Virus record (IMG/VR): IMGVR_UViG_3300037993_000206
Source: an uncultured virus (IMG/VR IMGVR_UViG_3300037993_000206)
Taxonomy: Duplodnaviria; Heunggongvirae; Uroviricota; Caudoviricetes
Length of the DNA: 24,750 nucleotides
Reading direction: 5' to 3' (one strand)
Each line of letters starts with the position of its first letter. Positions within the stretch are counted from its first letter, which is position 1. The position numbers were made by a program, and so were the translations under genes. This document shows, one piece after another, positions 1-24,750 of this stretch. A model generated the notes under the pieces. That model did no database searches, was not told the origin of the DNA, and saw nothing but the letters and a program-made list of their open reading frames with translations.

Positions 1-57
1 CTGGTTATTTTTTGGAACTTAGAACGAATTAAGAAACTGTTTAAACGGAGTAAATAA
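1..57 (+). CDS. 3' end of an upstream gene (…LVIFWNLERIKKLFKRSK*)
   Basis: Open frame from base 1 to TAA at 55-57, overlapping the next ATG (TAATG). Confidence 0.55.
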   Translation: MVIFWNLERIKKLFKRSK

Positions 58-476
58 TGCTTGCTAAGTTTGTATTTGTAACTGAAATTCATCAAGACAA
101 AACTAAAAATGGAACACCCTATACCTACATTTTTGACCAGGATAAAACCCGATGGTCATTCTTTAAAGGTGAAAAAGTAGAAACAAATAAAGGGTATATC
201 TTTCACTATGAAGAAGAAAATGGATTCTTTAATGTGAAACAAATTGAACCGGCTACTAACGTATTTAAAGTTGAAGCAGCAAAGGAACTCGCATCAAAGA
301 ATGACATCGTAAGGAATCTAGGAATTGCTACTTCGTATGCTGTCGATTTAGTAAATGGGAAATCTATTGAGTTAAAGGATTTAGAGACTTATGCCTTGAA
401 GTTATATAAGTTCATTCAATCCGAATCAGAGAGTATGTATAATGCTACTCAAACACCTAAACAAGAAATAAAGTAA
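57..476 (+). CDS. Hypothetical protein, possible OB-fold ssDNA-binding protein
   Basis: RBS GGAG upstream; beta-rich aromatic N-half (KTKNGTPYTYI…WSFF…FNVKQI) plus helical C-half. The fold is a guess. Confidence 0.6.
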   Translation: MLAKFVFVTEIHQDKTKNGTPYTYIFDQDKTRWSFFKGEKVETNKGYIFHYEEENGFFNVKQIEPATNVFKVEAAKELASKNDIVRNLGIATSYAVDLVNGKSIELKDLETYALKLYKFIQSESESMYNATQTPKQEIK

Positions 477-488
477 GGAGATATTAAA

Positions 489-692
489 ATGGAACGATGT
501 GAAATCTGCGGTAAAACAGATGCTATCCAATTCCCAAATATTTATAATTTATCTCTATGTAATTATTGTTTTAACAGTGATAAGTTTAGGAACGAAATTC
601 ACTCAATTCAAACCAACTGGACATCTCAACGTAACCTTGCTCTTCAATTATTAAAGTGTACATCTATCTCTAATAGAGCGTTTGGAGAATGA
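489..692 (+). CDS. Small Zn-finger protein
   Basis: AAGGAG RBS; CEIC…CNYC. Confidence 0.7.
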   Translation: MERCEICGKTDAIQFPNIYNLSLCNYCFNSDKFRNEIHSIQTNWTSQRNLALQLLKCTSISNRAFGE

Positions 693-1084
693 TTAGAAAC
701 GAACCACGTAAACCAATTATCGGGCAAAGGAATGGCTTAAATATTCGCCAAATCCTGAGAGCAAAAACCAAACTTAAAGTGCAAAAACCAATCAACAAAA
801 TCACGCAAAAACAAAGAGAACGGAATAAGAACTGGTCAGAAGTAACTAACAAAAGAATAGAACAAACTGGTAGTCGTTGTGAATGGTGCGGCAAACTCGG
901 ACAACGAAACGGAACCTTAAATTTTCTGTCTGGTCATCATAAAGTCAAAAGACGATTTGGTAATGATTCAATCGAAAACTGCTACGTGGCACACATGATT
1001 AGCTGTCACCAATTTATAGAGGATAATTCAGTTGATGTTTCAATTTATAAAAATAGACTAGATTGGGAGAAACGAAATGCGTAA
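689..1084 (+). CDS. HNH-type nuclease-like protein
   Basis: ATGA overlap; RCEWCG…GHHKVKRR…NCYVAHMISCHQFIE matches the CxxC-HH-N-CH pattern. Confidence 0.7.
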   Translation: MIRNEPRKPIIGQRNGLNIRQILRAKTKLKVQKPINKITQKQRERNKNWSEVTNKRIEQTGSRCEWCGKLGQRNGTLNFLSGHHKVKRRFGNDSIENCYVAHMISCHQFIEDNSVDVSIYKNRLDWEKRNA

Positions 1085-1511
1085 ATATACTTGTCACGAT
1101 TGCGGTGCTAAAGAGGGAGAGTTACATCAAACAGGTTGTGATATGGAAAGATGCCCTTTTTGTGGCGGTCAATTAATTTCATGCGACTGTGTTTATAAAC
1201 TACTTAACATCGATAATTCCAAAGGGACATGGGCTTACGAACACGGTTTAACTAATGAACAATCCCAACAATGGGATAAGTTACTCAAAGCAAAGGGCTT
1301 AATACCTTACATAGTTGTACCTTTAAGATGTAAAATTTGCGGTGAAGAATGGCCTAACTTTTTTGGAGTAGAAGATGATATTTGGAAAAAGTATGTTATC
1401 CCTGAATTACAACATGAAATCCTTTGTAAACCTTGTTATAACCATCAAGTTAAACTATTTCCTAATGGTTGGCGAAATGCAAAATTGGTAAAAGAACCGG
1501 TAGGAGTTTAA
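1077..1511 (+). CDS. Cys-rich metal-binding phage protein
   Basis: CHDC…H…CDMERCPFCGGQLISCDC plus a second CKIC…CKPC. Confidence 0.8.
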   Translation: MRKYTCHDCGAKEGELHQTGCDMERCPFCGGQLISCDCVYKLLNIDNSKGTWAYEHGLTNEQSQQWDKLLKAKGLIPYIVVPLRCKICGEEWPNFFGVEDDIWKKYVIPELQHEILCKPCYNHQVKLFPNGWRNAKLVKEPVGV

Positions 1512-1515
1512 TTGT

Positions 1516-1695
1516 ATGTGCGACTACGAGACTTCTTATGCATTAGGAATAGGACTTATTATTATCGCAATATTTTGTGCAATATCTACGTTATTCTTTG
1601 CACTATTGCATGATAATCATTTCATTGTGACAATGGTCTTCATATTTATTACAGGTATACCAGGAACTTATTTAGTAAATAGAAAACCAGAGTAA
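1516..1695 (+). CDS. 59-aa two-TM membrane protein (not in ORF track)
   Basis: AGGAG at 1502-1506; MCDYETSYALGIGLIIIAIFCAISTLFFALLHDNHFIVTMVFIFITGIPGTYLVNRKPE*; fills the gap between genes. Confidence 0.7.
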   Translation: MCDYETSYALGIGLIIIAIFCAISTLFFALLHDNHFIVTMVFIFITGIPGTYLVNRKPE

Positions 1696-1700
1696 ATTTT

Positions 1701-2099
1701 ATGAATGATGCATATAGTAAACCTACAGACCATCTATCACAAATGAATCCGGTTGATATACAGCATTACGTACAGACTGACCTCGAAATCAGAATAGAAA
1801 ACGCATTAGGTAAAGGCAAAGAGAACGCCATTAAAATGCGTGAATTAAAACAAAAGTTAGGGTTAAAAACCGACCGGAAAATCCGTTTAGCAATCGCCAA
1901 TATGAGACTTCATAACATTGGTATCTTATCAGACACAACGCATGGTTATTGGTGCGATAGTTCCTACTCAGAATGTGAAGATTGGCTTAACTTCATGACC
2001 AGCTATATTGCAGACCTGGCGCATGAGATAAAGTGCATCAAAACCTATGCCGAAAATAAATACCATCGGGTTTATCAGTTACCTTTATTTTTAAAATAA
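1701..2099 (+). CDS. Winged-HTH-like phage protein
   Basis: GKENAIKMRELKQKLG…DRKIRLAIANMR…GYW pattern. Confidence 0.7.
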   Translation: MNDAYSKPTDHLSQMNPVDIQHYVQTDLEIRIENALGKGKENAIKMRELKQKLGLKTDRKIRLAIANMRLHNIGILSDTTHGYWCDSSYSECEDWLNFMTSYIADLAHEIKCIKTYAENKYHRVYQLPLFLK

Positions 2100-2103
2100 G
2101 GTA

Positions 2104-2138
2104 TTGACAAGTGATTAATCATATGGTAGTATTAAAGT
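2104..2138 (+). promoter_or_regulatory. Sigma70-type promoter, probably leaderless, with palindromic operator
   Basis: TTGACA (2104-2109), 17 bp, TGG-TAGTAT (-10 at 2127-2132), ATG 6 nt later with no SD; palindrome TGATTAATCA (2112-2121) in the spacer. Confidence 0.75.
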
Positions 2139-2339
2139 ATGGATAAAGAAGAAATTAAAGAATTGCGAAATATATTGGGTCTATCTCAACAGGAATTTGC
2201 TAATAAAATAGGTGTTGGGATTGCAACCATTACAAGATGGGAAATCGGTAAGTGTAAACCAAGTAGAATGGCTAACCGTAAATTAATCGCCATAAAACAT
2301 CGGACTAAAAAACTTATAATAAATAACGGGGGAATTTAA
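2139..2339 (+). CDS. XRE/Cro-family HTH regulator
   Basis: IKELRNILGLSQQEFANKIGVGIATITRWEIGKCKPS. Confidence 0.92.
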   Translation: MDKEEIKELRNILGLSQQEFANKIGVGIATITRWEIGKCKPSRMANRKLIAIKHRTKKLIINNGGI

Positions 2340-2734
2340 TGGATAGATTATTGAAAGACGCAACAGTACAAGAACTAAACCTTGAACTTATGAAGCGTGG
2401 AAGTTTTAACAGTTTTGATGGTGAAAAGATTGTTAAATCACTTCAAGACCATCCCGATTTATGGATAGGTGCTATGATGGTTCAAGAAAGTGTTGGGGAA
2501 CAAGACTTAATTTCATTAAGGGATATGAATAACCCTAAATATGGTTATGATGCTTGGAATATTGGAACTTTATTTATTTCAGCAAAACAAGGCAAAGAAA
2601 AAGAGCTTGAACAATTAGCTAAATCGGATGAATGGAGTGCGGATGAAATTGATTACATCAAACCTGATAAATTAGGTTCTATGTTAGGAACCGGACGACC
2701 TACATTCCAAGTATTAAGAGTTTGGTGGGACTAG
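2339..2734 (+). CDS. Hypothetical protein with C-terminal RVWWD
   Basis: TAATG coupling to the HTH gene; GGGGG RBS. Confidence 0.75.
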   Translation: MDRLLKDATVQELNLELMKRGSFNSFDGEKIVKSLQDHPDLWIGAMMVQESVGEQDLISLRDMNNPKYGYDAWNIGTLFISAKQGKEKELEQLAKSDEWSADEIDYIKPDKLGSMLGTGRPTFQVLRVWWD

Positions 2735-2971
2735 ATGATACGTTATAGCGAATTATCCAAAACACAAAAGGCCGTTATTGATGGTATGCGATTAGGTGGT
2801 AAGTTATATTATGATTTACGGTCTTGTGAATTTTCGCTATTAGACGAAAGAGGATTTAATATTAAAGTTAAATTTGCAACAGGTCATTCTTTAGAGTCAC
2901 GTAATTTTGTTTTAATGTTGAAGCACGAAAACGATAAAATATTCTATCAACTAAATCCAGATATCAGTTAG
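2735..2971 (+). CDS. Hypothetical protein
   Basis: ATG directly follows the previous TAG. Confidence 0.65.
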   Translation: MIRYSELSKTQKAVIDGMRLGGKLYYDLRSCEFSLLDERGFNIKVKFATGHSLESRNFVLMLKHENDKIFYQLNPDIS

Positions 2972-3013
2972 GTCTTTTAAACCAAAATAAAAATAAAAAA
3001 GGAGTTAAGTAAA

Positions 3014-3265
3014 ATGGATTTCAATGTAGTAGACAAACCTATTTTAAAAAAGGAAGGGGGCAAGAATAAGAATCAAGAGTTAATTGATGCAATAAGCAAC
3101 TTGCCATCGGGAAAAGCTATCTCATTCACTTTCCAAAATTACAAAGGGGCATTAGATAAACGGAATAGTTCTGGTATGATACTACGTAAGGTTGGAATTA
3201 AAATATCCACTAACATTATCCCAAATAAATCTCAATATATCCTCTACATTTCTAAAAAAGAGTAG
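3014..3265 (+). CDS. Small basic hypothetical protein
   Basis: AAGGAG RBS; Lys-rich. Confidence 0.7.
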   Translation: MDFNVVDKPILKKEGGKNKNQELIDAISNLPSGKAISFTFQNYKGALDKRNSSGMILRKVGIKISTNIIPNKSQYILYISKKE

Positions 3266-3266
3266 G

Positions 3267-3706
3267 TCTTTAAAGGGTGGCTATGCGCCCGTTATAGCTA
3301 AGTGTTCACTCGGATTGCCTGACAGATAATCTAAAGGAATCACCCTTAGAGATAGGTATTAGCCCCGAAATATACTAGGACACGATATATTCAGATGATT
3401 GAGTCTGAAAGAAGTTGATAAGCGTGGGGTGAGTAAAATCGATTAAATCTCACTAGTGGTTAGTACCTTAATTTAACAAAGGTTTGAATTTAAAAATGGA
3501 GGCGGCAATTGAAAACAAAAATTAGGTCGCCTACTTGAACTTTAACACTAGAATATTTACCTGCCACTCTGAGAAGTCCCTGAGTATTTGGGGTCATACC
3601 ATCCGTGAGGAGATGGCAGAGCTAACAAAACGTAGTAGTGTCGTAACCTCATGTTGAGGACATAGGCTACTGGCGGCTTTGGTAGTTGAGCGTTATCAAC
3701 TATCAC
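3267..3706 (+). ncRNA. Candidate structured RNA region (unassigned)
   Basis: ORF-free, more GC-rich than its flanks, with at least eight helices found by eye (listed in findings). No family recognised; strand assumed from flanking genes. Confidence 0.35.
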
Positions 3707-3715
3707 GAGGGGAAA

Positions 3716-3814
3716 ATGACAAATGAAGAAATTGTAAAATTGAGTTTTAAAACTAAAGCTAAAAAATGGTATGTCACAGTCGGAAACAGAGGATCAGTCC
3801 GAACTCAAAAATAA
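3716..3814 (+). CDS. 32-aa basic peptide (not in ORF track)
   Basis: GAGGGG RBS; MTNEEIVKLSFKTKAKKWYVTVGNRGSVRTQK*. Confidence 0.4.
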   Translation: MTNEEIVKLSFKTKAKKWYVTVGNRGSVRTQK

Positions 3815-3835
3815 ATTAAAGGAGAACATAAAGTA

Positions 3836-4015
3836 ATGGTCACACGTATTAAGACAGTTCCAAAGTGTAAGTATTGTGGTCGTGGGTATCTTTTAAAAGC
3901 CTCACCAGACGGAGTAGGATTTATTTGTGATAATGGTTGCAGTAATCCACCAGTTATACCACATATTAGTTACTATCCACAATCAACTTCTAAAGTTTAT
4001 GACAATCCAGAGTAG
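3836..4015 (+). CDS. 59-aa Zn-ribbon protein (not in ORF track)
   Basis: AAGGAG RBS; MVTRIKTVPKCKYCGRGYLLKASPDGVGFICDNGC…. Confidence 0.65.
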   Translation: MVTRIKTVPKCKYCGRGYLLKASPDGVGFICDNGCSNPPVIPHISYYPQSTSKVYDNPE

Positions 4016-4026
4016 GAGAATTTAAA

Positions 4027-4326
4027 ATGAAAGTTAAGTTGATGCTATTCTCTATTTTAATAATCAGTATTATTTTTATTGCAGGTTGTGGCGAAACTAT
4101 AAATAATGGTGCGAAACTTACTAATAATTCAACCTACGATAATGGTAGAAATTTAGTTTTTATAAATACTAACGATGTTAATTTACTATTAACCTTAACG
4201 CAAGCATGGATTGATGCTAACCCAAATAAGACTATTCTTTCTATGGCGACTACCCCTGCTGGGAAAGGTTTTGTTAGTAGTGGAAATTCTGTAACAGGGA
4301 ATGGTTTAATTATCTACTATAAGTAA
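4027..4326 (+). CDS. Putative lipoprotein
   Basis: Basic N-terminus, hydrophobic stretch, lipobox IAG-C; AGGAG RBS. Confidence 0.8.
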   Translation: MKVKLMLFSILIISIIFIAGCGETINNGAKLTNNSTYDNGRNLVFINTNDVNLLLTLTQAWIDANPNKTILSMATTPAGKGFVSSGNSVTGNGLIIYYK

Positions 4327-4337
4327 AGAGGTTTAAA

Positions 4338-4538
4338 ATGATCGGATTTTTAATTGGCGCAATTTTAGCAACTTTTATTACGCTATATTTTGCAAAGAAA
4401 GAAGTGAGGGACAAGGTTAATTTAAGTATTTTAGGGCTGATTGATAGGATAGGTAAGAAACCAGAACCTAAGAAGAAACCCAATAAAAGGATAGTCAAAC
4501 CAAAGTCTAAAGTCGAACCAAAGAAGCAAGAAAGTTAA
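4338..4538 (+). CDS. Small membrane-anchored protein with Lys/Pro-rich tail
   Basis: N-terminal TM segment; GAGG RBS. Confidence 0.7.
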   Translation: MIGFLIGAILATFITLYFAKKEVRDKVNLSILGLIDRIGKKPEPKKKPNKRIVKPKSKVEPKKQES

Positions 4539-4555
4539 GTTTAGGAGAAATAAAA

Positions 4556-4798
4556 ATGCAACCAAGATGCACTGAGTGTGGTAAATGAATTTCAAGTCCA
4601 AAACAGTTTCATCAATGTATGTGTGAAACGATAATTATGAACCAGACTGGGAAGATAATCGGCAAAGGGAAGTCAACGCAATTCCGATCATCGATTAGAA
4701 ACGCTAGTCGTCAAGCAAAAATTCCAGCAGGTAAAAAGAATAACCATTTCAGAGTAGTAACAACTACAATTATTGTAGAAGAAAACCGACAAAAATAA
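4556..4798 (+). pseudogene. 80-codon Zn-finger-like gene interrupted by TGA at codon 11
   Basis: AGGAG RBS; MQPRCTECGK*ISSPKQFHQCMC…; TGA at 4586-4588; frame stays open 69 more sense codons to TAA at 4796-4798. Confidence 0.6.
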
Positions 4799-4858
4799 GT
4801 AGGCAAAGTGCCTATCAACATATAAAGTTTAAAAAATAAAAAGTAGGAGAAAATTATT

Positions 4859-5122
4859 ATGATTATCAATGGTGGCGAACTGGCAATCTTATTGGGAAGT
4901 GCGGTAGTCTTAACTGGAACTGCGGTTTGGGGCGCACGTAGAGCGGTGAAAGGTTTAATCGCTATGAAAAAGTCCGGCGAATATGACGCAATCGCTAAAG
5001 AGTTTAAAGAGAAGTCGGTCAATGAATGGCTCGCATCTGCGCCTGTCGCTAAGCCTGAAACCGAAAAATCCACTACGCCTTGTACCCCTGATCTAACCCA
5101 TGCTATAAAACCTGTAAAATAA
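4859..5122 (+). CDS. Small membrane-anchored protein
   Basis: AGGAG RBS; N-terminal hydrophobic helix. Confidence 0.7.
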   Translation: MIINGGELAILLGSAVVLTGTAVWGARRAVKGLIAMKKSGEYDAIAKEFKEKSVNEWLASAPVAKPETEKSTTPCTPDLTHAIKPVK

Positions 5123-5137
5123 TATCCAAAAGATTAA

Positions 5138-5170
5138 GTGGGGTTTGGTTCATACCAGCCCCACAATTTT
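5138..5170 (+). terminator. Putative intrinsic terminator/hairpin
   Basis: GTGGGGTTTGGT-TCAT-ACCAGCCCCAC stem followed by AATTTT, just after a stop codon; weak U-tract. Confidence 0.45.
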
Positions 5171-5190
5171 AAAAGGGATGGTAAGATAAA

Positions 5191-5343
5191 ATGAATTGGT
5201 GGATATTAACAATAATCATAGTGTTTGCAATTATCTTTTTTATGGCTCTTTACTTTTTAGTCCGGTCAGTTGGTAAAAAGGGCGAAGATTTAGACGAACA
5301 GGATAAAGAGAATGAAAAGAAAGATGTGCCAAAAATAAAGTAG
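5191..5343 (+). CDS. 50-aa single-TM protein with charged tail (not in ORF track)
   Basis: MNWWILTIIIVFAIIFFMALYFLVRSVGKKGEDLDEQDKENEKKDVPKIK*. Confidence 0.7.
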   Translation: MNWWILTIIIVFAIIFFMALYFLVRSVGKKGEDLDEQDKENEKKDVPKIK

Positions 5344-5354
5344 GAAGATGATAA

Positions 5355-5627
5355 TTGAACATACACACATTTGTAAAAGCCTTTAATAAAGGTTTTGGCA
5401 ACCATGCAACCGCTAAAGAAACAAAAGACGGATTAGAGATAAAAGTTGATGGTAAAATTGCATCGTTTGATAAAGATGGAACATTAGTCGCCTATGCTAC
5501 CGCACACAAAGCAGCCACAAAAACAGTCAAGAAACAAAGCAAAGTTAAGCCAACAACTAAAGTAAAAACAGTTAAGAAAGAAACAGATAGCGATGATGAT
5601 TGGGATTGGTTCAGACCTATAAAATAA
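5355..5627 (+). CDS. Hypothetical Lys-rich protein
   Basis: TTG start after AGGA; basic linker, acidic/Trp C-terminus. Confidence 0.65.
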   Translation: MNIHTFVKAFNKGFGNHATAKETKDGLEIKVDGKIASFDKDGTLVAYATAHKAATKTVKKQSKVKPTTKVKTVKKETDSDDDWDWFRPIK

Positions 5628-5640
5628 TAAAGGATTACCT

Positions 5641-6798
5641 ATGAGTAAAACTACCTATGGGCGTATTGCATTTGACGGTCTTAACAGTCAAATCTTTAAA
5701 CCTAATGAGAATACAGACATAGAAGATTACCAATCTAATAAAAAGGTTATAGATATGGCATATCCAGAGATTACCACTGAGGGTAAAAATGTAATATTCG
5801 CTTTCAAATCAAAGAAAGATGCGATGAATACCGTTACTAAAGCAATAAAGGCTAATTATCCTGATATCATTAGTGTCGAATGTGGCTGTGATGTTTTGAC
5901 TGGCGACCCCGATAAAGATAGTTCTGACCATTACGAAGATGATGCCATTATGATAACCCAACCACCTGACGACCAGGGCGAAACGCTATTCCATTTGGGG
6001 CATGTCCATATTCAAAGAGTAGGGATTAATAACAAAAAGTGGGGGATAGTAATACAGATAAAGGATTGGAGAAACCATAATATTCCACAAAAAGTATATT
6101 TGGCACAAGCAATGGGATATAAGTCAACCCAACCTCTGATGGGTAATGATAGTAAAGCACATACACAACTAAAAGTAAAGGATAATGTACATACTAATTC
6201 GATTGAAGTATTACCTAACCCTACTGAATCGTTAGAGACTAGATTGTCAAAAGATTTACCTTATCTTAATTTTGCGAAAGGAATAAAATCATTTAACGGG
6301 ATAAAGGGCGAATGGGACACGTTTAAAAACATGAATTGGGATAATCCACTAAATAACACTCTGATTGACTTAACTAAAACGAAACAATTAGTTATTGATT
6401 TATATGGGAAGGGCTTGAATTTTATCCTATTAGCTTATGAAATTTACAAACAAATCAACCAAACAAGTTATAAAGAATTACAGTTAGAACATGACGACCT
6501 AGCACAACAAATAAGCAAAATTAAAGATACTGATTGCACATTATTTACGACCTTAAATCAGGCTCTCGCTAAAAATACTGACTTATTAACAATGGTTAAG
6601 AGTAAACAAGATAGGATAGATGAATTATTAGGGCAAGTGAGTCTTTGTAAAGATTCTATATTAGAGATTCGTTTAGCCTTACCAGAACTTCTTAACCATC
6701 AAGCAAAAGATAGTGTAGATAAATTAGTTACAGAGGCAAAAGATAGAGTCGGGTTTGGTCAAAGATTACTTGACGAATACAAAATACAGGGGTTATAA
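5641..6798 (+). CDS. Hypothetical protein with C-terminal coiled coil
   Basis: 385-aa ORF, AAGGA RBS, heptad-like C-terminal third. Confidence 0.8.
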   Translation: MSKTTYGRIAFDGLNSQIFKPNENTDIEDYQSNKKVIDMAYPEITTEGKNVIFAFKSKKDAMNTVTKAIKANYPDIISVECGCDVLTGDPDKDSSDHYEDDAIMITQPPDDQGETLFHLGHVHIQRVGINNKKWGIVIQIKDWRNHNIPQKVYLAQAMGYKSTQPLMGNDSKAHTQLKVKDNVHTNSIEVLPNPTESLETRLSKDLPYLNFAKGIKSFNGIKGEWDTFKNMNWDNPLNNTLIDLTKTKQLVIDLYGKGLNFILLAYEIYKQINQTSYKELQLEHDDLAQQISKIKDTDCTLFTTLNQALAKNTDLLTMVKSKQDRIDELLGQVSLCKDSILEIRLALPELLNHQAKDSVDKLVTEAKDRVGFGQRLLDEYKIQGL

Positions 6799-6799
6799 A

Positions 6800-7060
6800 A
6801 TGAATATTTTGATAATCGGTAAGTCAGGTGTCGGTAAATCGAATTTAGCAGACTTACTTAAAAATCTCATCTTTAAAATGGATAAACAATCTAATATTAC
6901 GATTAATGACCCTGACAGAGAAGTTAAACAATTTGGCAGTGGGATTAGTTGTCATACTATAACAGTAGTAAGGGACAAAGTTGAAGCCAATGAGTTTGAA
7001 TACGATATTGAAATAGAGATAAAAACTAATCAATTTAAAGATTGGTTCGATAAATTATAA
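6800..7060 (+). CDS. Very small P-loop protein (86 aa)
   Basis: Start reassigned to ATG 6800 (AGGGG RBS): MNILIIGKSGVGKS, a Walker A at the N-terminus. Confidence 0.7.
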   Translation: MNILIIGKSGVGKSNLADLLKNLIFKMDKQSNITINDPDREVKQFGSGISCHTITVVRDKVEANEFEYDIEIEIKTNQFKDWFDKL

Positions 7061-7075
7061 AAAGGAGAATATAAA

Positions 7076-8260
7076 ATGGTAGAAACAAACAGCACTGGAT
7101 TAGCCACTATAGATGTAAAACCCGCAACCCCACCTGAAGGATTAACTGAATCCCAAATAAAAGACATCAATGCTCATGCCCAAAAATCAGTAGATACATT
7201 ACTCACTACTAAAGGTTCTGAAATGATGACAGCATCAGAACAAATAACCAATGTGGGGATTCAAGACCAAAAGACTATCTCAAATGGTATTGCTTTACTA
7301 CAAGAAAAAATGGGAGGTATATTTTACAGTAAGGACAAAAGTAATGTCACTGATAATATGAGTAAGGATATTACCGAATTACAAAATGTTCTCGCTAAGA
7401 TTAACCCTACAGATATTCAAAAAGAAGGACGCTATAGACTAATCCGTATAATTCCTTTCTTTGGAGATAAAATTGTTAATATTCTCAAAGAATCATCAAA
7501 TAAAGGAATGACTTTACAACAATTTGTTGAACATTTAGACGAAAGTTTAAAGACTGGCGAAACTATGTTACGACAAGATAATGCTCAATTAAAAGTTATG
7601 TATCAAGACCTTGAGGGAAAACAGAAATTAATCAACGCGGATGCCTATTTTGCAGAGGTCTTAATGGAAAAACTATCTGACGCAATCGCTACCACTACTG
7701 ATGAAAAAGTTAAAAATAATCTCAATAAAATCCTGTTTAAAGTAGCTACAAGAGCGCAAGATTTACGAGCCATGAATAATATCCATGAACAATTCTTTGT
7801 GAGTATTGAAATGGCAAGGGATAATAACGACCTACTAATTGATGGTGCGAGACGTATGATTACAATGGGTATGAATGTAGTCTATGTCTCAATGGCTATC
7901 CATACCGCACTTATTAGAGCTAAGAACGTAAAAGATGTTGAAGTAGGAACAGGTGAGTTTATTGGTAAAATGTTAGTCAGTAATGCAACAATCATTAATG
8001 GGATGGTTACTGAAATTGGTGACCTTTACAAACGACCATTTGTTTCAATGGAGATGATGGAAAAAGCTGTTGCCCAACTTGAACAAGCTATCGATTCAAC
8101 TAATAAATTAAAGGCAGAGGGAATTGAAAGAGCAAAAGAGAATATCGTAAAAATCAAGATAATGACCGATGAAATTAAAAACAAATCCGGCCAACTACCA
8201 GACAGCGATATTAAAAGCCTTGAAGCAAGTAAAACACTCTTATTAGATAGTGGCAAATAA
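7076..8260 (+). CDS. telA: Toxic anion resistance protein, TelA/KlaA family
   Basis: 394 aa, all-helical; L…KINP…IRIIPFFG, LRQDNAQLKVMY, RAQDL…QFFVSIEMARDNNDLLIDGARR follow the TelA pattern. Confidence 0.75.
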   Translation: MVETNSTGLATIDVKPATPPEGLTESQIKDINAHAQKSVDTLLTTKGSEMMTASEQITNVGIQDQKTISNGIALLQEKMGGIFYSKDKSNVTDNMSKDITELQNVLAKINPTDIQKEGRYRLIRIIPFFGDKIVNILKESSNKGMTLQQFVEHLDESLKTGETMLRQDNAQLKVMYQDLEGKQKLINADAYFAEVLMEKLSDAIATTTDEKVKNNLNKILFKVATRAQDLRAMNNIHEQFFVSIEMARDNNDLLIDGARRMITMGMNVVYVSMAIHTALIRAKNVKDVEVGTGEFIGKMLVSNATIINGMVTEIGDLYKRPFVSMEMMEKAVAQLEQAIDSTNKLKAEGIERAKENIVKIKIMTDEIKNKSGQLPDSDIKSLEASKTLLLDSGK

Positions 8261-8287
8261 GTAAAATAATAAAAAGCAGGTGACTAG

Positions 8288-8446
8288 GTGTCATGGGAAA
8301 GATACGTTTTAATAGGGGTTTTAATTGGTTTGTTTTGTGGGTTTTGGATTTACCTTTATAAACCACGTAAATGGTTAATGGCAGGGATAAACTGGGTTAT
8401 GCTTAGATTACACGAACTATTAAATAGGCTAGATGGTCGAGATTAA
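8288..8446 (+). CDS. 52-aa membrane protein (not in ORF track)
   Basis: AGGTGA RBS, GTG start; MSWERYVLIGVLIGLFCGFWIYLYKPRKW…. Confidence 0.55.
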   Translation: MSWERYVLIGVLIGLFCGFWIYLYKPRKWLMAGINWVMLRLHELLNRLDGRD

Positions 8447-8452
8447 AACAAT

Positions 8453-8476
8453 AGGGTAGGCTTTAAAACCTACCCT
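8453..8476. terminator. Probable bidirectional terminator between the convergent arms
   Basis: Perfect stem AGGGTAGG/CCTACCCT with AT-rich flanks, in the 38-bp gap between converging stop codons. Confidence 0.75.
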
Positions 8477-8484
8477 TAATTATT

Positions 8485-8787
8485 TCACTTCAATATTTGA
8501 ACTATTCTATCCCAATCCTCATAGTAAACCACTTCTGCTATTGTATTAGGTAATTGCCCCAAAAGATTAATCCATTCTAATTGTGCAACAGATGGTTTAT
8601 CTGGTTTGATTTTTAATTCCAAAAATATTTGAAATTCAGCATGAGGACTAACCATATAAAGATCGGGAAAACCAGCGGGGCTATGAATTGACTTCCACCA
8701 ATATTGAACCTTAAAGCCTTTAAGTCGAGCTAAACCCACAACCATTTGTTGAAACTTTGCATGGGTTATTTTATTTAGTCTCGTCAA
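8485..8787 (-). CDS. VRR-NUC / PD-(D/E)XK nuclease (resolvase-like)
   Basis: SPAGFPDL…FLELK…PSVAQLEW; likely start TTG at 8787 after GGAGG (track start 8811 is in frame). Confidence 0.85.
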   Translation of the reverse strand: MTRLNKITHAKFQQMVVGLARLKGFKVQYWWKSIHSPAGFPDLYMVSPHAEFQIFLELKIKPDKPSVAQLEWINLLGQLPNTIAEVVYYEDWDRIVQILK

Positions 8788-9178
8788 ATTCCAACCTCCA
8801 GTACCATCCATCTTCTTTCTTAATTGCAGTTTGTTTTTTAATTAAATGCCCACGATATATTTGACCGGCGCACATTGTTTCATTTGGTCGAACACGATAG
8901 ATAGTTGCATCATCACTCCACCTGTAAGGCACATGTAAATATTGACAATTACGCCCAATAAAATAATCGTCCACATATACATCTGGTGCATGATAACCTT
9001 TTTCAGCAACTTGGCAAGCCATTGAACCTTTATGGGCATGGTCTAACCAATGTTTCTGAATGTCCTTACTTAAAACATGTGAATTATCCCAACAAAATTG
9101 CGACCAATCAAACTCTCGGCCAGGATAACCGCAAGCGGTAGAGTTATGCTTTGCGACTTTATAATCTTTAAACGCCAT
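8771..9178 (-). CDS. Hypothetical protein
   Basis: GGAG RBS, TAATG coupling to the upstream gene. Confidence 0.7.
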   Translation of the reverse strand: MAFKDYKVAKHNSTACGYPGREFDWSQFCWDNSHVLSKDIQKHWLDHAHKGSMACQVAEKGYHAPDVYVDDYFIGRNCQYLHVPYRWSDDATIYRVRPNETMCAGQIYRGHLIKKQTAIKKEDGWYWRLEFDETK

Positions 9179-9333
9179 TATTTTAAAGACTCCAAATACT
9201 TTTTCTCTTTATCAATAGCTTCGGATAGGTTCTCTATACCTAATTCAATATTATGTTTCAACTCTTTTAATGATGTTAGTCGTTTCTCCAAAAGATTAAG
9301 ATTATCTGTTACCGTTTCTTTCACAGTTCTCAT
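9178..9333 (-). CDS. 51-aa coiled-coil protein (not in ORF track)
   Basis: MRTVKETVTDNLNLLEKRLTSLKELKHNIELGIENLSEAIDKEKKYLESLK*; ATGA and TAATG overlaps on both sides. Confidence 0.65.
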   Translation of the reverse strand: MRTVKETVTDNLNLLEKRLTSLKELKHNIELGIENLSEAIDKEKKYLESLK

Positions 9334-9497
9334 TCTACAAACCCCAAAACAATTAATGTGATACCAACAATAATACGGATAACCCTTATATAATGGTCTT
9401 TATGCCATGTTTGGTTTTTATCTTTAATATAAAGTGAGATTGAAAACCATCCATCGGTCACATTCCACATACCGAACAATACTAACCATTTATCCAA
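9330..9497 (-). CDS. 55-aa membrane protein (not in ORF track)
   Basis: TTG start; MDKWLVLFGMWNVTDGWFSISLYI…HYIRVIRIIVGITLIVLGFVE*. Confidence 0.6.
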   Translation of the reverse strand: MDKWLVLFGMWNVTDGWFSISLYIKDKNQTWHKDHYIRVIRIIVGITLIVLGFVE

Positions 9498-12324
9498 CTA
9501 CTACCCCATTTTGAGAGAACATATCTTTCACATTTGCCATTAATTCGGCGAATTTTAAATTCTCAACCGCTACTTTAAAATATTCAGGTTTTAATTCAAT
9601 ACCAATAGCCTTACGTCCGAACTTTAAAGCGACATAAGCCTCACTACCAATCCCTAAAAATGGGGTTAGGATTGTTTCTTTTGGATTAGAGTACAATTTC
9701 ACACAACGCTCAATAGTCGCTAGTTGGAGAGGTGCCACATGTTTTTCGTCGTCGGCTGCTCTAGCGTTAGCAAATTGTAACGTATCTGTTTCTCTTATAC
9801 CGTCCCAAACACCATTCGCCCATTTAATCCATGTTTCATTATCAATATCACCATTTTTTACAGGCAAAACTGGACAGTCATTTTCACCATCTTTTTTAAA
9901 TAGTAATATTTGGTCAATTAATGCTGGGCGTGAATCACTTGAATCACGCCGGAGCGAAACAAAAAGTAATGCAGAACTATGTGTCCTAATCGCCTGGCTC
10001 TGCGGATTTTTTGGCACGAAGCATCTGCCATGTAATACCCATCCTTCTTTCTCAAACGCTCTAATAACCTCGCCTGGAAAATCTTTAATCCCAATATACC
10101 CATCTTTTTGTGCCATAGCAGGAATATCAGAAGTATGTACACACGCCAATCTACCTGGTTTAGTTACTCTTATCAATTCTTTAATAATAAATTTAAAGTG
10201 ACTAAAAAATTCAGTCCAATCTCGACTATTTCCTAAATCTCTTTCCGATGCTGAATATGTAAAAAGTTCGGCAAATGGAGGTGAAAATACACTCATATCA
10301 ATACAGTTATCGCTTAACTCTTTTAATCTCTCACACGAATCACCTAACATAGCAATAAAGTTTTCACCCTTTACTGTTTCAGTTTTATATTCAGATTTAA
10401 TTTGAGTATCCGATCCCAATTCTCCCTTTTCATAATCTCTTATTTGTTCAATTAAAGATGCTTTTAGTCGTCTAGCCATAGCATCTTTACGCATTACGTT
10501 TTGATAGATTTCAGTTTCAACATCATGTAAAATAAGATAAACATTTACGGGTTCTTTTTGACCGTAACGCCATTCACGCCGAATAGCTTGATAATAAGAT
10601 TCCCATGAATCATTTAATCCAAAAAATATCATATTGTGACAATGTTGCCAATTCATGCCAAACCCAAATATTTTTGTTTTAGTCAACATTATAGGTACAT
10701 TACCCTCACGCCATTCCGACTCTCTTTTTTCTTTTTCATCTGGCGTAAGAGAACCATACACACTAACACAATAATCGCCAAATATATTTTCTAAAAGATG
10801 CTGCTCTGCATCAAGTCCACACCACACTACCCACTTATTGTTCAAGATATTTAATTGCTTTTCTGAGTAATTCTGGACTATCTTTGAATTTTCCGATTCC
10901 GAAATTACAACTGGCGCATAGCAATCCACGGACAATGCCCGTTGCATGGTCATGGTCAACGTGGAGAGTTCCCCATCTATCTCTTTTACTTGCACTTGTT
11001 GAACCACAGATTGCACACTTCCCTTCTTGTTTATTAAAGATGGCATCATAGGATTCTCCGGTAAGTCCGTATTTTGATAGCCATTCTTCCCTTCGGTTTT
11101 TACCGTCCCGTTGTTTACGTGCTTCAAGTTCGTTTTCCCGATATGTTGAATCATTAGCATATCGTTCTCGCCGTCTGTCATTCCGTTTATTATTTTGTTC
11201 TGTTGTTCGCACGTATTTCCCCTTATGTTTAATGTAGTATTCGTGTTTATATTGTTGGTCTCGTTTAATTTGTTCTGGCGTTCTTCTATCATGCCATTCT
11301 TTAGATTGTTTGCGCAATTTATCTCGATTGGTAATATAATATGAGTGTCTATATTCTTTATTTGTGAATGGCATAATCTATCCTCATATATTAGATTAGA
11401 AGTTATAATATTAACACATTCTTTTAACTTTGGTAATATTGTATCCTTTCGTATTTTAGCCCTATCCCCAATTCCATGTAATTCTGTAAAAAATAATTGG
11501 TCGGTTGGCTTATAATCCGAACTAATGAAAATGGGTGTAATCTTTAATTCTGGCAGAATAAAACCATCATCGTCATACCCCAAATCAGATGGTTTTGTCA
11601 TTGTTATAGCCCACGAAGATAACCACTGAAAGAATGTTTTTTCAGCATGATGTTTTAAACGCCATTCAGTTCCATTTTTATTAGAACCTTTTTTACGATA
11701 CATTTTGCCTTCAATTTCAATCGTATGCTCTTTGTTGGCATTAATAAAGAAAGTTGCCAACATTTCAGACATTTTGCAAATACCTAAAAACTCTGTGTGA
11801 TTTCCTAACTCAATATAATCATTAGGGGCCGGAGTAGCAGTACAACACAGTTTATATTTAATTCCACTACATAACTCTGTAATTCGTTGTCGAATATGAC
11901 CGCCAACCGATTTCAAGATTGAACTTTCATCCAGAACAATCGCCCCAAACTTAGAATAGTCAAACGAATCAATCATTTCATAGTTTGTAATCCAAAGTTT
12001 GTTATCGCCAATAACTTCCGATTGACTACGAACATACTTAACTTCTAAATCTATTTCATGTGCCATTCTCACTGTTTGTCTGGCAACTGATAATGGCGCA
12101 ACGATTAGGGTATTTTCGCCCATTAACCTAGCCCATTCCAAAGATATGTACGTTTTCCCAAGTCCGGTGTCGAGAAACACAGCGGATAGACCTTTCTTTA
12201 AAGACCAAAGAGTTATATCTTTTTGCCAATCAAATAGTTTGGGGTGAATTAATTTTCGGTCTATAATTTTACCACAATCACCTACTTTATGTTGCTTAGT
12301 TGCAAGAAACTCTAAATATTCCAC
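9490..12324 (-). CDS. SF2 (SNF2-like) helicase fused to a beta-class N4/N6 DNA methyltransferase, with a ~190-aa insertion
   Basis: Helicase motifs DTGLGKT, LDESS, TATP, WVVWC, FGFGMNWQ, QAIRREWRYGQ; MTase catalytic SPPF before SAM-binding TPFLGIGS. Residues ~308-497 are the alternative-frame translation of the nested endonuclease. Confidence 0.9.
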   Translation of the reverse strand: MEYLEFLATKQHKVGDCGKIIDRKLIHPKLFDWQKDITLWSLKKGLSAVFLDTGLGKTYISLEWARLMGENTLIVAPLSVARQTVRMAHEIDLEVKYVRSQSEVIGDNKLWITNYEMIDSFDYSKFGAIVLDESSILKSVGGHIRQRITELCSGIKYKLCCTATPAPNDYIELGNHTEFLGICKMSEMLATFFINANKEHTIEIEGKMYRKKGSNKNGTEWRLKHHAEKTFFQWLSSWAITMTKPSDLGYDDDGFILPELKITPIFISSDYKPTDQLFFTELHGIGDRAKIRKDTILPKLKECVNIITSNLIYEDRLCHSQIKNIDTHIILPIEINCANNLKNGMIEERQNKLNETNNINTNTTLNIRGNTCEQQNKIINGMTDGENDMLMIQHIGKTNLKHVNNGTVKTEGKNGYQNTDLPENPMMPSLINKKGSVQSVVQQVQVKEIDGELSTLTMTMQRALSVDCYAPVVISESENSKIVQNYSEKQLNILNNKWVVWCGLDAEQHLLENIFGDYCVSVYGSLTPDEKEKRESEWREGNVPIMLTKTKIFGFGMNWQHCHNMIFFGLNDSWESYYQAIRREWRYGQKEPVNVYLILHDVETEIYQNVMRKDAMARRLKASLIEQIRDYEKGELGSDTQIKSEYKTETVKGENFIAMLGDSCERLKELSDNCIDMSVFSPPFAELFTYSASERDLGNSRDWTEFFSHFKFIIKELIRVTKPGRLACVHTSDIPAMAQKDGYIGIKDFPGEVIRAFEKEGWVLHGRCFVPKNPQSQAIRTHSSALLFVSLRRDSSDSRPALIDQILLFKKDGENDCPVLPVKNGDIDNETWIKWANGVWDGIRETDTLQFANARAADDEKHVAPLQLATIERCVKLYSNPKETILTPFLGIGSEAYVALKFGRKAIGIELKPEYFKVAVENLKFAELMANVKDMFSQNGVVVG
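10835..11374 (-). CDS. Endonuclease VII-family (His-Me finger) nuclease nested out of frame in the helicase-MTase gene
   Basis: KYGLT…Y…QEGKCAICG…LHVDHDHATGIVRGLLCASCNFGIGKFKDSPELLRKAIKYL; basic helical N-terminus; own SD GAGGA (11381-11385) 6 nt before the ATG. Confidence 0.93.
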   Translation of the reverse strand: MPFTNKEYRHSYYITNRDKLRKQSKEWHDRRTPEQIKRDQQYKHEYYIKHKGKYVRTTEQNNKRNDRRRERYANDSTYRENELEARKQRDGKNRREEWLSKYGLTGESYDAIFNKQEGKCAICGSTSASKRDRWGTLHVDHDHATGIVRGLLCASCNFGIGKFKDSPELLRKAIKYLEQ

Positions 12325-12546
12325 TTCGCCTAATCCTTTTAACCATCACTCTTTACCACTTATTTGCCTTTTCTAGTGGCATTAAATCGTTTTAAGGTAT
12401 CCAACTACCACCCCAACCTTTAACCCCTCTATTTTATTATGATTTCTAATAACGAAATTCTCTGACCATATAAAACATCGGGTAAAACTTTTTCATGTTA
12501 CTAATAAAGGATACATAAAGGAATTTTGACCGTAGAATGTAAATCC

Positions 12547-13014
12547 TTAAACTACATCATGGTTATTATAAGGGATTTTCTTTAAAGCAAGTTCCAAGAG
12601 TTGTCTGGGATTTAACTGGTAGACATTCAAGTAACCTTTTTCAATCATGCCTTGCCGGAAGATTTTAAGGAAAGTACCATGCACACGCTCCCAATGACTA
12701 ACTTCTAACTCTTTTACTACTTGTTTAAACTCCTGCCCTAATGTTTTAGGTTTTGCCTCTTGAGTTTTTTGTACTGGTTTTATAACACTCGGATTGAAGT
12801 GAGGATTAGGAACTTTCACTTTTACTTGTGGTTCTATTTTTGGCGCAACGACTGAAAGTTCTTGATTCGTAAACCATTGAATAACGCTATCAAATTGCAA
12901 CTGAAGTTTATGGTCGCCCTTATCCAAAACTGCAACAGATTTGGGGCCTAGTCCCTGTATTTCAAGTTTATAAGTTTTGCCTTTATGATAACTAGATAGA
13001 TTCTTTAATGCCAT
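12547..13014 (-). CDS. Hypothetical protein
   Basis: AAGGA RBS; 155-aa ORF in operon orientation. Confidence 0.7.
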   Translation of the reverse strand: MALKNLSSYHKGKTYKLEIQGLGPKSVAVLDKGDHKLQLQFDSVIQWFTNQELSVVAPKIEPQVKVKVPNPHFNPSVIKPVQKTQEAKPKTLGQEFKQVVKELEVSHWERVHGTFLKIFRQGMIEKGYLNVYQLNPRQLLELALKKIPYNNHDVV

Positions 13015-13038
13015 TTGGTTTATTCCTTCTCTTTATTT

Positions 13039-13710
13039 TTAAATACTATATGCAATAACCCACGGATTAAAAGCCCATGAATATTTTTTACCATTAATCG
13101 TATCCCATAATCCACTAAATAAATATGCGTAATTTATAGGTCGTGATATATCGGTGTATTTCAAAGTTTGAGGGTCATAAGGTTGATGAGTACCAGCAAT
13201 TAAATCTATCCCTTCTTCTTTTGCATCATTTTCTGAAATACTTTGTACTCGTTCGCACCTAACTTCCTTAACAAGTTTTAAAGTACGAATATCTTTATTA
13301 AACATAAACATCGCTGGCCGTTTATACCAACCAAGTTTAGTTGAATAACCTTTTTGAACATCAACCCATTTAGGTAGTGTGTCTGAATAATAAACTGGTT
13401 GTGGAGGATAAGTTAAATATGGCATAAATTTATAATGATTATCATCTGTTTCTAACCAAAATCCATTCACAAAATGGGTTTCTTTTATCGCCATTACATC
13501 GCCATAACTAAATTTAGCCTTACACGCAACTTCTCTACCACTTAGTTTGTTGTAAAATCTAGCCAAACCGTCTTGAAATACTGATACTAATTCCCAATCA
13601 TCAGGACTTTTATTAACTACTTCAAGCCCTTGTGTTCTACGAGTTTGGTGTTTCTTATCTTGTCGAATTTTTAAAGCATTTTCAGTTGTCATTAAAATAG
13701 GCTTTTGCAT
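13039..13710 (-). CDS. ASCH/PUA-like phage protein
   Basis: KPILM…KHQTRR…KET…RPAMFM…VRCERVQSISENDAKEEG…F..LWD.IN…NPWV. Confidence 0.8.
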   Translation of the reverse strand: MQKPILMTTENALKIRQDKKHQTRRTQGLEVVNKSPDDWELVSVFQDGLARFYNKLSGREVACKAKFSYGDVMAIKETHFVNGFWLETDDNHYKFMPYLTYPPQPVYYSDTLPKWVDVQKGYSTKLGWYKRPAMFMFNKDIRTLKLVKEVRCERVQSISENDAKEEGIDLIAGTHQPYDPQTLKYTDISRPINYAYLFSGLWDTINGKKYSWAFNPWVIAYSI

Positions 13711-13755
13711 TTATTAATCCCCTTGTTAGTTTGAAAGTTCATTTCCACTACCTTA

Positions 13756-13784
13756 ATTTTACCATACTAGACTCTTAATGTCTA
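13756..13784 (-). promoter_or_regulatory. Sigma70-type promoter with overlapping dyad
   Basis: TAGACA (13784-13779), 17 bp, TGG-TAAAAT (13761-13756); inverted repeat TAGAC-N7-GTCTA at 13768-13784. Confidence 0.55.
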
Positions 13785-15575
13785 CACTTGATTATCATTA
13801 TTTTCGGGGTCACAAGATTCAACTTCTGTTACATCTCCTTTAAATAAAAATCGAAAGCCTAACGGGTTCTGATACCCATTGAAAGGTGGTGTTTTACGTT
13901 GATATAATGATAATTTCAGTTCTTTTGCGCCCTGTGACTGTAATTTAGACGCTTCCCATATAGACCTCGATAAATTTTCATAGAAAGCATTACCATAAAC
14001 CGTCTTGTGTGGATTATTTTTATCTTTTGCAGTATGAGCAATAATCAACGGTGTAATCGGTAATTGCCTTAATGCACTAAAGAAATTCATAGCTGGTTCT
14101 GAATCATTTAAATTCCCACCAACTGCTACACCTAAACTATCAATAATAGCTGTATCGGCATTTACCTCACTGATTTTCTTTTGAATTTGTGGTAGACATT
14201 TGGCAAGAGGTTGCGATAAGTGTAAGTATGGAGTTTCAAAATTAGAAAATCCAAATCCTTTTAGTAAACAATTTCTTTGCCAACCTGTTGTTTCAGGGTC
14301 ATTTTCCCAATCTAAGAACAATACATTATGTTCTTTACCAATATAAAGTCCATAGGCATCTACTCCTAAGGATAACATAATACTAATTAAATTCATAAAG
14401 AGGCTTTTAGCGGAGCTACGGTCTGCATAAATTATGTTGGGATTATTTTTTATAAATAAGGGATGTACCAAATATTCCGGTCTATTAAAACCGACACTAT
14501 CATTAAGCCAAACAATTTGTTCACCATCCCTAATTTTGGATAAACAAATAGTGGTAATCTGATTAACTATAGTAAACCAATCGTACTTTTTGTTAATTTT
14601 CCCTAAGACTTTCACCAAATTATCTTTATGTCCGATTGAAAGTAAGTTGTAAGATGAAATATACATCGGTTTGTCTTTCTCATAAACTGCAATTTCAACA
14701 GAGTCATCATTTTTAATATGGTCAATACCAATTCGTAAATTCAAACCAATCCAGTAAAACTCATACCCACCACAAATTATCTTAAGAACTGGTTCTGGAA
14801 CACCATTAGTCGTAATTAATTCGATTGCTTCTTTCTCAATTAATGCCGCTAAATCATGGTTACCAGTCTCTACCCATTCGGTTAAATCCTTACCCATTGG
14901 AAGAATTAATATTTTAAGAGACTTCACCATTGTTTTTAAAGATTCGACTTGCTTATTAGTAAATTTTAATCCTGGGTCGTCTTTATCTGGAATTAAAACC
15001 ACAACCGCATCTTTAAAATAGTTCTTATATTCATCTTTCCAATCAGATGCACCTCCCATTGTTGTTGTGACATAACCTAAAAGTTTTCCGGTTAAAGCGT
15101 CCTTTTCCCCTTCCACGTAAACTACTAACTTCCCTTGTTTCAATCCGTCAATTAATTCAGGATAATCAAACGGAATACCGCCAGTTGCAGACCAAACTAC
15201 TTTACCATCTTCACCAATAGTCCTTTGTCTAAAATCCTTTTTACCATCTGGTTTGCGATATTTAACTTTATCATGGTGATAACTACCGTCTGCATTACGG
15301 TATGTATAAATATTTGATGGTATTCGTTCATCATCCTCAAATAAATCCTTATAAGTCAATCCTAACGCTTTCAAAAAATCATCAGTTTGGCATCCAGCAA
15401 AGCATTTAAATGAAATTCCATTAGAATGTAAACCTAAAGATGCGCTTTTTCCTTTATCTCCATGTTTATGATTAACAATACAAGGACATTGAATTTGAGT
15501 AAACGCACCATGCCTTTTACCGACTACACACAAAGATAATATTCTTTCGTATTTTTGACCTAAAGATTCCGACAT
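13782..15575 (-). CDS. Primase-helicase (Zn-binding + TOPRIM + RecA/AAA-like domain)
   Basis: CPC…H…CFAGC; VEGEKDA and PDKD TOPRIM motifs; C-terminal YADRSSAKS (atypical Walker A), LFLDWE, IIDS, IIAH. Confidence 0.88.
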   Translation of the reverse strand: MSESLGQKYERILSLCVVGKRHGAFTQIQCPCIVNHKHGDKGKSASLGLHSNGISFKCFAGCQTDDFLKALGLTYKDLFEDDERIPSNIYTYRNADGSYHHDKVKYRKPDGKKDFRQRTIGEDGKVVWSATGGIPFDYPELIDGLKQGKLVVYVEGEKDALTGKLLGYVTTTMGGASDWKDEYKNYFKDAVVVLIPDKDDPGLKFTNKQVESLKTMVKSLKILILPMGKDLTEWVETGNHDLAALIEKEAIELITTNGVPEPVLKIICGGYEFYWIGLNLRIGIDHIKNDDSVEIAVYEKDKPMYISSYNLLSIGHKDNLVKVLGKINKKYDWFTIVNQITTICLSKIRDGEQIVWLNDSVGFNRPEYLVHPLFIKNNPNIIYADRSSAKSLFMNLISIMLSLGVDAYGLYIGKEHNVLFLDWENDPETTGWQRNCLLKGFGFSNFETPYLHLSQPLAKCLPQIQKKISEVNADTAIIDSLGVAVGGNLNDSEPAMNFFSALRQLPITPLIIAHTAKDKNNPHKTVYGNAFYENLSRSIWEASKLQSQGAKELKLSLYQRKTPPFNGYQNPLGFRFLFKGDVTEVESCDPENNDNQV

Positions 15576-15578
15576 ACG

Positions 15579-15737
15579 CTAAACCTCATGCCAATCTGTA
15601 CAATCTTTTAATAGTTTAACCAAATCTGATTTATCACGGCAAGAACAATGTCGAAATTCTTGATAGTGATAACAGTTAAGACATGTATGACTCTTGAAAA
15701 TAAAAGTCTTAATCCAAAGAATTAGTTTATTTAGCAC
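15579..15737 (-). CDS. 52-aa Cys-rich protein (not in ORF track)
   Basis: GTG start; …HTCLNCYHYQEFRHCSC…DCTDW; fills the gap between genes. Confidence 0.5.
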   Translation of the reverse strand: MLNKLILWIKTFIFKSHTCLNCYHYQEFRHCSCRDKSDLVKLLKDCTDWHEV

Positions 15738-16518
15738 GGTTACTTCTTCCCTTAAACTCTAATTGATGCCCTTTCGTCATTTCGTAAAGTCTATCTGCGG
15801 TTGCAAGTCCAACATATTCAGCTAACTCCACTAATGATTTATTTGTAGTTAAGATTAAAGATGTTTTGTTATTATATCGTTCATTCACAATTTGGAACAT
15901 AACTCTTTGATAAAAGTCTAAATTATTCGGAGTGTATTTCACTAAATCATCAATACAGAGAATTTTATATTTATCTAATTCGTTAAATATATCCCCCTCT
16001 GTTTTCTCGCTATCAGATTTAAAAGTATCTCTAATTTTATTTAAGAGGGTATATTCCTCTAATACATAAATACCGTCTGCTATATAATCTATATCAACTT
16101 CATTCCCCATAAATTGGACATTAATAGCTCTTTCAGATAACGCATATTCTTTAATTGCGGCATACATCAAATGAGTTTTACCTAATCCATAAGTATTTTT
16201 ACTCCATAAAATCATACTAACGAACTCATTATTCTCATTTCTAAACCCATTATCAGAGATTTGTTTTATCGCATTGAAGGGAATTAAATTATCCTTTTTG
16301 TCATAATTGTCAAATGTTGAATCTATAAATCTATCTGGAATATTTAATTTTGCCAACACATTTTGCTTCATTTTTGAAATAACAATATTGACAGTAGAAT
16401 TTAACATGCCAAAATTGGAGTTTGTATAACCACCCGTGTATCTAATATTAAGTGGTTGAATTATATCCTTATCAATTACTGTGTTCGGCAAATAGGTTTC
16501 CTTCTGTAACTTTTCCAT
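15727..16518 (-). CDS. DnaC/IstB-like AAA+ ATPase, helicase loader
   Basis: IPDRF..STFDNY, GLGKTHL, LCIDDL, IVNERY, ILTTN, DRLYEM, SNR; directly downstream of the initiator. Confidence 0.9.
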   Translation of the reverse strand: MEKLQKETYLPNTVIDKDIIQPLNIRYTGGYTNSNFGMLNSTVNIVISKMKQNVLAKLNIPDRFIDSTFDNYDKKDNLIPFNAIKQISDNGFRNENNEFVSMILWSKNTYGLGKTHLMYAAIKEYALSERAINVQFMGNEVDIDYIADGIYVLEEYTLLNKIRDTFKSDSEKTEGDIFNELDKYKILCIDDLVKYTPNNLDFYQRVMFQIVNERYNNKTSLILTTNKSLVELAEYVGLATADRLYEMTKGHQLEFKGRSNRAK

Positions 16519-17335
16519 TTTCTATTTCATCCTTCAACGACCTATGACCATTATTCCTAACACCTTTATTTTTTAACGGATAAACATCTGTATAATTATT
16601 TAAAGTAGATTGTTCTAATACCGCATTTGGTTCGTTACCAGAATCCCTTAATTTCATAAGTTCTTTAATAATTAAATCTTTAGCGTGTTCAGTTGGTATA
16701 GCCTTTTTCTTTCTTCGCATTTCTAAAAATGAGTCCCAAATATTTACATCAACCCAATCTGGTAAAACAAATAAATCTATTGCTTTTGTAATATTTGTTT
16801 TTGTATATTGCTTTTGTAATATTGTTATTGTATCTACCTCATTAGGTACTACCTGAGTACCTCGTTGGGTACTACCAAAGTCCTCATTAGGTACTACCTC
16901 ATTAGGTACTACCTCATTAGGTACTACCTCATTAGGTACTACCTCATTAGGTACTACCTCATTAGGTACTACCTGGCTTTTAGCGTCTTTAATTTGTTCT
17001 TTAAAATCATCATCTAACTCACTTGATTTATCCCATGTCTCAAAGTTTTTTTGGAATTGATATTGGATAATTTTTGGTTGTAACCGATTTATAATAATTA
17101 AATTTCGATGTTCTAATAATTGAAGCGTTCTCGGGATATGGTGAATACTGATATTAGTAGCAGTTGACCATTGGCTGAGACTGATAACATCCGATTTTTT
17201 ATTCCATCCGTATGTTTTTCTCCATAAAGTATGAAGTATGCGACTTTCATAATCTGTAAGTTTTATCATACAAAGGTGTTCGATTATTTCATTGGCTATA
17301 GCTGTATAGCCATTTTCCTTTTGGGGGTTTGCCAT
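16472..17335 (-). CDS. Lambda O-like replication initiator
   Basis: MANPQKENGYTAIANEI…RKTYGWNKKSDVISLSQ; central repeats; C-terminal LPDWV…W..FLEMR domain. Confidence 0.92.
   Translation of the reverse strand: MANPQKENGYTAIANEIIEHLCMIKLTDYESRILHTLWRKTYGWNKKSDVISLSQWSTATNISIHHIPRTLQLLEHRNLIIINRLQPKIIQYQFQKNFETWDKSSELDDDFKEQIKDAKSQVVPNEVVPNEVVPNEVVPNEVVPNEVVPNEDFGSTQRGTQVVPNEVDTITILQKQYTKTNITKAIDLFVLPDWVDVNIWDSFLEMRRKKKAIPTEHAKDLIIKELMKLRDSGNEPNAVLEQSTLNNYTDVYPLKNKGVRNNGHRSLKDEIENGKVTEGNLFAEHSN
16778..16823. repeat. AT-rich 18-bp direct repeat next to the iterons (possible unwinding element)
   Basis: TATTGCTTTTGTAATATT at 16778-16795 and 16806-16823. Confidence 0.7.
16837..16974. repeat. 15-bp iteron-like array (CCTCATTAGGTACTA), probable replication origin
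   Basis: Six perfect tandem copies at 16882-16971, one perfect copy at 16837-16851 and one variant CCTCGTTGGGTACTA at 16860-16874; encodes (VVPNE)n. Confidence 0.9.
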
Positions 17336-17377
17336 AAGCGACCTCTTAAACTATTAGATAGCTTAATAAAAACAGAA

Positions 17378-17533
17378 TTACTGAGAATCTATTTTATCTT
17401 GTAATTCAAGAAGTCGCTTAATAATATCATCGTAAGAGTCATTCTTGTTACCTAATTCGTTTAAGCGTTTGCGTGTTTCCGTTGAGACACGAATAGAAGT
17501 ATACTCGATTTGACTTTCAATATTTGTGGACAT
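17378..17533 (-). CDS. 51-aa ribbon-helix-helix-like regulator (not in ORF track)
   Basis: GAGG RBS; YTSIRVSTETRKRLNELGNKNDSYDDIIKRLLE. Confidence 0.8.
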   Translation of the reverse strand: MSTNIESQIEYTSIRVSTETRKRLNELGNKNDSYDDIIKRLLELQDKIDSQ

Positions 17534-17567
17534 TAAATAAACCTCGCATAGTATATTGATATAATTG

Positions 17568-17601
17568 TAGTAATAGTAGCATATTACTATGTGCTTGTCA
17601 A
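17568..17601 (-). promoter_or_regulatory. Sigma70-type promoter of the replication operon with operator dyad
   Basis: TTGACA (17601-17596), 17 bp, TGC-TACTAT (17578-17573); inverted repeat TAGTAATA-N6-TATTACTA (17568-17589) over the -10. Confidence 0.75.
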
Positions 17602-17621
17602 TAAACTGACGTAGACCAACT

Positions 17622-18122
17622 TTATACTATTTTATCTGGCAAATATTTTACCATAGGAGTGTTATAACTGACATATAAAGGATGTTTAGGTTGACTATCG
17701 ATATTAATTCCTAAACAGAATGGTTCTTTTATCATATTTAAAACTATTGGCGCACGATAAATTACAGGTTTGAAACTTCCCCAACCGCACAATACTTGAC
17801 CGGATAATGCTATCATTTGTGTGATATAATAGTCGTTAAATTCTCCAACAAAATCACCATCTTTTAGTAATGCGTTTGGGTCGGTTGAAACGTAAGCGTA
17901 AAGATTTGCCATAATCAATCCGCCAAATCCTGATTTATATGCTCTAGCAATATTACGTGTAATTGTTGGGTCGTTAGTTAGTTCATTGGCAGTTGAAGGA
18001 TTTAAACCAATGCACATTAATGGCTTTAAGGTAGGATGCCACATTCTCCAAAGAGCGTAACGATATTTTCTATCCTCTGAAAAGATAGCACCTTTTAAAA
18101 TTGTTAAATCAATTTGTTGCAT
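17622..18122 (-). CDS. DUF1643-family protein
   Basis: AIFSEDRKYRYALWRMW…IGLNPSTA…DPTI…NLYAYVSTDP…WG…PKHPLYV. Confidence 0.88.
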   Translation of the reverse strand: MQQIDLTILKGAIFSEDRKYRYALWRMWHPTLKPLMCIGLNPSTANELTNDPTITRNIARAYKSGFGGLIMANLYAYVSTDPNALLKDGDFVGEFNDYYITQMIALSGQVLCGWGSFKPVIYRAPIVLNMIKEPFCLGINIDSQPKHPLYVSYNTPMVKYLPDKIV

Positions 18123-18123
18123 A

Positions 18124-18627
18124 CTATTTTATCTGGACAGACTTTTTATCCGTGATAATCTCTACGCCGTTTGGTACTTCACCAGTCTGTTTGAAGTTTG
18201 ACAAAATCCCCACTTTATCTACTTCTTTTTGTTCGGGAATTATGCGCCAAAATGTTGCTGGAATTTGCTTTTCATCAATCACTTTACATGACGGTGGATT
18301 AGTTTTTAAAATCACATTTAAGACCAACCCTTCAACCTTATCACGCTTTGCATTTTGAAGTTCTACCGATAAATAATTCTTTAACCAATCGGCTTTATTT
18401 GCTGCGGATTTTGCTTTTTGCGTGAGCCTTTCGGCCTCAGTTTTGTAAGCGGTTTGTTGTGCTTCAAGTCCCTTTACTATCTTAGCAAGACTTTCTACTT
18501 TTTCATCAAATAAAAGCGTAACTTCCATCAAGTTCTGGCGTAAAGTTGCTTCGTCAAATGATTCACCATCATTCTCTATGGTGTTCTGGATGTTCTTAAA
18601 CCGTTCACTTAATTCATAAAGATGCAT
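18124..18627 (-). CDS. Siphovirus Gp157-family protein
   Basis: MHLYEL…KVESLAK…EAERL…LKNYL…NPPS…IP..F…VDK…G…SVQIK. Confidence 0.9.
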   Translation of the reverse strand: MHLYELSERFKNIQNTIENDGESFDEATLRQNLMEVTLLFDEKVESLAKIVKGLEAQQTAYKTEAERLTQKAKSAANKADWLKNYLSVELQNAKRDKVEGLVLNVILKTNPPSCKVIDEKQIPATFWRIIPEQKEVDKVGILSNFKQTGEVPNGVEIITDKKSVQIK

Positions 18628-18649
18628 TTACACTACTCCTATATTAATT

Positions 18650-19375
18650 TTATAAAGCGCACATACAAGGGCGCATATCAAAGTCATCGTCACTAAATAG
18701 TGGTTTTTGTTGAGTCCAAACTTTGTCTAATTCAGTTAAAGATGTATCTTTAAAAACAGTATTGCCGATTAATAATTCCGATTCAATTGCCTTTTTAAAA
18801 TAGTCAGGGTAGTACTTCCAGATTTGGTAAAAATGTTTCTTTCCACCTTTAAAACAAGGCAGACAATTATTATGATTCAAATACAAATAAGGTTCTGGTA
18901 GACAAATTTTCCATTCATTACGAATAACATCTTTGATTTTAGAGTCTGTTAAATTTTGTTTCAATAGTGGATATTCCGATTTAATATCTTGCACATCTAA
19001 TCGTGCTACTGATCTTTGCATCCTACGCCATTCACCTAAACCGAACCCTAAATAAACTATAAAATCATCCAGCATAGTTTTATAAAATTTAGAAGCTTGT
19101 TCTGATTTAAAAATACGTGAGCAAAAGGGGATTCTATCTGATGGTAAACAATGTTCGTATTTAATTAATTCCCACAAATTACGTCCATCTGCTTGTATTG
19201 TAATAGGGATATCTAAAAACTTACTAACTTGATTACGAAAACGGTCTGCGTCTGGATGTTCAGAATATGTTGGAGTGTGAAGTAAAATAATATCTTCTTT
19301 GCGTTCTTTTTGTGCGACTAACTACGCCACATAAGAACTATTCGCACCACCAGAAAATAAAACTATATGCTTCAT
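18650..19375 (-). pseudogene. PAPS-reductase/PP-loop-like gene with in-frame TAG at codon 18
   Basis: AGGAG RBS and ATG 19375: MKHIVLFSGGANSSYVA*LVAQ…EHPDADRF…, in frame with the track ORF 18650-19177 (CSRIFK, HNNCLPCFKGG, PCMC). TAG at 19322-19324. Confidence 0.8.
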
Positions 19376-19376
19376 G

Positions 19377-19748
19377 TTATCTCCTACGGCAACTATCACA
19401 AGTAACAGCTAATCTACCTGAAATACGCCATGCAAAAGGACTCTGGATATATTCGACAGGTAATTTTTGTGTTACAAGTTGGTTGCAATTTAAACATAAT
19501 GTTTCTGTTTTAGTTTCAATCCCTGATAACTGTCTTTGTGTACTACGTTTTGCTTCTTTTTCTTCATCGGTTAAAGGGACACGATCAGTTTGTTTTTGTA
19601 AATCCGCCTTACGGTTAAGTTGGTCAAAATTTGTCATAACTCGTGCAGCCCATTTGTTATGTTTATTAGGATGTTCTACTTGGATATGTTGGGCTACTTC
19701 TCGTGGTTCTTTATCTCTACATGATGAGCAATAAAAACAATCCATCAC
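19377..19748 (-). CDS. Multi-Zn-finger hypothetical protein
   Basis: CSSC…H…H, CLNC…CDSC. Confidence 0.7.
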   Translation of the reverse strand: MMDCFYCSSCRDKEPREVAQHIQVEHPNKHNKWAARVMTNFDQLNRKADLQKQTDRVPLTDEEKEAKRSTQRQLSGIETKTETLCLNCNQLVTQKLPVEYIQSPFAWRISGRLAVTCDSCRRR

Positions 19749-19794
19749 AAAACCTCACGATATATCACGTTTGTCCAGTGGTGAGTATAGGTGT

Positions 19795-19989
19795 CTAATC
19801 CTTTGGTTCGTATTTAACGTAGTGAGATTCCACCCAATTATGGATATCAGACTCTTTAAATTTAACATTATTTTTAGAAAATCTAACTACTGGTAGACCT
19901 TGATTAAGATACATTTTTCTAACAGCTTGAGGTTTCATATTAAGTATAGCACAAACCTCTTTTAATGTTAATAGCTTTTCTTCTTCCAT
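19795..19989 (-). CDS. Excisionase-like HTH protein
   Basis: LLTLKEVCAILNM…GLPVVR…FKESDIHNWV. Confidence 0.85.
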   Translation of the reverse strand: MEEEKLLTLKEVCAILNMKPQAVRKMYLNQGLPVVRFSKNNVKFKESDIHNWVESHYVKYEPKD

Positions 19990-20648
19990 TATTTACTCTC
20001 CGTTGTTTCTTTACCAGTTGCCCAATTACAATCTTCATATTTAGTGAAACAAGGCATTAATAATCCCGTTAGTCTACCACTCTCTTTCATTGAAATACTA
20101 TTAGGAATTAAAGAACAAAATTCCACAGCTATGTTTTGATCTTTAATTATATCTCCGGTTTTACCCCTTTCTCTAATCCTTAATGCTACCATTTTATGAC
20201 CAGACTTCTCTAAAGTAGCGATTAACTTTTTTAAAACTGGTGTTCCAAGCGCAATATAAGACTCTGTTTTCTTAGTTTTTAAATCATCTACAAATTGGTT
20301 TAAGTTTGGGTATTTAGCGTTAATCAGATGAGTAATAATTTCATATTCACCTTTAATAATAAAAAGTGTATGTTCAATAGAGATCGTAACCCCGTTTAGA
20401 TTTTTATCAATACCCGCTCGTAGTAAGTCAGACACTTTAATTACACATTCAGGAAAGTCTTTACCTTGTTTAATTTTATACTGAGCAATCATAAACCCAT
20501 CAGTAGCTTCAGCGGTATTATTAATAATATGCAAACCAGATAACTGAGGCCTACTCGCATCATCTTTAGACGTAAAATTAGTAAGTGAAAGAGCTTCTTT
20601 CGGGATAAAACATTCGTTACTTTTTACTTCAACCTTTTTAAATTCCAT
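19989..20648 (-). CDS. DNA polymerase III beta-clamp-like protein (partial length)
   Basis: SKDDASRPQLSGLHI…ATDG…KYPN…GLLMP echo DnaN motifs; 219 aa. Confidence 0.65.
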   Translation of the reverse strand: MEFKKVEVKSNECFIPKEALSLTNFTSKDDASRPQLSGLHIINNTAEATDGFMIAQYKIKQGKDFPECVIKVSDLLRAGIDKNLNGVTISIEHTLFIIKGEYEIITHLINAKYPNLNQFVDDLKTKKTESYIALGTPVLKKLIATLEKSGHKMVALRIRERGKTGDIIKDQNIAVEFCSLIPNSISMKESGRLTGLLMPCFTKYEDCNWATGKETTESK

Positions 20649-20760
20649 TTAACAACTCTCCGTTTAATATCAATACCTATTTTATCTAAAACGTGTCCCA
20701 AAATCCAAAAGAATAGAGTACCACCACTCCAACAAAGTATAATCTCTAAAAGATGAATCA

Positions 20761-21786
20761 TTATTTATGAGTAGGTGGTTCTACATTACTATTTAACATT
20801 ACACCCTTTCCTTGACAGTGTGGGCAATCAATAAGTGGTTCATTGATGTAATCTATAAGTTCTTTTAAGTAGGCATCAATTTGTTCTTTTAATTCAGTTT
20901 CATTGTTTGCTACAAATCCCTTAATGGGTGTATAACCGTTATATTTATCTTTCTCGCTTGTCATTTCAAATACTTTGACTTCACGACTTGATACTAAACG
21001 AGTTTCAACAATAGGTTTGCGTCTGCGATTATAACCAGGGTGTTTAGTATAAGTTTGTTCAAATGGTTTAGTTATCCCTACAATTTTAGCAACTTCAAAA
21101 CAGAAATTATAATCAGAAGTTACCTTTGCATATTTAGGATTGATATTAAGTTTGATATAATTCCGTATTAAGTTATAAGTATCTTCCGATGAAAGTCTAC
21201 AAGGTGTTTCATGTAATAAGATAGTTGGGAAAATAATTTTATCCAGCACTTGATGTTCGATTCTACTATTAGTAATAAACGCAGGTTTGAACTCATGGTC
21301 AATCCATAAAGGATTATCGGGATATTTGATCCCTGTTGGTGGTTTAATCTCTGGTACTTTAAATAATACCTTAAAATCAAATTCTTCTTCTACTTCTTTA
21401 TCCGGTTGTGGGTCTGAAATTTCTTGATAAAGTGAACGATACATCGCAAGTTCTTCTTTCCAGATAAAATTTCCTTCACAATCTTTTGCGCCAGCATCCT
21501 CACTTTTAATTTCAAGTGGAAGTTTCTTAGACTTTAAAGTATCATCCTTTAAAATAAACCTGTAATTAATATTGGGTTGACGTTCTATATGTGAAACTTT
21601 AAATGGGATAGTTGGAATAAAACTCCAATCAGGGTGGAAAGTATCAGTAGCTTTTAGTCTATTGAATAATTTATTATCTAACCTACGGTTATAACTGTAA
21701 CCACCATCAGGAAACCGACTAACATAAAAACCTTTATCAGTTTCGATTGCGATAATTTGTAAAATATCCTTTTTAGTATCTTCCAT
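20761..21786 (-). CDS. Hypothetical phage protein with C-terminal CPHCQGKG
   Basis: 341-aa ORF, GAGGA RBS. Confidence 0.85.
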   Translation of the reverse strand: MEDTKKDILQIIAIETDKGFYVSRFPDGGYSYNRRLDNKLFNRLKATDTFHPDWSFIPTIPFKVSHIERQPNINYRFILKDDTLKSKKLPLEIKSEDAGAKDCEGNFIWKEELAMYRSLYQEISDPQPDKEVEEEFDFKVLFKVPEIKPPTGIKYPDNPLWIDHEFKPAFITNSRIEHQVLDKIIFPTILLHETPCRLSSEDTYNLIRNYIKLNINPKYAKVTSDYNFCFEVAKIVGITKPFEQTYTKHPGYNRRRKPIVETRLVSSREVKVFEMTSEKDKYNGYTPIKGFVANNETELKEQIDAYLKELIDYINEPLIDCPHCQGKGVMLNSNVEPPTHK

Positions 21787-21798
21787 TTTAATCCTCTC

Positions 21799-22092
21799 TC
21801 ATTTTAATAACTTTCTTAATTCACCATCAATCTGATTAAAATTAGCAATATTCGAGTTTATTCTTTCAATAGTGTCGCTATTAGTTCGTAAACAATCTTT
21901 ACATAAAGTAAACTCAGGGACATTACAATTAACTGTAGGTATCTCATCACGACATTCTACGCAAACATCTTTACCACAGATATCGCACTTAACAAGTAGT
22001 TCATCATCTTCTCTGTATGGAACTTGTTCCTTTTTACAGATATCACAATAATATATAGTTTTTGTTTTATTAAATCTGATTACTTTTTCCAT
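21799..22092 (-). CDS. Cys-rich Zn-binding protein
   Basis: Four CxxC pairs; GAGGA RBS. Confidence 0.75.
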   Translation of the reverse strand: MEKVIRFNKTKTIYYCDICKKEQVPYREDDELLVKCDICGKDVCVECRDEIPTVNCNVPEFTLCKDCLRTNSDTIERINSNIANFNQIDGELRKLLK

Positions 22093-22122
22093 TTAATCCT
22101 CTCTCATATTTGATTCATCTTA

Positions 22123-22347
22123 TTAAAACGGTAATCCGTCATTAATATCAGGTTCTAACCAATCCACATCACGTTTAATACAACAACCCTTTGATTCGAG
22201 GTAGTATACTTGGATACCAGGATTTAGTTTTGCCAACCGTTCTGCCTCAATTCTGGCGCATTGTTCACTACTCTGTTTGATAATTGGTGCATGGGTATTT
22301 GTTCCATTCACATATACCATCCAGAAGTGTTCCATTTGTTGATTCAT
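22123..22347 (-). CDS. Small phage protein, paralog copy A
   Basis: FWMVY…EAERLAK.NP…LESKGCCIKRDVDW; GAGG RBS. Confidence 0.8.
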   Translation of the reverse strand: MNQQMEHFWMVYVNGTNTHAPIIKQSSEQCARIEAERLAKLNPGIQVYYLESKGCCIKRDVDWLEPDINDGLPF

Positions 22348-22464
22348 TTTACTTTACCTCTGTGAACAGGCCTGCGGGATTTAGTTCTCTAACTCTGTTG
22401 ATAGTATCTTCCCAATCCTCAAAATACCCACGCATTACTAGACTAGTCCCATCTATTCCAACCT

Positions 22465-22881
22465 CTAAATATTATTAATTGCCTCAACCACTTCCAGAAT
22501 CTTCTTAGCTAACTCACGGCTTACCTGTTTCGATTGTAGGAAAGCTAAAACAATATCAATTTTTAATTCGATATCCATATATCCAATCGAGACAAGCGAC
22601 CCTACCGCTGAATCGAGAAGTTTAAGTTTTTCCTCAATCCTTTCTAATCGCTGGTTAGTTTCATTCATCGATTTGTCCTCAATTTTGAGCTTTGGCATAA
22701 CTCCCGCCGCTCTCCGCGTAGCTAAAGATGATGCTGGATGATTAGGATCGTTTTCACGTAGTGGAACATTGGCATCATGTAATATTTTATAAATACTAGC
22801 TGACGATATTTTAAATTCCGATTCAATTAAAACTACCTTATCCCCACGTTTATAAGATTCAATGATTTGCTGTGCTTCCAT
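22465..22881 (-). CDS. HTH-containing hypothetical protein
   Basis: Likely start ATG 22881 after GGGGGA; IIESYKRG…FKISSASIYKIL…VPLR. Confidence 0.7.
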   Translation of the reverse strand: MEAQQIIESYKRGDKVVLIESEFKISSASIYKILHDANVPLRENDPNHPASSLATRRAAGVMPKLKIEDKSMNETNQRLERIEEKLKLLDSAVGSLVSIGYMDIELKIDIVLAFLQSKQVSRELAKKILEVVEAINNI

Positions 22882-22983
22882 TATTTCCCCCAAGTTTCAT
22901 TATTCCCCCAGGTACCACCTTTTAATATTTTACCCATTCCATACGGCGGGTTCCTCCAATCAAGTATACCACACTAACAAAAC

Positions 22984-23196
22984 TTAAAAAGGAATTTCAT
23001 CAGGATAAAACCAATCGACATCACGTTTGATGCAACACCCTTTTGATTCAAGAACATAGACTTGAATATTAGGATTCTCTTTTGCTAATCTTTCTGCCTC
23101 AGTTTTAGCGTCTTGTTCGTTTTGATGTTTATAAATTGGTGCATGACTTATAGTTCCATTTACATAGACCATCCAAAACTTTACTACATTTTCCAT
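22984..23196 (-). CDS. Small phage protein, paralog copy B
   Basis: 46/60 identical to 22123-22347 over the core (hand alignment). Confidence 0.8.
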   Translation of the reverse strand: MENVVKFWMVYVNGTISHAPIYKHQNEQDAKTEAERLAKENPNIQVYVLESKGCCIKRDVDWFYPDEIPF

Positions 23197-23210
23197 TTTT
23201 ATTATCCCCT

Positions 23211-23606
23211 CTATTTATTAAATAATTCTGGATTCTCATATATATTACCGATAACATCACGTGCATCCCAATCATGTGGGTCAATATGAATATCACTTTT
23301 ATTGTTCACAGCACGAAATTGAACGCAGTCCTCGTAAAACGAAACTACGCAAACTAGTTCTGGTTCACAACTTTGTAGGATATCCCCTTCATAAATCTCT
23401 TTACCATTCTTATCTTTAAGTCCGGTGTATTGGCGTAAGGTTACATAATCTAATGGTAAAGTTCTAGGGGCATTACCAACCCACATTCCAACTCTATCCA
23501 ATATTCCATCAGATGTAAATAATAAACTAGACACTGGGAACATAGATGCAGGGATACCCTCAAAGATATCATTTTTGACATATGCTTGATATTTAATCTC
23601 TTTCAT
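23211..23606 (-). CDS. YopX-family protein
   Basis: MKEIKY…QYTGLKDKNGKEIYEGDIL…VIGNIYENPEL. Confidence 0.92.
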   Translation of the reverse strand: MKEIKYQAYVKNDIFEGIPASMFPVSSLLFTSDGILDRVGMWVGNAPRTLPLDYVTLRQYTGLKDKNGKEIYEGDILQSCEPELVCVVSFYEDCVQFRAVNNKSDIHIDPHDWDARDVIGNIYENPELFNK

Positions 23607-23617
23607 TTAACCTACTC

Positions 23618-23803
23618 CTATAGAGGTTTAATTACTATACCCTTTGTAATGTTTTTAATTTTGATATGAGTAGTCCTACTGCTATTTGTTGTAAGTAGTC
23701 CATTGATTTTAAAAAGTTTTTTACAGTGAGGGCATTGTTGATATTCATCGAATAGACGTTTAATTTCGTCGCATGGAATATCATAGCGGTATTCAGTATT
23801 CAT
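23618..23803 (-). CDS. Small hypothetical protein
   Basis: AGGAG RBS; CPHC. Confidence 0.6.
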   Translation of the reverse strand: MNTEYRYDIPCDEIKRLFDEYQQCPHCKKLFKINGLLTTNSSRTTHIKIKNITKGIVIKPL

Positions 23804-23844
23804 ATTATTACTCCTATTTAGTATTAACCTATGCTTAATGCAAA

Positions 23845-24036
23845 TTAATTAGTACATTGGTTGTCGTTAGCCTTTATAAAAAAACCATCTAAAACCATAC
23901 CACATCCAAATGGTGCTATGACCCAAAGTCGGTATGTATAAAACTATAGCCAAAAACCAAAAGGTAAACTGATAGCGAGAACAAACATTCCCCAAAGTGT
24001 ATCCATTAGTTGATAAAAATTCTTAGTCGGCTTCAT
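23845..24036 (-). pseudogene. Small membrane-protein gene with possible internal TAG
   Basis: ATGA overlap; …LWGMFVLAISLPFGFWL*FYTYRLWVIAPFGCGMVLDGFFIK…; TAG at 23944-23946. Confidence 0.4.
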
Positions 24037-24398
24037 AAAGTATAATCCTTAAACATTTGTAAAAGACTAGTTTCTTCGACTATCAATGTATTGTCAATGG
24101 TCATAACTTTAAGGTATCCTTTTTCGCCCCATTTTTTAAAGGTATCAAGTGGTATATCCTTGTGCCATTGTGCCTTTGTTAGCTCTTGTGCCTTCTCTAT
24201 CGAAATGTAACCTTCAGGGATGGGTTGTTTGGTGGTTTCTACTTTTTTTAAATCAGTTGGTTGGTCGGTTATAATACTTTGGCGAGTGATTAATTCCTCA
24301 ATATATCCGGCGTAAGATTGACCAGGGTGTTTTAGCGTATCTAAATGAGCTTTTAAAATTCTTGATACAGTAATTTTAGTGTTATTAGGACTATCCAT
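24033..24398 (-). CDS. Two-domain regulator: RHH-like N-terminus plus Xis/MerR-like HTH
   Basis: TKITVSRILKAHLDTLKHPGQSYAGYIEELI; YISIEKAQEL…IPLDTFKKWGEKGYL. Confidence 0.75.
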   Translation of the reverse strand: MDSPNNTKITVSRILKAHLDTLKHPGQSYAGYIEELITRQSIITDQPTDLKKVETTKQPIPEGYISIEKAQELTKAQWHKDIPLDTFKKWGEKGYLKVMTIDNTLIVEETSLLQMFKDYTL

Positions 24399-24400
24399 TA

Positions 24401-24578
24401 TTACCCCCTCTGGTGTTTTCCTATAAAGTGGCCTTGTTTATCCCTGGCAGTAATTTTGTCCCAATTATCCATTAGAGTGTTAAGGAAAGAATCGGGCGTA
24501 TCTCCATATTTAAGATAACTCTTTAGCCGTTCATATGTAGGTGTTGTGAAAGTTTAACGACTTAGAGTATTTCCTCAT
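24401..24578 (-). pseudogene. RHH-like gene with a one-base frameshift
   Basis: MRKYSKSLNF in one frame, then TTPTYERLKSYLKYGDTPDSFLNTLMDNW…RDKQGHFIGKHQRG* in the +1 frame; total length 178 = 3n+1. Confidence 0.55.
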
Positions 24579-24613
24579 ACTTTAATAATAACACATCTTA
24601 CGTATTATAGCAA
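24579..24613 (-). promoter_or_regulatory. Sigma70-type promoter, probably leaderless, heading the minus arm
   Basis: TTGCTA (24613-24608), 17 bp, TGT-TATTAT (24590-24585), then TAAAGT-ATG. Confidence 0.6.
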
Positions 24614-24618
24614 TAGGC

Positions 24619-24750
24619 GTAATTAAACGTAATGTGTAATGATTGTAATGACATTTCAGAATAATAAAATAGTTAGATATAGACGAAGAATCATTACAGT
24701 AATGAAAGTAATGACATTTAGACGTTATCTAACAATCCTTACAGTAATGA
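24619..24750. repeat. Cluster of GTAAT(G) repeats, putative operator array
   Basis: GTAAT at 24619, 24629, 24636, 24645, 24699, 24708, 24744; palindrome TCATTAC-A-GTAATGA at 24691-24705. Confidence 0.7.

Follow-up and report, generated by a model that had tools for sequence, protein, structure and literature searches.

An endonuclease VII-family gene nested out of frame in a phage helicase-methyltransferase gene, a candidate homing element probably tolerated by read-through

We analysed a stretch of 24,750 nucleotides (hereafter, the window) from a peat-metagenome phage (IMG/VR IMGVR_UViG_3300037993_000206) with a GC content of 34%. In this window, an endonuclease VII-family gene lies out of frame within a helicase-methyltransferase gene, and we consider it likely that it represents a selfish homing element located in the linker between the two helicase lobes, where the host frame is read through and from where the element spreads by copying. 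The initial annotation had proposed a splicing-free mobile endonuclease tolerated as a read-through loop, and the computational tests run here support this proposal, based on the selection for an open host frame, the lack of a splicing signature in the searches made, a patchy distribution, and a tract that appears to be co-converted with the insert.

According to the mechanism that we propose, the insert would be a homing-type selfish element with a single gene, the nuclease, and would remain in both the RNA and the protein, with one and the same DNA being dual-coding. The enzyme would be initiated from its own Shine-Dalgarno sequence and ATG in the nuclease frame, while the host frame would be read as a stop-free spacer, giving a disordered loop of ~184 aa within one full-length helicase-methyltransferase. 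The element would be copied into empty alleles together with ~48 downstream codons. Three points are inferred: the empty site is the target cut by the nuclease, both frames yield a product, and the helicase is functional with its loop.

The nested gene, its host, and the limits of the insert

As judged from its sequence, the host product combines a SNF2-like helicase with an N6/N4 DNA methyltransferase in one polypeptide. Pfam places SNF2-rel_dom at residues 33-192 (20.9 bits, under its cut-off of 24.9) and Helicase_C at residues 506-588, followed by the methyltransferase domain (Table 1). The host protein has 6656 relatives with E<=0.001, of which 120 were listed, 119 of them non-self. A contig search with the host protein gave 8 loci, all on short MAG contigs from unrelated phyla, in which the full-length matches were insert-free; one of them, L234, was used as the reference empty allele in the alignments. 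A megablast search of positions 9000-13000 against phage records gave no match.

Table 1. Features of the helicase-methyltransferase locus (window coordinates)
Feature	Position	Strand	Remarks
Host gene, helicase-methyltransferase	9490..12324	minus	944 aa, GTG start, single unbroken frame to stop
N6/N4 DNA methyltransferase domain, residues 675-920	9565..10302	minus	Pfam N6_N4_Mtase PF01555, E=7.3e-19
Remainder of helicase lobe 2, residues 546-640	10405..10689	minus	Backbone-type again, downstream of segment S
Segment S, host residues 498-545, probable co-conversion tract	10690..10833	minus	48 codons directly downstream of insert
Endonuclease stop TAA	10835..10837	minus	Trp codon of WVVWC at 10831..10833, one base further on
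Nested endonuclease VII-family gene	10835..11374	minus	ATG start, 179 aa, frame = host +2
Inserted element, host residues ~312-495	10840..11391 (+/- 6 nt)	minus	Gap in insert-free alleles (L234 alignment); stop-free host frame
TAG stop, endonuclease frame	11378..11380	minus	Two codons upstream of ATG
Putative Shine-Dalgarno GAGGA	11381..11385	minus	6 nt 5' of endonuclease ATG; function inferred from sequence
Helicase lobe 1 and linker helix, residues 1-311	11392..12324	minus	Backbone sequence, 76% identity to insert-free L234

The nested ORF belongs, by sequence, to the Endonuclease VII / His-Me finger (beta-beta-alpha-metal) family. It matches Pfam Endonuclease_7 (PF02945) over residues 97-178 with E=3.8e-27 and 94.4 bits, against a cut-off of 23.6, and it is similar in sequence to the solved members Hpy99I (3fc3, E=7.5e-9) and T4 endonuclease VII (1e7d, E=2.9e-4). 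Its motifs CAICG...VDHDH...VRGLLCASCN are intact, and the same pattern (CxxC...DHxH...CxxCN) is found in 13 of 13 nested copies, with an intact nuclease in each. The cysteine pairs of the CxxC motifs presumably bind zinc, and the histidine and asparagine are presumably catalytic. The description of a complete endonuclease VII ORF out of frame in an unbroken 944-aa host gene is thus borne out by the coordinates, the Pfam matches, and the motifs.

The initial annotation was also accurate in its details. The ATG falls on the third base of host codon 317 (12324-11374 = 950), the host being read +1 relative to the endonuclease, and a ribosome-binding site specific to the endonuclease is suggested by the GAGGA preceding the ATG. 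The helicase sequence resumes at WVVWC one base past the endonuclease stop, as had been claimed. Because a TAG closes the endonuclease frame upstream of its ATG, the nested ORF is a separate cistron and not a fusion extending from far upstream; the same codon rules out that the helicase N part is joined to the nuclease by a frameshift.

The alignment with L234 places the limits of the insert such that it consists almost wholly of the endonuclease ORF and its ribosome-binding site, as had been noted before. The ORF occupies ~534 of the ~552 nt, beginning ~14-17 nt inside the insert and finishing ~5 nt beyond its inferred end. The insertion point lies immediately 5' of the conserved WxxWCxL (WVVWC, the first strand of lobe 2), and the junction residues in the host frame are ...SNL|IYE... 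and ...ILN|NKW....

The locus could be a product of chance or an artefact, the open frame being a coincidence in a dead helicase gene or in a misassembled contig, and the low coverage of the metagenome assembly (depth ~2-5) would be in line with such an origin. Nevertheless, contigs from four other runs (X2-X5) bridge both junctions with 0 differences (X2, 10502-11092 and 11200-11585; X5, 11168-11549; X4, 10300-10868; X3, 10761-10911), which settles the misassembly check that had been suggested. In addition, the flanks are ~72-88% identical to intact relatives and the layout recurs in ~14 independent sequences, making this explanation extremely improbable. The contigs of the four DNA runs contained no insert-free variant, an absence that is not evidence of absence. 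Among the runs found to contain the sequence, none was an RNA run.

Selection on the two frames and the fate of the host-frame peptide

The open host frame is kept by selection, not by chance. When the endonuclease was recoded synonymously with the codon usage of the window in 50,000 trials and the host frame was scored for stops, this frame was open in 3.6e-4 of the trials, with a mean of 5.7 expected stops. At each of the 11 Leu/Ile/Val codons at risk, the synonym used creates no stop, and the longest stop-free run in an alternate frame reaches 180 codons, compared with <=73 in the other 21 genes of the window. For the IMG/VR contig L135, in which the host runs in the other phase, the frame was open in 0 of 30,000 trials. 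Simulations of 10 of the 11 nested metagenome loci gave the lowest probabilities of an open frame for L160 (0 of 20,000), L155 (5e-5), and L154 (1.5e-4), and intermediate ones for L162 (0.003), L159 (0.007), L153 (0.023), L223 (0.024), and L176 (0.047). The values of the high-GC copies (L192, 0.32; L156, 0.46; Malisha, 0.35) are uninformative. The L154 host frame is open over only 385 codons, with the helicase N part located upstream in another frame.

The sequence of the host-frame peptide, on the other hand, is not conserved. Between the copies of Gordonia phage Malisha and L192, differences at nuclease codon positions 1, 2, and 3 amount to 23, 15, and 50%, and identity reaches 73% in the nuclease frame but 43 and 44% in the host and unused frames, respectively, so that nested copies are no more alike in the host frame than in the unused one. 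This pattern of substitutions indicates that purifying selection within the insert acts on the nuclease frame only. In the AlphaFold2 model, residues 322-475 form a coil with pLDDT 27-38 and no secondary structure, placed between a helix (296-321) and a strand (497-501), while the flanking lobes have pLDDT values mostly of 70-94 (84-94 for residues 21-50 and 61-130). The model is poor overall (mean pLDDT 63, pTM 0.41) and a low pLDDT is not proof of disorder; with this reservation, a disordered loop between two RecA-like lobes is predicted for the host-frame peptide, in agreement with the loop that had been postulated between the helicase lobes.

Since homing endonucleases usually reside in introns and inteins, and since undescribed ribozymes are invisible to Rfam, an unrecognised compact intron or non-canonical intein might remove the insert, with the open host frame being incidental or serving the splicing element. 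No intron family was found by Rfam at E<=10 in positions 9000-13000, a search that covers described families only, and no Hint/intein family was found by Pfam in the host or the nested ORF. At the junctions there is neither a Cys/Ser start nor an Asn-Cys/Ser/Thr end, and the earlier statement that the insert has no intron core and no intein C-terminal signature is upheld by these three lines of evidence. An RNA intron needs no open frame, yet the odds of finding one range from 3.6e-4 to <5e-5 in several low-GC lineages; a group I/II intron identity was rejected on the basis of this selection and the missing Rfam match. The identification as an intein was rejected in view of the lack of a Hint domain, the wrong junction residues, the coil model, and the non-conserved host frame, as a self-splicing fold could not be non-conserved and modelled as coil. 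Considering also the few nucleotides left in the insert by the nuclease ORF, removal of the insert by splicing is very unlikely.

A further possibility is that the helicase of the nested form functions as two pieces, with an N part carrying a junk tail and an internally started C part, the fusion being dispensable. In favor of this possibility, L138 and L157 have the same nuclease at the same site and the helicase as two separate ORFs, N and C, the start of the C ORF lying within the nuclease gene at its 3' end; covalent linkage of the lobes is thus not strictly required. However, a dispensable fusion should gather stops in the host frame, as seen in the alternate frames of the split allele L138 (7 and 24 stops), whereas the host frame is free of stops in the 13 nested copies, with strong odds in the low-GC ones. 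We therefore regard two-piece function of the nested form as very improbable and favor read-through into a single protein.

Recurrence, mobility, and segment S

The search of phage genomes for same-strand, out-of-frame endonuclease VII ORFs, which had been recommended, was productive. The nested layout is also present in Malisha, in one IMG/VR contig (L135), and in 11 metagenome loci, with two insertion sites and two frame phases. Searched against the phage database, the window nuclease gives its two best matches in the Gordonia phages Malisha and Squiddly; the Malisha copy is nested, and that of Squiddly is a tblastn match under a helicase CDS. Among 80 metagenome endonuclease VII loci, 12 have helicase flanks, and in 11 of these 12 another frame of the same strand is free of stops over the nuclease. 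Generic endonuclease VII genes were considered as a reservoir of nested cases and rejected: a second open frame occurs in only 2 of the 68 metagenome loci without helicase flanks (147 codons, GC 0.66) and in only 2 of 80 IMG/VR loci, both high-GC.

Among the relatives listed, the insert is absent in 107 of the 119 close non-self relatives and present in 11. The insert-free alleles are ~750-760 aa long and, as in the L234 alignment, define the insertion site, at the length of ~750 aa that had been anticipated, and the segment is accordingly not a conserved domain carried by all homologs. The same figures weigh against the other reading offered initially, that of a restriction-modification-like unit of nuclease, methyltransferase, and helicase, because the helicase-methyltransferase pair is kept without the nuclease in these 107 of the 119 listed relatives.

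The 48 codons directly downstream of the insert (segment S) stand apart from the backbone of the window gene and are more like those of other filled alleles. Compared with the 107 insert-free alleles among the matches listed, segment S of the window has a mean identity of 34% vs ~72% elsewhere, and compared with the closest insert-free alleles 30-40% vs 76-88% in the rest of the gene. In other filled alleles of the same phase, its identity to the window rises to 62-75%. Identities for the N part, segment S, C part, and methyltransferase are 76/30/80/79% with the empty L234 and 74/62/74/73% with the filled L160. Among the matches listed, segment S is 46-75% identical to the window in 10 of the 11 insert-bearing alleles, the exception being P0002, which bears the insert and yet has a segment S only 32% identical. 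Two cultured phages of Gordonia terrae provide a filled and an empty allele, namely Malisha (gp71, 619 aa, with a nuclease of 176 aa) and Holliday (gp68), respectively. The DNA of Malisha and Holliday is mostly ~80-90% identical, with a few 60-nt windows at 65-78%, and falls to 58-61% across the 120 nt just past the insert. Based on these sequence comparisons, segment S was probably carried in with the element by co-conversion. Patchy presence at a conserved site and mosaic flanks, both expected of homing elements, are thus found at the sequence level.

The nuclease could instead be a recruited partner, either a junction resolvase or a restriction-like module, that is nested for co-expression and is not selfish. 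In favor of this view, genuine resolvases such as T4 gp49 are known in the endonuclease VII family, as is a restriction enzyme, Hpy99I; every copy examined has an intact nuclease, which always occurs with a DNA-modifying host gene. A recruited partner is difficult to reconcile with the absence of the nuclease from most close relatives listed, the two sites and two phases, and the foreign downstream tract that co-travels with it; in addition, the window already has a RusA-like resolvase candidate (19989..20648). The phages carrying the nearest relatives of the nuclease differ widely in GC content and host, which points to horizontal spread. On balance, recruitment is unlikely, and a selfish homing element remains our preferred reading.

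Taken together, these observations can be read more broadly, although only tentatively, as overprinted-endonuclease read-through being a general third route besides introns and inteins. Homing elements may have taken this route in essential phage genes over the whole GC range, far beyond actinophages. Under such a reading, invasion would have been repeated, at two sites ~48 codons apart and in two frame phases, and read-through alleles would interconvert with split alleles of the genes-in-pieces type. Segment S would be a recoded copy of the target that confers immunity to cleavage, and ribosomes crossing the nuclease SD/ATG in the host frame would throttle nuclease synthesis, acting as dosage control.

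Comparison with known systems

The design of a hidden, out-of-frame endonuclease was already published in 2025, namely as the ShiLan domain, an HNH endonuclease concealed out of frame in the DNA methylases of mycobacteriophages (Arsenault, Gosselin, Gogarten, Genes 2025;16:178, PMC11855218). The ShiLan domain and the insert of the window are both stop-free in-frame insertions in a phage DNA-metabolism gene, with a same-strand nuclease in the third frame that starts a few bases in and stops in the last bases (TAAC in ShiLan, TAAG in the window). Both lack signatures of introns or inteins, are patchily distributed in a homing-like manner, and have a host-frame product predicted to be a loop (PMC11855218).

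There are also differences from the ShiLan domain (PMC11855218). Its nuclease is an HNH enzyme, compared by the authors with I-HmuI, whereas that of the window matches Pfam Endonuclease_7; judging from this I-HmuI comparison, the two probably belong to different families. The ShiLan host part is a methylase, while the insert in the window occupies the interlobe linker of a helicase, and leaderless GTG initiation is proposed there, in contrast to the Shine-Dalgarno sequence and ATG seen here. ShiLan occurs in high-GC actinophages (PMC11855218), in which an open frame is expected by chance (probability of 0.32-0.46 in the high-GC metagenome loci simulated here). At the 34% GC of the window, selection for the open frame becomes demonstrable, and, unlike in actinophages, chance is not a sufficient explanation for the stop-free host frame. 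The low GC content of the window hence provides the clearest statistical evidence so far that such inserts are translated through and not spliced out. Relative to the 2025 design, the present case adds an AT-rich environmental phage to the high-GC actinophages, an endonuclease VII nuclease to the HNH type, and a helicase linker to the methylase as the part that carries the insertion.

A second counterpart is Pacc40 gp60, described in section 3.6 of the same paper as a hidden-HNH insertion in a helicase-methylase fusion (PMC11855218). We found this protein (L233) to be a distant homologue of the window host (26-33% identity), with the same order of helicase and N6/N4 methylase, an out-of-frame nuclease ORF, and an open host frame. 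In contrast to the window, the hidden ORF of gp60 has 159 codons (nt 765-1244) and lies at a different site, after ...QRPSDI (~window residue 247), and gp60 additionally carries an intein. A tblastn search of the window nuclease against Pacc40 gp60 gave no match, the two nucleases being not detectably related.

Non-canonical inteins of actinophages in which frame 3 holds an Endonuclease VII-like gene have also been described (Gosselin, Arsenault, Gogarten, bioRxiv 10.1101/2025.01.02.630785). They resemble the window in that an in-frame insertion carries, on the same strand but in a different frame, an overprinted gene of the same nuclease family; they have conserved splicing domains and occur in DNA polymerase, minor capsid, terminase, or thymidylate synthase (10.1101/2025.01.02.630785). 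Unlike these inteins, the insert of the window lacks a Hint domain and is too small to accommodate one, and its host-frame sequence is not conserved.

Nested nucleases of this kind are overlooked by gene callers; Malisha gp71, for example, is annotated as a helicase alone. In the helicase family studied here, empty, read-through, and split alleles all exist in nature, and this series can be used for probing how much insertion a two-lobed motor tolerates.

A known parallel to the split alleles is mobE in nrdA of Aeromonas phage Aeh1, reportedly a homing endonuclease gene of the HNH type that stands free, inserted in a conserved phage enzyme gene with neither intron nor intein. L138 and L157 resemble the 'genes in pieces' reported for Aeh1 mobE. 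The host gene of the window, unlike that of mobE, is unsplit and reads through the nuclease gene in another frame.

The nested nuclease and the frame that covers it

The window has a GC content of 34% and carries a phage replication module of primase, DnaC-like loader, O-like initiator, and Gam-like and RusA-like proteins. Its helicase-methyltransferase (host) protein matched the Pfam families Helicase_C and N6_N4_Mtase over the cut-off and SNF2-rel_dom slightly under it, while the ORF nested in the host gene is an Endonuclease_7 (E=3.8e-27). The A of the nuclease ATG is the last base of host codon 317; the ATG is preceded by GAGGA 6 nt upstream and by a TAG two codons 5' that shuts the nuclease frame, and the Trp codon of WVVWC begins one base past the end of the nuclease TAA. 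The initial annotation, which described a nested nuclease in an unbroken host gene, was right in all its details. Alignment to the insert-free allele L234 places the borders of the insert after ...IITSNL and before NKWVVWC. Contigs from four other sequencing runs (X2-X5) match the window, with zero differences in the pieces spanning both junctions, and thus the layout is not an assembly artefact.

Features of the window
Feature	Coordinates	Strand	Description
Host ORF	9490..12324	-	GTG at 12324 to stop at 9490; single uninterrupted frame; 944 aa
Nested ORF	10835..11374	-	179 aa; different frame, same strand as host ORF
Insert in host protein	10840..11391		residues about 312-495 (alignment to L234)
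Second HNH endonuclease candidate	689..1084	+	free-standing; phrog_740, E=9e-7

The openness of the host frame was compared with chance by holding the nuclease protein constant and redrawing its codons according to the window's own codon usage. Only 3.6e-4 of 50,000 draws left the host frame without stops, the mean expectation being 5.7 stops. All 11 Leu/Ile/Val codons of the nuclease that are able to make a host-frame stop use the stop-avoiding synonym, and the longest alternative-frame stop-free run is 73 codons in the window's other 21 genes versus 180 at the nested locus. Recoding of L135, a nested IMG/VR locus, gave an open host frame in 0/30,000 draws; for ten metagenome loci simulated, P(open) was 0/20,000 at L160, 5e-5 at L155 and up to 0.46 in high-GC DNA.

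The CxxC...DH(C/D)H...CxxCN pattern and an intact ORF are present in 13/13 nested nucleases, and differences between copies cluster at nuclease codon position 3. Between the copies of Gordonia phage Malisha and contig L192, identity is 73% in the nuclease frame, 43% in the host frame and 44% in the unused frame. Since host-frame peptides are no more similar between copies than those of the unused frame, the host frame is constrained solely to be stop-free.

Insert-free relatives, the downstream flank and splicing signatures

As a check, the initial annotation proposed looking for insert-free alleles of roughly 750 aa, which would define the insertion site. A large protein collection held 6656 relatives of the host protein, and among the best 120 listed, 119 of them non-self, such alleles are present: 107/119 are fusions that lack the insert and measure about 750-785 aa (N-part identity of 85% in the closest), another 11 have about 150-210 aa inserted at the window's site, which the L234 alignment fixes, and one differs by an N-terminal extension only. 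In cultured phages, most relatives consist of a ~430-aa helicase without the insert, accompanied by a separate methylase (e.g., Whouxphf and Gordonia phage Holliday). The genome-collection relatives L234-L241 lie on short contigs from MAGs with the labels Paceibacterota, Dehalococcoidia, Saccharibacteria, Methanosarcinales and others; they are most likely misbinned phage fragments, and therefore no host was assigned from them.

Segment S, the 48 codons that directly follow the insert (residues 498-545), does not fit the window backbone. The 107 insert-free relatives share on average 34% identity with the window in S versus about 72% in the N part, C part and methylase, and S identity reaches 46-75% in 10 of the 11 insert-bearing relatives, the exception being P0002 (32%). 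For the N part, S, C part and methylase, identity to the window is 76/30/80/79% in the empty L234 and 74/62/74/73% in L160, a filled metagenome allele. Malisha and Holliday are mostly 80-90% identical at the DNA level, with a few windows lower; in the 120 nt that follow the insert, identity is 58-61%. Taken together, the patchy distribution and the foreign S are the pattern expected of an element copied in with a flanking stretch.

The backbone of P0002, a protein-only record, is the nearest to the window (87-88% identity). Its insert is in the other phase, with a host-frame VCDMR motif that aligns with that of L135, and the downstream S signature is absent; two variants of the element may thus have entered closely related backbones independently. 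In the metagenome contig L153, the helicase with the nested endonuclease contains another in-frame insertion, about 1 kb long (1261-2261). It falls between the counterparts of window host residues 57 and 58, directly after the GLGKT Walker A, and gives a weak LAGLIDADG_3 match under the cut-off (E=2.6e-4). It is probably an intein, in which case this helicase would be doubly invaded. A free-standing gene for a 252-aa HNH_3 + NUMOD4 endonuclease separates the helicase and methylase genes in L141 (2747-3505) and also in L142. Several kinds of homing endonuclease seem to use the helicase/methylase locus as a hotspot.

Rfam found no intron families in the window locus at E<=10, Pfam found no Hint domain, and intein-like junction residues are absent at the insert borders in the L234 alignment. 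In an AlphaFold2 model from 58 sequences, modest overall (mean pLDDT 63, pTM 0.41), residues 322-475 are coil (pLDDT 27-38); helix 296-321 precedes this stretch, and strand 1 of lobe 2 follows it.

Sites, phases and split alleles

Malisha gp71, annotated as helicase only, has a 186-aa insert at the window's site; within it lies an Endonuclease VII ORF of 176 aa that is missing from the annotation and has the relative phase of the window's nuclease. Of 2015 phage records matching the window nuclease, those with this ORF and with its counterpart in Squiddly give the two best matches. L135 shows the layout in the other phase (host = nuclease +2). In L138, nuclease and site are unchanged, but the helicase is divided into two ORFs.

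A metagenome search with alignment of nested nucleases gave 80 loci, 12 of them with helicase flanks. In 11 of these 12, the nuclease is spanned by another open frame on the same strand; the 11 include L175 and L176, apparently a single element, and L154, where this frame has 385 codons only. One helicase-flanked locus, L157, has a split helicase. A covering frame occurs at 2/68 metagenome loci without helicase flanks (both high-GC, 147 codons) and at 2/80 IMG/VR Endonuclease VII loci (both high-GC). Two insertion sites are used in the helicase family: site 1, before WxxWC, in the window and most other copies, and site 2, about 48 codons downstream, in L155, L156 and L159.

In L154, the N part of the helicase (801-1337) is in a frame other than the open frame spanning the nuclease (1333-2487), which could reflect a frameshift, a sequencing error or yet another variant. 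In the split allele L138, the nuclease frame stays open for ~50 further Cys-rich codons upstream of the listed ATG (2376-2537), and the N-terminal helicase fragment ends in ...LNAECDLL (2360-2385), similar to LNSEQDAL, with which the C fragment begins; this likeness may be a leftover target duplication. The large ORF adjoining this split helicase (3853-4875, minus strand) may encode an IS605/TnpB-type protein. A conserved GTGCTAAACTGGCAAC-like stretch of ~16-20 nt precedes the nested ATG in L001 (2383-2402), L156, L159, L192, L162 and L155, in elements of either site and either phase. It lacks an SD, contains a TAA in the nuclease frame and may serve to initiate or reinitiate translation; GAGGA takes its place in the window.

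Comparison with published nested nucleases

The mechanism proposed in the initial annotation, a splicing-free mobile nuclease whose host frame would be read through, is the reading best supported at the sequence level, by the selection for an open frame, the mobility pattern and the lack of splicing signatures. The observation is real, and this type of design has been described previously. Arsenault, Gosselin and Gogarten (Genes 2025, PMC11855218) describe the ShiLan domain, which shows neither intron nor intein features and which, in their proposal, remains in the protein as a loop. A second case treated there is Pacc40 gp60, also a helicase-methylase fusion; its hidden ORF is at a different site, equivalent to about window residue 247, and a search of gp60 with the window nuclease gave no match. 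A preprint of the same group (bioRxiv 10.1101/2025.01.02.630785) places Endonuclease VII-like genes in frame 3 within true inteins. To these cases, the window adds another nuclease family, another host site and a plain SD in an AT-rich setting outside the actinophages. It also provides a clean demonstration, by statistics of codon choice, of selection for read-through, and evidence of two sites, two phases and split alleles within one helicase family.

Follow-up and report, generated by a model that had tools for sequence, protein, structure and literature searches.

How can the gene for a homing endonuclease lie inside the coding sequence of another protein and leave that protein's reading frame open? 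The question is raised by a 24,750-nucleotide stretch of DNA from an uncultured caudovirus (IMG/VR record IMGVR_UViG_3300037993_000206; hereafter, the window), in which an endonuclease gene is nested within a gene for a fused helicase and DNA methyltransferase (Table 1). Homing endonucleases had been assumed to require an intron, an intein, or an intergenic location in order to spare the host gene. The element described here is very probably a free-standing Endo VII-type homing endonuclease gene, placed inside the helicase–methylase coding sequence with neither intron nor intein, and read through by its host. Support for this read-through comes mainly from comparative evidence beyond the window sequence.

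The host protein contains Pfam domains Helicase_C at residues 506–588 (E 1.9e-10, over the cut-off) and N6_N4_Mtase at residues 675–920 (E 7e-19); SNF2-rel_dom, at residues 33–192, scores 20.9 bits, under its cut-off of 24.9. A profile of 34 host homologues matches PDB 1z63, an SNF2/Rad54-family core, at E 2e-18, and the PHROG matches of the host protein are to DNA helicase and methyltransferase families. The insertion point lies just 5' of the invariant W501, where the match to RecA lobe 2 begins. Insert length is ~555–558 nt, a multiple of three, and both flanks share one frame with no stops between them. All invariant columns of alignment A2, which includes the window's own host protein as one row, are present in that protein, including GLGK (G54, G56, K57) and DES (D132–S134), and the interrupted helicase may well still function. 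The window sequence is not an assembly artefact, since contigs from four other runs match it; four of these contigs bridge a junction without any difference, and a fifth does so with one. Searched against phage records at the nucleotide level, the host gene gave a single weak match of 118 nt, and a scan of positions 10700–12500 found five promoter-like sites, against 7.2 expected, and no terminators.

The nested protein matches seven endonuclease VII families in PHROG. Its Endo VII core is C-terminal and is preceded by a basic N-terminal region. As in F-CphI and the DHHRN family, for which the core has been defined as CX2-4C, DHDH, R, and CX2C-N (Fang et al. 2018, PMC6083498), the CX2C, DHDH, R, CX2C, and N elements are all present, and the core residues, D142 excepted, are invariant in alignment A1. 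Unlike F-CphI, which that paper describes as free-standing beside its target gene, the window gene lies within the coding sequence of its presumed target and is known from sequence. Codon position 1 of the nested gene is codon position 3 of the host. The nuclease ORF fills nearly the whole insert, from an ATG ~20 nt past the first insert codon to a TAA (10835–10837) that spans host codons N496 and K497, and the element has 38% GC against ~33% for the window. Because the nuclease frame is closed by a TAG one codon 5' of this ATG, the nuclease is not a frameshift fusion from further upstream; an upstream in-frame stop lies 0–6 codons before the nuclease start in 26 of 36 related loci. A Shine–Dalgarno-like motif precedes the start in 21 of these 36 loci, compared with 22% of random 15-nt windows, and the remaining 15 have a conserved leader in its place. 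Folding detected no RNA structure around the nuclease start (z 0.79).

Table 1. Features of the nested endonuclease locus (positions in the window).
Feature	Position	Strand	Basis
Host gene, SNF2-like helicase and N6/N4 DNA methyltransferase fusion, 944 aa	9490..12324	-	Single ORF open across insert
RecA-like lobe 1 and helical region, host residues 1-310, ending ..NIITSN at insertion point	11395..12324	-	Alignments
Insert in host frame, host residues 311-496, ~186 aa	10837..11394	-	Missing in closest relatives; ends accurate to a few bases
Shine-Dalgarno-like GAGGA, 6 nt 5' of nested ATG; Glu-Asp in host frame	11381..11385	-	Sequence
TAG shutting endonuclease frame one codon before its ATG	11378..11380	-	Sequence
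Nested gene for a 179-aa homing endonuclease of Endo VII (DHHRN) type	10835..11374	-	PF02945, E 3.8e-27, 94.4 bits vs 23.6 cut-off
Catalytic and zinc core: C120-x2-C123, D140-H141-D142-H143, R149, C153-x2-C156, N157	10904..11017	-	Translation
Mosaic segment, host residues 497-560, directly after insert	10645..10836	-	Best matches are insert-bearing alleles; putative co-conversion tract

A sequence-only reading of the window had proposed that synonymous codon choice in the nested gene avoids stops in the host frame. Its geometry holds: each host codon consists of nested positions 2 and 3 and the next position 1, and a host stop can arise solely from NTA before A or G, or from NTG before A. A recount of the 21 Leu, Ile, and Val codons reproduced its figures exactly, with NTT or NTC at all 11 sites before a purine and NTA or NTG at 6 of the 10 where a pyrimidine follows. 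Purines follow four Leu codons, which are indeed CTT, CTT, CTC, and CTT, while TTA accounts for 53% of the 526 Leu codons in other window ORFs; within the nested gene, TTA is one of ten. The Fisher probability of about 0.004 is correct as a value (one-sided 0.00387) but overstates the case, both because a zero in that cell follows from the very openness that first drew attention to the site and because pooling mixes Leu with Ile, the latter being mostly NTY anyway. The suggested shuffling of synonymous codons gave a divided answer. A stop-free host frame is marginal under permutation within amino acids (P 0.060–0.063) and rare when codons are redrawn from the usage of window genes (P 0.00035; 5.5 host-frame stops on average); with the usage of 74 AT-rich free-standing EndoVII fragments, the probability of an open frame is 0.0009. 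Where a purine follows a Leu, Ile, or Val codon in the other window ORFs, that codon is NTR in 458 of 845 cases; stop-free runs in the overlap phase reach at most 81 codons there. On the window alone, the open host frame is beyond chance, but less strongly so than 0.004 suggests, and its position-specific component is marginal (p about 0.06). A GC-richer, foreign origin of the element could account for much of the departure from genome usage.

Helicase-flanked fragments with the same element at the same inter-lobe site number 38, of which 37 are distinct at 90% identity (34 clusters at 70%). Of the 37 distinct sequences, 36 keep the host frame open. Across their combined 6153 codons there are eight stops in that frame, whereas GC-matched free-standing relatives predict ~225; all eight belong to a single locus, L138. 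The controls comprised 320 free-standing EndoVII fragments in four GC bins, and the overlap phase was open in 0/74 of the AT-rich bin (GC<0.45), 1/74 at GC 0.45–0.55, 9/88 at 0.55–0.65, and 24/84 above 0.65. The comparison with free-standing genes thus bears out the earlier claim that the open frame is unlikely to be chance, with 36/37 relatives open against 0/74 in the AT-rich bin, and hence that the insert is probably translated through.

Two frame classes exist, with 32 loci at offset 1 and five at offset 2, and each locus but L138 is open solely in the frame of its own host, with 1–29 stops in the other. In the 30 offset-1 loci without the window, Leu, Ile, and Val codons are NTR at 10/309 sites before a purine, compared with 99/230 before a pyrimidine. 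In the five offset-2 loci, T-ending NNY codons occur at 0/71 sites before AA, AG, or GA, compared with 102/246 elsewhere. Free-standing genes have neither bias. In the 74 AT-rich fragments, NTR frequencies are 475/859 before a purine and 281/536 before a pyrimidine; in all 320, the frequencies of T-ending codons in the two contexts of the offset-2 test are 1935/4826 and 5314/12950. Stop avoidance is specific to codon context and frame class. Within-gene synonymous permutation gives p<0.05 in 13 of the 37 loci, with a Fisher's combined p of 5e-13, L138 counted in.

A relative with host-frame stops between intact flanks, which the earlier reading held to speak against it, exists once. In L138, the gene falls into two ORFs, N (1456..2385) and C (from a TTG at 2959), with a restart codon, and the nuclease frame continues to 2990. 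Its eight stops fall in 180 codons, the density of free-standing genes, so stops do build up after read-through is lost. The helicase may tolerate splitting at the inter-lobe site, in which case read-through would not be the sole viable state. Here the host gene persists as a split gene once read-through is lost. L178 had been considered as a second closed case and was dropped, being a free-standing nuclease ~1.2 kb from an unrelated intact helicase; it is now a control. L193, L241, and L242 were dropped as nested cases, as they are free-standing. A scan of genome contigs yielded 80 loci, mostly actinobacterial and none helicase-flanked, which were placed among the controls. In a quick, poorly resolved nuclease tree, the window gene falls outside the main nested clade.

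The distribution of the element is that of a mobile insertion. Among IMG/VR host loci, 63 of 66 lack the insert (9–27 nt between flank marks), two carry it, and one, L105, has a 56-nt gap and a change of frame. The closest host relatives of the window, L084, L086, and L131 (63, 59, and 65% identity), are all without it. The flanks are mosaic. The top nine matches to host residues 1–300 and 561–660 are the same insert-free relatives (61–73% and 53–66%), whereas 11 of the top 12 matches to residues 497–560 bear the insert (best L135, 58%), and close relatives there fall to 34–40%. A comparable tract occurs in the Gordonia phages Malisha (gene 71) and Squiddly (gene 64), where the insert-bearing stretch is annotated just as 'DNA helicase': the two have one difference over ~800 nt around the insert, against mostly 7–26 per 100 nt in the flanks. 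Together, the Malisha/Squiddly tract and the mosaic flank of the window, as apparent signatures of co-conversion, suggest homing. The phage Holliday, whose gene 68 is ~78% identical to the insert-bearing Gordonia gene, is without the element; at this level of nucleotide identity, divergence between Malisha and Holliday is too high to fix the exact insert ends. No joint skipping the insert was found among contigs of four DNA runs, at low depth.

Could the open frame of the window nonetheless be a chance or inherited state under no current selection, derived from a GC-richer donor and lodged in a helicase that is perhaps inactive or works as pieces? Such an origin would fit the marginal within-gene permutation, the higher GC and scarce TTA of the element relative to the window genes, and the split arrangement of L138, and shuffles of GC-rich relatives remain open 40–90% of the time. 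This is nevertheless very unlikely, as three other loci with GC<0.45 (L426, L401, and L398) are open too, where the expectation for the four AT-rich loci, the window included, is ~35 stops in total. Not one AT-rich free-standing relative is open, and only 0.09% of recodings with AT-rich EndoVII usage stay so. NTR use in the nested gene of the window is genome-like at safe positions (6/10) and drops to 0/11 at risky ones alone. The host flanks also keep every invariant A2 column, the window itself being an A2 row, and the sole closed locus, L138, has filled with stops to free-standing density.

Homing endonucleases within coding sequence normally reside in introns or inteins, and the insert might likewise be removed after transcription or translation, as an unrecognised self-splicing RNA, as an atypical intein, or by ribosomal bypass, so that the mature helicase lacks it. 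The sequence-only reading took the open frame as a sign of translation rather than RNA removal. This much is supported, as neither RNA splicing nor bypass would select for an open frame, but openness alone cannot exclude an intein, which needs an open frame too and would equally account for the selection. Endo VII-like endonucleases have also been reported in actinophage inteins, in a shifted frame beneath an open host frame as here (bioRxiv 10.1101/2025.01.02.630785); unlike those, which are inside a splicing intein, the window element has no Hint domain or splicing residues. A structured ribozyme core flanking the ORF, as in group I and II introns, is absent: the nuclease ORF leaves only ~20 nt of the insert uncovered, RNA structure is lacking locally, and an Rfam search of positions 9000–13000 at E<=1 found no intron, its sole match being a chance RNase P fragment outside the insert. 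The intein features of a Hint fold with splicing blocks, Cys, Ser, or Thr at +1, and a C-terminal Asn preceded by His are likewise absent. Pfam detects no Hint/intein family in the host protein, and the insert begins with Leu and ends ..ILNN with Lys at +1, neither Leu nor Lys being a splicing nucleophile. Conservation was assessed by per-position and per-frame identity in place of formal dN/dS, because third positions are near saturation (codon position 3 identity in the nested element, 0.38). Among relatives of the offset-1 class, amino-acid identity is 49% in the nuclease frame, 24% in the host frame, and 25% in the unused frame, and the offset-2 class has 23% in the host frame and 24% in the unused frame. 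The host-frame peptide is conserved no better than an unused frame and therefore holds no conserved splicing blocks. It is this, together with the missing Hint domain and the Lys at +1, rather than openness, that excludes an intein, and removal of the insert by any route is very unlikely. For the same reason, the peptide is best regarded as a passive spacer. The earlier description of it as an overprinted peptide suits a segment that is probably read through, but not a functional product, given 24% against 25% identity. A functional overprinted domain, such as a regulatory or interaction module of the helicase, would explain why the segment is kept over long divergence; it lies between two motor lobes, where its length could influence coupling, and the eukaryotic SNF2 enzymes Ino80 and Swr1 have large functional inserts within the ATPase domain. 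That is very improbable here, given the identities in both classes, the use of two different frames of one nuclease gene as spacer in different lineages, and the 63 of 66 homologous genes that do without the insert. No PHROG family matches the insert peptide, and its composition follows GC, being Asn/Ile-rich in the window (where Leu, Glu, Thr, Gln, and Lys are also abundant) and Ser/Thr/Ala-rich in GC-rich loci. The suggested disorder check failed to set the segment apart, as a charge–hydropathy plot does not mark the insert as disordered or separate from folded domains.

The element thus comes with a leader of ~18–20 nt that has its own putative ribosome-binding site, and its nuclease frame is shifted by one base from that of the host. 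Selection purges every NTA-before-purine and NTG-before-A junction that would stop the host frame, so that helicase ribosomes probably read straight across, yielding an unconserved, polar spacer of ~186 aa between the lobes. The nuclease would be made separately, by internal initiation at GAGGA-N6-ATG, and would presumably cleave insert-free alleles near the conserved site. Recombinational repair would then copy the element plus some flanking sequence.

A splicing-free lifestyle of homing endonucleases has been known since 2025, when hidden out-of-frame HNH insertions were published for ShiLan and Pacc40 (PMC11855218), and the window is a well-supported further example rather than a new principle. 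As in ShiLan, the element is inserted straight into coding sequence with no detectable intron or intein, as the authors of that paper likewise found for theirs, and adds no stop to the host frame. In both, the nuclease ORF shares the strand of the host gene but not its frame, with a start ~18 bp in and a TAA within the final insert bases, distribution among related phages is disjunct, and the host-frame product is unrecognisable. The two differ in site (a helicase inter-lobe position, against a methylase), in nuclease (Pfam Endonuclease_7 of DHHRN type, against HNH with zinc fingers), and in phage (AT-rich and from a peat metagenome, against an actinophage). A clear Shine–Dalgarno motif precedes the window ATG, whereas PMC11855218 describes no ribosome-binding site for ShiLan and proposes leaderless GTG initiation.

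Pacc40 gp60 (PMC11855218, section 3.6) belongs to the same helicase–methylase family as the window host (tblastn of the window host parts, 32–33% identity, E 8e-15 to 4e-38) and also has an out-of-frame nuclease ORF and an open host frame. Its insertion follows ..RPSDI inside lobe 1, unlike the inter-lobe insertion of the window, and its nuclease ORF has 159 aa and is, judged by eye alone, not Endo VII-like. The main text of that paper, whose survey tables could hold further helicase cases, has no occurrences of 'synonymous', nor of Malisha, Squiddly, Gordonia, or 'endonuclease VII', and the inter-lobe Endo VII element is unnamed in it. What the present analysis adds is the testing at codon level, the pair of frame classes, and the split variant. 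Free-standing endonucleases that split genes have been described as mobE in Aeh1 nrdA and mobA in T4 gene 39/60 (Edgell, Gibb & Belfort 2010, PMC2988022). As with these, the endonuclease gene occupies a functionally important coding region without an intron or intein, and the layout of L138 is exactly of this split type. In contrast, the window and 35 of the 36 further distinct sequences have an unsplit host gene, with a single frame spanning the element.

In this family, purifying selection on a second frame thus suffices to spare a host gene, the few stops seen where hundreds were expected all falling in one split locus. For annotation, this means that nucleases nested in this way escape gene callers. 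For the study of evolution, the locus offers a clean natural dual-frame constraint in which one frame needs only openness, useful for calibrating detectors of overlapping genes. Two cultivable Gordonia phages with the element, and Holliday without it, make read-through, internal initiation, and homing directly testable. More speculatively, and on balance doubtfully, read-through spacers might be a general, evolvable third way beside introns and inteins, and translation of the helicase might throttle nuclease initiation, because host-frame ribosomes would cross the nuclease Shine–Dalgarno motif and ATG. Were such throttling real, it would give a toxic gene a built-in control without RNA structure or promoter. 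The same nuclease gene also occurs as a spacer in two phases, with its codon usage re-tuned to each.

The window's helicase-methylase gene (the host) and the endonuclease VII-type gene nested within it are set out in the table. A profile built from 34 homologues matched the SNF2/Rad54 core 1z63 (E 2e-18). The nested ORF matches Pfam Endonuclease_7 (E 3.8e-27) and seven PHROG endonuclease VII families, and it carries the complete Endo VII/DHHRN motif set (CX2C, DHDH, R, CX2C, N) as defined in PMC6083498, which also describes F-CphI as a homing family with the Endo VII motif. The insert lies a short way 5' of the invariant W501, where the lobe 2 match begins. The window comes from a peat metagenome, and contigs from four other runs match its DNA. 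Four of these contigs span a junction free of differences and one does so with just one difference; the arrangement is therefore no assembly artefact.

Features of the window, with strand and supporting match
Feature	Position	Strand	Remarks
Host ORF, 944 aa	9490..12324	-	three encoded parts
Helicase lobe 1	host residues 33-192	-	weak SNF2-related match over these residues
Helicase_C	host residues 506-588	-	domain match
N6/N4 DNA methyltransferase	host residues 675-920	-	domain match
Nested ORF, 179 aa	10835..11374	-	within host ORF, out of step by one base
TelA-like protein (toxic anion resistance family)	7076-8260	+	E 4e-30; opposite strand, adjoins replication module
Replication module	13782-17335	-	Toprim plus AAA_25 primase-helicase, DnaA/IstB-like (DnaC-like) loader, Phage_rep_O protein
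Gad1 (Gabija anti-defence 1, Pfam)	20761-21786	-	341-aa ORF, E 2e-69, full profile covered

A sequence-only reading had held that the host frame, open throughout the nuclease, is unlikely to be so by chance, and it is the relatives that bear this out decisively. Host-protein, nuclease and nuclease-alignment searches yielded 38 helicase-flanked fragments (37 distinct at 90% identity; 34 clusters at 70%, 26 at 60%), chosen by homology and flank, openness not being a criterion. The host frame is open across the nuclease in 36 of the 37, and over 6153 codons eight host-frame stops were seen against about 225 expected from the density in GC-matched free-standing relatives, all eight in a single locus, L138. 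Host codons start at nuclease codon position 2 in 32 loci (offset-1, the window's class) and at position 3 in five (offset-2); all loci but L138 are open in the frame of their host and in no other, with 1-29 stops in the alternative one. Among 320 free-standing control fragments scored in the window's phase, openness rose from 0/74 below GC 0.45 through 1/74 (0.45-0.55) and 9/88 (0.55-0.65) to 24/84 above 0.65, so that the proposed comparison with free-standing genes also favours the reading: none of the AT-rich fragments is open, against nearly all helicase-flanked ones. Three open loci besides the window (L426, L401 and L398) have a GC content below 0.45.

Codon choice in the insert-bearing loci is context-specific. 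Offset-1 loci are at risk of a host stop where NTA precedes A or G, or NTG precedes A, and in 30 of them (window excluded) NTA or NTG (NTR) accounts for 10/309 Leu/Ile/Val codons before a purine versus 99/230 before a pyrimidine; the 74 AT-rich free-standing fragments have 475/859 in risky and 281/536 in safe contexts. Within the five offset-2 loci, T-ending codons make up 0/71 of NNY codons before AA, AG or GA versus 102/246 elsewhere (all 320 free-standing fragments: 1935/4826 risky, 5314/12950 safe), and, as a reciprocal control, NTR before purines is unrestricted there (38/49). When synonymous codons were permuted within genes, 13 of the 37 loci had p<0.05 (combined p by Fisher's method 5e-13, L138 counted); in many loci this test has little power, their risky codons having been removed completely. 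These comparisons support the reading that the insert is probably read through in the host frame.

For the window alone, a non-chance open frame is likely but not proven. The reading's count is exact: among 21 Leu/Ile/Val codons, NTR occurs in 0/11 before a purine and 6/10 before a pyrimidine (Fisher 0.0039), and all four Leu codons preceding a purine are CTT or CTC. In the window's remaining ORFs, TTA makes up 53% of those for Leu. Its p-value is too generous, however, because the very openness that drew attention forces the zero cell, and because Ile, which is 74% NTT or NTC genome-wide and supplies 6 of the 11 risky sites, was pooled with Leu. Of the better nulls, the suggested codon shuffle makes openness improbable under window-gene usage (P = 0.00035, mean 5.5 stops) and under the usage of the 74 AT-rich free-standing fragments (0.0009), but within-gene permutation gives only 0.063 and 0.060 in two runs. 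Part of this signal could stem from a foreign, GC-richer source of the element. Window genes show no natural avoidance (NTR at 458/845 Leu/Ile/Val sites before a purine), and the 26 other ORFs have 8.1 stops per 100 codons in the same phase, with a longest stop-free run of 81 codons.

What the open frame encodes is a spacer rather than a domain, with openness kept and sequence not. The overprinted peptide of the sequence-only reading therefore survives as an open frame and not as a conserved product, since host-frame identity among relatives (24% in offset-1, 23% in offset-2 loci) is no better than that of the unused third frame (25% and 24%), composition follows GC (Asn/Ile-rich in the window, Ser/Thr/Ala-rich in GC-rich loci) and the peptide matched no PHROG family. 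The nuclease frame itself retains 49% (offset-1) and 41.5% (offset-2) identity. Removal of the insert was also considered. By its sequence the insert is not an intron, since no more than about 20 nt fall outside the nuclease ORF, an Rfam search found nothing and the local RNA is unstructured; nor is it an intein, since the host protein has no Pfam Hint domain, the insert's first residue is Leu and the residue after it is Lys.

One locus is the exception. The reading had named host-frame stops in a relative's insert as evidence against it, and these occur only in L138 (GC 0.35), as a split gene: the N-terminal helicase ORF ends a little past the site of insertion, next comes the nuclease frame, and the C-terminal ORF restarts at a TTG overlapping the nuclease's end. 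Its 8 stops in 180 codons agree with the free-standing density. The locus shows that a split is tolerated here and that stops arise when read-through is lost. The L138 nuclease and one free-standing relative, L178, each have an N-terminal CxxC...CxxC zinc-ribbon-like module (L138 2376-2540, L178 2839-2960), which the window's nuclease does not have. After the L138 helicase there is no methylase; its place is taken by an ORF of 324 aa on the opposite strand (3853-4827, -), which resembles, by eye, an IS200/IS605 TnpB-type protein.

The insert-free state is the rule among 66 IMG/VR host loci from host-protein searches. Sixty-three, including the closest relatives (63, 59 and 65% identity), have 9-27 nt between the flank marks, two carry an Endo VII insert at the window's site, and one, L105, shows a gap of 56 nt together with a change of frame, left perhaps by loss of the element or due to a sequencing error. 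In L105 the continued frame contains 13 stops.

Several patterns point to mobility. The top phage matches of the nested protein are Gordonia phages Malisha and Squiddly, in which its homologue is nested, with the relative phase unchanged, within a gene annotated only 'DNA helicase', followed by a methylase gene. Across some 800 nt with the insert at the centre the two phages show a single difference, but mostly 7-26 per 100 nt across the remaining helicase and methylase genes, the pattern that recent homing with co-conversion would leave. Window host residues 1-300 and 561-660 have the same insert-free relatives as best matches; at residues 497-560, directly 3' of the insert, identity to close relatives falls to 34-40%, and insert-bearing hosts are 11 of the top 12 matches (best L135, 58%). 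L105 is the sole insert-free sequence among the best matches to this mosaic flank. The cleavage specificity of the nuclease is one that we infer.

The nuclease probably initiates internally: a TAG lies in its frame one codon 5' of the ATG, and it therefore needs its own initiation. GAGGA stands 6 nt 5' of the ATG, and SD-like motifs occur in 21/36 relatives versus 22% of random windows. Most relatives without one have in common a conserved leader, GTGCTAAACTGGCAnC. In about a dozen insert-bearing loci that lack an SD (L001, L233, L237, L234, L405, L418, L420, L403, L411 and others), the ATG directly follows 16 nt with the conserved leader GTGCTAAACTGGCA(A/G)C, and a nuclease-frame TAA stands three codons upstream; this leader could serve as an initiation signal or form part of the mobile unit or the target site. 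A promoter scan found no signal above chance.

The window element is a well-documented further case of a kind first published in 2025. In that report (PMC11855218), the ShiLan domain of mycobacteriophage methylases is described as an HNH endonuclease hidden out of frame, which begins 18 bp into the insert and has its TAA within the last four bases; neither an intron nor an intein could be identified for it. A different hidden nuclease is described there in Pacc40 gp60. Pacc40 gp60 belongs to the window's host family (32-33% identity), with its insert at another site. The paper's main text mentions neither the Gordonia phages nor endonuclease VII nor synonymous codons. Out-of-frame Endo VII-like nucleases have been reported within inteins (bioRxiv 10.1101/2025.01.02.630785), and genes split by free-standing endonucleases are known (PMC2988022). 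The methylase part of Pacc40 gp60 contains one more insert, some 330 aa long (translation residues ~932-1263), starting CLARGS and ending VVKN before Cys, which by eye looks like an intein. In another relative, L141, a free-standing HNH_3/NUMOD4 endonuclease gene (2747-3502) separates the helicase gene from that of the methylase, an arrangement repeated in L142; with Pacc40 and ShiLan, the helicase-methylase module looks like a homing-endonuclease hotspot.

The genes around the host ORF form a phage replication module, beyond which the window encodes Sipho_Gp157, DUF1643 and YopX; this gene content suggests a siphovirus-like phage or prophage whose host has a low GC content.
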